Below the pieces are notes generated by a model, which had not been told where the DNA came from, did not search any database, and worked only from the letters and a program-made list of their open reading frames with translations. 55,775 nucleotides of DNA. It comes from Verrucomicrobiota bacterium. GTDB lineage: Bacteria; Verrucomicrobiota; Verrucomicrobiia; Limisphaerales; SIBE01. Shown here piece by piece: positions 1 to 55,775 of the stretch. Position 1 is the first letter of the stretch, and every line of letters starts with the position of its first letter. The stretch is from positions 1 to 55,775 of the forward strand of contig JAQBVM010000003.1 in assembly GCA_027623095.1 (NCBI GenBank), written 5' to 3'. The translations under genes and the position numbers were made by a program.

Positions 1-148
1 GACGAATAGGAGGGAATTCAACCGCTCAGTCTTATCCTCAAAAGACCCCCTTTATTTTGAGGTCTGGAGCTCGATGCAGCCCTGGAAAACTTGCTGCACA
101 CATTTTCTTGAATTGACAGGCGTTTAGAAACATTAAGAAGATATTGCA

Positions 149-1543
149 ATGAATGAATCCACCGCTAGTCCCACGTCACGCCGCGAATTTCTGAAGAGCA
201 CAGGCCGTATTGCGGCGGTCTCGGCTCTCGCCGGCGTCGCTCTCCCTCATGTCCATGCCGCAGAGGACAACACGCTTCAAGTGGCTCTTGTCGGCTGCGG
301 CGGACGCGGAAGCGGTGCCGCGGTCAACGCGCTCGGCACCTCAAAGCAAGGGCCCATCAAGCTCGTTGCCATGGCCGATGTCTTTCAGCACCGCCTGGAT
401 GGAAGCTACAACGCCCTGAACCGGGAAAACTCGAGCCAGGTCGATGTGCCGCCGGAGCGGAAGTTCATCGGGTTCGACGCCTATAAGAACGCGATGGATT
501 GCTTGAAGCCTGGCGATATAGCTATTTTCACGACACCGCTTGCCTTCCGCTGGGTTCATTTCACCTACGCGATCGAAAAGGGGCTGAACGTATTCATGGA
601 AAAGCCCTTGACGGCTGATGGGCCAACGTCCCGGCGAATGATTGAACTCGCCGAAAAAGCGTCGGGGAAGAACTTGAAAGTCGGAGTGGGATTGATGTCT
701 CGCCACAGCAAGGCGCTCCAAGAATTGCACCATCGCATTCAGGATGGCGAAATTGGAGATCTTGTGTTGCTGCGCGGTTACCGGATGCATGGACCGGTGG
801 GGTCGGCCTTTTCGGATAAATGGCCCGGCACGCCGAGTGAATTGCTTTGGCAAATCTCGCGCTTTCACAGCTTTATCTGGGCGAGCGGCGGGTGTTTCAG
901 CGACTTCTACATTCACCACGTCGATCATCTCTGTTGGATGAAGAACGCGTGGCCCGTCTCGGCCCAAGGGATTGGGGGGCGGCATTATCGGGAATCGCCC
1001 AACGGCGGCAATTACGTGGATCAGAACTTCGATTCGTATTCAGTGGAATACGTTTTCGAGGACGGCGCCCGGTTTATTATGGACGGGCGCTGCATCGTGG
1101 GCTGCAACTCGATCTACAACAGTTATGTCCACGGCACCAAAGGTTCGGCGATCGTATCGAAGAGCAGTGACTGCGGATATCCCTCCAGCACCTTTCGGGG
1201 GCAGAAACCGGACCGGAGCAAACAGATTTGGATTTCGGAGCTGCCGCCCTCCGAGCGGGATCCCTACCAAAACGAATGGGACTCGTTGGTCGGCGCGATC
1301 CGCAACGACAGGCCTTACAACGAGGTGAAGCGCGGTGTGGAAGCCAGCCTCGTAACCTCGATGGGCCGCCGGGCGGCGCATTCCGGTCAGGAAATTACTT
1401 TCGAGCAAATGATGAACTCGGAGGAAGAATACGCTCCGGGCGCGGACAAGCTCACGATGGAATCCCCGGCATTCTTGATGGCGGATGCCAATGGCCGGTA
1501 TCCGATCCCCGAACCCGGCCACAAGAAATCCTTGGAGTATTGA
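149..1543 (+). CDS. Gfo/Idh/MocA family oxidoreductase, Tat-exported
   Basis: Twin-arginine signal SRREFLK; Rossmann motif VALVGCGGRG; MEKP motif; 464 aa. Confidence 0.9.
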   Translation: MNESTASPTSRREFLKSTGRIAAVSALAGVALPHVHAAEDNTLQVALVGCGGRGSGAAVNALGTSKQGPIKLVAMADVFQHRLDGSYNALNRENSSQVDVPPERKFIGFDAYKNAMDCLKPGDIAIFTTPLAFRWVHFTYAIEKGLNVFMEKPLTADGPTSRRMIELAEKASGKNLKVGVGLMSRHSKALQELHHRIQDGEIGDLVLLRGYRMHGPVGSAFSDKWPGTPSELLWQISRFHSFIWASGGCFSDFYIHHVDHLCWMKNAWPVSAQGIGGRHYRESPNGGNYVDQNFDSYSVEYVFEDGARFIMDGRCIVGCNSIYNSYVHGTKGSAIVSKSSDCGYPSSTFRGQKPDRSKQIWISELPPSERDPYQNEWDSLVGAIRNDRPYNEVKRGVEASLVTSMGRRAAHSGQEITFEQMMNSEEEYAPGADKLTMESPAFLMADANGRYPIPEPGHKKSLEY

Positions 1544-1578
1544 GATATCTTGCGGCCAATGGCCGTTTTCACGAACAC

Positions 1579-1610
1579 GCCCTGCGCAAAACAGCGCGGG
1601 GCTTTTTTTT
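1579..1610 (+). terminator. Rho-independent terminator
   Basis: GCCCTGCGC-AAAACA-GCGCGGGGC 9-bp stem (one G:U) followed by T8, 35 bp after the stop codon. Confidence 0.75.
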
Positions 1611-1627
1611 GAGACTGTCGTTCAGAT

Positions 1628-2443
1628 ATGAAAAAGATTCTCTTAACGGGCGCCGCCGGAATTGTTGGAACAGCGCTGCGGCCTCTTTTGCGGGAGCGTT
1701 ATTCGCATGTTCTGCTGACCGACATCGCGGGGATAACGAGCCTCGCTGAGAACGAATCGTTCGAGCGCGGAGATATCGCCGATCTTTCTTTTGTAAAAAC
1801 ATTGGCGGCTCAGGTGGACGGCATCGTGCATCTCGCCGGAATGGTGGGGCCTGATTATACGTTTGATGACGTTCTGCTGCCGAACATCGTCGGCACGCAG
1901 AATGTCTATGCGGCGGCGCACGCTGCCGGTGTCACCCATGTGGTCTATGCGAGCAGTCATCATTCGGTCGGTTTCATTCGGCGCGGCGAACACATTGACG
2001 AAACTACAGCACCGCGGCCGGACAGTTACTATGGTGTGAGCAAAGCGTTCGGCGAATCTTTGGGCGCTTTCTTTGCGGACAAGTTTGGCCTCAACGTGCT
2101 CGCGATCCGAATCGGATTTGTAGGGGATACAGTCGCCGATGAGCGCCGGCTTCACACGTGGACCAGTCCGCGCGACTTGGCTCAACTCATCGAGATTGGA
2201 CTCACGACCCCGAATCTGGGATACGAGCTAGTCTATGGAGTCTCGGACAATCCGGGGCCGTTTTTCGTAAATACGAATGCAGAACGCCTTGGATACCGGC
2301 CTAAGGACAAATCGGTGAACGCGGTTGCTGATCCATCCGTTCTGGACGCCCGCCCGGATCCAAATACGATCGAGGGCGCCGTGGTTGGCGGCCGGTTCGC
2401 AGCTTCGGGTTTCGAGGGAAACACGGGCCGTGTTGCAGGATAA
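1628..2443 (+). CDS. NAD-dependent epimerase/dehydratase (uronate dehydrogenase-like)
   Basis: TGAAGIVG nucleotide-binding motif, ASS, YGVSK catalytic YxxxK, W.SPRDL motif. Confidence 0.85.
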   Translation: MKKILLTGAAGIVGTALRPLLRERYSHVLLTDIAGITSLAENESFERGDIADLSFVKTLAAQVDGIVHLAGMVGPDYTFDDVLLPNIVGTQNVYAAAHAAGVTHVVYASSHHSVGFIRRGEHIDETTAPRPDSYYGVSKAFGESLGAFFADKFGLNVLAIRIGFVGDTVADERRLHTWTSPRDLAQLIEIGLTTPNLGYELVYGVSDNPGPFFVNTNAERLGYRPKDKSVNAVADPSVLDARPDPNTIEGAVVGGRFAASGFEGNTGRVAG

Positions 2444-2564
2444 CGCTGATAATGAGAATTGGCTCGAACTCCAAAAGCTTGTCTGAAAAGCCAGAGGAAA
2501 CGTGGGAACGACCACGACCTCCAGATTGACAACATACGGCAGCCACCCGCGGGAGTTGCGCGCC

Positions 2565-2607
2565 GGAGCCTTGGACTGCGGTGACGAGCAAAGCGATTCA
2601 CAGCTTT
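2565..2607. repeat. Left arm of REP/REPIN family A
   Basis: CTTGGACTGCGGTGACGAGCAAAGCGATTCACAGCTTT nearly identical to the copies at ~5820, ~21205 and ~32510. Confidence 0.85.
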
Positions 2608-2614
2608 GGCGTAG

Positions 2615-3100
2615 GCGGATTCTGCTGAACTGGAACCGATCTTTGCGACCCGCGTGGCTGGATTCCATCAGCAGATTGTTCAGGAAGTGGTCTTCTCCGG
2701 AGGCCGTGTGCAGAAAAATGTCCGAAACGTAACGATCCCATTTTATCTGGTCTCGAGGTGGTGATGGGGACTGCCATACCGGGACGAATTGCTTCCTCCA
2801 ATTGACTGGAACCCCGTCCGTTCCGAACGGCCGGTTGTTCCCGTTTTTCGGGCAACTCTTTGTTCTCCAAAGAGCTGAGGATGGGGTAGTACGCCCAACT
2901 GAAGTTTTGCCGCACGGCGAAATTTGGAAAAGCGCGCGCAAAACGCAGGCACCGATATTGAATGCTGCCGTGGACCCCTCAGTCGGTTTGCGAGGCGCCT
3001 GATATCCTCCCGTCCAAGTTTCTCGCGGTCTTGGTGGTGGAGCAGATGTACGTCAATCAACAATCCGGTTTCCCAGTAAGCGCGATCTTTCTCATTATGA
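2615..3100 (-). pseudogene. Frameshifted, internally deleted DUF1016(YhcG)-N / thermonuclease(SNase)-like fusion remnant
   Basis: Read across two frameshifts (~2979, ~2742): RAYWETGLLID..RRLANRL/GVHGSIQYRCLRFARAFPNFAVRQNFSWAYY..QLEEAIR (DUF1016-N-like), then ITTSRPDK/WDRYVSDIFL..FLNNLLMESSHA (SNase C-terminal-like). Confidence 0.65.
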
Positions 3101-3111
3101 GCGAGGATAGT

Positions 3112-3240
3112 GTCCCACACATGGGACTGGATATTCCCACAAGCGGGCAATCCGCTTCCGTGGCAGAGCCGCAGAATCGTATTGTTCGTGGATATCATAG
3201 TGTTTCTGCATCCTCACGAAGAATTGGCATGACGGCTGCA
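3112..3240 (+). promoter_or_regulatory. Putative sigma-54 promoter with upstream palindromic enhancer site
   Basis: TGGCATGACGGCTGCA (GG-N10-GC) at 3225-3240, 18 bp before the ATG; GTCCCA-caca-TGGGAC palindrome at 3112-3127. Confidence 0.55.
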
Positions 3241-3258
3241 TCGACTGGCTGATTTTGT

Positions 3259-5637
3259 ATGACCGACATTAAATTCGCCTTCCGCCAACTGCTGAAGAAT
3301 CCCGGCTTCACCGCCGTGGCCGTGCTCACGCTCGCGCTCGGGATCGGCGTGAATACTTCAATGTTTACCGCGCTTCAGGCGCTGCTCGCGCGCCAGTTGC
3401 CGTATCCCGATCCCGGAACGCTGGTGCAGGTGTTCCAAACGTCGCCCCGGTCGCAGCATGAACTGCATCACTCGGTGCCGAATTTTCTAGACTACGAGCA
3501 GAATGGCGACTTTGAGTTCATGGCGGCCCTGAACGACAAACCGTTCAATCTGGTAGAACCCGGTCAACCCGCCGAGAGGGTGCTTGGACTACAAGTTTCC
3601 GCCGGACTTTTCCCGCTTCTCGGAATCCAACCCGCGCTCGGCCGCGTTTTCACAGCCGATGAAGACCTGCCGGGCCGGAACAATGTCGCCGTTCTGGATT
3701 ACGGTTTCTGGCAGCGGCGGTTTGCCGGGGACACCAACATCATCGGTCGAGTTCTGCGACTGGACGGTGAATCGGTAACGGTGGTGGGCGTAATGCCGGC
3801 TCGGTTCCACGACATTATGCTGATGGGACCGGCCAGCCTGTGGCGGCCAATTGCTTTCACGGATGATCAGCGCGAGGAGCGAGGAAACAATTTCCTTAAA
3901 TGCATCGCCCGGCTCAAACCCGGCCAGCCGCTGAAACAAGCTCAGGCGGCGGCGGACATTTTGGCCTCGACTCAGCTCCAGGATCACCCTGAAAACTCGG
4001 CGGAAGGCCTGCGCCTGGTGCCGCTGGCCGAGGCCAGTCTGCCACCGCAAGCGCGGAGGATCGTTTGGTCGGTGATGGCGCTCGCGGGCTTCGTGCTGCT
4101 CATCGCATGCGCGAACCTTGCAAACCTTCAGTTTGCGCGGACCGCCATGCGCGGGCGCGAATTCGCCATCCGTGGGGCGTTGGGGGCTCCGCGCGGACGA
4201 CTGCTCAGGCAATTGCTCGTTGAAAGCTTGATGCTTGCCTTCATTGGCGGCCTGCTCGGTTTGATCCTGTCTCAATGGAGCAACGATTTGCTGCGGCGGC
4301 AGTTTGGCGCTGACGGTGAAACGGTGCTCAGCCTTCGGCTCAATCTGACGGTGATTGTCTTTGCGCTGGCCGTGTCGAGCGCGTCGGGTTTGGCGTTCGG
4401 CCTCGTTCCGGCGTGGCTGGCCTCGCGCACGGACGTCAACGACGCACTCAAGCAAGGAGTGCGCGGCACCACAGGCGATCGTTCCCAAAATCGACTTCAG
4501 CATTCACTCGTCGTTGCAGAAGTGGCGCTCGCCATGGTGCTTCTCGCGGGAGCGGGATTGGTCGTGAATGGACTGCGAAGCTTTGCGGGTCTGGATCCGG
4601 GTTGGCGGGTGGACGGCATGACCCAGGGCTATCTAACCCTGCCCGAAGGGAAATACGGCAGTGGCGGCTCACTTCGTGCGTTTGCGGATCGACTCGAGGA
4701 AAGGCTGACGGCGATTCCCGGTGTCGAACGGGCGGCGATTTGTTGGAACCTGCCGATCCGCCAGTTCAATGTCACGTCCAGCTTCAACATTGATGGCCGG
4801 CCCGAGCCGCCGAAAGGGCAGGCGCAAAACTCCTTCGTCAACGGCGTCTCCCCCGGGTACTTCAGCACCTTGGAAATGCGGTTGCTGTCCGGTCGGGATT
4901 TCCTCTCCGCCGACACCACGAACCGTCCGCCGGTCGTCATCATTAACGAGACGATGGCCCGCGCCTTCTGGCCGGAGGAGTCGCCCGTGGGTCAGCGCAT
5001 CAACGGCGCGGAAATCGTGGGTGTTGTGAGCAATGTTCGGTTTCCCGCGAATCCGGCCGAATCTAGGACGCAGTTCCAAACCTATCGCCCGTTCGCCCAA
5101 GAACCGCGAAACCGGATGACGATCGCGATCCGGGGCCGCGTCCCGGCGGAGACGCTGCGCCGTGCTGTCGCGGACGTGGACACCGACCAACCGGTGGGAG
5201 AGCCCGGTCCCGTTCGCGCGGGCGTGGGGAAGTCCCTCGACAACTGGGCTGTGGGCGGGCGGATACTGAGCATCTTCGCTCTGCTGGGCCTTTCACTGGC
5301 AGGCTTGGGCATTTACGGCGTGATCTCCGGATTCGTCGTCCGGCGCACGGGTGAGATCGGCGTACGGATGGCGCTGGGCGCGCAAGTCCGCGATGTTCTG
5401 CGGCTGGTGGTCGCGAAGGGGTTGCGATTGTCTCTCCTGGGGATGGGGATCGGACTATTCGGAGCGTTCGGAATCACGCGCCTCCTTGCCTCCGTCCTGC
5501 CGGAACTGCCGGCCAGCGATCCGCTCGTCATCACGCTCGTGGCAGTGGTCCTCCTCGCGATTACCATCGCTGCCTGCTGGCTTCCGGCAAGGCGCGCCGC
5601 AAGAGTTGATCCAATGGATGCGCTGCGAGCGGAATGA
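3259..5637 (+). CDS. MacB/FtsX-type duplicated ABC permease (ADOP-like orphan permease)
   Basis: DIKFAFRQLLKNPGFTAVAVLTLALGIG start, LLIACANLANL, REFAIRGALGA, EIGVRMALGA, PARRAARVDPMDALRAE end. Confidence 0.93.
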   Translation: MTDIKFAFRQLLKNPGFTAVAVLTLALGIGVNTSMFTALQALLARQLPYPDPGTLVQVFQTSPRSQHELHHSVPNFLDYEQNGDFEFMAALNDKPFNLVEPGQPAERVLGLQVSAGLFPLLGIQPALGRVFTADEDLPGRNNVAVLDYGFWQRRFAGDTNIIGRVLRLDGESVTVVGVMPARFHDIMLMGPASLWRPIAFTDDQREERGNNFLKCIARLKPGQPLKQAQAAADILASTQLQDHPENSAEGLRLVPLAEASLPPQARRIVWSVMALAGFVLLIACANLANLQFARTAMRGREFAIRGALGAPRGRLLRQLLVESLMLAFIGGLLGLILSQWSNDLLRRQFGADGETVLSLRLNLTVIVFALAVSSASGLAFGLVPAWLASRTDVNDALKQGVRGTTGDRSQNRLQHSLVVAEVALAMVLLAGAGLVVNGLRSFAGLDPGWRVDGMTQGYLTLPEGKYGSGGSLRAFADRLEERLTAIPGVERAAICWNLPIRQFNVTSSFNIDGRPEPPKGQAQNSFVNGVSPGYFSTLEMRLLSGRDFLSADTTNRPPVVIINETMARAFWPEESPVGQRINGAEIVGVVSNVRFPANPAESRTQFQTYRPFAQEPRNRMTIAIRGRVPAETLRRAVADVDTDQPVGEPGPVRAGVGKSLDNWAVGGRILSIFALLGLSLAGLGIYGVISGFVVRRTGEIGVRMALGAQVRDVLRLVVAKGLRLSLLGMGIGLFGAFGITRLLASVLPELPASDPLVITLVAVVLLAITIAACWLPARRAARVDPMDALRAE

Positions 5638-5679
5638 ACAAGGGGGAATCGAGAACGGAAAAGGAACCTGCCAGACGGC

Positions 5680-6170
5680 GCGGGCGCATCTCCGATTGAG
5701 GGCAGGCCCACTCTCCGCAGTTCCGCCTGGAACGACTCGCCGAATCTCGCTTCTCTCGGTGGGGCGACACTCCGTGGAGCTGATGAAGAATTTGACGGAA
5801 CTTTGATGAACGCGGCAGCGTCTTGGACTGCGGTGACGAGCGAAGCGATTCACCGCTTTCTCTTCTGCGGGTCCGAGGGATCGAGAGAGGTCCAGACAAC
5901 TTGGTTCCAGGTCAAAAGCGGCAACTGCGCAGGCTCCGTTGCCGCACTCCAAAACCTGGCGTAAGATTTGTCGAATCCCTGAGTCTCCTTGCGAATGGCC
6001 GGAGAATTGATCACCCACACCCTTCTCAGATGGCACGGTACGGAGGGGCGGATTCTGGAATACTTCCGTGAGATTCGTAACATTTTAAGAAGAAGTCGCT
6101 GTTTTCTCGAGAAGATTTATGGGAAGTGGACAACCGAGGATACCGAATCCAGGAATAAGGACCAAGTTGA
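5680..6170. repeat. Composite repeat: module X + family B arm, family A REPIN (5784-6030), module Y (6085-6170)
   Basis: Each module aligns by eye with 20890-21451; family A also matches 32477-32702. Confidence 0.85.
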
Positions 6171-6180
6171 TCCGGTGACT

Positions 6181-7080
6181 CTATTGTCTCGCAGGGCCGG
6201 ATCTACCGCGGCTCGGGGGCTTGTAATCGACCAGTTCGTTCACCGGTTTCTTGGCCGCCCAAGCGATGCCGCGCAAGAGCATTGGCTTAATGGTGGGACC
6301 GGAAAAATTGGAATACGCATGTCCTTGCATCCAGACGAACGCGCGCGCCGGGGAGGTGCCGCCTGGAAGTGTGTGTTCATACGTCCAGATTTGCGGCACG
6401 ACTTCGCCGGCGTGGCCCGCTCGAACCGCCGTTGGAGTGCTGGCAATCACTGCGCTGGCCAGAACGTTGATTTTGGGATTTGCCGCCCAAGTCATTGAAT
6501 AGAACGCCTCGTCTTCATCGAGCGTGAAGTCCGACATGCCCTGCATGATCGGATTGTCGCGGTCAACAATCGTGTAGGGGACCGCCGCCTCGAGTGTGAA
6601 ATTCGTCTCGCCGTGCTTTTTCGCTCCACCGATCAGTGTCGCGAAATACTCGGGATCAGGCCCGCAGAGCGCATCGTGCAAACTCACCAAACCGCCGCCC
6701 CTGCGGACAAAGGCTTCCAGATCAGCCTTCTCCCGCTCGGTGAGATAGCCCGCGTCGCCCTTGTAGATCACGACCACGTCAACCAGGTCCAACTCCGCCG
6801 CGCCGGGAGAGTGAAGCGAACCGTCCACCACGGCGCCGTGTTCGGTCAGAATCTTACTCCAATCCGCGAGAAACTGCGGGTAATCGTGCTTCCCGGGGCC
6901 GTGCGACTTAAGCCCGGCGCGAATGTAAATTCGCATGCCGGCGGGATTCTGCCCCGGCGGCAGCGGCACCCGGTCGCGCGCCCGGCCTTGCGCCGACGTT
7001 CCCGATTGTTGCGCGGAAACCCACGCGCAGCAAAGGGTCGCGAGGGCGACAGTGAGGTAAGCGTTGATCTTCGAGGGCAT
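6181..7080 (-). CDS. ThuA-like (class I glutamine amidotransferase-like) secreted protein
   Basis: Signal peptide from MPSKINAYLTVALATL; KSHGPGKHDY, FVRRGGGLVSLH, DEAFY, QGH motifs; start at 7080 preferred over 7203. Confidence 0.8.
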   Translation of the reverse strand: MPSKINAYLTVALATLCCAWVSAQQSGTSAQGRARDRVPLPPGQNPAGMRIYIRAGLKSHGPGKHDYPQFLADWSKILTEHGAVVDGSLHSPGAAELDLVDVVVIYKGDAGYLTEREKADLEAFVRRGGGLVSLHDALCGPDPEYFATLIGGAKKHGETNFTLEAAVPYTIVDRDNPIMQGMSDFTLDEDEAFYSMTWAANPKINVLASAVIASTPTAVRAGHAGEVVPQIWTYEHTLPGGTSPARAFVWMQGHAYSNFSGPTIKPMLLRGIAWAAKKPVNELVDYKPPSRGRSGPARQ

Positions 7081-7230
7081 GCTCTCGAAGCTGGCACTTC
7101 CCGCTCGATCATGCAATTCCGATTTTCCGGCAATGTCGGCTCTGTGCGTCTTGGGGCTGTGCTGCTCCGCGGCCCTAATATCAGGGTGGCGCAGCAACGC
7201 CACCCAACCACATCAGTCCACCGGTTACCC

Positions 7231-7310
7231 CGAAAATGGGAGGGTGAGGCTCCCGCCAAACCCTGAAATCCTCGCGAAAATGGGTTCGACTGGCAGTCTC
7301 ACCCTCCCAA
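7231..7310. repeat. REPIN family C hairpin
   Basis: TGGGAGGGTGAGGCT...AACCC / GGGTTCGA...CTCACCCTCCCA inverted arms; second copy at 46880-46958. Confidence 0.8.
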
Positions 7311-7375
7311 ATAGAACTAGGAACGTTCTTAAATCCGCGTTTTCACCCCTGGGTCAAACGAAGTCAGAGGGTGGG

Positions 7376-8284
7376 TTATTCAGTGCGGATTGGATTTCCC
7401 TTCGGATCTATCATAGTCGGGGTGACAAACCGCCGCGCGCCAAATGCGCGGGGATCATCATAACCCAGGAATTCCACAATCCCGGCGGTGATCGTCATCT
7501 GGATCGCGTAGTCTGTGATCGAGTAGCGAATCGGTGAGTTGGCACCGCGGACAATCGCGTGCAATGCATCCCTGAGACTGAGGTTCCGAAGCGGCGGATC
7601 AATCCTGATGACGACGCTCCGAAGATCCTGCTCTTTTTGACGTTCCGAATCTATGATTAGGTTAATGCCTTTCTTTTCGGAGTCGATTTCCTGAACCTGC
7701 TGATCGACATTCCTGAGGACTTCGTTCAACGGCACACCTTCGTAGTGAACTTCTGCCAAAACGATGGACGTCAGCCTCGTTGTCAGCGCTCTCAACTGAG
7801 GGCTTGAGTAAACCAAATTCGTTTTGGATGGTAACTGCGGATTTGGCAGACGCTCTTGTTGAGCAGGTTCCTTAAGAATTGGGGTCGTGGTTTCTACTCC
7901 TTTGGACAAAACATTTCCGTCTTCGTCCACGATGGAAACATCCGATGCCTTCAGTCCTTCAATCGAATTGGCTACCAAGAAGCCAATGGCATTTGCTGCG
8001 TCTCGGCGGAGACGGCTGTTCGGGCGCAGCTTGATAGTAACAAAGGCTTTGGGGCTTCGCTCGGGCGCGAGAGGGTCTTCAGTGTCCCGATTGACGATTG
8101 CCACTCGCGCCTCCTCAACCTCATCGATTTCGGTAATGTTCCGGGCTAGTTCTTCCTCGATAACCTGCAGGAATCTTTTCCGCGACTGCGGATCTGACGT
8201 CGCACTACGAGATTCCGGTCCGTTGATGCCAGGACCTCCGTCTGAACCGGCAGCGAAGATTGAGATTGTCAGAGAAACTTTAGA
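7376..8284 (-). CDS. FliF/SctJ(YscJ) ring-building-motif domain fused to a secretin-N-terminal-like domain; 5' end uncertain or truncated
   Basis: Frame stays open upstream of the called GTG (8104) to a stop at 8285-8287: RKRFLQVIEEELARNITEIDEVEEARVAIV..PKAFVTIKLRP..AIGFLVANSIEGLKASDVSIVDEDGNVLS; then EVHYEGVPLNEVL..KKGINLII..PPLRNLSLRDALHAIV..IRYSITDYAI. No in-frame ATG upstream. Confidence 0.6.
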   Translation of the reverse strand, partial: SKVSLTISIFAAGSDGGPGINGPESRSATSDPQSRKRFLQVIEEELARNITEIDEVEEARVAIVNRDTEDPLAPERSPKAFVTIKLRPNSRLRRDAANAIGFLVANSIEGLKASDVSIVDEDGNVLSKGVETTTPILKEPAQQERLPNPQLPSKTNLVYSSPQLRALTTRLTSIVLAEVHYEGVPLNEVLRNVDQQVQEIDSEKKGINLIIDSERQKEQDLRSVVIRIDPPLRNLSLRDALHAIVRGANSPIRYSITDYAIQMTITAGIVEFLGYDDPRAFGARRFVTPTMIDPKGNPIRTE

Positions 8285-8457
8285 TCATGGAAGCTATCTG
8301 GGAGGATCTGCGCGATAATGGGGAGCGCGTTTCCGTTCCGGATTGGCAGAAGATGTTGCTGGACAGACGACGAAAAGCGGTTGAGGAAGGTCGAGAGAAG
8401 GTTTTGGACTGGGATGAAGTGAAGCACACGCTGGGCGGCAACACAGCTCTACCATAG
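8260..8457 (+). pseudogene. Addiction-module antitoxin (TIGR02574-like) with nonsense codon; no toxin gene
   Basis: LSEKL*IMEAIWEDLRDNGERVSVPDWQKMLLDRRRKAVEEGREKVLDWDEVK; TAG at 8281 where Gln (EKLQIME) is expected; missing from the ORF track. Confidence 0.7.
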
Positions 8458-8462
8458 GAAGA

Positions 8463-10541
8463 ATGAAGTTCATGGTCACAAATCGCGCTCACTATAGGGT
8501 CGAGGCCGTCCACGAACTGTGGACTATTCTCGTCCGGAGCTTTGTAATCCTGCTTGCAGCGTTTGTTCATTGCTTTGGTGGCGCATCATCCGTTGCATCC
8601 GAGGCGCGACGCGTCTTGCCGCCGGGAATTCGGATCTCTGACCAAGACAGGGGCGAACTGGAATCCGGCGCGACTGAACTCGGCCAACGGATTGAACAGT
8701 TGCGGACCGCGCTTGGGGATAAACCGGATCTGCTGGCGTTGTTGCCCGATGTGGCGATTTTTCATAAGGCCGTGAACTGGCCTCTAGTGTATGACGAGTT
8801 TCTCCGCGCCAACGATGTCGCGGCGGCGAAGTCGCTCCTTCGAGTGGGAATGGAACGCGCCGAGTCGCTTCGCCAGGGAATCGCTCCCTGGACGGCGGCG
8901 AACGGACTGGTGGTGCGGGGTTACATCTCGAAAGTGGATGGTTCCATTCAGCCTTACGGGTTGGTGGTTCCGGAATCGTTTCGGCACGCTTCCCCTCAAC
9001 GGCATCGGCTTGATGTCTGGTTGCACGGCCGGGACAACAATTTGACCGAGCTCAAATTCGTCAATGAACGGCTCCGGTCTCCGGGCGAGTTTACTCCGCC
9101 GGACACCTTTGTGCTTCATCCGTACGGCAGGTATTGCAACGCCTTCAAGTTCATTGGCGAGGTCGATGTATTCGAATCGCTCGATCATGTTCGTGAACAG
9201 TATCAGATCGACGCCGACCGCATTTCGGTGCGGGGATTCTCGATGGGGGGCGCAGGGTGCTGGCATTTAGCGGCGCATCATTCGAGTTTGTGGGCCGCCG
9301 CGGCGCCGGGCGCAGGATTCGCTGAGACAGCCGAGTATGCGGGTGTTCTTTCACGCGACCCCAAACCTGCATGGTACGAACAAAAGCTGTGGCATTGGTA
9401 CGATGCCGCCGACTATGCGCTGAATCTCTTCAACACTTCGACCATCGCCTATAGCGGGGAGATCGATAAACAGAAGCAGGCGGCGGATAGGATGGCGCGG
9501 GCGCTGAGTGAGGAAGGGATTGAGATGACCCATATCATCGGGCCTCAAACAGCGCACAAGTATCATCCAGAATCCAAGATCGAAATCAACCGCCGAATTG
9601 ATTCGATCGCGCTCGCGGGTCGTGATCCTGTGCCGTCCACAGTTCGTTTTACCACGTGGACTCTTCGTTACAATCGGATGGCTTGGGTGACCGTGGAAGG
9701 TTTGGAGCGGCATTGGGAACGGGCGCGAGTCGAAGCCGAAATCCTGAACGATCACAGTGTAAATGTGGATACAGCGAATGTCTCCGAACTCGCGTTTTCG
9801 ATGCCTCCTGGATTTTGCCCTCTGGACGCAACGGTCCGTCCGACAGTTGTGTTGGATGGTCAATCGGTTGCGGCGGTCGCGGCGCAATCCGACCGTTCAT
9901 GGAACGTCCGATATCGGAAACTGTCAGGGAAATGGACGCTGTTGCTCGGTGAAGATGGGGAAACAGGCTTGCGCAAACGGCCCGGACTGCAAGGTCCGAT
10001 CGATGACGCTTTTATGGATTCGTTCGTGATGGTGATCCCAACCGGAATGCCGTCGAATGATCAAGTCGGCCGGTGGGTGGCAGCCGAACAAAAGAGGGCG
10101 ATCGAGCACTGGCGGCGGCAGTTTCGCGGAGACCCCCGCGTGAAGAAGGACGTCGAGGTGACCGCCGCCGATATCGCGCGGCACAATCTCGTTCTTTGGG
10201 GCGATCCAAAAAGCAACACACTCTTGGGACAGATTGGCGAGAAATTGCCGATTCGGTGGAACGCGCAAGGCGTTCATAACGGCAGTGCAATTTATCCCGC
10301 GGACCGCTATGTGCCAATGCTGATTTATCCGAATCCACTCAACCCGCAGCGTTATGTTGTGATCAACTGTGGCGTCACGTTCAGTGAATTTGGGCATTTA
10401 AGCAATGCACTCCAAACTCCGAAACTGCCGGACTACGCCATTTTGGATCTGAATGTTCCGGACGCTTCCGTGTTTGGGGGAAACGTCGTGCAAGCCGGAT
10501 TCTTTGATGAAAACTGGCAACTGCAGCAAACCCGGGACTGA
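8463..10541 (+). CDS. Secreted alpha/beta hydrolase (prolyl oligopeptidase/esterase-like)
   Basis: GFSMGG nucleophile elbow, WLHGR, GEIDKQ, TAHKY; paralog of 13337-15361; start uncertain. Confidence 0.85.
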   Translation: MKFMVTNRAHYRVEAVHELWTILVRSFVILLAAFVHCFGGASSVASEARRVLPPGIRISDQDRGELESGATELGQRIEQLRTALGDKPDLLALLPDVAIFHKAVNWPLVYDEFLRANDVAAAKSLLRVGMERAESLRQGIAPWTAANGLVVRGYISKVDGSIQPYGLVVPESFRHASPQRHRLDVWLHGRDNNLTELKFVNERLRSPGEFTPPDTFVLHPYGRYCNAFKFIGEVDVFESLDHVREQYQIDADRISVRGFSMGGAGCWHLAAHHSSLWAAAAPGAGFAETAEYAGVLSRDPKPAWYEQKLWHWYDAADYALNLFNTSTIAYSGEIDKQKQAADRMARALSEEGIEMTHIIGPQTAHKYHPESKIEINRRIDSIALAGRDPVPSTVRFTTWTLRYNRMAWVTVEGLERHWERARVEAEILNDHSVNVDTANVSELAFSMPPGFCPLDATVRPTVVLDGQSVAAVAAQSDRSWNVRYRKLSGKWTLLLGEDGETGLRKRPGLQGPIDDAFMDSFVMVIPTGMPSNDQVGRWVAAEQKRAIEHWRRQFRGDPRVKKDVEVTAADIARHNLVLWGDPKSNTLLGQIGEKLPIRWNAQGVHNGSAIYPADRYVPMLIYPNPLNPQRYVVINCGVTFSEFGHLSNALQTPKLPDYAILDLNVPDASVFGGNVVQAGFFDENWQLQQTRD

Positions 10542-10547
10542 CGAGAA

Positions 10548-10590
10548 AACCTTGAGCGGATGAAAGGCGCCCTTCTTAGAACTCAAGGTT
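10548..10590. terminator. Hairpin between convergent genes
   Basis: AACCTTGAG...CTCAAGGTT 9-bp inverted repeat in the 58-bp gap; no strong U tract. Confidence 0.35.
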
Positions 10591-10599
10591 CCAACTCGT

Positions 10600-13299
10600 T
10601 CAGTCGTCATCATCTACCCCAGCGGCCCAGATTGGGTAGGGAACCTGCGAGCCTTTCATGGCGTGCCAAATGATTCGGTTCAAAAGATCCTCCGGACACT
10701 GGTCCACTTTATCCAGCGGCAGCCGGGCGGAAGCGTAGGCATTCTTGCGCAGCAGGGAATCGGAAATCTGTTTCGGATCGGGATTCATTTCATCCAGCGG
10801 CACGTTGTTTGGCACTGCTTTGAACGGAGTGAAATCCGGCGTTTTGACAAAACAATCGAACATGGGAGTGGCCGTGGCATCCATCTGGTTCATGGGCGGC
10901 AATCCCAAAATCAACTCCATCGTCCGAATCAGACTAGTCTGATTGTACTGCGTGCTGATCACTTCGCCCCGTTTTGTGTACGGACTGACGACGTATGCCG
11001 TGGTTCGATAACCGCTCACATGATCCCAGCCTGCTTGAGGGTCATCCTCGATCCCGAAGATGCAGGTTTCTTTCCAGAACCTGCTGTGACTGATCGCGTC
11101 CACAATCTGCCCGAATGCCAAGTCATTGTCGGCGACCTGAGCGGCCGGCGTGGGAGATCCGGCCCGGGTGCCGCTCGTGTGATCGTTCGGAAGACAGATA
11201 ATCACGAGGTTTGGAAAATCGCCGCTCTGCTCGAATTGTTTGAGTTCTTTGATAAACTCGGACGCCCGGAACACGTCCGGCACATCCATGTCCCATCCCA
11301 CCGTGCTCGTGACCAGATAGGGCCGGAGCGATTCGATCGCGGGCCGGCTGCTTAGGTTGATCGTGTCAGTCCCATCAACGAACTCGCGGTAGTGATCGGA
11401 AAACTTCGGAGTGCCTTTGCGCGTTGCGTCCTTCCACGACTTGTCGGTGATCGCGAATTCGCCGTAGTCTCGAAGCGTCTTGCCATGGGCGATTGCGTTG
11501 TCCCAAATGAACCCGGCTGGCGAGTAGGCTAGTGCGTCCACATCGGCGTCTTCCATGCCATCCGGATAACTCCGCGGAAATCCGGCAAACGACTTCTCCA
11601 TATAATCGGTTGCGAATGCCGAATCGCTCCATTGATGTCCATCCGCGCTCAAAATTCCGGAACAGTATGTGTTATCCAGCAGCACGAACTCCCGCACCAT
11701 CTTGTGTTGGTTGGGCGTGATATTTTCTCCGAACACGCACAGCGACGCGTCGCCGTTGCCTGCCGAAATGTCGCCGAGGACCTGATCATAAGTCCGGTTC
11801 TCCTTAATGACATAAACAACATGCTTGAAGACTGAAGGTTCTCCGACCCGTTCGGGGACCGGTTGCGGCTCCCGGTTCGGTCGAGCGCGGAGCCGAGCCT
11901 CACGCAGCGCCGGGTAGCGCATGTTTTGCAACGCCACGCGCGTGTAATCGGCGAGCCGCCGCTTCGACGGCAGCTCCACCAACGAGAGAGTCCCGAAATA
12001 CTGATGCGTGTTGTACTTTACCGTTTCTCCGGGAGCGTATCGTTTCGTGGATCCGATTCCCTTGATGTTGGCGACATAGATCGAATCGCGTGGGGAATCC
12101 ACCAGGATTGCCCCGGGGAACCATCCGACAGGGATCAGGCCCTTCAGCTTTGACTCGCCTGGGTCGAACGAGACAACCGCAACCGCATTCTGCGTTCCGT
12201 TGCACACGAACAGCGTTTTACCTGAACGGTCGAACGCGAGGGCATTTGGACTGGCGCCAAACAGATCGGAGGGATTTTGCCGCGTCCAAATTGTTTCGAT
12301 GATCTTATGCGTTTGCGTATCAATCACACTGACCGTGTCACTCCCGGCATTCGCCACCAAAAGATATTTGCCATTCGGCGAGGCAGTCATTGCCGACGAA
12401 TGCAGCCCGGCCAAGATTTCTTCACCGACTCGGTTCGCATCCAGGTCAACAACAGACACAGAGCCTTCGCTTGCGATATGGCGAACGGGATCCACTCGCA
12501 CCAGCGTGCCCCGACCCGCAGGTCCGGTCAGGCTGTGTGCGTCCGGACGACGCCCTCCCCAATTGCTGACATAGGCTCGGTTTCCGAGAAGCAACACGTC
12601 ATAAGGGGCGAAACCTACGTCCCACATGCGCAAAACCGTTCCCTCGCTCGCATTGAGTTCCGCCAATCGATTCGAGAGATTCAGGGCCACATACAGTCGT
12701 TTGCCATCGGCGGAGACCGCCAAGCCTGAAGGGATATCCGAGTTACGGTCTCCGGCGCGGAACTCGGGTAGCGGAATCGAGTGCAGACCTTCAACTTTTC
12801 CCGCCGAATCCACCCCAAATACCTTAATGCTTCCGTTCACGTTCGAAAGGTAGATTCGCGAGCCGTCCGGCGAGAAGACCAAACCGGTGTAACTGAGCTG
12901 TCCTTTTTCATCTGGATCCAGAATATGGTTGGAAACGGAATTGGGCCGCGGATCGCGGTCTTGATCTGACGGCAGAGCGACACGCTGCAAAATCGCGGCC
13001 GACACGGGATCGATCACGACTAACTCGTGAGTTTTGCCGGACGTCACCAGAATCCGATTATCCGGACTGAGCGCGAGCGCTTGGGGACGCGATTCGGGAA
13101 GGTCCACCTGTCTGCCCGCTGGCGTGAGAATTTGATTCGCCGGAGTGACATACGTGTTCTCCGCCACCTGACCCACGGGATGCCGAAGATTGTGTTTCGC
13201 AGCCTCGACCCATCCGGATTGGCATCCCAAAAGCCCGGCAACGACAGCAGCCACAGAAATCAACACGCTCAAACGCGCGCGGAAGAAGAATCGTTTCAT
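10600..13299 (-). CDS. YncE/YVTN beta-propeller + phosphoesterase (alkaline phosphatase superfamily), possible lipoprotein
   Basis: VANAGSDTVSVID and IPVGWFP repeats; HVVYVIKENRTYDQVLGD, SADGHQW, LPNDHT, EDDPQAGWDHV; MKRFFF..LLGC start at 13299. Confidence 0.88.
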   Translation of the reverse strand: MKRFFFRARLSVLISVAAVVAGLLGCQSGWVEAAKHNLRHPVGQVAENTYVTPANQILTPAGRQVDLPESRPQALALSPDNRILVTSGKTHELVVIDPVSAAILQRVALPSDQDRDPRPNSVSNHILDPDEKGQLSYTGLVFSPDGSRIYLSNVNGSIKVFGVDSAGKVEGLHSIPLPEFRAGDRNSDIPSGLAVSADGKRLYVALNLSNRLAELNASEGTVLRMWDVGFAPYDVLLLGNRAYVSNWGGRRPDAHSLTGPAGRGTLVRVDPVRHIASEGSVSVVDLDANRVGEEILAGLHSSAMTASPNGKYLLVANAGSDTVSVIDTQTHKIIETIWTRQNPSDLFGASPNALAFDRSGKTLFVCNGTQNAVAVVSFDPGESKLKGLIPVGWFPGAILVDSPRDSIYVANIKGIGSTKRYAPGETVKYNTHQYFGTLSLVELPSKRRLADYTRVALQNMRYPALREARLRARPNREPQPVPERVGEPSVFKHVVYVIKENRTYDQVLGDISAGNGDASLCVFGENITPNQHKMVREFVLLDNTYCSGILSADGHQWSDSAFATDYMEKSFAGFPRSYPDGMEDADVDALAYSPAGFIWDNAIAHGKTLRDYGEFAITDKSWKDATRKGTPKFSDHYREFVDGTDTINLSSRPAIESLRPYLVTSTVGWDMDVPDVFRASEFIKELKQFEQSGDFPNLVIICLPNDHTSGTRAGSPTPAAQVADNDLAFGQIVDAISHSRFWKETCIFGIEDDPQAGWDHVSGYRTTAYVVSPYTKRGEVISTQYNQTSLIRTMELILGLPPMNQMDATATPMFDCFVKTPDFTPFKAVPNNVPLDEMNPDPKQISDSLLRKNAYASARLPLDKVDQCPEDLLNRIIWHAMKGSQVPYPIWAAGVDDDD

Positions 13300-13336
13300 T
13301 GATATTATTTCAGTTCGAGGACGCCGGAGTTCGCGA

Positions 13337-15361
13337 CTATCGCCTCGGCAATCGCCATTTCTCATCAAAGAATCCGGCATTCGCAATGCCGCCCGGCGCC
13401 CGGGAGGAAACAGGAACGCTCAAGTCCACAATGGCCCAGTCGGGCAGCTTGGCGATCTGCCGCGCGTTGTTCAGATAGTCGTATTCGCGGAATGTAAAAC
13501 CGCTGTTCAACACGACATATCGTTCCGGGTTCAGCGGATTCGGATAAACCAACACAGGCACATAACGATCCACCGGGAAGATTGCGTCGCCTGTGTGAAC
13601 GCCTTGGCTGTCCCAGCGAATCGGGAGCTTGTTCGCGATCTTCGAGAGCAGCACGTTGCTTTGCGGATCTCCCCATAAAATTAGGTTGTGCGCGGCGATA
13701 TCTTCCTCTGTGATTTCGATGTCCTTCTTGACGCGGGCTTCACCGCGAAATTGGTTCCGCCAATGCGTGATTGCGTGTGCCTGCTCAGAAGCTGTCCAGG
13801 CACCGACTTTTTCGTTCAGCGGCGTTCCGGTTGGAACCACCATCAAGAAAGAATCCATAAATGCGTCGTCGATTGGACCCTGTAGTCCGTGACGTTTGGA
13901 CAATTCAACGCCTGCCTCGCGTTTTTCGGATACTGCCCACTGGCCATTCGTCTTCCTGAAATGCGCGGTCCAGGACCGATCAGAAAGCACGCCGGGAGCG
14001 GCAATCGGTTGACCGTCAAGTGCAACAAGCGGCTTAGCGGTTGTGTCCAGCGGACAAAGCCCGGGTGGCATCGACAAGGTGAGCGCGGAAACGTTCTGGG
14101 TGTCCACTTTCACAGATTGATTATCCGTGATTTCAGCGTTCACGCGCGCACGTTCCCAATGTTGGTCCAACCCATCGACTGTCACCCAGAGCATCTTGTT
14201 GTACCGAAGTGTCCAGGTCGTAAAACGCACTTTGCGGGGAATTGGATCCCGCCCGACCGCGGCGATGTTATCAATCCGCCGGTCCAATTCATTCTTCGTT
14301 TCCGGATGATACCGGTGCGCCGTCTGTGGTCCGATGAGGTGTGTGAGTTCAATCCCTTCCTCGGCGAGCGCTTTTGCCATCATGTCGGCGGCCTGTTTCT
14401 GGCGGTCGATCTCGCCGCTGTAGGCGACCGTGGGGCAGTTGAAAAGATTGGCCGCGTAGTCCGTGCAATCATACCAGTGCCAAAGCTTCTGTTCGTACCA
14501 CGGGGGTTGCACGTTTTCTTGCTGAAAAACTTTTAAGAAATCGGCCGTCTCCGAGAACCCGGCGCCAGGCGCTGCCGCGGCCCACAGCCCGGCATAATGC
14601 ACGGCGAATTGCCAGCACGCCGCGCCTCCCATCGAAAAGCCGCGCACAATCAGCCGGTTGTCATCGATTGGATAGTGTTTTTGAACATTTTCGAGCGCCT
14701 CCAGCAAATCGATTTCCCCCGCGAATTTGTTCGCGTTGCAGTAGCGGCCGTACAAATGCAGGACAAACGCGTTATCCGGTGTGAACTGACCCGGCGAAGT
14801 CTCGCGTCCATTGATGAAATCTAATTCCGTCAGCGTTTCGCCCCGACCGTGAAACCAAGCATCCAGCCGGAACCGGTGCGGGGAATTCGGTTGATACGAC
14901 GCCGGAATCACAAGCCCATACGGCTGTACGGAACCGTCGATTTTGGATACGTATCCGCGGGCGACCAAACCCGTTGCTGTGGTCCACGGCGCGGTCCCAC
15001 CTTTGAGTTGCGCCGCGCGCTCCATTCCCTGCTGCAGCAACCGTTTCGCGATTTTGACCTGATTTGTCTTGTAGAATTCGTCGTAAGCCAGCGCGTAACG
15101 GACGGCATTATGATAGATCCGCACGTCTGGCAGAAGGTTCAACAACTCCGGTTTTGATTTCAGGCCATCTTCTGTCGCCTTGATCTCCAGTCCCAGAGCC
15201 CGAACGAGTGAATCTAATTCCGACCGATCCTGATCGGAAATTGTCAGGCCCGGCGGTGGCACAGGGCGCACTTTGTCGGGAAGATTATCCGCGGGTCCAT
15301 CCGCAAGGAGAATCGATGCGACAAAGGGAGTGAGAACCAGGAAAAAGGAACGTGCGTTCAT
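13337..15361 (-). CDS. Secreted alpha/beta hydrolase (prolyl oligopeptidase/esterase-like)
   Basis: GFSMGG; signal peptide MNARSFFLVLTPFVASILLA; colinear paralog of 8463-10541. Confidence 0.85.
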   Translation of the reverse strand: MNARSFFLVLTPFVASILLADGPADNLPDKVRPVPPPGLTISDQDRSELDSLVRALGLEIKATEDGLKSKPELLNLLPDVRIYHNAVRYALAYDEFYKTNQVKIAKRLLQQGMERAAQLKGGTAPWTTATGLVARGYVSKIDGSVQPYGLVIPASYQPNSPHRFRLDAWFHGRGETLTELDFINGRETSPGQFTPDNAFVLHLYGRYCNANKFAGEIDLLEALENVQKHYPIDDNRLIVRGFSMGGAACWQFAVHYAGLWAAAAPGAGFSETADFLKVFQQENVQPPWYEQKLWHWYDCTDYAANLFNCPTVAYSGEIDRQKQAADMMAKALAEEGIELTHLIGPQTAHRYHPETKNELDRRIDNIAAVGRDPIPRKVRFTTWTLRYNKMLWVTVDGLDQHWERARVNAEITDNQSVKVDTQNVSALTLSMPPGLCPLDTTAKPLVALDGQPIAAPGVLSDRSWTAHFRKTNGQWAVSEKREAGVELSKRHGLQGPIDDAFMDSFLMVVPTGTPLNEKVGAWTASEQAHAITHWRNQFRGEARVKKDIEITEEDIAAHNLILWGDPQSNVLLSKIANKLPIRWDSQGVHTGDAIFPVDRYVPVLVYPNPLNPERYVVLNSGFTFREYDYLNNARQIAKLPDWAIVDLSVPVSSRAPGGIANAGFFDEKWRLPRR

Positions 15362-15543
15362 AGGTGCGAAGTCTGGTAGGTTAAAAGTGACGGATTTGCA
15401 AGACACATAAAGAAGACACATAAAGAAGTCACTGCTCCTAGAAAAACTCCCGCAGTGATAAAGGGGTCTTGACTAGCCCTGTCGCAACGTCGCGCCTCGC
15501 CAGGGACCCTCCAAACCAGCAATGCCAGCATTGAAATAATCTG

Positions 15544-15579
15544 GACAAATTCATGTCGTATGTGCGACATGAATTTGTC
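15544..15579. repeat. 36-bp near-perfect palindrome upstream of the PaaX-like gene
   Basis: GACAAATTCATGTCGTAT|GTGCGACATGAATTTGTC; 16/18 pairs, both mismatches are T:G. Confidence 0.9.
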
Positions 15580-15615
15580 TCGAGGTCGCAAACGAGGTTT
15601 TTCACTTTTAAGGTT

Positions 15616-16410
15616 ATGAATTCTAAGACCCAGGAACTCCTAAATCTGCTGCTGTGGTCCGCCGACATGCTGATGCGGCCCACATTTCGTAATCTTACCG
15701 ATTCGTATGAAAGCTGGGCTTATCACAATGGATTGGAGAAGCAATTGGCGAGGTTGGAGCAGCGCCGGTTAATTCAGCGTGATGCTGGCTCGCCGATGGA
15801 TCGAGTCTATCGATTGTCCGCGCAGGGGCGGTTGCAAGCTCTGGGTGGCCGCGATCCCCAAGAGCGCTGGGGGCGGTCGTGGGACGGACAATGGCGGATG
15901 GTGATTTTTGATGTGCCCGCCAAACGAAACAGTCACCGCGAACGGATCCGGCGTTACCTCCGCGGCAAATGCTTTGGCTGCCTTCAATATAGCGTCTGGA
16001 TCACACCTGATCCGCTGGAAGAAGAACGGCACATTCTCGTTGGGGGAAAGATCGAAGTGGAATCGCTTCTATTGCTGGAGGCAAGGCCTTGCGCGGGAGA
16101 GTCGGACTCGGAGATCGTCGCGGGCGCGTGGGATTTCGAACGTATCAACAGCCGCTACGCGAGGCATCTGAAAATCCTCGACGAGCGACCGGCCGGTGCT
16201 CTGCGTAACGATTTGTCAGCGAAAATGCTCCTGCGCTGGGCGGCGGAAGAGCGCGGAGCCTGGCTCAATGCCGTTTCCAATGATCCGCTCCTGCCAGAAA
16301 GGATCTTGCCGCTCGATTACCTCGGAAAGTCGGCGTGGCAACGTCGGACGGAGATGTTTCAAGAGGCCGGACGCCAAATGCAGACATTTACGCGAAACAA
16401 GCACAAATGA
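15616..16410 (+). CDS. PaaX-family protein (winged helix + Cas2-like central domain + PaaX_C)
   Basis: LARLEQRRLI..VYRLSAQG (wHTH), WDGQWRMVIFDVP..RERIRRYL..FGCLQYSVWITP, AWDFERINSRY, DPLLPERILPLDYLG; ATG at 15616 preferred because 15553 lies inside the palindrome. Confidence 0.88.
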   Translation: MNSKTQELLNLLLWSADMLMRPTFRNLTDSYESWAYHNGLEKQLARLEQRRLIQRDAGSPMDRVYRLSAQGRLQALGGRDPQERWGRSWDGQWRMVIFDVPAKRNSHRERIRRYLRGKCFGCLQYSVWITPDPLEEERHILVGGKIEVESLLLLEARPCAGESDSEIVAGAWDFERINSRYARHLKILDERPAGALRNDLSAKMLLRWAAEERGAWLNAVSNDPLLPERILPLDYLGKSAWQRRTEMFQEAGRQMQTFTRNKHK

Positions 16411-16412
16411 GG

Positions 16413-16454
16413 GAGGACAGTTTTATGTCGCACGTGCGACATAAAACTGTCCTC
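16413..16454. repeat. 42-bp perfect palindrome immediately downstream of the PaaX-like gene
   Basis: GAGGACAGTTTTATGTCGCAC|GTGCGACATAAAACTGTCCTC; no loop; separated from the stop codon by 2 bp. Confidence 0.95.
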
Positions 16455-16586
16455 GAAATCTGCGGGAGATCAAGAGCGGAATCCTCTACCCCGTCCGCGA
16501 TGTTGTTGCGCAAGCCGATGGGAGCCCGGTCTAGAACCAGGCAGCCGTGGGGGAACCAAAACCAACCGTTCTTGAGGCGACTGGAT

Positions 16587-17354
16587 TCAATGAAGGTCCA
16601 GCCGCTTCACACGGATGTTGCGGTAGCGCACGAACTCCTTTGTGTGATCGCCGCCGCCATGTACTTGCAAAGCAATTCCGCCTTTCGCGGGATGGCGCAC
16701 TTCGGTCTCTTTCCATTCCATAATCCGAACGCCATTGATCCAGGTGGTGATGTGTGGAGGGTTGTTCACAATTCGCGCCCGGAGTTCGTTCCATTCGCCA
16801 TGCCGCCAGAAGAGCGGCCACGAATCCTCTAGAACAGGCAGCGGATACGGCGCGGGAACGGACGTTATCTCGGTCACTTTCTCGCCGAACCGGAAATTGG
16901 CAACGCTCGGTTTGCCGCCCAAACCTTCGCCATACACTCCCATGAGGTTTCCGTTCGCGTGGTAATCCACCATCGCTTGCCAGGCTTTGCCGTCCTCCGT
17001 GCTGCGAAGAAAGAGACCGCTGTCCGGTCCGAAATCGTTCTTCATCTCAAGAACCACTTCAAAGTCGCCGAATTGTTCGTCCGTAATAACAATTCCTCCG
17101 TTTCCGGGAATATCCTGGCTCCCGATGATCGCGCCGTCCTCAATCACCCACTTTCCGCCGGTCTTATTCCCACTGGAACGGCTATGACCTGTCTTTCCGC
17201 TGATATGCCAGCCGTGGAGCGTCTTGCCATCGAAGATCGAAACGAAACCCTCATCTTTCGCGCGTCCATCAAACTGGAAGGCGGTCAAAAGAATAGCTGC
17301 GCTTAGACCAAATGCTTGAGACTTTCTAGAGGGAAATCTAAATTTCTGATTCAT
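16587..17354 (-). CDS. DUF1080 (3-keto-disaccharide hydrolase-like) protein
   Basis: FVSIFDGKTLHGW, WVIEDGAI, FGDFEV, DSGLFLR, GEWNE, GGIALQVH, VRYRNIRVKRL. Confidence 0.9.
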   Translation of the reverse strand: MNQKFRFPSRKSQAFGLSAAILLTAFQFDGRAKDEGFVSIFDGKTLHGWHISGKTGHSRSSGNKTGGKWVIEDGAIIGSQDIPGNGGIVITDEQFGDFEVVLEMKNDFGPDSGLFLRSTEDGKAWQAMVDYHANGNLMGVYGEGLGGKPSVANFRFGEKVTEITSVPAPYPLPVLEDSWPLFWRHGEWNELRARIVNNPPHITTWINGVRIMEWKETEVRHPAKGGIALQVHGGGDHTKEFVRYRNIRVKRLDLH

Positions 17355-17428
17355 TTGGGGGAAACTTATTCAATGCCCGCTGTTTTTCAATCACTAAGAA
17401 CCCCTCCAAGGAAGTTTTGGTTCAGGCT

Positions 17429-18256
17429 ATGACTCCACGGTTCTACGACGCGCACAACCACTTCCACGACGAACGCCTTGTGTTTTGCGGTGCCGCCACG
17501 GGTGCGGGCGCAGCGAAAATGGTGGTAAACGGCTCGAAAGAATCGGATTGGCCGGAAGTGCTCGCAGTGGCGCGCCGTTGGCCGCTGGTGGTTCCTTCAT
17601 TTGGTTATCATCCGTGGCATGTGGCACAGCGAACGCCGGACTGGCTAAACGAACTCGCGCGCTGTCTCGGCACGATTCCGTCGGCCGTCGGTGAAATCGG
17701 TTTGGACCGGTGGATCGATGGGCACGACCTTCCGGAGCAAGAGCGGGTCTTTTTACCGCAGTTGCATGCAGCCGCCGAAAGGGGAATTCCCGCGACGATT
17801 CATTGCCTAAAGGCATGGGGCCGGTTGTTGGAACTGTTGCAAAGCCATCCGCTGCCAAAATGTGGATTCCTGCTCCACTCGTACAGCGGCCCTCGGGAAA
17901 TGATTGAACCGCTGGCTGAACTGGGCGCGTATTTCTCGATTTCCGGTTACTTTGCGCATGAACGAAAACATCGCCAGCGCGAAGTATTTCGCCATGTGCC
18001 CGCCGATCGTTTCCTGATCGAGACCGACGCGCCGGATCAACATTTGCCGCCGGACCGAATCGAATACCCTCTCATTGATCCGTCTTCCGGAGACGGGATA
18101 AATAACCCCGCGAACCTGGCGGCCGTTTATCGTTTCGCTGCGGAGCTGCGCGATGAACCGATCGAGATTTTGGCGGAGAAGGTCGAAAGGAATTTTTATC
18201 GGCTGTTCGGTGGACTTTGTGAGGATTCAGAGCGGCGCGTTTTTGGCGGCGTGTAA
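17429..18256 (+). CDS. tatD: TatD family DNase
   Basis: DAHNH, GYHPW, VGEIGLD, TIHC, LHSYSG, LIETDAP. Confidence 0.9.
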   Translation: MTPRFYDAHNHFHDERLVFCGAATGAGAAKMVVNGSKESDWPEVLAVARRWPLVVPSFGYHPWHVAQRTPDWLNELARCLGTIPSAVGEIGLDRWIDGHDLPEQERVFLPQLHAAAERGIPATIHCLKAWGRLLELLQSHPLPKCGFLLHSYSGPREMIEPLAELGAYFSISGYFAHERKHRQREVFRHVPADRFLIETDAPDQHLPPDRIEYPLIDPSSGDGINNPANLAAVYRFAAELRDEPIEILAEKVERNFYRLFGGLCEDSERRVFGGV

Positions 18257-18277
18257 AAAGCGTCGGTTTTCCCCGAA

Positions 18278-20842
18278 TCACCGGAGCATCTTTTGGATGG
18301 TGGCAAGATACTGGCGGGCTTGCTCGTTTGTGGGGTCCAGCTTCAGCGTCTGTTCGAACTCGGCGCGCGCTTCGTTCCACTGCATCCTTCTTGCCAGGGC
18401 GACGCCGAGATTCAAGTGCCCCCGGGCGAAACCGGGTTTCGCGCGCACCACCCCCGCGAACTGGAGTTGAGCCTCATCAACGCGGTTCTGCGCAGCGAGT
18501 TCGACTCCCAGAAAATATCGCGCTTCCCAGAAGCCGCCGTCGAGTTCAACCGATTTCTTCAACAGATCGAAGGACGCCGCACGCTCGTTGCGGGCGGCCA
18601 TGGCGTTCGCCAGGAAGAAATTGGCGCGGGCGTCCTCGGGTTGCTGCCGGACTTGATCCGCAAAATAGGTCAAGCCATGTTCCGGTTGAAGTTTGACAGC
18701 TTCCGCAAAGTGCTTCGCTGCCTGAAGCAGATCACCTTCTTCCGAAAGAAGATCCCCCATCTGCATCTGGATCGCGAACGAACGGGGCTGAACCTCCAAT
18801 CCTTTCAAAATGTATTCACGCGCCTTAGTCAGATCCCCCGCCTTTTGCCAAAGTTGACTGACGTTCAGCAGCGATTCCGCCTCCTTCGGATTCCGGATAA
18901 GCGCGCTCGAAAACGACTCGATGGCCTCGCGTTCTTTCCCTTGATTGACCTGCGCTTTTCCCAAACCGATGTATGCGGCGGCAGAGTCCGGATTCAACGC
19001 GAGAGCATTCCGGAACTGTTTCTCCGCCTCGTCGTAAGCGCCCGCAGCCGTCAAAAACACTCCGAGGTTGTGATGAACATCCGGATGATGCGGCAGGAAT
19101 TCGAGGACCTTCTCCCCCTCGGCGACCGCTTCGGAATACAGCTTCCGGGCGAAGAGAAAATTGGCGAAGTTTTGGCGCAACTGAAAATCGCGCGGCGCCG
19201 CCTGAATCGCCGAACGATAGCGCTCTGTTGCCTGGTCGAGCCCGGACGTCTGCAGGATCGGCTGGAGCTGATCCAATTGCTCGCGGAACCGCTGCTGCCG
19301 GACTGCGTGGTTCAATTGATTCGTAAAGGGCGCTTCGGAAAGCCTCTGGCGCATTCCCTCCAGCAACTGGATTTTATTCCAACCGGTGAGGGCAAGCTGT
19401 TCGCCGCACTCGTCCTCTGAAGCCCAATTTTTCGTGTCGAGTTGAAGAATTGTATCCGGCAATACCGCCAGGATCTCCCGGGCAATCGCCAGCGCTAACC
19501 GATAGTTCCCGGCAAAAGTCAAATGTACGTGATCGAAGAACAACTCATCCCCAGGAATTCCATCCTTCGCCGCTTCTTGGAATGCCTGATCTGCACGCGC
19601 CAAACGCACACCTTTATCTCTCCATTTTCGGCTCGTTTCCTCCACAATCGTGTTCATGCGCGTGTCTGTCCGGAATCGGAGTGCGTCCAGATCCCGCGCG
19701 TTTTCAAAAGCGACCCTGGCGGAGTTCGTTTCGCCGAGCGCCAAATGCGACCTTCCAATTCGAAACTGAAGCTCCGCGAAATTTGGATCCATTTTCGCAG
19801 CCTCTCGATACGCATCAAGCGCCTCGCCGATCCGTCCCCCGGATTCCTGTTCGATACCGCTCAGAAAACCGGCTTTCCACTCCGGCGCGCTTTTGGCGTT
19901 CAATTGGGCTGAGTGGACGGACGCGAACGGCGGACAATCCCGCAGGTTCGAAGCCACGGTGCTGATGATGACTTTTGTCCCGAACCGAAGACCGGCCTCA
20001 AGGATGTCCTCCAAGTTTCGCTGAAACGAATCATAGACTTTTTCCAGTCGGGAATCATCTTCTGCGATTTGATTGTTTAGGAACATTTGCAGTCCGCCCC
20101 ATTCAGGCGTCGAACTCGATCCCGAAGCGTGCCGTTCGCGAAGCGATTCGAGAAGCTGCCCGGTTCGATAACTCTTCAAGGCGATGCCGGCTCGAATCAA
20201 TCCCAGGCTTCGCGGCTGTGCGCCGAAGACCGTGGCGGGACCAAACGGACCGGCAACTTCGTTATTGCCCATGTACACAATCCATAGATCGCCATCCTGC
20301 CGGGCGCATTCTTGGGCGATTGGAAGAATGACGTGCGAATTTATCGCCGTGAACGCCGTATTAATAATTTCAAATTCCGTTCCCGGAAATCGGTCTCGAA
20401 GCAAAACCTGCAGAATCCGGCTGAACGAAAAACTCGGATCAGGATCGCCCATTGCCGCTGATTCGCCGAAAACGAAAATTCGGTATGTTCCGCTTGGTTT
20501 ATCCGGCTCGAGAACAACCGGTGGCGGTCGCCGCATCAATTTTTTGGGAAAGAAACGGCGGCCAAATTGGCTGTTTTCAACGAGAACGGCTTTTCCTCCG
20601 ATTTCCGCACGGAGGAAGTAAGTCGTCGGATACCCGATTCCCGCGATTCGCAGACAAATCTCAAGTCCCGCGAGCAGGAGAATTGGAACTCCAAAAAGAC
20701 TGAGCGCTCGAAATACCCATCGACGGGTCCGCGAAGGATTCGCGAGCGGACTGTATCCCGGGGTTTCCGGGTGCTTCGGCGTGCTCTCGGGAACCCGAGC
20801 TTGTTTCTGAGGTGAGCTTCGCTTCCGTTTCAACCGGGCCAC
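18278..20842 (-). CDS. Membrane-anchored SGNH/GDSL-like domain + TPR repeat protein
   Basis: TM LLLAGLEICLRIAG; RIFVFGES, YMGNNE, DHVH; multiple TPRs; start uncertain (ORF-track start at 20977 lies in a repeat). Confidence 0.85.
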   Translation of the reverse strand: MARLKRKRSSPQKQARVPESTPKHPETPGYSPLANPSRTRRWVFRALSLFGVPILLLAGLEICLRIAGIGYPTTYFLRAEIGGKAVLVENSQFGRRFFPKKLMRRPPPVVLEPDKPSGTYRIFVFGESAAMGDPDPSFSFSRILQVLLRDRFPGTEFEIINTAFTAINSHVILPIAQECARQDGDLWIVYMGNNEVAGPFGPATVFGAQPRSLGLIRAGIALKSYRTGQLLESLRERHASGSSSTPEWGGLQMFLNNQIAEDDSRLEKVYDSFQRNLEDILEAGLRFGTKVIISTVASNLRDCPPFASVHSAQLNAKSAPEWKAGFLSGIEQESGGRIGEALDAYREAAKMDPNFAELQFRIGRSHLALGETNSARVAFENARDLDALRFRTDTRMNTIVEETSRKWRDKGVRLARADQAFQEAAKDGIPGDELFFDHVHLTFAGNYRLALAIAREILAVLPDTILQLDTKNWASEDECGEQLALTGWNKIQLLEGMRQRLSEAPFTNQLNHAVRQQRFREQLDQLQPILQTSGLDQATERYRSAIQAAPRDFQLRQNFANFLFARKLYSEAVAEGEKVLEFLPHHPDVHHNLGVFLTAAGAYDEAEKQFRNALALNPDSAAAYIGLGKAQVNQGKEREAIESFSSALIRNPKEAESLLNVSQLWQKAGDLTKAREYILKGLEVQPRSFAIQMQMGDLLSEEGDLLQAAKHFAEAVKLQPEHGLTYFADQVRQQPEDARANFFLANAMAARNERAASFDLLKKSVELDGGFWEARYFLGVELAAQNRVDEAQLQFAGVVRAKPGFARGHLNLGVALARRMQWNEARAEFEQTLKLDPTNEQARQYLATIQKMLR

Positions 20843-20889
20843 TCTAATCGTCTCCGAGCTCGGAGCGAAAGAAAATTGATCGGATCCAA

Positions 20890-21451
20890 CTGGGCGCATC
20901 GAATGGGGACAGACCCGCTCTCCGCACTTCCGCCTGGTGGGACGCGCCGACTCTCGTTTCTCTCGGTGGGGCGACACTCCGTACCACTAAAAGAAGGACT
21001 CTTTGTTTTCTGCGAAGACTTTTGGGAAGTGGACCACGGAAGATTCCGAATACAGGAAAAGGATCAAGTTGCAACAAGTCGGGATTTGTGTCGTTCTTCT
21101 TCAGTGAAACAAGAGAGGACCGAGATGTTCCATATGAACCGCTGCCAAGATGAAAAGCATCCGCTGCTGAAGAATTTGACGAGAGTTCGATGAACGCGGC
21201 AGCGTCTTGGACTGCGGTGACGAGCGAAGCGATTCACCGCTTTCTCTTCGGCGGGATCGAGGGATCGAGGGTTCGAGAGAGTTCCAGACCACTTTGTTCC
21301 ATGTCAAAAGCGGCAACTGCGCAAGCTCCGTTGCCGCACTCCAAAACCTGGCGGAAGATGTGACGAAACCCTGAGTCTCCTTGCGAATGGCCGGAGAGTT
21401 GATCACCCACAACCTCCTCATAGCAGGGCTCCACGGAGTGTCGCCCCACCG
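20890..21451. repeat. Composite repeat: module X + family B left arm, module Y, family A REPIN (21168-21420), family B right arm
   Basis: GGTGGGGCGACACTCCGT (20965-20982) is inverted relative to ACGGAGTGTCGCCCCACC (21433-21450); internal modules match 5680-6170. Confidence 0.85.
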
Positions 21452-21697
21452 GACCCCTGAAACTCGAATCGTACCAATTGCAGCGTTCATCCTTAGTAGC
21501 TCTCCCGGGATCACCAGCCTCCGCGCTGCTTTCCTCGATCTGATGAAGAAGAAGCTGCGGTTCAGCCGTGTCCTCATTCGAAGCCTTATGGCGACGGAGG
21601 TGCCGGACCGTTTCCAGTTCGGTGCCGCACTGCGGATGTTGGCTTGAATCATACCTCGATGAATGCATTCTGGAATCGGATCAAATAATTCAGGAAG

Positions 21698-24600
21698 ATG
21701 TCTGAAGAATCAGTTAGCACCGAATCACGTTGGACGTGGAAGTTTTGCTTCGTTGTGTCCATTCTCTGCCTCGCGGTTTCGGCGCACTCCCTCGATTGGG
21801 AAAACGGCAAAGGATTCCGCAGTGCGCAGGTGATGGTCGAACCGGGAAAAAGAGCGGGTTTCTCTCGACTCACGTCATCGACGACCGGAATCAACTTCAC
21901 AAATTTGGTCCCTGAATCGCGGCATCTTACGAATCAGATTCTATTGAACGGGTCGGGTGCGGCAGCCGGCGATGTGGATGGCGACGGTTGGTGTGATCTG
22001 TACTTCAGCGCCTTAGACCAGCCAAACCGTTTGTATCGAAATCTAGGCAACTGGCGATTTGAGGAGATCGCGCAAAGCGCGGGTGTTGCCTGCCCGGACT
22101 TGGCCTCGACCGGAGTCGCGCTCGCGGACCTGGACGGGGACAATGATCTCGATCTGGTGGTTAATTCAATCGGAGCCGGGACACGAATTTATTTTAATCA
22201 AGGCAACTTGCGGTTCCTTCCGGGTCCCGTTCTGAACGGGAATAAGGGCGGGATGTCGCTCGCGGTGGGAGACATTGACGGCGATGGATTTCTCGATTTG
22301 TACATTTCAAATTATCGGACTTCGGCGCTGATGGATATTCCGAATGCGCGGGCCACCTTCAAACGTGTCGATGGCAGGATCGAAATGGACCGCCTGAATG
22401 GCCGTTCGGTCACCGAACCCGACTTGCAAAACCGGTTTGTCGTTTCTCCCAGGCGGGGCGTCGAGGAGTTGGGAGAGGCCGACTCGCTCTATCGGAATCA
22501 CGGAGGGACAAACTTTGTGTTGATGCCGTACACCGGCGGAGCGTTTCTGAACGCGCAAGGGAACTCGCTGCCGTCGCCCCTTTACGAATGGGGGTTGGAC
22601 GCGATGTTCCGCGACATCAACGGCGATACGTTTCCGGATTTGTATGTCTGCAACGACTTTTACAGCGAGGATCGAGTCTGGCTAAACGACGGAACGGGGC
22701 GCTTTCGCGAGGGCGGTCCATTCATGCTGCGCAAATCGAGTCTGTTTTCGATGGGGGTTGATTTCGCCGATATTAATCGGGACGGTTTCGATGATTTTCT
22801 TGTAGTCGATATGCTGAGCCGGAGCCATCACCAACGAATGACACAAATGGGGGATTCCGCGCCGCCTCTCTTGGCGGTTGGCGAGGTGAATGACCGCCCG
22901 CAGTACGGAATTAACACACTATTCCTAAACCGAGGGGACGGTTCGTATGCGGAGATCGCGCAGCTCAGCGGGCTCGAAGCATCCGATTGGTCCTGGATGC
23001 CGATGTTTCTGGACGTTGATCTGGATGGATGGGAGGACGTGCTGGTATCGAATGGAAACGAACGAGCGGCGCGCGACTTCGATGTTGCTGAGCGCCTGAA
23101 AGCCATGCGCGCTGAGAAACCAATGAGCGATGCCGAAGTGTTTGAGGCGAGACGCCTGTTCCCACGGCTGGCGTCTCCTAATCTCGCCTTTCGCAACAGG
23201 GGTGATCTCACATTCGAAGAGGCCGGTGCGGCGTGGGGGTTTAACGATGCGAGTGTTTCACACGGAATGGCGGTGGCGGATCTGGACAATGATGGCGACC
23301 TCGATGTGGTGGTGAACAATTTCAATGCCGAGGCTGGCATCTACCGGAACGAAGCCTCCGCTCCGCGTGTCGCCGTTCGTTTGAAGGGAAACGGAGCCAA
23401 CACCCACGGCGCGGGAGCAAGAATCAGCGTCTATGGAGGCGCTGTTCCGTCGCAGAGCCAGGAAATTGTCTGTGGCGGCCGCTATCTTTCATCGGATGAA
23501 TTAATGCGTGTATTCGCGGCGGGCACAACTGGAAATGAGATGACCATCGAAGTGAAGTGGCGGAGCGGACGGATGAGCACTTTGCCTGGCGCAACGGCGA
23601 ACCGAATTTATGAGATCGACGAATCCGTCTCGCAGGAAACCAAAGGAGGAAGTTCGAGCAATGGAAACCGGAAAGACCGGCGGGATCAAGAATCGCGCCC
23701 GCCTCTCTTTCAAGACGTGAGCGTCCTGCTGAATCACCGGCATCCTGAGGAACCGTATGATGACTTCGCCCGCCAGCCGTTGCTCCCAAAACGGCTCAGC
23801 CAATTGGGGCCCGGAGTGGCGTGGTTTGACTGGGACGCGGACGGCTGGGACGATCTTCTCATTGGCAGCGGCAAAGGAGGGCGTATGGGTGTGTTTCACA
23901 ACAACGGCGGAACAGGCTTCTCGCGATGGGAGAAACCGCCTTTGACAATCCCGGTGACACGCGATCAATCTGGCCTCGTGGTTTCAGAACTCGGTCCGAA
24001 GCGGATCGTTTTGTTAAGCGGCTCCTCAAACTACGAGGACGGCCTTCCGATAGGTGCATCCGTTCGGCAGTACGGGATTTCAACGGGAGTCATTGATGAC
24101 GGGATACCCGGCGATGTTTCCAGCGCCGGACCGCTCGCGGTGGCGGATATCGATGGAGATGGCGATCTGGACCTTTTCGCGGGAGGACGGACCGTCCCAG
24201 GGAGATATCCAGCGGCGGCATCGTCCCGGCTGTTCCGAAACGAAAAGGGGAAATTTCTATTCGACTCCGCTGGAAGCAAAATTTTTGACAAAATCGGGTT
24301 GGTCAGCGGGGCCGTCTTCAGTGATTTGGATGGGGATGGCGACTCGGATCTTGTGCTGGCATGCGAATGGGGGCCCGTCCGGATTTTTCTGAATAAGGCG
24401 GGAGCGTTTTCGGAAACGACCGCCGCGCTAGGAATGGAGGCATATCGCGGCTGGTGGAACGGAGTTTCGACGGGCGATTTCGATGGGGACGGACGCATGG
24501 ATATCGCCGCCTCAAATTGGGGGCGCAACTCGCCGTATGAAAGCCATCGTGCGAAAGCGCTGCGGATTTACTACGGCGACTTCGACGGCGACAGTATCGA

Positions 24601-25447
24601 TGATTTGATCGAGGCGTTCTTTGATCGCGAAATCGGAAAGTTTGTTCCCGAGCGGCAGCTTGGCGCCACGTCTCGCGCAATGCCGTTCGTACGAGAGCGA
24701 TTGAAAACCAACGCGGCGTATGCGGTGGCGGGAGTTGAAGAGATCCTTGGAGAACGATCCGCGGCTGCGAAGGTTTGGGAGGCCGAATGGCTGGATTCAA
24801 CGGTTTTCCTAAATCGTGGAAACCACTTTGAACCGCGCACCCTGCCCGTCGAAGCGCAAATGGCGCCGGCATTTGGGGTGAGTATTGGGGACATCGACGG
24901 AGACGGACACGAGGATCTGTTTCTCAGCCAAAACTTCTATGCAACGCAACCGGAAGTGCCTCGTTACGACGCCGGTCTCGGTCTCTGGTTGAAAGGCGAC
25001 GGCATGGGTGGATTCCGTGCGATGAATCACATTGAAAGCGGCGTGCAGATCTACGGTGAGCAGCGTGGCAGCGCATTGGCGGACTTTGACCGGGACGGGC
25101 GGATTGATCTTGTCGTCTCACAGAACGGCGGGGAAACGAAGTTGTATCGCAACATCGGTGGAAAACCGGGACTGAGAGTTCGACTCGAGGGTCCGAGTGA
25201 AAATCCATCCGCGATTGGGGCAACGATCCAGATCATCAGCGGCAGCCGGTCGGGACCGATGCGCGAGATTCATGCCGGGTCCGGTTACTGGTCGCAAGAT
25301 AGTGCGGTGCAAATAATGTCGATTTCTAAGACGCCAGCATTGATCTCGATCCGCTGGCCTGGCGGGGAACAGCAACGGCTCGCGATTCCAGAGGGCGCGC
25401 AGGAAGTGAGAATCAGCATGGGAAACGAACTTCAAGTTGTGAGATGA
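21698..25447 (+). CDS. FG-GAP/VCBS repeat + ASPIC/UnbV (CRTAC1-like) secreted protein
   Basis: Many GDxDGDGxxDL repeats; two ASPIC-like segments (GGRYLSS..VKW; GSGYWSQDS..IRWPGG). Confidence 0.9.
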   Translation: MSEESVSTESRWTWKFCFVVSILCLAVSAHSLDWENGKGFRSAQVMVEPGKRAGFSRLTSSTTGINFTNLVPESRHLTNQILLNGSGAAAGDVDGDGWCDLYFSALDQPNRLYRNLGNWRFEEIAQSAGVACPDLASTGVALADLDGDNDLDLVVNSIGAGTRIYFNQGNLRFLPGPVLNGNKGGMSLAVGDIDGDGFLDLYISNYRTSALMDIPNARATFKRVDGRIEMDRLNGRSVTEPDLQNRFVVSPRRGVEELGEADSLYRNHGGTNFVLMPYTGGAFLNAQGNSLPSPLYEWGLDAMFRDINGDTFPDLYVCNDFYSEDRVWLNDGTGRFREGGPFMLRKSSLFSMGVDFADINRDGFDDFLVVDMLSRSHHQRMTQMGDSAPPLLAVGEVNDRPQYGINTLFLNRGDGSYAEIAQLSGLEASDWSWMPMFLDVDLDGWEDVLVSNGNERAARDFDVAERLKAMRAEKPMSDAEVFEARRLFPRLASPNLAFRNRGDLTFEEAGAAWGFNDASVSHGMAVADLDNDGDLDVVVNNFNAEAGIYRNEASAPRVAVRLKGNGANTHGAGARISVYGGAVPSQSQEIVCGGRYLSSDELMRVFAAGTTGNEMTIEVKWRSGRMSTLPGATANRIYEIDESVSQETKGGSSSNGNRKDRRDQESRPPLFQDVSVLLNHRHPEEPYDDFARQPLLPKRLSQLGPGVAWFDWDADGWDDLLIGSGKGGRMGVFHNNGGTGFSRWEKPPLTIPVTRDQSGLVVSELGPKRIVLLSGSSNYEDGLPIGASVRQYGISTGVIDDGIPGDVSSAGPLAVADIDGDGDLDLFAGGRTVPGRYPAAASSRLFRNEKGKFLFDSAGSKIFDKIGLVSGAVFSDLDGDGDSDLVLACEWGPVRIFLNKAGAFSETTAALGMEAYRGWWNGVSTGDFDGDGRMDIAASNWGRNSPYESHRAKALRIYYGDFDGDSIDDLIEAFFDREIGKFVPERQLGATSRAMPFVRERLKTNAAYAVAGVEEILGERSAAAKVWEAEWLDSTVFLNRGNHFEPRTLPVEAQMAPAFGVSIGDIDGDGHEDLFLSQNFYATQPEVPRYDAGLGLWLKGDGMGGFRAMNHIESGVQIYGEQRGSALADFDRDGRIDLVVSQNGGETKLYRNIGGKPGLRVRLEGPSENPSAIGATIQIISGSRSGPMREIHAGSGYWSQDSAVQIMSISKTPALISIRWPGGEQQRLAIPEGAQEVRISMGNELQVVR

Positions 25448-25468
25448 CCGAATATCCTTCCACAACGT

Positions 25469-28400
25469 ATGAGAATTCTCAATGAACAACGGTGGGGCGA
25501 CACTGCTTTTCGCGAAGCGAACATCTCATGTGGGCAACTAACTTGCAGGGCTTGGGAAGCCAGTCTGTGGAGCCCTGACACCTTTCGAGCGCTTGAGAAA
25601 GTCAGGGCTCCACAGAGTGTCGCCCCACCCCAATGGGTTCAAGGGCGCAATGCCTGCGCGCAGCAGTTCCTTCTGCTGCTTGTCTTATTTGCATTCTCGT
25701 TCATGCCTATTTTCCCGTCGCGTGCCGCAGACGCGGTTTGGCACAGCGACACGGGATTCCGCTGGTCCGAGCTGAAAGTGAACATGGGGGGACACTCGGG
25801 ATTTTCACTCCTTGCGCCAGAGCAAACCGGCGTCGCTTTCAAGAATGTGTTGAGTGAAGAAGCAATTGCAGCGAACCGCGTTCTGGCCAATGGCTCGGGC
25901 GTAGCGGTCGGCGATTTCGACGGGGACGGGTTGCCGGATCTTTATTTTTGCGGACTGGAATCCTCCAATGTGCTCTATCGAAACCTGGGAAACTGGAAGT
26001 TCGAAGATGTCACCGCCAACGCAGCCGTCGCTTGCAAGGGCAAGTTGTGCCGTGGCGCAGTTTTTGCGGACTTAAATGGCGACGGTTCCTTGGACCTTCT
26101 CGTTTCGACGGCGAACGAAGGAGTGCTCTGTTTTCTCAACGACGGATCGGGACATTTTACCGATGCGACCTCGACCGCTGGAACCAAGAGTCAATACGCG
26201 CCGATGACAATGGCGCTGGCGGATATCGACGGCAACGGGACATTGGATCTCTACATTGCGAACAACCGTCCCGATGACATCCGCGATCTGGGGCGATTGA
26301 ATGTTCCCATCGTCAATGGCAAACCGTCGATTCCGATTTCGCTCCGGAACAGGCTTCTCTTTCGCGAAGGACGCGTCTCCGAGTACGGTCAGCCCGATCA
26401 GTTGCTGCTGAACGACGGGAACGCTCGTTTCAAAGAAGTCCGCTGGGATGACGGCACATTCCTCGACGAGCAGGGGCGGAAACTGACTTCGGCGCCATTG
26501 GACTGGGGATTGACGGTGACCTTTCGCGATATGAATCACGATTCCGCTCCGGATCTTTATGTGTGCAATGACTACTGGACTCCGGACCGCATTTGGATCA
26601 ATGACGGCAAGGGACATTTCCGGGCCATTGATAACGTAGCGCTCAGAAAGACGTGCGCCAGCTCGATGGGGATCGATTTCGGAGATTTCGACCGCGACGG
26701 TGAGCCGGACCTATTTGTTGTGGATATGCTCAGCCGCAAGTCCCATCTGAGAAAACGGCAGAACATGGCAGACAAGCCGGAGACGACACCGCCTGGAATC
26801 GTTGAGGACCGGCCGCAGGTGATGCGAAACACACTGTTCAGAAACGCGGGAGGCGGCACCTTCTCAGAAGTGTCGCATTTTGCGAATCTGTTCGCATCTG
26901 ACTGGTCGTGGTCTCCCATTTGCCTGGATGTGGACTTGGACGGTTTTGAGGATCTTCTCATTTCGGCCGGCCATTTTCGCGACGTTCAAGACATGGACGC
27001 CGCGATGCAGATTCAGGCTCAGCAGCACTCGTGGAGCGGATATCCGAACGAGGCCGCGCGGCAGAAGGCCTACACACAGGAATTGCTTGAGCACTACCGG
27101 CTTTATCCTCTCTTGAAGATGCCTGTGATCGGTTTTCGAAATCTGGGGAATTGGAAATTTGAAGAGACAACGGACCAATGGGGGTTGACCCACGAGAGCG
27201 TGCGCCATGGCATCGCAACCGGCGATTTCGACGGAGATGGTGACTTGGATTTGGTGGCGAACTCCCTGAACGGCACGGCGGACCTGTTTCGAAACGAATC
27301 ATCGGCTGGACGCGTCTTGGTCCGGTTGAAAGGCCAGCGTCCCAACACCGAAGGGATCGGGGCAAAGGTAGAGTTTCGTGGCGGGGCCATTCCAATGCAG
27401 TCGGCAGAGATTATTTCCGGAGGCCGTTATCTTTCCGGTTCGGATACAACAGTCGGATTCGCCGTGGGTGATGTTAAGGAAGGCATGACGATCGAGGTGC
27501 GATGGCGCACCGGACTCGTGAGCGTGGTTTCTGATGTGCGTGCCAATCGATTTTTCGAAATCGGCGAGCCGAAAAGGGACGGGAATGAATCGGCTCCAGA
27601 AACCGCCGATCAAGTCATTTCCTCCGATTCCATTCGAGCCACCCCTCTGTTTGAAGATGTAAGCGGCGCGATCACTCACGTGCATCATGAAACCGAGTTC
27701 AACGACTTTGAACGGCAACCCTTGCTTCCGTTTAAACTGAGCCAGCAAGGTCCCGGCGTGGCATGGTTCGACCTGACCGGGGATGGACATGATGATCTTG
27801 TCATCGGCACGGGAAGCGGCGGAGCGCCCGCCGTGTTTCAATCCGACGGTTCCGGCAAATTTTCAAAACTCACCCGAACACCCTCATTCATTGCGCCGCG
27901 TGACACGGCTGGAATCGTTGGTTGGATTGCCCCGGGCGGACGCCGGGAACTCCTGATGGGTATCACGGGATACGAGACAGCCGCTGAGCACGGTGTGGAT
28001 TCGTTCCGCGTGGAGGGAAATCGATGGATTGGGTCGGATCAGGCCGCCCGTGAGATGTCGAGCGCGAGCGCTCTGGCATTAGGTGATCCGCATGGGAACG
28101 GTCAATTGGTTTTGTTCGTTGGCGGCGGTGTTTCACCGGGGCAATACCCGCTTGGAGCGCCGTCGAAAATCTATAAGCATGACGGAACGCGGTGGCGCCT
28201 GGATGTTCGCAACAGTGTGCTGATGGAACGGCTTGGGATCGTTAACGGAGCGGTGTGGAGCGACCTGAATGAAGACGGTCTTGCGGAACTCGTGATCGCC
28301 TGTGAATGGGGAGCGATTCGAGTTTTCCAAAGCCGAAGTGAACTGCTCTTCGATGTCACAGAGGAATGGGGGCTGAGCCGATACACGGGATGGTGGAAGG

Positions 28401-29383
28401 GCGTCACCACGGGCGATGTGAATGGAGACGGCAAGCTCGATATCATCGCGTCGAATTGGGGCGAAAACAGTCCGTACCGCGCCACTCCGGAAAAGCCTTT
28501 GGTTTTCATTTATGGGCAACTTGCCCGGCCAGGCGTGACCGACATTATTGAAACGGAATACGACGCCGGCGGGAACCTCACGCCGAGGCATCCGATCATG
28601 ACCCTTGCTCCGTCGCTTCCATTTCTGTTTGAGCAATTCGCCAATCATCGGGCCTACAGCGAAGCCACCCTCGACCAGGTGCTCGGCGCGCGCAATGCCC
28701 TGGGCAGGCGAGTCGAAATCACAACCCTCCTTTCAACGGTTTTCATAAACCGGGGCGGCCGGTTTGAAGCAGTTCCGCTTCCTGCCGAAGCTCAGTTCGC
28801 CCCGGCGTTTGGCGTGAACGTTGGTGACATCGATGGGGACGGAAATGAAGATCTGTTCTTAAGCCAGAATTTCTTTGCGACACGACCCGAGATGCCGAGG
28901 ATTGACGCGGGAACGGGGCTCGTGTTGCGGGGAGATGGAAAAGGCGGGTTTGAACCGGTTCCGGCAGTTCGATCCGGCATCAGAGTCTATGGCGAACAGC
29001 GTGGTTCCGCTCTCGGCGACTTCGACGAAGACGGTCGAATCGATTTGGTGGTCACACAGAATGCCGCCGCGACAAAACTCTTCAGAAATGTGGGCGCGAG
29101 CCCGGGTCTTCGGGTGCGCTTGAATGGATCTCCGTCGAATCCGAACGGAATCGGCGCTGTCATCCGCCTTCAATTCGGAAGCGCCTATGGACCCTCGCGC
29201 GAGGTCCACTCCGGATCGGGATATTGGTCTCAGGACAGTCTTGTCCAGGTGATGGGATTACCTTCACCTCCGAAAGCCGTCCAAGTTCGATGGCCGGGAG
29301 GAAAGGTCACCTCGACCTCCGTCACGGACGGCGCAAGAGAGATTACAATCGACGTCGATGGAAATGAGCGCGGCGTGCGATAG
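25469..29383 (+). CDS. FG-GAP/VCBS repeat + ASPIC/UnbV protein (tandem paralog)
   Basis: Same architecture as 21698-25447; the N-terminus reads through a REPIN. Confidence 0.88.
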   Translation: MRILNEQRWGDTAFREANISCGQLTCRAWEASLWSPDTFRALEKVRAPQSVAPPQWVQGRNACAQQFLLLLVLFAFSFMPIFPSRAADAVWHSDTGFRWSELKVNMGGHSGFSLLAPEQTGVAFKNVLSEEAIAANRVLANGSGVAVGDFDGDGLPDLYFCGLESSNVLYRNLGNWKFEDVTANAAVACKGKLCRGAVFADLNGDGSLDLLVSTANEGVLCFLNDGSGHFTDATSTAGTKSQYAPMTMALADIDGNGTLDLYIANNRPDDIRDLGRLNVPIVNGKPSIPISLRNRLLFREGRVSEYGQPDQLLLNDGNARFKEVRWDDGTFLDEQGRKLTSAPLDWGLTVTFRDMNHDSAPDLYVCNDYWTPDRIWINDGKGHFRAIDNVALRKTCASSMGIDFGDFDRDGEPDLFVVDMLSRKSHLRKRQNMADKPETTPPGIVEDRPQVMRNTLFRNAGGGTFSEVSHFANLFASDWSWSPICLDVDLDGFEDLLISAGHFRDVQDMDAAMQIQAQQHSWSGYPNEAARQKAYTQELLEHYRLYPLLKMPVIGFRNLGNWKFEETTDQWGLTHESVRHGIATGDFDGDGDLDLVANSLNGTADLFRNESSAGRVLVRLKGQRPNTEGIGAKVEFRGGAIPMQSAEIISGGRYLSGSDTTVGFAVGDVKEGMTIEVRWRTGLVSVVSDVRANRFFEIGEPKRDGNESAPETADQVISSDSIRATPLFEDVSGAITHVHHETEFNDFERQPLLPFKLSQQGPGVAWFDLTGDGHDDLVIGTGSGGAPAVFQSDGSGKFSKLTRTPSFIAPRDTAGIVGWIAPGGRRELLMGITGYETAAEHGVDSFRVEGNRWIGSDQAAREMSSASALALGDPHGNGQLVLFVGGGVSPGQYPLGAPSKIYKHDGTRWRLDVRNSVLMERLGIVNGAVWSDLNEDGLAELVIACEWGAIRVFQSRSELLFDVTEEWGLSRYTGWWKGVTTGDVNGDGKLDIIASNWGENSPYRATPEKPLVFIYGQLARPGVTDIIETEYDAGGNLTPRHPIMTLAPSLPFLFEQFANHRAYSEATLDQVLGARNALGRRVEITTLLSTVFINRGGRFEAVPLPAEAQFAPAFGVNVGDIDGDGNEDLFLSQNFFATRPEMPRIDAGTGLVLRGDGKGGFEPVPAVRSGIRVYGEQRGSALGDFDEDGRIDLVVTQNAAATKLFRNVGASPGLRVRLNGSPSNPNGIGAVIRLQFGSAYGPSREVHSGSGYWSQDSLVQVMGLPSPPKAVQVRWPGGKVTSTSVTDGAREITIDVDGNERGVR
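25491..25629. repeat. Family B REPIN with a 60-bp insert in the left arm
   Basis: GGTGGGGCGACACT[60 bp]CTGTGGAGCCCTGAC...GTCAGGGCTCCACAGAGTGTCGCCCCACC; sister copy at 53378-53607. Confidence 0.9.
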
Positions 29384-29405
29384 CCCATAAGCGGCTCCTA
29401 GATTT

Positions 29406-30407
29406 ATGAAAGCACTCGTTTTTAAAGAGATTAAGAAACCCCTCAAATTGATAGAGCGGCCGGGCCTTGCTCCGCAAAGCGGACAAGTCGTCGTGGCGCT
29501 CAAAGCCGCCGCTCTCAACCGGCGCGATTATTGGATCACGCAGGGACTCTATCCGGGTGTCAATCCGGTAGTCGTCCTCGGTTCGGATGGCGCGGGAGTG
29601 GTATCGTTGACTGGCGACGGGGTCGATCCGTCGTGGAAAGGTCGCGAAGTAATCATTTATCCCGGCCGCGACTGGGGCGATTCGGAGGCCGCGCAGTCGA
29701 AGAGGTTTCATGTTCTAGGTGGTCCGATGGATGGCACCTTTGCAACCGAGGTGGCGGTTCCGGCCGCGCAACTTCATTCAAAACCCTTGCATCTCGATTG
29801 GCGGGAAGCGGCCGCGTTGCCATTAGCTGGTTTGACTGCGTATCGCGCGCTTTTTTCCCACGGTGGCGTGGAGTCCGGCGAAACCGTTCTCATTACAGGC
29901 ATCGGAGGCGGTGTGGCGACCTTCGCTCTTCAGTTCGCGGCGAGGGCGGGCGCCAAAGTGTGGGTCACTTCGTCATCGCCGAGAAAGATCCAACAGGCTG
30001 TCGGACTGGGCGCTCAAGGAGGATTCGATTACACAAATCAAACCTGGCCGGCGGAATTCACAAAGATTGCCGGCGCGCCGAATCTAATCATCGACAGTGC
30101 GGCCGGGAAGGGTTACCGCAGTTTGATTGAAATTGCCGCGCCGGGAGCACGGATTGTTAATTACGGCGCCACCGCGGGGCAGCCTGAAAAGCTCGACATG
30201 TTCAGAGTTTTTTGGAAACAGCTTCGATTAATCGGCTCGACCCTGGGATCACCAAAAGACTTTTCCCGTATGCTCGCATTCGTTGAGAAACATCAGATCA
30301 AGCCGGTGATCGACGCCGTGTTCCCCTTGTCCGAGGGCAATCAAGCGATCGAACAGATGGCGAGATCCCCGCAGTTCGGGAAGTATGTGCTGGAAATAAA
30401 GCATTAG
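29406..30407 (+). CDS. MDR-family (quinone oxidoreductase/zinc-binding ADH-like) oxidoreductase
   Basis: AAALNRRD, LGSDGAG, AAALPLAGLTAYRAL, TGIGGGVA, QFGKYVL. Confidence 0.9.
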   Translation: MKALVFKEIKKPLKLIERPGLAPQSGQVVVALKAAALNRRDYWITQGLYPGVNPVVVLGSDGAGVVSLTGDGVDPSWKGREVIIYPGRDWGDSEAAQSKRFHVLGGPMDGTFATEVAVPAAQLHSKPLHLDWREAAALPLAGLTAYRALFSHGGVESGETVLITGIGGGVATFALQFAARAGAKVWVTSSSPRKIQQAVGLGAQGGFDYTNQTWPAEFTKIAGAPNLIIDSAAGKGYRSLIEIAAPGARIVNYGATAGQPEKLDMFRVFWKQLRLIGSTLGSPKDFSRMLAFVEKHQIKPVIDAVFPLSEGNQAIEQMARSPQFGKYVLEIKH

Positions 30408-30429
30408 CGCCAGACCTGTGGCCTCGATT

Positions 30430-30553
30430 CAGCAATTCATTTTGGCTCGGCGCGCGCCCATCCAGGGCGCGGCGGGCAGAGGAAAACGAACGCCGCAGGC
30501 TATTCCCCAGCGCTTTCGCTTTCCAGGGCCGCGCGCCAAAATGAGAATTGCTG
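30430..30553. mobile_element. 124-bp MITE-like element with terminal inverted repeats and 9-bp target duplication
   Basis: CAGCAATTC--ATTTTGGC ... GCCAAAATGAGAATTGCTG; flanked by GCCTCGATT (30421-30429) and GCCTCGCTT (30554-30562). Confidence 0.7.
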
Positions 30554-30639
30554 GCCTCGCTTCCAAACACCGCTGCGCGAATTCTTGATGTGTTGTTCAA
30601 CCGGCGCGCGAAACTCGCCGCATTCCTTTGAGTAGCTGG

Positions 30640-30843
30640 GAGCGTCGAGATTTCAACGGCCTCGTTGTCCGAGAATTCTTCCAACATCACCTCATCGCGA
30701 ATCCCGGTGTTCCGGTCTGGTGGCCGCAGTTCTGTCTGACCTACGACATCACCGTGGCCGGATTTCTGGTCTGGCCGCTCCGCCTCATCCCTTTCCTCGT
30801 AATCTCCCTTCCCGAAAGGGTTACTCCCCAAGCTCCTCTATAA
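30640..30843 (+). pseudogene. Fragment of an unidentified gene
   Basis: DFNGLVVREFFQHHLIANPGVPVWWPQF..PLRLIPFLVISLP has strongly C/G-ending codons but no credible start. Confidence 0.35.
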
Positions 30844-31050
30844 ATATCCTCCGAAACAAAATTGCCTGATAGACCATCAAGGTCAGGAAATAACGTTCGA
30901 TTCTGCTTAGAAGGTGCTTCCAAGTGACCCAAAGAACATGATTGGAGGGACGAGATCGATCCGCGCTGTAGGCTCAGTGGCTCCGCCTCGGAGGCTGCGC
31001 GCGGGAGGGCCGAAGCCTCCGAGTCCGAAGAATTGTAGCAATAACCGCAA

Positions 31051-32406
31051 CTATCGGGACGGAGACACCGTTGTGTTACCGATGGCCAGCAGGTCATTGC
31101 GGGTGCGGAAGAGCAACCGGCCTTCCGCTATTGCCGCTGTGGACAAGAACGTTTCTCCCAGTTGGTTAGTCGCACTGACGGAGAAGGAAGGCTTTGTCGG
31201 GACTACGAAGACTTCCCCCTGCTCACTGGTTAGATAAAGGTTTCGGCCGTCCGAGACGGGTGACGAGGTAAATCCCTGTCCGGCGCTGAGGCGTTCGCTG
31301 TAATGGATCTTCCCGGTTTGCGCGTCAAAGCAGGTAAGAATGCCGTTGTCGGTGCATCCCCAAAGCAGCGAGCCGACCAGGATGGGGGTTTGCATGTAAT
31401 TGCCTTGGCGTGCGTGCGCCCAGGCAATGGCTGCGTTGGTGGCTCCCGGATCTTCTGGCGTGACTGTGCCTGTGGAATCCGCGCGAACCGCGCGCATCGG
31501 ACGAAACTTTCCATGGGCGCTCGTCAGGTAAATGAAACCGTACTCGCGGCTGAAGACCGGAGTCGGCACGGGAATGTCCCCGCCCTCGGACAGTTTCCAC
31601 AGCTCGCGGCCCGTTTGAAAATCGTAGCCACCGGTGTGATGCCAGCCATTGACAACAATTTGTTTCCGATCAGACGTCTCCACAACGGTGGGAGTGCTCC
31701 AGGTCGGCACATCTTCGCGGGCCACTCGCCATTTTTCAGTTCCGTCCTCGATTCCGAATGCCGCCACGAAAGAACCCTTCTGGACGTCGCATTGCACGAT
31801 GACAGTATCGTCATGAATGACCGGCGAGCTGGCAAACCCCCATTGCGCGGTCGGCACAAGATAATAACCGGAATCCATCGCGCCGAGATCCCTTCTCCAA
31901 ACCAGCCCGCCTTGGGTATCGAAACAAAACAAGCCTTCGGATCCCAGGATTGCGACGATGCGCTTCCCGTCTGTGGCCGGCGTTGAGTTATTGTGGGTGG
32001 CTTTGGTGTGCCGTTTGACTTTCGGGATGCCATCGTGCGCAAGGACGTCCCAAACAATGTTTCCGGTATTCAGATCCACGCATAGCAAACGCCATTGATG
32101 ATGCTCGTTTTCGGTCACCGAATCAATGTTGCCGTAAAGTCCGACCTTGAGACTCGACTCGCCCGGTTTGATGGCGGTTGTCAGGTAAATTCGCTGGTTC
32201 CAGGTGATCGGACTCGAATGGGACAATCCGGGAATCGGAGTTCTCCAAGCGATATTCTCGCCCGTTTCGGAGTTCCAACGCACCGGCAGTGCCCGGGAAT
32301 CATCCACGCCGCGAGCTTCGGGACCTCGAAACTGCGGCCAATGAGCCTGAATGGTGGATACGGCGCAAAGACTCCCGATGATCGTGAAGCGAAAGAGGGA
32401 TTGCAT
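31051..32406 (-). CDS. PQQ-binding-like beta-propeller protein (BamB-like repeats)
   Basis: Signal peptide, WPQFRGP, WRTPIPGLSHSSPI, STPATDG, WSTP, FTSSPV; start MQSLFRF at 32406. Confidence 0.9.
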   Translation of the reverse strand: MQSLFRFTIIGSLCAVSTIQAHWPQFRGPEARGVDDSRALPVRWNSETGENIAWRTPIPGLSHSSPITWNQRIYLTTAIKPGESSLKVGLYGNIDSVTENEHHQWRLLCVDLNTGNIVWDVLAHDGIPKVKRHTKATHNNSTPATDGKRIVAILGSEGLFCFDTQGGLVWRRDLGAMDSGYYLVPTAQWGFASSPVIHDDTVIVQCDVQKGSFVAAFGIEDGTEKWRVAREDVPTWSTPTVVETSDRKQIVVNGWHHTGGYDFQTGRELWKLSEGGDIPVPTPVFSREYGFIYLTSAHGKFRPMRAVRADSTGTVTPEDPGATNAAIAWAHARQGNYMQTPILVGSLLWGCTDNGILTCFDAQTGKIHYSERLSAGQGFTSSPVSDGRNLYLTSEQGEVFVVPTKPSFSVSATNQLGETFLSTAAIAEGRLLFRTRNDLLAIGNTTVSPSR

Positions 32407-32476
32407 GCGTCTCAGCGTAAGATCCAAAGGCGCCTTGTCGAGATTCTTCCCACCAATTCGAAGCACCCCCAGCCGG

Positions 32477-32702
32477 AGAATATGAAGAGACTTCGATGAA
32501 CGCGGGAGCGTCTTGGACTGCGGTGACGAGCGGAGCGATTCACCGCTTTCGCTTCGGCGTGTCCGAGAGCCCGAGGGAGTTCCGGACAACTTCGTTCGAG
32601 TTCAAACGCGGCAACTGCGCCTGCCTTCGCTCGGAAGCCACGGCAAGGAAGGCAGGCTCCATTGCCGCTCTCCGAAACCTGGCGGAAGATTTGACGGATC
32701 CC
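32477..32702. repeat. Family A REPIN with a 33-bp nested insert
   Basis: Aligns with 5784-5980 and 21168-21372; extra CTGCCTTCGCTCGGAAGCCACGGCAAGGAAGGC at 32621-32653. Confidence 0.85.
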
Positions 32703-32704
32703 AA

Positions 32705-33175
32705 TTACGATCTGAACAGGTTCTGAATGCTGACCGTGAAAGCCGGCAAGAGCGACTCCTGAAGCATCTCCCGGCACGCAAGGATCCTCTTTAATGCCAG
32801 GCCGTAGGGACCGCTCTGATAGATCTCAACATTATCGTATCGGGGATCAACCATCCAAAGGCGCGGAAGATTCAGTTCTTCGTAAATGGCTTTTTTGATG
32901 ACGGTATCGATTTGGTGATCCTTCGCGTCGATCACTTCAGCGGCAAGAAACAATCTCCCGTTCGCTGCGGTCACCAATGCGAGGTCGGGACGAAATATCG
33001 TTCCGGCTCGCACCTGCACAACCGAACGCGGCGGAAGCAATCGCGTCGTGGAAATCCCTGTCACCCCGTTTGCCATGAGAGAATGCAGACGATCGCAGAC
33101 GATTTCGTGGCGCCGATCTGGCGCGGGTCGCAGGAGAGATTCCCCGTTTACGATTTCTTCGTACGCCTCTGCCAT
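32705..33175 (-). CDS. Uma2 family (PDDEXK-like) endonuclease
   Basis: EIVNGE, P..RH, RPDLA, LAAEVI, D...KKAIYEE, WMVDP; overlaps the uvrA stop. Confidence 0.85.
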   Translation of the reverse strand: MAEAYEEIVNGESLLRPAPDRRHEIVCDRLHSLMANGVTGISTTRLLPPRSVVQVRAGTIFRPDLALVTAANGRLFLAAEVIDAKDHQIDTVIKKAIYEELNLPRLWMVDPRYDNVEIYQSGPYGLALKRILACREMLQESLLPAFTVSIQNLFRS

Positions 33176-36015
33176 GGATTCTTGATGAGCGTACGAAGAA
33201 ACCGACCCGTGTGCGAGCGATTATTCTCCGCGACCTGTTCGGGTGTTCCGGCTGCCACGATTTTTCCCCCGCCCCCGCCGCCCTCCGGACCCAAATCGAT
33301 TACCCAATCGGCTTCCGCGATAAGTTCCAGATTATGCTCGATGACGATCACGGAGTGGCCGGCATCGACGAGACGGTGCAGAACATCCACGAGCCGTTGA
33401 ACATCGGCGATATGAAGGCCAATCGTCGGTTCCTCCAGAATGAACAAGTTCCGCCGCAAATCCGCCCTCAAGCGCGTTGTGTTCTCGTTCAACCCCGCGA
33501 GCAGATGGGTCACGAGCTTGAGCCGCTGCGCTTCGCCGCCGCTGAGCGTCGGGCTAATCTGGCCGAGCTTCACATAGTCCAGGCCCGTGTCCCTTAAAGC
33601 CTCGAGAGGACGCAGGATCTTCTGGAATGCCGCAAAATAAACGATCGCTTCCTCAACACTCAGTTCCAAAACTTGCGCGATATTTTTGCTCCTCAACTCG
33701 ATGTCGAGCGTCTCGGTGTCAAACCGTGTTCCATTGCAGGTTTCGCACCGCACAAAGGCTGGCGGCATGAAGCTCAATTCCAACTTGATCGTTCCGGTTC
33801 CCTCGCATTCCGCGCAGCGTCCCTGGGAGCTGTTGAATGAGAACCGGCTTGGCGAATAACCGCGAAGCCGCGCTTCCGGTGTCTGGGAAAACAGCCGCCG
33901 GATCTCGTCAAAGAATCCAACGTACGTGGCCGGAATCGAACGCGGCGTGCGTCCGATCGGCGATTGATCCACTTCGAACACGGCCCGCAGGGACTCGTGA
34001 CCGCTCAGCCGAAACGCGGGAGCGGACTTTATTCGGGATGAAGGCTTTTGCAGCGCCACCTTAAGCGCCGGCCACAGGCACTCCCGAACCAGCGTGCTCT
34101 TTCCGGAACCGCTGACCCCTGTGACCACAACGAAACGATTGAGAGGAAAGATCGCATCGAGACGGTTCAAATTGTTCTTTGACACCCCACTCAGCACGAG
34201 ACTCGCATTCGAATCCTTTTGAAGACAAGCTGCTTCTTTGGATCCGGTTTTCTCGAGAACTACAACTGGACGGCGGGATCGTCCGTGCGGGAACGATCGC
34301 TTTTCCCTGAGGCATCGGCCGGTGACCGATTCGCGATGACGCATCAACTGCGCGAGCGTGCCGGTGGCGACAACTTCTCCGCCATGCACTCCGGCTTTCG
34401 GACCGAGATCCACAATGAAATCCGCGCAACGCATTGTCTGTTCGTCGTGTTCGACCACCACTAAAGTGTTTCCTCTGGCTTTCAGGATCTTCAACGCGTC
34501 CAAGAGTTGCTGATTGTCGCGCGCGTGCAGACCGATCGTGGGTTCGTCGAGAATGTAGAGAACACCGCTGAGATTTGAACCAAGTTGCGCCGCCAATCGG
34601 ATGCGTTGCGCTTCCCCGCCAGACAGTGTCGTCGCGCCGCGACCCAGTTGCAGATAACCAAGACCCACCCGTTTCAGAAACCGAAGCCGCTCGCGAATCT
34701 CTGGAACAATATCACGCGCTATTTCAGCCTCGCGCCGTCGTAGCCGCAGCGATGAAAAATACGCGAGTGCTTGATCCACGGAAGCGTTTGAAAGCGCTTC
34801 CGTCGTCAATGGACCAAATAGCGATGCCGCAGAACCCTTGCGTGATTTTGAGCGCCGTCCTTCGGTCGCCAGGCTCCCTTCGAGATTTAGGCGGACCGCC
34901 CTGGCGACAGGATTTAACCGGCTTCCGGAACAGTCGGTGCAGAGTTGCCTTTCGCTCTGTTGCCATTCGTACCAGGATTCCTCGATCGCATCCGCGCGCG
35001 CGCCTCGATCCACGTCAGGCAGATAAAACAGCTCCCCGAATCCGCGGCATGCCGGACACCATCCTTGCGCGGAATTGTAACTGAAGTTCTTAGGATCCAG
35101 CGGTTCGAACGATTGCCCGCACTCTGGACACGCCCGGAGCGTGGAATGAATGGAACTGCGTCCGTGATTGTCCAACGCGAGAAGCGCTCCGTGGCCGAGA
35201 TGCAGGGTTTCATCGATAATTTCCCGCTCTGTTTTCGGCTGCGCCGATGTTTTCTGTTTTGATGGCTGGCGTTTCCGATTCGAGTCGAGAACGCCGGTAA
35301 CGATTTCAATCGTGTGTTCACGGAATCGATCCAGCCTCAGCCGCCCTGACGTCGCAAAGATTTTCCCGTCCGCCCGGATCTCGGCAAATCCCTGTTTCGC
35401 GGCCCATGCCGCCACATCGGTGTGAAATCCTTTTCGGTTCTTAACAACCGGCGCCAGCAGCAGGAGATCACCCCGTCGCGCCATCTCTCGCCGAAGCGAT
35501 TCTGTGATTTGATCCCGTGTTTGCGCCTCCACAGGAAGATCGCATTTCGGGCAGAACTGGGAACCGAGCCGCGCAAAAAGCAGTCGGATGAAATGGTACA
35601 CCTCCGTGACCGTTGCGACGGTGCTCTTTCCACCTCCGCGCGAGTTTCGCTGCTCAATGCTGACCGTCGGCGGGATGCCCGTCACCAGATCAACATCCGG
35701 CCTTGCAAGTTGCTCGACAAATTGCCGTGCGTAGGCATTCATCGAGTCCAAGAATCGTCTCTGCCCCTCGGCGAACAAAAGGTCGAATGCCAGCGTGCTT
35801 TTGCCTGAACCGCTGACGCCGGTGATGACGACGAACCTATTGCGCGGAATTTCCAGCGAGATGTTCTTGAGATTATGCTCGCGGGCGCCATGGATCGAAA
35901 TCACGTCTTTCCCCACAGCGAGGCTGGTTTCATGCGAAATCACGGGGCATTCATACCATTGCAGCGTGATTTGGAAAGAGGAGACAAAGAAATCGCGGCG
36001 CTCTAAATCCACCAA
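33148..36015 (-). CDS. uvrA: Excinuclease ABC subunit A
   Basis: GAREHNLKN, two GVSGSGKS Walker A motifs, two LSGGEAQR signatures, CxxC zinc fingers; start uncertain. Confidence 0.93.
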
Positions 36016-36029
36016 ACTTCAAAACGGAC

Positions 36030-37571
36030 TTGCGCTCTCTCGCGGTCGAACTGCTTTGCCTAGGTTTAAGGCTCGCAATTTTTGCAATTGGTCTGCTATT
36101 GGTTGCGACTCTTGTGAAAACGCAAATCCCTACCAGTTCTGCAAACCCACCCACCGGCTGGCCGGCACGACTGTTCAAGCGGACACATACCGAATTGATT
36201 GCGCTGATCGTCGGCGTTGCAGTGTGCTGGCCTATTGTGAGTCACGCGCAGGACACTGCGGCCCGTGATACCAAGTCAACGCAACTCTACGCTCGGATCA
36301 AAGGCGCTCTGAACTCCGTAGCCGCCATCGATACCCATGAGCACTTAAGACCGTTCGATGAGATCCCGGACCGAGTCAACACGACTCTGGGACATGGGAT
36401 GACGCTTTATAGCATTTGGGCTCACAGTTACCTCCGGCGGACGACGCCCATCACTCCCTGGCCCGCCGATGGTTTGTTCGATACTTGGTGGCGGGATGCT
36501 AAAGATGATTTTGACGATGCTCGAGCAACCAGCTTTTACCGGTATCTGCTTCCCGCCTTCCGCGACCTTTATGGCGTCGAGTTTGATTCTATTACATTGG
36601 GGGAAGCACGAGAACTGAACAGTAAGATATTTGACAACTACAAGAGCGACGATTGGTTGCAGCGAGTTGTTACCGAGCGCGCCAATATCGAGTTAATGTT
36701 GATCGATCCGTATTGGAATCGATTGCAATTTGCACGTGAGTACACGTTCGCGGTTCCCGTGCTGAACGTAACGACGATTATGCGAGCCGTTCATCCCGAT
36801 CGGTTTACATCGGACTTCGATAGCCCCTTTGCTTTCGCCAATCGCAAAGGGCTAAGGACCGATACATTCGACGAATTCCTAAGCGTCATTGACGCTCTGT
36901 TCGCGGAGGCAATTGCAGCCGACACGATTTGCCTGAAATCAACTCAGGCTTATCAGCGCTCGCTGGATTACGGACGCGTGACCAAAGACCAAGCGGCCGC
37001 CGTATTCGGTAAATCGACGGCAGATACGACGAACGAAGGGCAGAAGCAGTTCGAAGATTTTATGTTTTGGCACATCTGTGAGTTAAGCGCCAAATACGAC
37101 TTGCCGTTTCAAGTTCACACGGGTGACGCACGAATTCAGGGTTCCAATCCGATGCAACTGGTGGATGTGATTGAAGCAAATGGGAGTACCAAGTTCATTC
37201 TGTTTCATGGCGGATATCCATGGGTCGGAGAGACGGGAGCGATCGCCATGAAACACCGAAATGTCTGGATCGATTCCTGTTGGCTGCCCACTTTGAACTA
37301 CACGATGGCCAAACGTGCGTTTCAAGAATGGTTGGATGCGTTTCCTTCCGACCGGATCATGTGGGGAGCCGACACGGTCGATGCGGAAGGCATTTACGCC
37401 GCGACGGAATTCACGCGCCAATGCCTGGCTGAAGCATTGACGGAGAAAGTCGAGCGTGGCGAACTGCTGGAACAACACGCCAATCGTATCGGGCGGCAGG
37501 TGATGCGAGAAAACGCGTTAAAACTGTTTCCAAGGTTGAAGCGAATGCTGTGGAGGCAATCCGACGAGTGA
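36030..37571 (+). CDS. Amidohydrolase family 2 protein
   Basis: [43 protein letters not shown]; start uncertain. Confidence 0.85.
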
Positions 37572-37574
37572 ATT

Positions 37575-37685
37575 ATGAAGGCCCAAATATTCGCATTCGT
37601 CATGATTTTTGCGTTCTTGTGCAAAGCTGCAATCGCCGACTCGCCGGACGGTTTTGACGATCGAAAATACGGCCATTCCGAATGA
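37575..37685 (+). CDS. 36-aa signal-peptide-like small ORF (small protein or gene remnant)
   Basis: MKAQIFAFVMIFAFLCKAAIA-DSPDGFDDRKYGHSE*; ATG 3 bp after the previous stop; ATGA overlap with the next gene. Confidence 0.5.
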   Translation: MKAQIFAFVMIFAFLCKAAIADSPDGFDDRKYGHSE

Positions 37686-38953
37686 AAACCAAATTGCATG
37701 CGGTTCTGTTGCTGTCGATCTGGAGTCACCATGACACAGTCATTGCTCAGGAACAAAGCGGTTCCCCGGAGTCAATTCCACCATCCCAACGGCTGAATTA
37801 CCACACGGCGCCGGACTGGACAAACCCGTTGATGAAGGAACAGCATCGTTACGCGATTCCTTCTTCACTGATCCTCGATGACGGGACGGAAGTCGGCACA
37901 CCGGAAGATTGGTATCAGAAGCGGCGACCGGAGCTGGTTCGCCATTGGACAAAAATTCTCGGCAAATTGTCGCCATCGAAAGAAGACGCAAAGTGGTTCG
38001 GGGACATACGCAAAGTCGTCATTCACGATACTGAGGAGAAAGAGGGATACACGCGAATTCATCTCAGTCTTCCCATCGAAAAAGACTTCCTCCAGCCGCA
38101 TCTCTTGTTGCTTCCGAAGAATCAGGGCCTCGGGCCGTTTCCAGCGGTGATCGCCTGGACGTCTTCGACTCCTGATTATGCTCAGCCTGAAGAATGGTGG
38201 GGGCAATGGCTCGCCCAGAGAGGTTACGTGGTCCTGACCGGTTGGTCGTTTATTCGTAATTATCGAGAGGGTAGAACGCATCGCGATCAAGTGAACGAAA
38301 TGGTTTATGAACGATTCGGTCACTGGCTGCCGATGGCCAAGATGGTGCACGATGTTCAGCGCGAAGTGGAATACCTCAAAACGCTTCCGGAGGTGAATGC
38401 GAATCGGCTGGGCTTCATCGGTTTTTCGCTGAGCGCCAAGGCCGCCCTCTACGTGGCCGCATTTGCTCCAGAAATCAAAGCGACCGTTGCCGTCGATCCT
38501 CATTTGGCGATTCATGGGGACACCAATTACCAGGATCCCTGGTATCTCGACTGGAGACACAAGTTTGATTCCATTCAAACGGACGACTATCCGATTCCCG
38601 AGTTGCGCGGCACTGTCTGGAGCCTGCTCGATGCCAATCCATCGCGTCCTGGATTCGAGCGCAACCACCATGAACTGCTGGCCCTCTGTGCGCCGAATCC
38701 GTTCTTGCTGATCGGGTGCAGCATGGACAAAGTGCGCTCCACCCACTCGGACAACCTGCAAAGCTGGGGTTACTTCAACCGCGCAAAAGAAGTCTATGAC
38801 TTCCTGGGTATTCCCGATCGACTTAAGTTTACGGCAAACGTTGACGGGCATCAGGCGACCAGTCCGCGCACCGATCCGGACTGGCAACAGTTCTTCGAAC
38901 AGTGGTTGAAGAAAGCACCCCTAAATGGACTGATCCCTCGGCGATTAGACTGA
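37682..38953 (+). CDS. Secreted alpha/beta hydrolase (dienelactone hydrolase/carbohydrate esterase-like)
   Basis: PFPAVI, LAQRGYVVL, RLGFIGFSLSAK, HELLALCAPNPF, GH. Confidence 0.8.
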   Translation: MKTKLHAVLLLSIWSHHDTVIAQEQSGSPESIPPSQRLNYHTAPDWTNPLMKEQHRYAIPSSLILDDGTEVGTPEDWYQKRRPELVRHWTKILGKLSPSKEDAKWFGDIRKVVIHDTEEKEGYTRIHLSLPIEKDFLQPHLLLLPKNQGLGPFPAVIAWTSSTPDYAQPEEWWGQWLAQRGYVVLTGWSFIRNYREGRTHRDQVNEMVYERFGHWLPMAKMVHDVQREVEYLKTLPEVNANRLGFIGFSLSAKAALYVAAFAPEIKATVAVDPHLAIHGDTNYQDPWYLDWRHKFDSIQTDDYPIPELRGTVWSLLDANPSRPGFERNHHELLALCAPNPFLLIGCSMDKVRSTHSDNLQSWGYFNRAKEVYDFLGIPDRLKFTANVDGHQATSPRTDPDWQQFFEQWLKKAPLNGLIPRRLD

Positions 38954-39008
38954 GTAGGAACCTGTTGTCTTTCACTTTTCAGGCCGAATGGCCAGAAGGA
39001 TTAAATCC

Positions 39009-39137
39009 ATGAACAACCATCCAGTTTTCCATTGTCTCATCCCGTTCACACTCGCCATCGTCCTGCACGGCGTTTCAGCATGCGCGGCGAATTTGATTAC
39101 AAGGAATACCTCAGGCGAGCGTGTGGCGCGGTTCTAA
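39009..39137 (+). other. 42-aa signal-peptide-like small ORF, probable gene remnant
   Basis: MNNHPVFHCLIPFTLAIVLHGVSACA-ANL..*; an alternative frame continues EFDYKEYLRRACGAVLN*. Confidence 0.35.
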
Positions 39138-39141
39138 ACTG

Positions 39142-40809
39142 ATGGATGCATCCCTTCACTGGCTCGATTGGGCTGTTATCGTCGCCTACTTCATTCTGGT
39201 CATCGCAGTCGGCTTGTGGGCCGGTCGTCGCGTTAAGGAGACCAGAGACTACTTTCTGGGTGGTCGCAAATTCAGTGTATGGCTGATCATCGGACAAGCC
39301 TTTGGGGTAGGCACGCACGCGGAGATGCCGGTGTCACTGGCAGGCAAGGTTTACCTCTCGGGATACTCGGGCATTTGGTACCAGTGGAAAAACCTGTTCA
39401 TCACGCCGTTCTACTGGATTCTCGCTCCGCTGTTTAGGCGCTTTCGACGAACGACTATTGGTGAGGTTTACGAAGATCGTTACGGAAGTTTCATGGGGCA
39501 GGTTTACACTCTGTTCGCCCTGGCCTTCATCACCTTGAGCATGGGTGCCATGTTGAAAGGGGCGGGCAAGCTGGTTGCGGTTGCCATGGGCTCCGCCATT
39601 GATCCAAACACAGTCGTGGTGGCCATGACAATTGCCTTTGTCGGATACAGCTTCGCGGGCGGCCTGCTCTCGGTGGCCTACACCGACTTTGTACAAAGCT
39701 TTTTCATCATTGCGCTGTCCTTTTTACTGATCCCAAAGGGATTGCAGGTGATCGGCGGATTCGAGGGACTGCGTGAATCGTTGTCGCCCGAGATGCTCTC
39801 CATGGTCACGCCCGGTGACATCGGCGTGTTCACGATTCTAATGCTGACCGTCAACGGCCTGATCGGCATCGTCGCCCAGCCCCACATCCTGGCTAGCGTG
39901 GGGACGGGACACAACGAATTCAGTTGCCGAATGGGAATGGCGGCCGGCAATTTCGTGAAGCGCTTTTGTACGATCGGCTGGGCGCTCGTGGGGTTGGTGG
40001 TCGCGGCCATGCTGATTCAGCAGGGACGATCCCCTTTGGAAGATCCCGAAGACGCATTCGGTCTGGCCGCGCGCGAGTTGCTGTCGCCCGGGTTGGTCGG
40101 ATTGCTGTTAGCCAGCGTGCTGGCGGCTAATATGTCCACCGGATCGGCTTTCACTGTGGACGGCGGGGCGCTTTTCACTCAGAACCTTTACCGGCGCTAC
40201 TGGGTCAAGGACCGGTCCGACAAGCATTATCTTACGGTAGGCCGCTTTGCAGGAATCACAGTAACTGCGGCCGGCGTGGTCGTCGGCATTCTCCTCACGA
40301 ACGTGCTTCAAGCGTTCCTTTTCATTGAGAGTATCGCCGCGTTCATGGGCGTCAGCATGTTTGGGGCGATTTGCTGGCCACGCGCGAACCGGTGGGGGGC
40401 ATTCGCAAGCCTGCTCGTGTCCTGGGGTCTTTTTCTTGTGTTGACCTACCAAGAGTTCGGTGTGTTTCTGCGCTGGGAAGCAGCCAACTTCGGAATCGCC
40501 ATCGTGGCCGGTTTCCTGACATTGGTCATCGCCAGTCTGCTGACGAGTCCCGAATCTGAAGATCGGTTGTTGGCGTTTTACAAATGCCTGAACCAGCCGA
40601 CTGAATCTGACCCGAGGACGGGCGAGGAAAAACCGGTGACTGAGGCTGGCCACGAACTCCTGTTCGTCCATTTATTTGACCTGCAACTCGGCCGTGGGTT
40701 CAAGCATTTCTACCGGCGATTCCGCGTCGATCTGACCGGGCTTGCGTTCGCCTTCGGAGTGGTGGTTTTCATAATCGTCCTCGCCAAGGCGATTCTCTAT
40801 TTGCCTTGA
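39142..40809 (+). CDS. Sodium:solute symporter (SSS) family transporter
   Basis: LDWAVIVAYF, DYFLGGRKF, GGLLSVAYTDFVQ, GLLLASVLAANMST; many TM helices. Confidence 0.9.
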   Translation: MDASLHWLDWAVIVAYFILVIAVGLWAGRRVKETRDYFLGGRKFSVWLIIGQAFGVGTHAEMPVSLAGKVYLSGYSGIWYQWKNLFITPFYWILAPLFRRFRRTTIGEVYEDRYGSFMGQVYTLFALAFITLSMGAMLKGAGKLVAVAMGSAIDPNTVVVAMTIAFVGYSFAGGLLSVAYTDFVQSFFIIALSFLLIPKGLQVIGGFEGLRESLSPEMLSMVTPGDIGVFTILMLTVNGLIGIVAQPHILASVGTGHNEFSCRMGMAAGNFVKRFCTIGWALVGLVVAAMLIQQGRSPLEDPEDAFGLAARELLSPGLVGLLLASVLAANMSTGSAFTVDGGALFTQNLYRRYWVKDRSDKHYLTVGRFAGITVTAAGVVVGILLTNVLQAFLFIESIAAFMGVSMFGAICWPRANRWGAFASLLVSWGLFLVLTYQEFGVFLRWEAANFGIAIVAGFLTLVIASLLTSPESEDRLLAFYKCLNQPTESDPRTGEEKPVTEAGHELLFVHLFDLQLGRGFKHFYRRFRVDLTGLAFAFGVVVFIIVLAKAILYLP

Positions 40810-41052
40810 AACACTCATGAAGCGAACCGATGAAAGATTGCTGCTTTCGTATTTCCAGGATCGCCACTACGATTCGCGACCAAATTCCTATTGTTAAGTC
40901 GGTTTTAAACCTCGCATAAACGCCAAATTGATTCGCGTTGAAAACATTGACAGTCAAATGACATTGTCCCGCTCAATTTTCTCGCGTTGGATCTTTGAAC
41001 CTCGCCTGCGCGCAGTTCAAAGTACTCATCCACGACCGCAAGATCACCTCAC

Positions 41053-41535
41053 ATGGCGTCATCGTCGAATCATCAAAACACACAGGCCGCATCAGCAACG
41101 TACGATCTTGAAGTCAATTACCTCGACGATAAGAATGACGCTTTGCAGTTTGAACTCACCGTCAACGGTGTCATTCAAGGGCAACCGTGGAAATCGACTG
41201 GCACCAGCAAAGGCTGGGTGATTCATACGATTCGTGGCCTCAGTATCAAGACGGGTGACGAGATCACTGTATCTGCGTCTGGCGGGCCAGCGCAGATTGA
41301 CTACGTTCAGTTGAATGCCCAGCGATCAACCGCGCAGTCAACGCGCGCTATCGATCCGAAGATCCGTGTGGTGACCTGGCTGCTCATTGTGCCGCATCGG
41401 GATGACCTCGCACAGCAACATGCCGAATACCTCAGTTTTTACGCGCGCTCGAGTGCCGGCTTTATCGTCATGAGGAACGAGACATTCCACCATTCCAAGA
41501 AGGGCGCCACTTCCCGGAAAACCCTCAACCAGTAG
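41053..41535 (+). pseudogene. Fragment containing a carbohydrate-binding-module-like beta sandwich
   Basis: TYDLEVNYLDDKND..FELTVNG..LSIKTGDEITV..AQIDYVQLN; both flanks look non-homologous. Confidence 0.4.
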
Positions 41536-41571
41536 TTGGCAGAATTTGGTTTCTGAAGCTAATCTCCTGAT

Positions 41572-41763
41572 ATGAAACGCGACATCGAGATGCTGCTGCT
41601 CAAGCTCACGGACGGTGGGCGCATCCTGCGGTTGAACGATGCCCAATCGGGCCTCTGTCTGGAGAAACGCCTGAATCCCCAGGATTCCGTTTCGCGTCAG
41701 AAAGAGCGTTGGAAGCGAGTTTTTCTTGCACTGCTGGAGCGCGAGTTGGGTGCAGCCGGCTGA
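41572..41763 (+). CDS. Small hypothetical protein
   Basis: ATG-started 63-aa ORF with coding-like codon usage. Confidence 0.6.
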   Translation: MKRDIEMLLLKLTDGGRILRLNDAQSGLCLEKRLNPQDSVSRQKERWKRVFLALLERELGAAG

Positions 41764-42072
41764 CGGGATTCATTCGATCCACGGAAAATTGGAAGCGGTA
41801 TCAAGCACCCAACTCACTTCGGAAACAGCCTAGAGCGGAGGAAGGAACGATACAATCATCAGCAATCAGTCATCAAAGGGCATTTTGACGCCTCTTGCTT
41901 TTCACCGCCTTCCCCGATTCGTTCTTCGAACGTATTCGTGTACTTCGCGCAATTCGTGGTTCTCGAACCGAAAGTTCCGCTTCAGCGGCTGCCCGACCTC
42001 AATTCGTTCCCCAAGGAATAAAATGATTTCGCGTGATGGGGAACATCGAATACAGGATGGTGTTCTTCCGGC

Positions 42073-42276
42073 TCCTCCACTTGCGCCTTCGCTCAACCGA
42101 ACGTTCGTGATGGCAAGAAAGTAATCGGGTCTAGTGCCACCGGGGCTGAGATGAAGGACACGGCAAAGATCATCCGTTATTCTGCCTGCGAGCCAATTCA
42201 CATCCTCGCCAGTGTGTCCTTCAGGTCCGAATGGCCGAGATTTCGAATAAATATCGACGTATCCGTTCCACGGAGC
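42073..42276 (-). pseudogene. Remnant resembling the N-terminal restriction-endonuclease-like domain of NACHT/STAND proteins
   Basis: APWNGYVDIYSKSRP..W.....L..RPDYFLAITNVRLS..GG; recalled resemblance only. Confidence 0.35.
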
Positions 42277-42836
42277 AGCGAGGGATATAGTTCGTTTTCC
42301 CGAAGAACGTCGCTTCTCTTCCACCAGTCGACCCAACTCTGAAGTGCGTGATTCCTGGGGCAATCTCGATTCCAAAAATCGCGCGGGAAATCAGCTCAAA
42401 TCCCGCGATGTCGAGGCGGTCAAGATTGTAGTCCAGCAGTCCCGCGCTTCGAGCTCGAAGACGAGTTCCTAGGACTGGAATTACAGCGGCTGGGCGCTAT
42501 GAGCATTATTCCGTGAAAAGCATTCATGAATGTGAATTGACGGACCATTCGAATCTCGCAATGTCCGACTAAATTGCAATCGGCGCTCCAAAACGCAAGG
42601 GCTTGCGATGAAGTCGCAGCGCCAATTGTCAATGTTTGATTCTGCGATCCCATTGCCTTTTTCATAATCTGCAAGGTTGAAGCCGAGGAGGATTGAAACG
42701 TCTCCCCAGTGGGCATGGACGGTCAAACCGTCTTTGGACTTGGCGGCATCAAATTGGGAACGGCCGCTCCACCGGGAAAAGTTCATACGATTCGCGTTGT
42801 TGCCAAACTCCTTAAGCAGAGTAAAATAACCGGGTT

Positions 42837-43055
42837 ATGAGCACGCTCGAAGCGACCGTCGAAGAATTGAAAAGCCTCCCTCCCTCAAAACTGGCGGAAG
42901 CAGCGGGCTACATTCATCGGCTCGCTTCCTCGGACGGCAACGGGAGCAGGACTGCACTCGAACGCGCTTTCGGCTGTCTGACCCCGTCCGAAGCCGGCGA
43001 GATGGAACGCGCCATCGCGACCAACTGCGAGAGGATTGATGCCGGCCAGTGGTGA
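42837..43055 (+). CDS. Putative antitoxin (VapB-like)
   Basis: 72 aa, EELKSLPPSKLAEAAGYIHRL, overlaps the start of the PIN toxin. Confidence 0.75.
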   Translation: MSTLEATVEELKSLPPSKLAEAAGYIHRLASSDGNGSRTALERAFGCLTPSEAGEMERAIATNCERIDAGQW

Positions 43056-43434
43056 TGTCCTCCTCGACACCTCGGTGGTCATCCCATACTTCAAGGGCGA
43101 TCCATCTCTCCGCGCAAGCTTCCTGGCCAGTCCCACGCTCTTCCTGCCGCTGACGGTTTTGGGTGAACTCCATTGCGGCACGAACCTTTCGCAAAACCCC
43201 GCGAAACACCTGGCTCAAATCCAGAACTTCCTCGCCGCAGTGGTCGTGATTTCTCCCGGAATCGCCACGGCGGAACATTACGGACGTGTCCGGGCGCAAC
43301 TCGGCCGGGCGGGTACTCCCATCCCGGAGAACGACATCTGGATTGGCGCCCTCGCCTTGGAGCATCAACTTCCGCTTGCGGCCCGCGATATCCATTTCGA
43401 CTGGATCACCGGCTTGCAAGTCTTGAAATGGTGA
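43039..43434 (+). CDS. vapC: VapC PIN-domain toxin
   Basis: LLDTSVVI, VLGEL, GTPIPENDIWIGALA, RDIHF. Confidence 0.92.
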   Translation: MPASGDVLLDTSVVIPYFKGDPSLRASFLASPTLFLPLTVLGELHCGTNLSQNPAKHLAQIQNFLAAVVVISPGIATAEHYGRVRAQLGRAGTPIPENDIWIGALALEHQLPLAARDIHFDWITGLQVLKW

Positions 43435-43669
43435 GCAAGACCGCCAACTGATGGTCGGGACCTGACAGCGGTATTCGCCCGGCTGGCTCAAGGGCGGGAA
43501 GTCCACCCACAAGAACTTCCGGAACGGCGCTTCTGTGGCCGGTGTCCATCTGCGGTTCTGGGTGATGGTGCCGGAGGTGAACGCGGTTGAAGCTGACGCG
43601 GTTCAAGACCGAAACCGGCATGCCAGAAAAGCGAGCCCCTCGTTCACCGCAAACGCTTGCGCTCTCTGA

Positions 43670-43780
43670 GAGCCTGTCTGAGAATTCCTTCTTCTGGTAG
43701 GTGACGAGGCTCAAACTTCATCGAAAACGGCGTGACTTCAGAGCCTCCTTACATCGGCTCCTACGATTTTAGACAGGCTC
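43670..43780. mobile_element. 111-bp MITE with 10-bp TIR and TGA target duplication, carrying a REP-like hairpin
   Basis: TGA|GAGCCTGTCT...AGACAGGCTC|TGA; internal GAGGCTC...GAGCCTC. Confidence 0.75.
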
Positions 43781-43976
43781 TGATATGTCCTGCGTTGCTC
43801 TCATAGCGAGCAATGCCATCGTCAATCATCAGATCCTGTTCAAAATCCGAATCGCGTGGATGTTCACTTTGCATCTTCTTCAAGGATCACTCGACTCTGG
43901 CAACCTGTCTTTGCTGTTTGTTGTCATGATTGGGACCCGTTTAAGTGCTTTGTGGCTGGCTCGCATAGTTCACTTT

Positions 43977-45443
43977 CTAACGCACCTTCCGAATGAAGAT
44001 CTCGGTGTAGATTTCCTCATTTCCATCATGTCCATCGCCATGACCAAGGTCGGCGGCGGAACCATGCGCCTGATCTAGGTAATGCCAAATTTGAAAATCC
44101 GCTTCAGCTTCCTCCTCTGTTACCTCAAGCATCCCGCGGAAGTGCGACCGCGTTGTAGTCGATCCAGACGGTAAGTTATGTTCCGATGTGCCGAGGGCCT
44201 CGCGAATTTTTCCGCCGACGGGTGGGATTCGAAACAAGAAAGCTCGGTGGGCGCCAGCCGCATAGGCTGGGGCAGAGCCTTCAACATAATACGAACCGGC
44301 TTTGAGGCGGATGGTGTTCCCAGTTTGAAGAGAGATCGAATCGCCGGACTCAAAAACCTTGTGGTTCAATTCCCGTAAATTTAGACCACTTTCACCGGCG
44401 GGCGCAGCACCTCCGTGCACGCCATTCCCTTTCTGATCAACATAATACGCGGCTTCGAAGGCGATATTCCCGGAAGTGTGACCATCGGCGCCCGCCGGTC
44501 CCGCCGGTCCTTGGGGACCAGTAGCGCCCTGCAATCCCGTATCCCCCTGATCTCCTTTCGGTCCTTGGTCGCCAGGAATTCCCTGAAGACCTGCGGGGCC
44601 TGGATTTCCCTGAGGTCCCGTTGGACCATCTGCCCCTGCCGGACCGACAGAACCCTGCGATCCGACCGGACCTTGTGGACCAATGGCACCCGTCACTCCT
44701 GCATTCCCCTGGTCCCCTTTTGGTCCTGGTACGCCAGCGATTCCCTGCGGACCCGCAACGCCTTGATCACCCTTTGGTCCTGCCGGCCCTACAACCCCTT
44801 GAGAGCCCACAGGACCCTGCGGCCCGGCCTCTCCTTTTGGACCGACTGGCCCCAGATCACCTTGCGGCCCTGGGATTCCTTGGTCGCCTGTCACTCCCTG
44901 CGCACCCGCCAATCCCTCAGGGCCAGGTTCTCCTCGGGGTCCGGCTGTACCCTGAGGGCCGACCGATCCTTGCGAACCGGGTTCTCCCTTTGGACCTTCC
45001 GGTCCCACGGCACCGATAGTCACCGCAAACAGATCCTGCTGGCTCGTCCCATTCCCTGATCGAACGACCAGTAGAAAACTGCCGGGGTAACCTTCGATAT
45101 TCTCCGGCAGCGCCACCTCAATCTGCTGCACTCCGTTTTCGAATTCCTTTCTGTCAATCAGTTCGAGAAAATACGCGTCGAATTCCGAAACAAACAGGAT
45201 CGCCTCAGGAGTTTCCTTCTTCTTCCAGAAATTCCGCCCCGATATCAGCAGCCTGTGCTCGTTCAGATTCGGCTCAGCGCTCGTGATCACCAAGTGTTTC
45301 AGGGCCTTCAGCGCCCCTTTGTCATCGTCATCGTCTTTCTCGCCTTTGGCAGCGCGGGCCGCAGGCGCCGCAAACGCCAGACAAGCGAGCAGCCCAAGTG
45401 TGATTGTCCAACGTCGAACCTCGAATGAAGCTGTTTTGCACAT
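43977..45443 (-). CDS. Secreted collagen-like protein with N-terminal Ig/IPT-like and C-terminal beta-sandwich domains
   Basis: Signal peptide ending AARA; ~60 uninterrupted Gly-X-Y triplets; ~160-aa globular C-terminus. Confidence 0.9.
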
Positions 45444-45678
45444 AAAACTTGACAGTTAATTACCGTTGATCTCATCGGGTGCCGGGAGAGGGAACCCGCC
45501 ATGGATTACCCCACCGCCACCGGCCTTCTATACGCAGCGATTGGCGGAATCCTGCCGGTGCATTGACAACTTCTTCTCTCGGTGATCAAAACCTGAAGAG
45601 ATACTCATTGGATTTCTCTTTTCTGGCTTGCACAGGACAAGATCGGTTGAGTATTTAAGGAGCATCCCGGTAATTGAA

Positions 45679-46431
45679 ATGGACGCCATTTCGCAAAGAA
45701 TCGTTGGTGGAAGGTTTCGAACAACGTGCTGGCAGGCGGTTCGGTCTGCTGGGGATCCTAGCGGCCCCGAACAAGGTCAGGCTTTGGAGAATCTTCTGGT
45801 TCAGTATCTCCCGGCCCTCAAAGAATTCCTGGTGGCTCGATTCAAGTTTGAGGGAGATTCTGCGGATGATCTTCTCCAAACCTTCATACTCGAGAAGATC
45901 ATAAGGAAGAGTTTGATAGCTCAAGCGAAGCGAGAACGGGGCAAGTTTCGCACGTTTTTGCTCAATGCTATCTGCAACTTCGCGATCAGCGAGATCCGCC
46001 GAACGGATGCCCAGAAACGGATTCCGGAGAAAATGCTTGTTTCGCTCGATCACGAAACAAATGGACGGGCCATCGACGTCGTCGATGCGGAAACTGCGGT
46101 AGAATTTGATTTGGCGTTCACGAGGCAGGTGTTATCGGAAGCAATCGTTCGCATGCGTCAGCATTGCGAAAAAATCAAGCGCCCTGAGATTTGGGAGGTA
46201 TTCGACGTGCGGATTTTGAAACCGGCGATGCATGGTGATGAACCGCTGCCGTATGAACAGTTGGTCGAACGATTCGGGTTTCGGTCCCCGGATCATGCTT
46301 CGAACATTCTGATTTCCGGGAAACGCATGTTTACCCGCATTCTTAAGTCGGTAGTCGGGCAATACTCCTTAACGAGCCACGAAATCGATGAAGAGCTTTG
46401 CTACTTGAAAGCGCTTCTGGAAAAGGTGTGA
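45679..46431 (+). CDS. ECF-type RNA polymerase sigma factor (FxTTxW N-terminal type)
   Basis: RFRTTCWQAV, ALENLLVQY, ADDLLQTF, RGKFRTFLL, EFDLAF, WEVF, YEQLVERFG, EIDEEL. Confidence 0.85.
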   Translation: MDAISQRIVGGRFRTTCWQAVRSAGDPSGPEQGQALENLLVQYLPALKEFLVARFKFEGDSADDLLQTFILEKIIRKSLIAQAKRERGKFRTFLLNAICNFAISEIRRTDAQKRIPEKMLVSLDHETNGRAIDVVDAETAVEFDLAFTRQVLSEAIVRMRQHCEKIKRPEIWEVFDVRILKPAMHGDEPLPYEQLVERFGFRSPDHASNILISGKRMFTRILKSVVGQYSLTSHEIDEELCYLKALLEKV

Positions 46432-46879
46432 AGTTGCGCTCATCGACGTTCGGAGGAATTCATCGCAGTCAGACCACGGAATACAAAACAATTCCTTCTT
46501 CATTCCTGTCATTCGCACCACAATGAGAAGAACTCTTTGTTTTCTGCAAAGATTCTTCAGACACCCAGTGGTAATAGCACGACCCCGCACGATCCTCAGT
46601 TCACTTGAGATACTTTGCTCACCACTCGATTCCAACTCAACGTGTCTATAACGACAGCGATAATGACAAACGAAGATTGACCACGGATTACACCGATCAC
46701 ACGGATAAGAAAAAAAGGCGATGCGTATCGGAGCTATCAGAGCCGTCCGTAGTAACTCTCCACCAAATTTTGCTTTACAGCTATCTGTGAAATCTTGGAA
46801 ATCCCTGGTTGGCCGGGTTTGATAGAGGCTCTGCCGCGCCGGGCAATCCGCGGTTTTTGTCCCTTTCTTCGTATCGCAC

Positions 46880-46958
46880 CGAAAATGGGAGGGTGAGGCT
46901 CTGCCGAACCCTGGAACTCTCCATGAGTGGGTTCGACCGGAGTCCAACCCTCCCAAAA
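46880..46958. repeat. REPIN family C hairpin inside a repeat-rich spacer (46432-47120)
   Basis: Aligns with 7231-7310. Confidence 0.8.
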
Positions 46959-47123
46959 ATAACGAGGATCGCGCAGTGAATCAGCGTTTTCATCCAACGC
47001 CGTGCTCGAAAGGGACCTGGAATTCTTTGGCAGGAATGCGAGGTTTCTCGCGTAAATAGACCTGAGCCGGGTTCACGATAACCCGACGCGGGAGGTGGGG
47101 TGTGGGAACGCGACACGCCCACC

Positions 47124-47138
47124 TGGCACGCCCGATGC
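47124..47138 (+). promoter_or_regulatory. Possible sigma-54 -24/-12 element
   Basis: TGGCACGCCCGATGC (GG-N10-GC), ~30 bp before the GTG at 47168. Confidence 0.4.
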
Positions 47139-47167
47139 GCCTCACAGCCGTAAGCTCGTGATTCAGA

Positions 47168-47668
47168 GTGAAAGAAAAACAACCGACCGATCCGCCAACC
47201 AAACCAAATGGATTGGCAAACCTGATTGACCTCAATCCGGAACCACGCGCGCTTTGGAATGCCGAAGAGCTCGGAGCCATTCTGGAACATCAGCTCGCGA
47301 CAACCGTTCTGCCCAACCTCTCGATCATTAGCCCCAAGTTAACGGACGTGTCTCCACGGACATTTCAATCTGCAAATCTAACGTTTGGCCAGGCGCTAAC
47401 AGCGTCGAATCCGCCTATTGAATTATTGAAGTTGATCAAGGATTTCTCGAAAGTTCATTGGCATTCCAAAAACAGCGGTCTTCCGAAGGAAGTTGCGATG
47501 GTTCTTTATTACGCGGCAATTGCGAGCGCGTTGTATCATGGGAACGGCCTGATCACGAAGCTTTCACTGGATTCTCTGAAAAGCGGGATGCAGTGGGTCT
47601 TGGACCAGAATTGGGTTGATGATGCGATCAAGGCTGCGGTCCGGAACGCGTTGGATCTCGTCGAATAG
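47168..47668 (+). CDS. Hypothetical helical protein, likely partner of the ECF
   Basis: WNAEELGAILEHQL, PPIELLKLIKDFSK, LPKEVAMVLYYAAIASAL, ITKLS; same strand, next gene after the ECF. Confidence 0.75.
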   Translation: MKEKQPTDPPTKPNGLANLIDLNPEPRALWNAEELGAILEHQLATTVLPNLSIISPKLTDVSPRTFQSANLTFGQALTASNPPIELLKLIKDFSKVHWHSKNSGLPKEVAMVLYYAAIASALYHGNGLITKLSLDSLKSGMQWVLDQNWVDDAIKAAVRNALDLVE

Positions 47669-47885
47669 AGCGAGGGCACGGTGAAGCGTAGGTCAATGAC
47701 TTCCGATGTATCCACTCTTTCGAGTTTCGTGGCATTTGGCCATCAGACCAGCGTTCCGTTTCCCGCACCTCCGCTAAAATCCCGTGCGGCGGGTTTTCCC
47801 CAGTATGGCTTCAAACAGGCGCACGCCGCCGCAACCTTCGTCCAGCCTCGACCTGAGCTTATACGCGACGGCGGCAGGCGGTCCC
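47660..47885 (-). mobile_element. Group II intron 3' remnant (domain V + domain VI), no RT ORF
   Basis: Minus strand GAAGCCATACTGGGGAAAACCCGCCGCACGGGATTTT (AGC triad, DV-like, 47812-47776), then purine-rich linker, long DVI and CTCTATTCGAC end at 47660. Confidence 0.75.
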
Positions 47886-47971
47886 GGCCGACTGAAGCCG
47901 GAACTACATACAGGTTCATGGAGAGGTAGGATTCCACGGTCTATGCGCAGGCGAGGGTGTTTCAGAAGTTT

Positions 47972-50515
47972 TCAACGTTGCACCCGCAAAACGATCCGAA
48001 ATCCCATGGCCTCGATGAGGCCCACAGGAACATAATTTTGTTTCAAATTCCAGTTGTGGCCGCTCGTCAGTTCCCCGAACGGACCTCCTCCCATGAACTG
48101 GTTCAAATATGCATGTCCAACACTATCTGTCGGAACCCTGCCGCCGTAGTCGTAGATCCCTAGCATCCATTCCCAAGCGTTACCCTCAAAATCAAATAGG
48201 CCGAGCGCGTTCGGCCGGGAATTTGCCACGGATTGAATAAAAGTTTCTCGTCGTAATCCCGGGTCGCCATAGTGCCCGCCGCTCTTGTCGATAGGCGGCC
48301 AGTGCGTACCCCAAGCATAGACTCCTTTCCAGCCAGGGATTGTCATGGCACCTGCCGATCTTGATAATCGCCTAGAAAGAGCCCTCTCGATCTCGTCCCA
48401 GTCTTCTTCACTACAGAGGTCGTAATTCCAAGTCCGTTCCATTTCTCCTGTCCACCACTCTGCTGACGCCAGCCAACCGTTGAAATGGACCGCGTCCGGA
48501 AAAGAAATACCGACCGCGGGATGGGTGGGGCTGGGGGTGACTTTCAGGTGTTTCCACCAGTTGGGATCGGGATGCTGATTCCATTCATCTGCTCGGCGAA
48601 CGAAGACGTCGAAGTCGATCACTCGTGTTTCCCAAATGCTCACCCAGAGACTCGGGCTGACGCGAACGAAACGCATTCCCAGACTATTGGTCCTGAGTTC
48701 GGCGTCTGGCACAGACGTTTCGAGAAACTGATCGGTCCGTCGATGGAGGTCATCCAGGTCTGATTTCCATCGGGAATAGATCTCTTTCGCTTGTTGGTAG
48801 TTGATTCCGGCCAGCGCATACGATTGGCGGATCAACGCTGATTCAGCAGATTTGACGAGGCTGTCTGGGTTCCCATCGAATTTGAGTGTGGGTATTGAAT
48901 CCGCCCTAAACGACGAATCCCAAGCCGCCTTCGAGGCCTGTGCATCTGCCCTCGACGAGGTTGCCACCGCAGCTCCATGCTGCGCGAGCCGATTGTTCAA
49001 GGCGTTCAACAAATCGACCCCCAGTGAATATTGACCTTTGGCAACCGCTTGTCGTGCTTGATTGAGCACGTCATTCGGCGCTGGTAAGTCGTCGGACGGA
49101 ATCAGTCCAGCAGCGGACTGTGCAAGAAACTGGGTGGATTCTTTGGCCTTCCGTTCGGCCACGATGAACTTCTGGAGCTGATCTGTGTTGGAATCAAGTT
49201 GCTCTAATTTGATTTGCGCACTCTGAAATGCCCTCAAGGCATGCTCTTCCTTGTTCTGCTCCAGTAATAATTCGTGCCCGCTTCGCATTTTTTGATCGAT
49301 CTCACTCCAAAGCTCGGAGTCCAAACTGCCCTCGAGCTTTGCGTCGTCACTCAGGTTGGCATTGAGAAATTCAGCGTAATTCTTCGCAGCGACCTGCTTG
49401 TTTTTCAGGAGGATCTCAGCGAGGTTGCGCGCCTCGATCCGGGTGGCATCCAGGCGAATCCCCGCCTGTCGCCAGGAGGCGATCAGTCGTTCAGTTGAGA
49501 AGAACAGCAGCATGGCGACCGTCATGATCGATGCCACCGCCAAAGCGACTCCCTTTTTAGACTTGGGCATCCATCGGAGCGGTTCGCCGTCGGTGCGAAT
49601 TGCCGCCGCAAACGTCCGCATATCCGGAAATCGCTCATCCGGATGTGCGGACAAAGCGCGGTGAATGGCTCGGGAAAGCCCCTCTGGAACCTCGGCGCGC
49701 AGTTTTCGGACTGAATTCGCCATTCCGGCGACGATTTCTCCGGTGAGAAGCTCGTAAAAGAGGACGGCTGTCGAGTATTGATCGGCGCGCGCATCAACTT
49801 TGCCGAGGCCTCGGAGTTGTTCCGGGGCCATAAAATAAGGAGTTCCGAGGCTCACGCCCGAACGGGTGAGTCCGGCATGCGAACGTTCCCGATCCAGCAG
49901 CAATCCCGCGAGACCAAAATCCATCAACTTGAGAGTTCCGTCGGGCTGGATCCAGACGTTCTCGGGCTTCACATCGCGATGGACCGTGAAGTGATGCGCG
50001 TACTCGAGCGCATCGCAGAGTTGAAGAACGAGTCGTTTCGCTTCCTCGATCGAGAATCGATGCCCCTCTTTGCGCCGCTCACGGATAACCTGGCGCAGCG
50101 TCTTGCCGGCCAGCAGTTCCATGGTCAAGAACGCTATTTCACCATCGCGCTGAAATCCATATACATTGACGATATTTGGGTGGCTCAGATCGCTGGTGAT
50201 TTGCGCTTCGCGGCGGAACTGCTCCTGGGCTTTGGCATCGGAAAGGAGGTTCGCCGCGAGGACCTTGATCGCGATTTCATGATTCCGCTGCCGGTCGTAA
50301 GCGGAATAGACGACGCCCATGCCGCCCATGCCAATCTTTTGATGCACCTCATAACGGTCCGAGAAAACAGCCCCTTCCCAGTCCGATCCCGACCACGGAT
50401 CATTCGAGGATCCGCGTTGAGACCCTTCGGAGTTTCTCGTCCAATCCGATTCTTGGATGACGCCGGAGAGGAGGGCGCCTCCGTTCTTCGGGTTGATAGG
50501 GTGGTCGGAGCTCAT
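47972..50515 (-). CDS. Ser/Thr protein kinase - TM - helical region - FGE/SUMF1 domain
   Basis: GMGGMG, IAIK, HRDVKPEN, DFG, GTPYFMAPE; TM GVALAVASIMTVAMLLFF; NSLGMRFV, WETRV, GLFDFEGNAWEW, GFRIV; start MSSDHP at 50515. Confidence 0.92.
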   Translation of the reverse strand: MSSDHPINPKNGGALLSGVIQESDWTRNSEGSQRGSSNDPWSGSDWEGAVFSDRYEVHQKIGMGGMGVVYSAYDRQRNHEIAIKVLAANLLSDAKAQEQFRREAQITSDLSHPNIVNVYGFQRDGEIAFLTMELLAGKTLRQVIRERRKEGHRFSIEEAKRLVLQLCDALEYAHHFTVHRDVKPENVWIQPDGTLKLMDFGLAGLLLDRERSHAGLTRSGVSLGTPYFMAPEQLRGLGKVDARADQYSTAVLFYELLTGEIVAGMANSVRKLRAEVPEGLSRAIHRALSAHPDERFPDMRTFAAAIRTDGEPLRWMPKSKKGVALAVASIMTVAMLLFFSTERLIASWRQAGIRLDATRIEARNLAEILLKNKQVAAKNYAEFLNANLSDDAKLEGSLDSELWSEIDQKMRSGHELLLEQNKEEHALRAFQSAQIKLEQLDSNTDQLQKFIVAERKAKESTQFLAQSAAGLIPSDDLPAPNDVLNQARQAVAKGQYSLGVDLLNALNNRLAQHGAAVATSSRADAQASKAAWDSSFRADSIPTLKFDGNPDSLVKSAESALIRQSYALAGINYQQAKEIYSRWKSDLDDLHRRTDQFLETSVPDAELRTNSLGMRFVRVSPSLWVSIWETRVIDFDVFVRRADEWNQHPDPNWWKHLKVTPSPTHPAVGISFPDAVHFNGWLASAEWWTGEMERTWNYDLCSEEDWDEIERALSRRLSRSAGAMTIPGWKGVYAWGTHWPPIDKSGGHYGDPGLRRETFIQSVANSRPNALGLFDFEGNAWEWMLGIYDYGGRVPTDSVGHAYLNQFMGGGPFGELTSGHNWNLKQNYVPVGLIEAMGFRIVLRVQR

Positions 50516-50540
50516 GGTCACAGAAGGGCTGTTTTGATGG

Positions 50541-53198
50541 TTATGGCTCCGGAGCGGACAACACGACTCGAAACCCAATGTCCCGAGACCATTCACCCAA
50601 ATCTCCCCGATAAGAGGATGTGATGTGGTCACGCGACGCAGTGAAATATCCGCCACCGCGAATGACCCACCCGCTGTCTTCAAGCGAGAAAGGATCATAG
50701 GGGTCCTGGCACCATTCCCAGACGTTGCCACCCATGTCGTAAAGGTGGTAGGGTCCCGTTGGCGGAAACCCTCCGACTGGCGAGGTGTAAAAGTAATAAT
50801 CATAGCCATCAGTCATATACCAGTAATTGGCTTCATTTCGTTTGGGCGGATAGTGGGTGCCGTAAGGGAAAACATTGGGGATGCGGCCGCTTCGTTCCTT
50901 GGGCGTCGCGCCATCTTCCAGAGGCAATCCCACCGCCCGGCTCCACTCCAGATCTGTCGGCAGGCGGTACATTGCGTTCGTTATCACTCCTGCTTCCAGT
51001 TCCTTCGTGGTGAGCCATCGGCAGAAAGCCACCGCATCATTCCACGGCACCCACACGACGGGATGGGTGGGGCCTTGAGTGAAGTTGCCCTCCAGTTCGA
51101 GGGTTCTCCATTTATGGTCGGCGTCGTATCCCGCCGTTTCCGCGAAAATATCGTAATCCATCACCCTTGTTTCCCAGATGCTGATCCTCAGTCCTGGTCC
51201 GAGCGGAACAAACCGCATTCCGAGCGAGTTCTTCCAGGTCTCCAATTCCGGAGTTGGCAAGGCTTTGACATCTTTGGTCCAACTCAAATAAAGCAATCGC
51301 GCTTCGTCCAGTTTTGCGTACGCTTCAAACCAAACGCGCGCGTTGATCGCCGCGCCCGCATCCTGGATTGCCCTGTTCGGATTGCCCAAATGTTCAAGTC
51401 TGGGCGCCTCTTGGTTTGCGAAAAGGCCGAGCCAGTCTTCGCGAGAGCGGATCGCGGCCTTTCGGAGAGAATCAACGATTTCTTCGGACAACCCGCTCCA
51501 ACCCTGACTGGAGGCTTCGAATTCGGAACGGGCCAAAGCCATGTCGCCAGCAGTTAGAGTTTCCAGGGCTTTGTCCAGGCGAGCTGCAGTGTCCAGAGCG
51601 CCGCTCGATTCGGTCGCGCCACTGAGTCTGCCCAGACTCAGATACTCGATTTTTCGGTTCAATGCGGTTTGCAAAGCAGTTGCGGTCAGATTTGCCTCGG
51701 TGACTTTGGCTCGCAATAAACGATACTTTTCCGCCGCCGCTTGAAAGGCCTTTAAAGCTTCATGGAATCGCCCCTCGTCGAATCGGTTCTGTGCGCGTCC
51801 GATTGTCGAGTTTGCCTCGATCAGAGAATCCGCATTTAGAACGTGCCGGTTCAATATTTGCAGTGATCGCCAATGACTCTCCTGCTGGACCAGCAAACCT
51901 GCGACGTGTTCCTGGACTTTTCGGGGTATCGTGTCGATTAAGAAGTCGGGCAGGGGCGTGTTCGTGATTTGGAGGCCGTAGAGCATTTTGATGAGCCTGG
52001 GCCGAAGATCACTCCAGACAGAATCCTTGGCAAACCGGTCGAGTGGCCCTGAAAATCGATTTGTTCCGAGCGCTGATGTGAATAGGACTCTTTCGGAATC
52101 GGTTTTTCGCCCCAATTCCTCGGCTGCGGCGAAGAGGGACAGGCAGTCGCTGAAGAATCCCGCGCTCGCAACCATTGCGGCATCACGGGCCTCTTCGGCC
52201 CGCAGTTCCCAGTTTGGACCGCTCCAGGAAGAGACAGTCTCCTGCGTCCAGCGACTGACAGCGTTATCGGTGAGAAGCGCGGTCGAGCCGATTCCAGCGA
52301 ATACGGCGATCGCAGCGGCCACGAACGTGAGGCGTGCGTGCCGACGGAAGAAGCTCGGCTGAAGACTTATCGCAAGATCGTGCATGAACTCGCGGATCGA
52401 CGGATACCTGCGGTCTGGATCCGGTGCGAGTGCTTTGGCAAGCACCACAGAAACCCGTGGATAAATTTCCGACCGAAGCGCCGAGGCCGGTTTCGGAATT
52501 CCCAGCGGCAGTTCGCCAGTCAACACTTCGTAAAGCACAACGGCCAGGGCGTATTGATCGCCGCGTGCGTCCATCTCCTTCTCCTCGTCAATCAACTCCG
52601 GGGGGAGGTAATAGGCGGTTCCGCTCGCAACGGTTGTCATCGTTGTTTGGCGCCGGGTCAAGCAATGCGCAAGGGCGAAATCTGTGATTTTGTAACTGCC
52701 CATTTCCAGGATCCAAACCGCTTCCGGTTTCAGTGATCGATGAAGCGTTATCCGATGCGCATACTCCAGCGCGCGGCCCATCGATTCGGCCAGCACCTTC
52801 ACTTCAGCCAATTCGAACACGCGTCCGGACGCCTTTCGTTCCTCCATTTCCTGACGAAGGGTTTTGCCTTTCAGGAGTTCCATTGAGAGAAAGAGCAAGC
52901 CGGTCTCGCGATGGATGTCATACACATTGACAATCTCCGGATGCCTGAGATCGCACGCGACCTTGGCTGCTTCCAGAAAAAGCGCTTCGGCTTTAGGATC
53001 CTTTAAGAGGATGGGGTGAATGACTTTGAGGCAGATGTCTTGCTCGCGGTTCCGATCATAGGCCGCAAAACAGATCCCCACCGAACCCAATCCCAATTCT
53101 TTGCGGATTTCGAAACGGTTAGCCAACACATCTCCAATACGAATCGGAGAATCGAGAGCAATCGAGTGGGGGCTCTCTTCGTTTTTCTCAGGAGACAT
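50541..53198 (-). CDS. Predicted pseudokinase - TM - helical region - FGE/SUMF1 domain
   Basis: GLGSVG, ICLK, HRSLKPEA, DFA, GTAYYLPPE; TM LTFVAAAIAVFAGIGSTALL; NSLGMRFV, YRLPTDLEW, LYDMGGNVWEW, RGG, GFRVV. Confidence 0.9.
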   Translation of the reverse strand: MSPEKNEESPHSIALDSPIRIGDVLANRFEIRKELGLGSVGICFAAYDRNREQDICLKVIHPILLKDPKAEALFLEAAKVACDLRHPEIVNVYDIHRETGLLFLSMELLKGKTLRQEMEERKASGRVFELAEVKVLAESMGRALEYAHRITLHRSLKPEAVWILEMGSYKITDFALAHCLTRRQTTMTTVASGTAYYLPPELIDEEKEMDARGDQYALAVVLYEVLTGELPLGIPKPASALRSEIYPRVSVVLAKALAPDPDRRYPSIREFMHDLAISLQPSFFRRHARLTFVAAAIAVFAGIGSTALLTDNAVSRWTQETVSSWSGPNWELRAEEARDAAMVASAGFFSDCLSLFAAAEELGRKTDSERVLFTSALGTNRFSGPLDRFAKDSVWSDLRPRLIKMLYGLQITNTPLPDFLIDTIPRKVQEHVAGLLVQQESHWRSLQILNRHVLNADSLIEANSTIGRAQNRFDEGRFHEALKAFQAAAEKYRLLRAKVTEANLTATALQTALNRKIEYLSLGRLSGATESSGALDTAARLDKALETLTAGDMALARSEFEASSQGWSGLSEEIVDSLRKAAIRSREDWLGLFANQEAPRLEHLGNPNRAIQDAGAAINARVWFEAYAKLDEARLLYLSWTKDVKALPTPELETWKNSLGMRFVPLGPGLRISIWETRVMDYDIFAETAGYDADHKWRTLELEGNFTQGPTHPVVWVPWNDAVAFCRWLTTKELEAGVITNAMYRLPTDLEWSRAVGLPLEDGATPKERSGRIPNVFPYGTHYPPKRNEANYWYMTDGYDYYFYTSPVGGFPPTGPYHLYDMGGNVWEWCQDPYDPFSLEDSGWVIRGGGYFTASRDHITSSYRGDLGEWSRDIGFRVVLSAPEP

Positions 53199-53377
53199 GG
53201 CGGATCCCAAACGGCGCCACGGCTCTTACGGACGCCTATCCGCTTGGTGATGAAGAACGAGTACAGCGGGTGATCCCTTTGTCAAGGTCGAGAAAATGGA
53301 ATTCTCCGGTCTTTTCTTATCGGCGAGGCGCTTGCCAGGCGCGGTGGGAAAGTGAATCGAGATCTTGAGCCAATGAT

Positions 53378-53607
53378 GGTGGGGCGACACTGCTTTTCGC
53401 GAAGCGCACATCTCATGTGGGCGCCCAACTTGCAGGGCTTGGGAAGCCAGTCTGCGGAGCTCTGATCCAACCGTTGAGGGGTCACACCGAGGAAGAAGGC
53501 GCAATGGAAACAACCGATATCCGGGAACGCTCCGTTTCCACAACCCCATTCCATGCAGGCTGGACACTCCGAGGGGAAGTCAGGGCTCAAGAGACTTTCG
53601 CCCCACC
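53378..53607. repeat. Family B REPIN with the same 60-bp left-arm insert and a longer spacer
   Basis: First ~90 bp nearly identical to 25491-25579; ends GTCAGGGCTCAAGAGACTTTCGCCCCACC. Confidence 0.88.
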
Positions 53608-53711
53608 TTGGGTGGTCGAAGGTCTGTTGTTCCTCGCTCGCCAATACTCGCGTGCAAGCCGGGAATTAGAGGAAGGGCTTTGTTATCTGATTCCCTTCAC
53701 TAAACCACGCC

Positions 53712-55079
53712 CTAAGAATTTGCGGAGTGAATCGTTGCTTCAATTGCCGCTATCTTGGCTTTCACCGCATTGAGCGTCGAATCGAGATCGGATGTTGCGT
53801 CGGCCAAACCTTTCACACTTTGCTGAAGTTCCGAGTTTAAGGTTCGATAGGATTCTATTTGCCTGTCAGCAGCGGCCAGTCGGTCCTTTAAGGCTTTGTT
53901 TGCCCGAAGCGCGTCTTCCAATTCTTCGATTACAGCTTTCAGTCGAGACTCGAGATCCAAGATTCTGGGTTCAGAAGGGCTTTCTACTGCCGGAGGTTGT
54001 GTCCTCGGTTCGAATTGGTTGTCGCCTGTGAATTGCCCAAGCATCAACTCGTTTGGACGAGGTGAATTTGTCTTGATCACGTTCGCTTCAACGACCGTTT
54101 TTGCGTTGTTCTCGAGTCGCACAGCGAATTGAAGCGAGATTCCCGGCACAACCGTGTTGATAAACGGATCTCCAATATCAATCGTGTTGCGTCTGATTGC
54201 CACGCCGTTTGAGGCTCCGGAGAGATTTATTCCCTCGGCGCAGTTCACGATTCGATTAGCTTCTATTGCCGATGAATAGAGTGAGCCGGTGTCAAAGTTA
54301 AACGCGCATTTGGAGTTCACAACTTGATTGGATTCGAAGAGCGTTCGCTCGGCATCGGCGCAGCCGAGCCCGATTCCGCCAGGCACTTCGATAATGTTGT
54401 CGTGAATGTGTGCGGCTTGACTCGTGCGTGTTCCAATCGGGAATCGATCCCCGTTTTGCGTTCCCTGGTTCGTCTGGCTGAAGATCGCCGTGCAATATCC
54501 TCCCGAGACAAAATGAGGCTTCTCCACCCGGCAATGAGCAATCTCAACACACGGGATCGGCAGGTTTTCACTTTCTTTCTCTCCTCGATACGTGTCCAGG
54601 CGCAGCGGAAAGACCTCATTGTACTCATCGCCGTTTTTGCCGTCTGCGCCGAAGTCCACGACCGCACATCGTTCCACCTTACCCTGCCAGCACCTAAGCG
54701 CGAAAGCACCGAGCTTGAAATTGCCGTTGGTGGCCCGCCGTTTGTTCTCCCAAAGATTCCAATTGCAATTCAGCGTCAATCCGAAAGCGTAGAATAGCAT
54801 CATGTGGCTGTTGCGATAGAGCATCTGCGGCACGTGAAAATTCGACGGCTCGCGCGGCAGCAGATCAATGTAAACGCTCCCCGGCTCATCTGCGATCAGA
54901 GAGCAAGTTTCGGGGAGACTTACACCGTTGGTTTCGTACCGGCCTGGAGCCAGGCGATAGACGACTTTGTCAATTGTTGGGTGGATAACAAGATTGCCCG
55001 GCGTAAGTCGAATCACTCGACTCAGCTCCATCTCGGGATTCAAATGGTCTAATTCTTTCATATCGCTCCTTTCGTTCAT
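53712..55079 (-). CDS. Right-handed beta-helix-like protein with C-terminal coiled coil
   Basis: IHDNII, FESNQV, IEANRI, IRRNTI, VEANVI repeats; heptad-rich last ~85 aa; alternative start at 55061 after AGGAG. Confidence 0.7.
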   Translation of the reverse strand: MNERSDMKELDHLNPEMELSRVIRLTPGNLVIHPTIDKVVYRLAPGRYETNGVSLPETCSLIADEPGSVYIDLLPREPSNFHVPQMLYRNSHMMLFYAFGLTLNCNWNLWENKRRATNGNFKLGAFALRCWQGKVERCAVVDFGADGKNGDEYNEVFPLRLDTYRGEKESENLPIPCVEIAHCRVEKPHFVSGGYCTAIFSQTNQGTQNGDRFPIGTRTSQAAHIHDNIIEVPGGIGLGCADAERTLFESNQVVNSKCAFNFDTGSLYSSAIEANRIVNCAEGINLSGASNGVAIRRNTIDIGDPFINTVVPGISLQFAVRLENNAKTVVEANVIKTNSPRPNELMLGQFTGDNQFEPRTQPPAVESPSEPRILDLESRLKAVIEELEDALRANKALKDRLAAADRQIESYRTLNSELQQSVKGLADATSDLDSTLNAVKAKIAAIEATIHSANS

Positions 55080-55165
55080 TCCGCGTCTCCCGAGCTTACT
55101 TCAGGTACTGGATGATCTCTATTCTTTCTGACACAAACTTCCTCGTTGATCGGCTCCAACTTGCT

Positions 55166-55639
55166 TTACAAGCGAAACAGTTCCTCGAAGCTGCCGGGGC
55201 CATTCTCGAATTCTTCGAGAAACCTTCGATCGTCTCCCTCTTTGATGGGCATGTACTTTCCGGTCGCCGAGGCGAGGGCAGCTCCTTGGCAATCGCGAAT
55301 TGTGCCTTGCGCCTCGAAAATCCGATTGCGGCGGTTGTTCACAAGCTCTCCTTCGGCCCAAAGTTCCATCTCCGGCTCCACATGCCGAAGGTATCGAACA
55401 TTCAGTTCGACGCAGAAAGCGAATCGTTTACTACGAACGCCGATTGCCCAGACCATGATCTCATCCAGAATGGTGGCGGTGATCCCCCCATGAACAACTC
55501 CTTTGAAACCCACGTGTTCCGGCCGGGGAACATATCGGGCGCGAACAATCGTGCCATCGGTCTCAAACTCAAGCTTGAGTCCACTGGAATTGTCTTTGCC
55601 GCAAACAAAACAGGACCGAGTGCGGGGAAGTTTCTTCAT
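55166..55639 (-). CDS. PaaI family (hotdog) thioesterase
   Basis: CFVCGKDN..GLKL, GFKGVVHGGITATILDE, ELNVRYLR. Confidence 0.92.
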   Translation of the reverse strand: MKKLPRTRSCFVCGKDNSSGLKLEFETDGTIVRARYVPRPEHVGFKGVVHGGITATILDEIMVWAIGVRSKRFAFCVELNVRYLRHVEPEMELWAEGELVNNRRNRIFEAQGTIRDCQGAALASATGKYMPIKEGDDRRFLEEFENGPGSFEELFRL

Positions 55640-55733
55640 ACGGGCATAGACCTACCATGCACCCGCCGGAAAACTCAAGTGTCTCATATCGCGGCCGATC
55701 CGCTCTACATCGAACAGACCGTTACCTCGGCAA

Positions 55734-55760
55734 TGGGAGGGTGCGGCTCCCGCCGCCCCC
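55734..55760. repeat. Partial family C REP arm at the window edge
   Basis: TGGGAGGGTGCGGCTCCCGCC vs TGGGAGGGTGAGGCTCCCGCC at 7237. Confidence 0.6.
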
Positions 55761-55775
55761 TGGAGGGCGCATCTC

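Follow-up and report, generated by a model that had tools for sequence, protein, structure and literature searches.

A PaaX-like gene between two long palindromes belongs to a cassette family with features of REP/RAYT pairs

Introduction

REP/RAYT pairs are the textbook case so far of a single-copy gene with its own dispersed palindromes, and they depend on an HUH transposase. In the stretch of DNA that we analyzed, 55,775 nucleotides of a contig of a Verrucomicrobiota bacterium (hereafter the window), a gene of a repressor family stands between two long palindromes. The first-pass annotation of the window had proposed that gene and palindromes form a self-contained cassette of ~0.9 kb, similar to RAYT-REP and built on another protein fold. 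We asked whether the locus is such a cassette, whether the palindromes are the operators of an ordinary regulator, or whether they belong to a repeat family or a class of hairpins of their own.

Results

The PaaX-like gene and its product

The gene occupies positions 15,616 to 16,410 on the plus strand, ends with the TGA at 16,408-16,410, encodes 264 amino acids and is present as a single copy in the genome; Pfam places it in the PaaX family. Its ATG had been given as 15,617, which we corrected to 15,616. The protein comprises a wHTH domain (approximately residues 1-85), a Cas2-like ferredoxin domain (~89-160) with the conserved FD[VIL]P aspartate, Asp99, and a helical PaaX_C-like domain (~164-263). 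In Pfam, the match to PaaX_M (PF20803) was above the gathering cut-off (62.7 bits against 24, E 3.6e-17) and that to PaaX_C was weak. The NCBIfam equivalog model for PaaX, TIGR02277, gave 57.8 bits against a cut-off of 264.55, which places the protein outside true PaaX, and the name in the source annotation, [quoted passage not shown], is wrong for this PaaX-like subfamily.

The AF2 model built from an alignment of 96 sequences had a three-domain fold with a pLDDT of 89.3 and a pTM of 0.82, and was used instead of an earlier, poor model from 19 sequences (pLDDT 68.2). Foldseek ranked PaaX-family structures 1 to 5 (8a39, 3kfw and 3l09 at the top; E 2.4e-8 to 1.5e-3), followed by Cas2 chains, and 8a39, which is E. 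coli PaaX, was also matched by sequence profile (E 1.6e-9). Asp99 was kept in at least 90% of the 96 diverse sequences and lies in the model directly after strand 93-98, that is, where beta-1 ends. It is absent from both solved members of the PaaX family that we aligned, E. coli PaaX and Rv0674. The Cas2 profiles all stayed below their cut-offs (PF09827, 20.9 against 23.8; TIGR01573, 17 against 24.5; PADLOC Cas2, E 0.0014), with the weak matches mapping to residues 93-132. Transposase, recombinase and HUH domains of known kinds were not found in the protein with Pfam and NCBIfam profiles, nor was a match to Y1_Tnp in Pfam.

Both neighbors, a peptidase S9-like gene and a 3-keto-disaccharide hydrolase gene of the DUF1080 type, lie on the minus strand, and there were no paa catabolic genes among the adjacent genes (peptidase S9-like, 3-keto-disaccharide hydrolase, TatD and TPR protein). 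Homologs, too, had neighborhoods that varied from locus to locus. The PaaX-like identity, the orientation of the neighbors and the absence of adjacent paa genes, all noted in the first-pass annotation, were confirmed by Pfam and by the gene neighborhood. The gene had also been called an orphan, which is correct with respect to paa genes and incorrect otherwise: it belongs to a large family of 367 clusters at 50% identity with E values of at most 1e-30. A search of plasmids and phages returned only two distant actinomycete PaaX-like matches and none in phages. A promoter scan of 15,350-16,650 revealed no sigma-70-like promoter.

The two flanking palindromes

The upstream palindrome, P_L (37 bp, 15,543-15,579), has the layout GGACA-N6-TGTCG-TATGTG-CGACA-N6-TGTC, in which arms of 15 nt each (15,544-15,558 and 15,565-15,579) are 100% complementary around a 6-nt center and four 5-mer half-sites recur with a period of 11 bp. 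It ends 36 bp before the ATG, a distance that is 35-40 bp in most homologs. The downstream palindrome, P_R (16,413-16,454), starts 2 bp past the TGA and is a perfect 42-bp palindrome with the core of P_L, its 21-nt arms being 100% complementary with 0 nt between them. The common core, ATGTCGYAYGTGCGACAT, occurs nowhere else in the window (expectation from 100 shuffles, 0.00). When the 37-nt copies were compared, P_L and P_R were 78% identical, and the arm differences were mirrored on the opposite arm. All that had been stated earlier on the sequences of the palindromes, their spacings, shared core and mirrored differences held up on inspection. As single strands, P_L and P_R fold with -16.8 and -21.9 kcal/mol (z of -9.1 and -10.4; 0 of 200 shuffles as good). 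A search of Rfam matched no family and returned one chance miRNA match below threshold. In two metagenome runs contigs broke inside P_R, and a 42-bp contig identical to P_R was present at 2-3 times the depth.

Palindromes at homologous loci

We pooled 160 homologous loci and counted palindromes (arms of 12 or more, no more than 1 mismatch) in the 110 bp upstream and the 60 bp downstream of the gene. A long palindrome was found just upstream at 118 of 154 loci and just downstream at 102 of 152, against a background of ~0.02 palindromes per equal stretch. Loci on genome contigs had one upstream in 62/78 cases, downstream in 53/77 and on both sides in 43/75, with 39 palindromes in the remaining 399,443 bp of these loci; the corresponding numbers for metagenome loci were 56/76, 49/75 and 36/71, with 18 palindromes in 237,937 bp elsewhere. 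The same flanking pattern was seen in the genomes of relatives. Thus, the survey of homologs that had been suggested as a check revealed palindromes on both sides of PaaX-like genes. Perfect symmetry in the homologous palindromes reaches 44-62 bp, and at five syntenic loci a third cognate palindrome lies inside the reading frame of a neighboring divergent TOTE-like gene.

Judged from the alignments, symmetry is conserved more than sequence in these palindromes. We found that 75.8% of the palindrome cells paired, as compared to 62.8% in shuffles (0 of 500 reached the observed value), and that the covariation score was 0.418 as compared to at most 0.151 with the partners slid. The core contained hardly any G-T pairs, a sign of palindromy at the DNA level rather than of RNA structure. 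The palindromes also varied together with the protein: G-A-E at residues 103/106/109 corresponded to the core TGT-TG-C at 49 of 49 loci, T-S-A to CG at 12 of 14 and A-S-T to CC at 6 of 6, and the outer arm was tracked by residue 2 and residues 46/49, with the reservation that phylogenetic correction leaves 2 independent contrasts and the co-variation is not statistically established.

The cassette as a discrete unit

Cassettes of 85-93% identity occupy unrelated contexts, and the homology between them ends at the outer palindrome edges. We compared 83 locus pairs in which the cassettes were at least 85% identical and each side had 1.5 kb of flank or more. In 61 of them the alignment ended at these edges, near -70 and between about +35 and +55, and 34 of the 61 pairs were without any flank homology. 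About 19 of the 83 pairs were syntenic, and some cassette groups are vertically inherited with synteny over 6 kb. No partner gene travels with the cassette, the homology ending at the palindromes.

The search for an empty site between the two neighbor genes, also proposed earlier, was successful in a close relative. A metagenome contig of this ~90-95% identical relative joins both neighbor genes without the cassette; the allele is represented by one 791-bp contig from run X7, with a depth of 6, placed at 90% likeness. Its joint leads from 15,519 to 16,566 with no letters in between and skips 1046 bp (15,520-16,565), which consist of 24 bp, the cassette and 111 bp. The site is therefore imprecise, since the 24 and 111 bp beyond the palindromes are absent as well, and no solo palindrome is left. 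The borders carry short imperfect direct repeats of 8-10 bp, CCAAACCA and CCAAAACCAA. This allele is compatible with gain or loss of the cassette alike, and the two cannot be told apart from it. A second joint in run X5 (15,579 to 17,017, with a side of 21 letters) was read as a repeat artefact. Orthologs of the peptidase and DUF1080 genes were present in three other genomes (G001, G002 and G004) at 70-81% identity, with different neighbors in every genome.

We also compared the arms of the two palindromes over 79 loci. Reciprocal (attL/attR-like) arms were the best description of 12 loci, parallel arms of 21 and self-symmetric arms of 31, and the arm mismatches summed to 789, 762 and 700, respectively, giving no clear winner. 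The asymmetric centers of P_L and P_R occurred in mixed orientation, so a simple duplication is unsupported.

Dispersed copies and their association with the gene

Allowing at most 1 mismatch, we located the core in 31 palindromes across the 7.4-Mb genome, 29 of them beyond P_L and P_R, whereas the gene is single copy; the reversed core, used as a control, gave 0 matches in the same genome. A genome-wide count of stand-alone copies had been recommended in the first-pass annotation, and the palindrome proved to be a dispersed repeat, yet one that is tied to PaaX-like genes across genomes. In G000, 17-18 palindrome copies lie inside one larger repeated element of ~80-170 bp; no empty copies of this composite repeat were found, and flank-only matches were due to chance. 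By crude gene calls, 6 of the 15 classifiable sites of G000 lie between convergent genes, indicating that the sites are not promoter-bound. The solo positions are not conserved: where a palindrome locus of G001 could be matched by synteny to G000, the palindrome was missing from G000 in 4 of 4 cases, in a comparison where the coding flanks are 70-75% identical, the intergenic DNA is unalignable and the insertion borders are unreadable.

The 36 copies of G001 fall into two arm subtypes that correspond to its two cassette ends. In G016, which carries four paralogs, every paralog is paired with a separate type of flanking palindrome and with separate solos. One of these solos, L044, bears a ~75-bp relic of a cassette 3' end, as compared with G041 of the same genus at 81% identity and over one flank only. 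The other G016 solos tested were mostly bare palindromes, with short further matches at L053 and L055 only, and the G001 solos were likewise mostly bare.

The gene was detected in 13 of 41 genomes of the order and, in a larger sample, in 36 of 151, with some genomes carrying 2-4 diverged copies. About 13 of the 54 matches in the 151-genome sample were internal fragments and 6 of 54 had in-frame stops. Of the 36 genomes that carry the gene, 15 had at least 10 pattern copies, as compared to 2 of the 115 without it (Fisher p = 3e-9, with kin not being independent). The two exceptions, G132 and G150, had 30 and 38 pattern copies and no gene was found in them; MAG binning may have dropped the ~1-kb cassette contigs. 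Of the gene-bearing genomes, 21 of 36 had fewer than 10 pattern copies, some of them with palindromes outside the reach of the pattern. We also looked at Y1_Tnp, for which the genome has 24 matches over the Pfam cut-off: a palindrome lay within 1.5 kb of 1 of the 24 genes, and 0 of 24 were flanked.

Discussion

The unit in the window is a member of a large family of ~0.92-kb palindrome-gene-palindrome cassettes, which occurs mainly in Verrucomicrobiota. We favor, at a probability of roughly 55%, a selfish partnership of the REP/RAYT kind that is built on a DNA-binding Cas2-like protein and not on a known transposase. In favor of this reading, the protein variants have their own palindrome variants and high palindrome counts are almost confined to gene-bearing genomes. 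The proposal of a self-contained ~0.9-kb cassette of the RAYT-REP type with another fold is partly supported, with the flanked homologs, the empty site and the dispersed, gene-linked palindrome in its favor.

We infer from the protein/palindrome co-variation, and by analogy with the geometry of PaaX operators, that the protein would bind its own flanking palindromes. It would also be needed for the spread of the palindromes. A dimer or higher oligomer would occupy the 36-44 bp palindromes at both gene ends as well as the solo copies, with the winged helices reading the outer arms GGACA...TGTCC, whose spacing of 28 bp matches the operator geometry of E. coli PaaX, and the palindrome center being read by helix alpha-1 in the Cas2-like domain. 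By binding at P_L, which ends 36 bp upstream of the ATG, the protein probably represses its own gene, and an autoregulatory loop may exist alongside the cassette. As a selfish partnership, cassette and solos would be gained, lost and placed in unrelated contexts. That the protein itself does the putative cutting and joining through its Cas2-like domain is a tentative idea, and on balance doubtful; host recombination or another enzyme could be responsible instead.

The main rival is an ordinary chromosomal PaaX-family repressor with a regulon of ~30 operators, in which P_L would serve autoregulation, P_R and the distant sites would serve looping or roadblocks, and the cassette look would be due to a small regulator gene being transferred horizontally and often lost. 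By fold and family the protein belongs with a known repressor, the geometry of the 38-bp site is that of a PaaX operator, and autorepression by PaaX is documented (review PMC9493321). The distance between P_L and the start codon is fixed at 35-40 bp, the three cognate sites around the divergent TOTE-like gene at five syntenic loci resemble a three-operator layout, and the 11-bp period of the half-sites suits binding on one face of duplex DNA. However, a regulon would be expected to be conserved between congeners, while all four syntenic loci differ, and many sites lie between convergent genes (the 6 of 15 in G000, by crude calls) or, as with the 17-18 G000 copies, in one larger repeat and not at diverse promoters. 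A protein footprint does not fully account for symmetry up to 44-62 bp with arms that differ among copies sharing one protein, PaaX regulation offers no precedent for a second full site next to the stop codon (102/152 loci), and the homology between cassettes ends exactly at the palindromes. We consider a regulator of this kind rather unlikely.

Alternatively, the palindromes could be an independent REP-like family moved by other machinery, such as an IS200/RAYT-like Y1 transposase or host recombination at hairpins, in which case the PaaX-like gene would encode a binder that was captured or belongs to the host, such as one that silences or protects the hairpins, and not the mobilizer. The 24 Y1_Tnp matches in the genome, the 30 and 38 palindromes of G132 and G150, where the gene was not detected, and the lack of recognizable recombinase chemistry in the PaaX-like protein would agree with this, and both REPs within genes and REP families that have no transposase of their own have been described (PMC3733652). 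But a palindrome occurs within 1.5 kb of only one Y1_Tnp gene, no Y1_Tnp gene is flanked by palindromes, the palindromes are without the GTAG or CGTC tag described in PMC3733652, and one palindrome variant per protein variant, even among the four paralogs of G016, fits poorly with a trans-acting transposase that sets the specificity; we hold this explanation to be distinctly improbable. A further account, that of structural hairpins such as terminators or insulators that are alike by chance and have become dispersed independently of the protein, could draw on the very stable folding of both palindromes and on their terminator-like appearance on the minus strand in a consensus scan. The 2 sites of that scan compare with an expectation of 1.5 from shuffles, though, and the strand of the gene carries no T-run; the core makes essentially no use of G-T pairs, which argues against selection at the RNA level, and the co-variation with the protein and the co-occurrence across genomes would go unexplained. 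Hairpins alone are a most improbable answer.

If the protein of the selfish partnership only binds, a transcription factor-like gene and its sites would be spreading as one selfish module, and the family would also offer ready-made orthogonal pairs of protein and 38-bp operator with an apparent recognition code (residues 103/106/109 against core bases). If it cuts too, it would represent a new mobile-element chemistry in a free-living relative of Cas2. The boldest version, which we regard as unlikely, is a new autonomous mobile element: the wHTH-Cas2-like protein would recognize perfect 36-44 bp palindromes, and the aspartate of the Cas2-like dimer, a candidate metal-binder, would nick or resolve a hairpin or cruciform, spreading the solos and its own gene without DDE, HUH, serine, tyrosine or Cas1 chemistry. 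If true, a protein with the Cas2 fold would by itself act as the nuclease of a mobile element, with implications for the origin of the CRISPR adaptation module. We found no literature that links PaaX with Cas2 or "Cas2-like" in a search that did not extend to subscription journals and supplements, where an earlier description is possible. Titles and abstracts on "PaaX-like" held nothing on repeats, and a search for PaaX, palindrome and operator retrieved nothing related.

Comparison with known systems

E. coli PaaX recognizes TGATTC(N27)GAATCA and represses its own promoter (review PMC9493321). The cassette resembles it in family and fold and in a palindromic site of ~38-39 bp with outer half-sites 27-28 bp apart. 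The cassette differs in having no adjacent paa genes, a second full site past the stop codon and ~29 dispersed copies, and in conserving the FD[VIL]P aspartate that the aligned E. coli PaaX and Rv0674 lack. With Cas2, the predicted middle domain shares the order beta-alpha-beta-beta-alpha-beta, and Cas2 chains gave TM-scores of 0.54-0.62 on the target when compared with the model. Cas2 also carries an aspartate at the end of beta-1, where it is catalytic. In adaptation by Cas1-Cas2, a new spacer ends up between two copies of a partly palindromic repeat, much as the cassette gene lies between two palindromic copies of 36-42 bp. On the other hand, the Cas2 HMM scores are below the cut-offs, and a Cas1 gene or CRISPR array is probably not linked to the cassette, on the basis that homology ends at the palindromes.

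Hairpin-forming ends, small size and short non-autonomous copies are shared with IS200/IS605 and MITE-like elements. Unlike IS200/IS605, the cassette is without TnpA or TnpB, and both of its ends carry the same kind of full palindrome instead of a left and a right hairpin that differ; a target motif, a target-site duplication or a precise insertion polymorphism of solos was not found, in material that comprised one imprecise empty site and relatives with unalignable intergenic DNA. In dif/pdif modules and lox-like sites, recombinase core sites with two inverted arms and a 6-bp center flank gene modules. The cassette likewise has one gene between two sites, and its 6-bp center is the only part that is allowed asymmetry, but no tyrosine recombinase is linked to it and reciprocal hybrid arms gave no signal (79 loci). 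Like a REPtron, the cassette consists of a low-copy gene flanked on both sides by cognate palindromes (20-40 bp in REPtrons). Solo or paired copies, numbering in the tens, are dispersed mainly in intergenic DNA and now and then within genes, several families can share a genome, and the distribution is patchy. It differs from REPtrons in its palindromes, which are longer, near-perfect, often loopless, free of the GTAG/CGTC tag (tags as described in PMC3733652) and present in tens as compared to hundreds of REPs, and in its protein, which combines wHTH, Cas2-like and PaaX_C domains in place of an HUH/Y1 transposase. The REP/RAYT genomic pattern is here built on a repressor-family protein with a Cas2-like core.

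Results

The PaaX-family gene of the window (15616-16410, + strand) encodes 264 amino acids and matched Pfam PaaX_M (E 3.6e-17) and, weakly, PaaX_C. Its upstream palindrome, P_L, is a 37-nt copy (15543-15579) in which 15-nt arms of 100% complementarity enclose a 6-nt centre; it ends 36 bp ahead of the ATG. The downstream one, P_R, is a perfect 42-bp palindrome (16413-16454) that starts 2 bp past the stop codon. The 18-nt core common to both had no other occurrence in the window (0.00 expected by chance), and as single-stranded DNA both folded far more stably than their shuffles (z of -9.1 for P_L and -10.4 for P_R). In the duplex, the palindrome reads GGACA-N6-TGTCG-N6-CGACA-N6-TGTCC, that is, four 5-mer half-sites with an exact 11-bp period, the outer ones 28 bp apart. 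Every sequence detail reported in the first-pass annotation checked out except the ATG position, which was off by one base, and the neighbours (peptidase S9-like and DUF1080-type 3-keto-disaccharide hydrolase genes) are indeed unrelated and on the opposite strand. Upstream of the peptidase gene, window 15400-15425 is a perfect 13-bp tandem duplication (AAGACACATAAAG twice), present as a single copy in contigs of metagenome runs X2, X5 and X7.

A 96-sequence alignment yielded a confident structure model (pLDDT 89.3, pTM 0.82) with a predicted winged helix (residues ~1-85), a beta-alpha-beta-beta-alpha-beta domain (~93-156) and a helical C-domain. Its top structural matches were E. coli PaaX (8a39), Rv0674 (3kfw) and 3l09, followed by numerous Cas2 proteins and VapD, which matched the middle domain; a sequence profile also retrieved 8a39 and 3kfw, and Cas2 matches to residues 93-132 were weak and sub-threshold in three libraries. 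W89, R108, G121, Q124 and W128 were invariant in the alignment, and D99, in the FD[VIL]P motif at the end of strand 1, was kept in at least 90% of the 96 diverse sequences but is absent from the aligned E. coli PaaX and Rv0674. The protein matched no known transposase or recombinase domain. We rejected its assignment as a true PaaX, as it scored 57.8 bits against the NCBIfam equivalog cut-off of 264.55, and no paa genes adjoin it. One source names subfamily members [quoted passage not shown] or "DNA-binding transcriptional regulator PaaX".

Across the family, a palindrome on each side of the gene is the rule. Counting palindromes with arms of at least 12 nt and at most one mismatch, we found one upstream (within 110 bp) at 62/78, downstream (within 60 bp) at 53/77 and on both sides at 43/75 of the scorable loci among 80 from species-representative genomes; 80 metagenome loci gave 56/76, 49/75 and 36/71. 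Other palindromes in these loci numbered 39 in 399,443 bp (several of the same family) and 18 in 237,937 bp, respectively. Of the full-length homologs in relatives' genomes, 10 for which both flanks were available had a long palindrome on each side, and 5 more had one on one side. Upstream palindromes mostly ended 35-40 bp ahead of the start codon and downstream ones began no more than about 15 bp past the stop codon. Cores (TGTCG, TGTTG, TGTCC, TGTCT and TGATT included) and centres (CATATG, CACCTG, CACGTG and CGTACG included) varied among homologs, and each palindrome kept its internal symmetry. The earlier suggestion that symmetry is conserved above sequence thus held: in 109 aligned palindromes, 75.8% of cells paired versus 62.8% in shuffles (reached by 0/500), the covariation score was 0.418 versus at most 0.151 with slid partners, and 23/24 pairs had double changes. 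Since core G-T pairs were also almost unused, the symmetry appears to be Watson-Crick DNA symmetry rather than RNA-style pairing. At three metagenome loci, L155 (match 2501-3600), L170 (568-1563) and L171 (1774-2769), the 260-aa protein match spans 996-1100 bp rather than the usual ~780 bp, suggesting a 216-320 bp insertion within the gene.

We compared 83 locus pairs that shared a cassette DNA identity of at least 85% and had flanks of 1.5 kb or more on either side. In 61 of them the alignment reached the outer palindrome edges (about -70 and +35 to +55) and ended there; 34 of these had no further similarity within 3 kb on either side, and in the other 27 the sole extra was a more distant downstream match (a UbiD-family gene in the examined example, locus L057). 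About 19 of the 83 pairs were plainly syntenic, and so some lineages inherit the cassette vertically, and near-identical cassettes also occur in unrelated contexts. No second gene travelled with the cassette in these pairs.

In the window's own 7.4-Mb assembly (G000), the 16-nt core (at most one mismatch) occurred at 32 places, 31 of them with full palindromic arms and two of these flanking the gene, while a reversed control pattern gave no matches and tblastn found no second gene copy. About 17-18 copies lie inside one larger conserved element of ~80-170 bp adjoining another 54-bp repeat module, and about eight are bare solo palindromes with arms that vary between copies. Nearby genes were diverse; a crude gene call on the 18 plus-strand matches placed 7 in tandem, 6 in convergent and 2 in divergent contexts, 1 apparently within a gene and 2 at contig ends. 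The ~54-bp module, which the palindrome-bearing composite elements usually adjoin, is itself dispersed (40 strand-hits, e.g. C25:4518-4571, C38:6120-6173 and C41:6415-6468); it starts with GGTTCATGG, a 9-mer occurring 225 times in the assembly, and ends with CCATGAAC.

The gene was present in 13/41 relatives' genomes and in 36/151 genomes sampled across the order, over many families, with several genomes carrying 2-4 diverged copies. In-frame stops occurred in 6/54 gene matches and about 13/54 were internal fragments. Identity was out of step with taxonomy (56% within a genus, 75% to another family). At least 10 copies of a generic core pattern were found in 15/36 genomes with the gene versus 2/115 without it (Fisher p = 3e-9, kin genomes not being independent); the pattern misses the main variant of G000, which is therefore counted among the 21 low genomes. 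Two genomes, G132 (30 copies) and G150 (38 copies), had many family-type palindromes and no PaaX-like gene at E<=1e-10; either palindromes persist once the gene is lost, or a ~1-kb cassette contig was left unbinned. Each of the four G016 paralogs lies between palindromes of a type of its own, and every type has its own solos; one G016 solo retains about 75 bp of a cassette 3' end. The single gene of G001 is accompanied by 36 copies of its palindrome type, in two arm subtypes equal to the two cassette ends. Some form doublets 180-320 bp apart, reminiscent of REPIN-like pairs and in part with opposite centre orientation (C35:13799/13988, C47:10691/10926, C56:199/477, C109:8387/8707, C133:56085/56404, C153:6069/6249); inside the two examined (C35, C47) there was almost no likeness to the cassette interior. 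At the G000 counterparts of four syntenic G001 palindrome loci, none had a palindrome. A different palindrome, TGTTCCACGTGGAACA, occurs 1-4 times per genome in many genomes with or without the gene, often in pairs 100-1300 bp apart (e.g. G024:C6:28689 and 28800; G021:C6:155535 and 156435; G001:C84:69887 and 70693), and probably serves an unrelated conserved regulator as its operator.

Across 135 cassettes, the columns most informative on the two variable core bases were residues 109, 103, 88, 228, 69 and 106; in the modelled Cas2-like domain, 103, 106 and 109 share one face of helix alpha-1. At these three, G-A-E went with a TGT-TG-C core in 49/49 loci, T-S-A with CG in 12/14, A-S-T with CC in 6/6 and A-S-V with CT in 4/4; the outer arm tracked residue 2 and winged-helix residues 46, 49, 57 and 58. 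The core class changed 12 times on a tree from which those columns were left out, with only 2 well-supported independent contrasts, and concerted change of protein and palindrome is therefore suggestive and statistically not proven.

In five metagenome runs from two studies, the stretch is essentially that of the window. Two runs showed what a genomic repeat would be expected to give: contigs were interrupted within P_R, and a 42-bp contig identical to P_R reached 2-3 times the depth. A third study contributed a run with an empty site between the flanking peptidase and DUF1080 genes, so the locus is not syntenically fixed: one 791-bp contig (depth 6), placed at 90% likeness and compatible with gain or loss, matches 15313-15519 and 16566-17100, differing at 21 and 26 positions, and has nothing between the two parts (1046 skipped). 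In this relative the peptidase upstream region meets the DUF1080 3' flank directly, with neither cassette nor solo. Besides the cassette, the absent segment takes in 24 bp to its left and 111 bp to its right, with an imperfect 8-10 bp direct repeat at the segment's borders; because this extra DNA is missing too, no clean excision footprint is seen.

Discussion

According to the review PMC9493321, E. coli PaaX recognizes TGATTC(N27)GAATCA and represses its own promoter; the 38-bp site here matches that one in geometry. By that analogy, a dimer or tetramer of the protein would sit on the palindromes, its winged helices contacting the outer arms and the Cas2-like dimer spanning the centre, and the protein would shut off its own gene via P_L. 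An ordinary autoregulated repressor with dispersed operators, a possibility that we regard as a minority one, finds favour, at least as a secondary use, in a three-operator-like layout at five syntenic loci. At these loci, the cassette and a TOTE-like conflict-system gene (AEP primase, ResIII helicase and DUF559; L104:3-2891, - strand, divergent from the cassette; also L117, L126, L124, frameshifted, and L116, with an internal deletion) are arranged head to head. A third cognate palindrome lies in frame in the part of that gene encoding a loop of the helicase domain, and it changed in step with the cassette's own across orthologs 75-88% identical. A second complete site directly beside the stop codon, homology ending exactly at the two sites, scattered solos not conserved between congeners and gene/palindrome co-occurrence argue for more than a repressor. 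These four features combined, set against the definitions in PMC3733652, lead us to favor a selfish gene-plus-repeat partnership of the REP/RAYT kind, at a probability of roughly 0.55.

The palindromes of G132 and G150, the imprecise empty site and the failure to find the cassette on any plasmid or phage count against such a partnership. That other machinery moved the palindromes, with the gene a binder or passenger, seems to us rather unlikely; G000 has 24 Y1 transposase (IS200/RAYT-like Y1_Tnp) matches over the Pfam cut-off (e.g. C271:4393-4731, C49:8561-8902 and C293:3778-4113), and with 1/24 within 1.5 kb of a palindrome copy these genes are not associated with the palindromes. Structural hairpins, or an explanation we did not consider, take up the slight remainder. 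Within the selfish partnership, perfect symmetry reaching 44-62 bp, arms that vary among the copies of a single protein and asymmetric centres that flip freely suggest a role for hairpin or cruciform forms or for arm-to-arm copying. The cassette ends gave no att-like or duplication-like signal.

In the searchable literature (subscription journals and supplements lay outside the search), we found no report linking the PaaX family to Cas2-like nuclease function or to dispersed palindromes. It is improbable, in our estimate, that the cassette represents a new mobile-element chemistry. The nearest known pattern is the REPtron, a transposase gene with cognate dispersed palindromes, from which the cassette differs in being without the defining protein and tag features.
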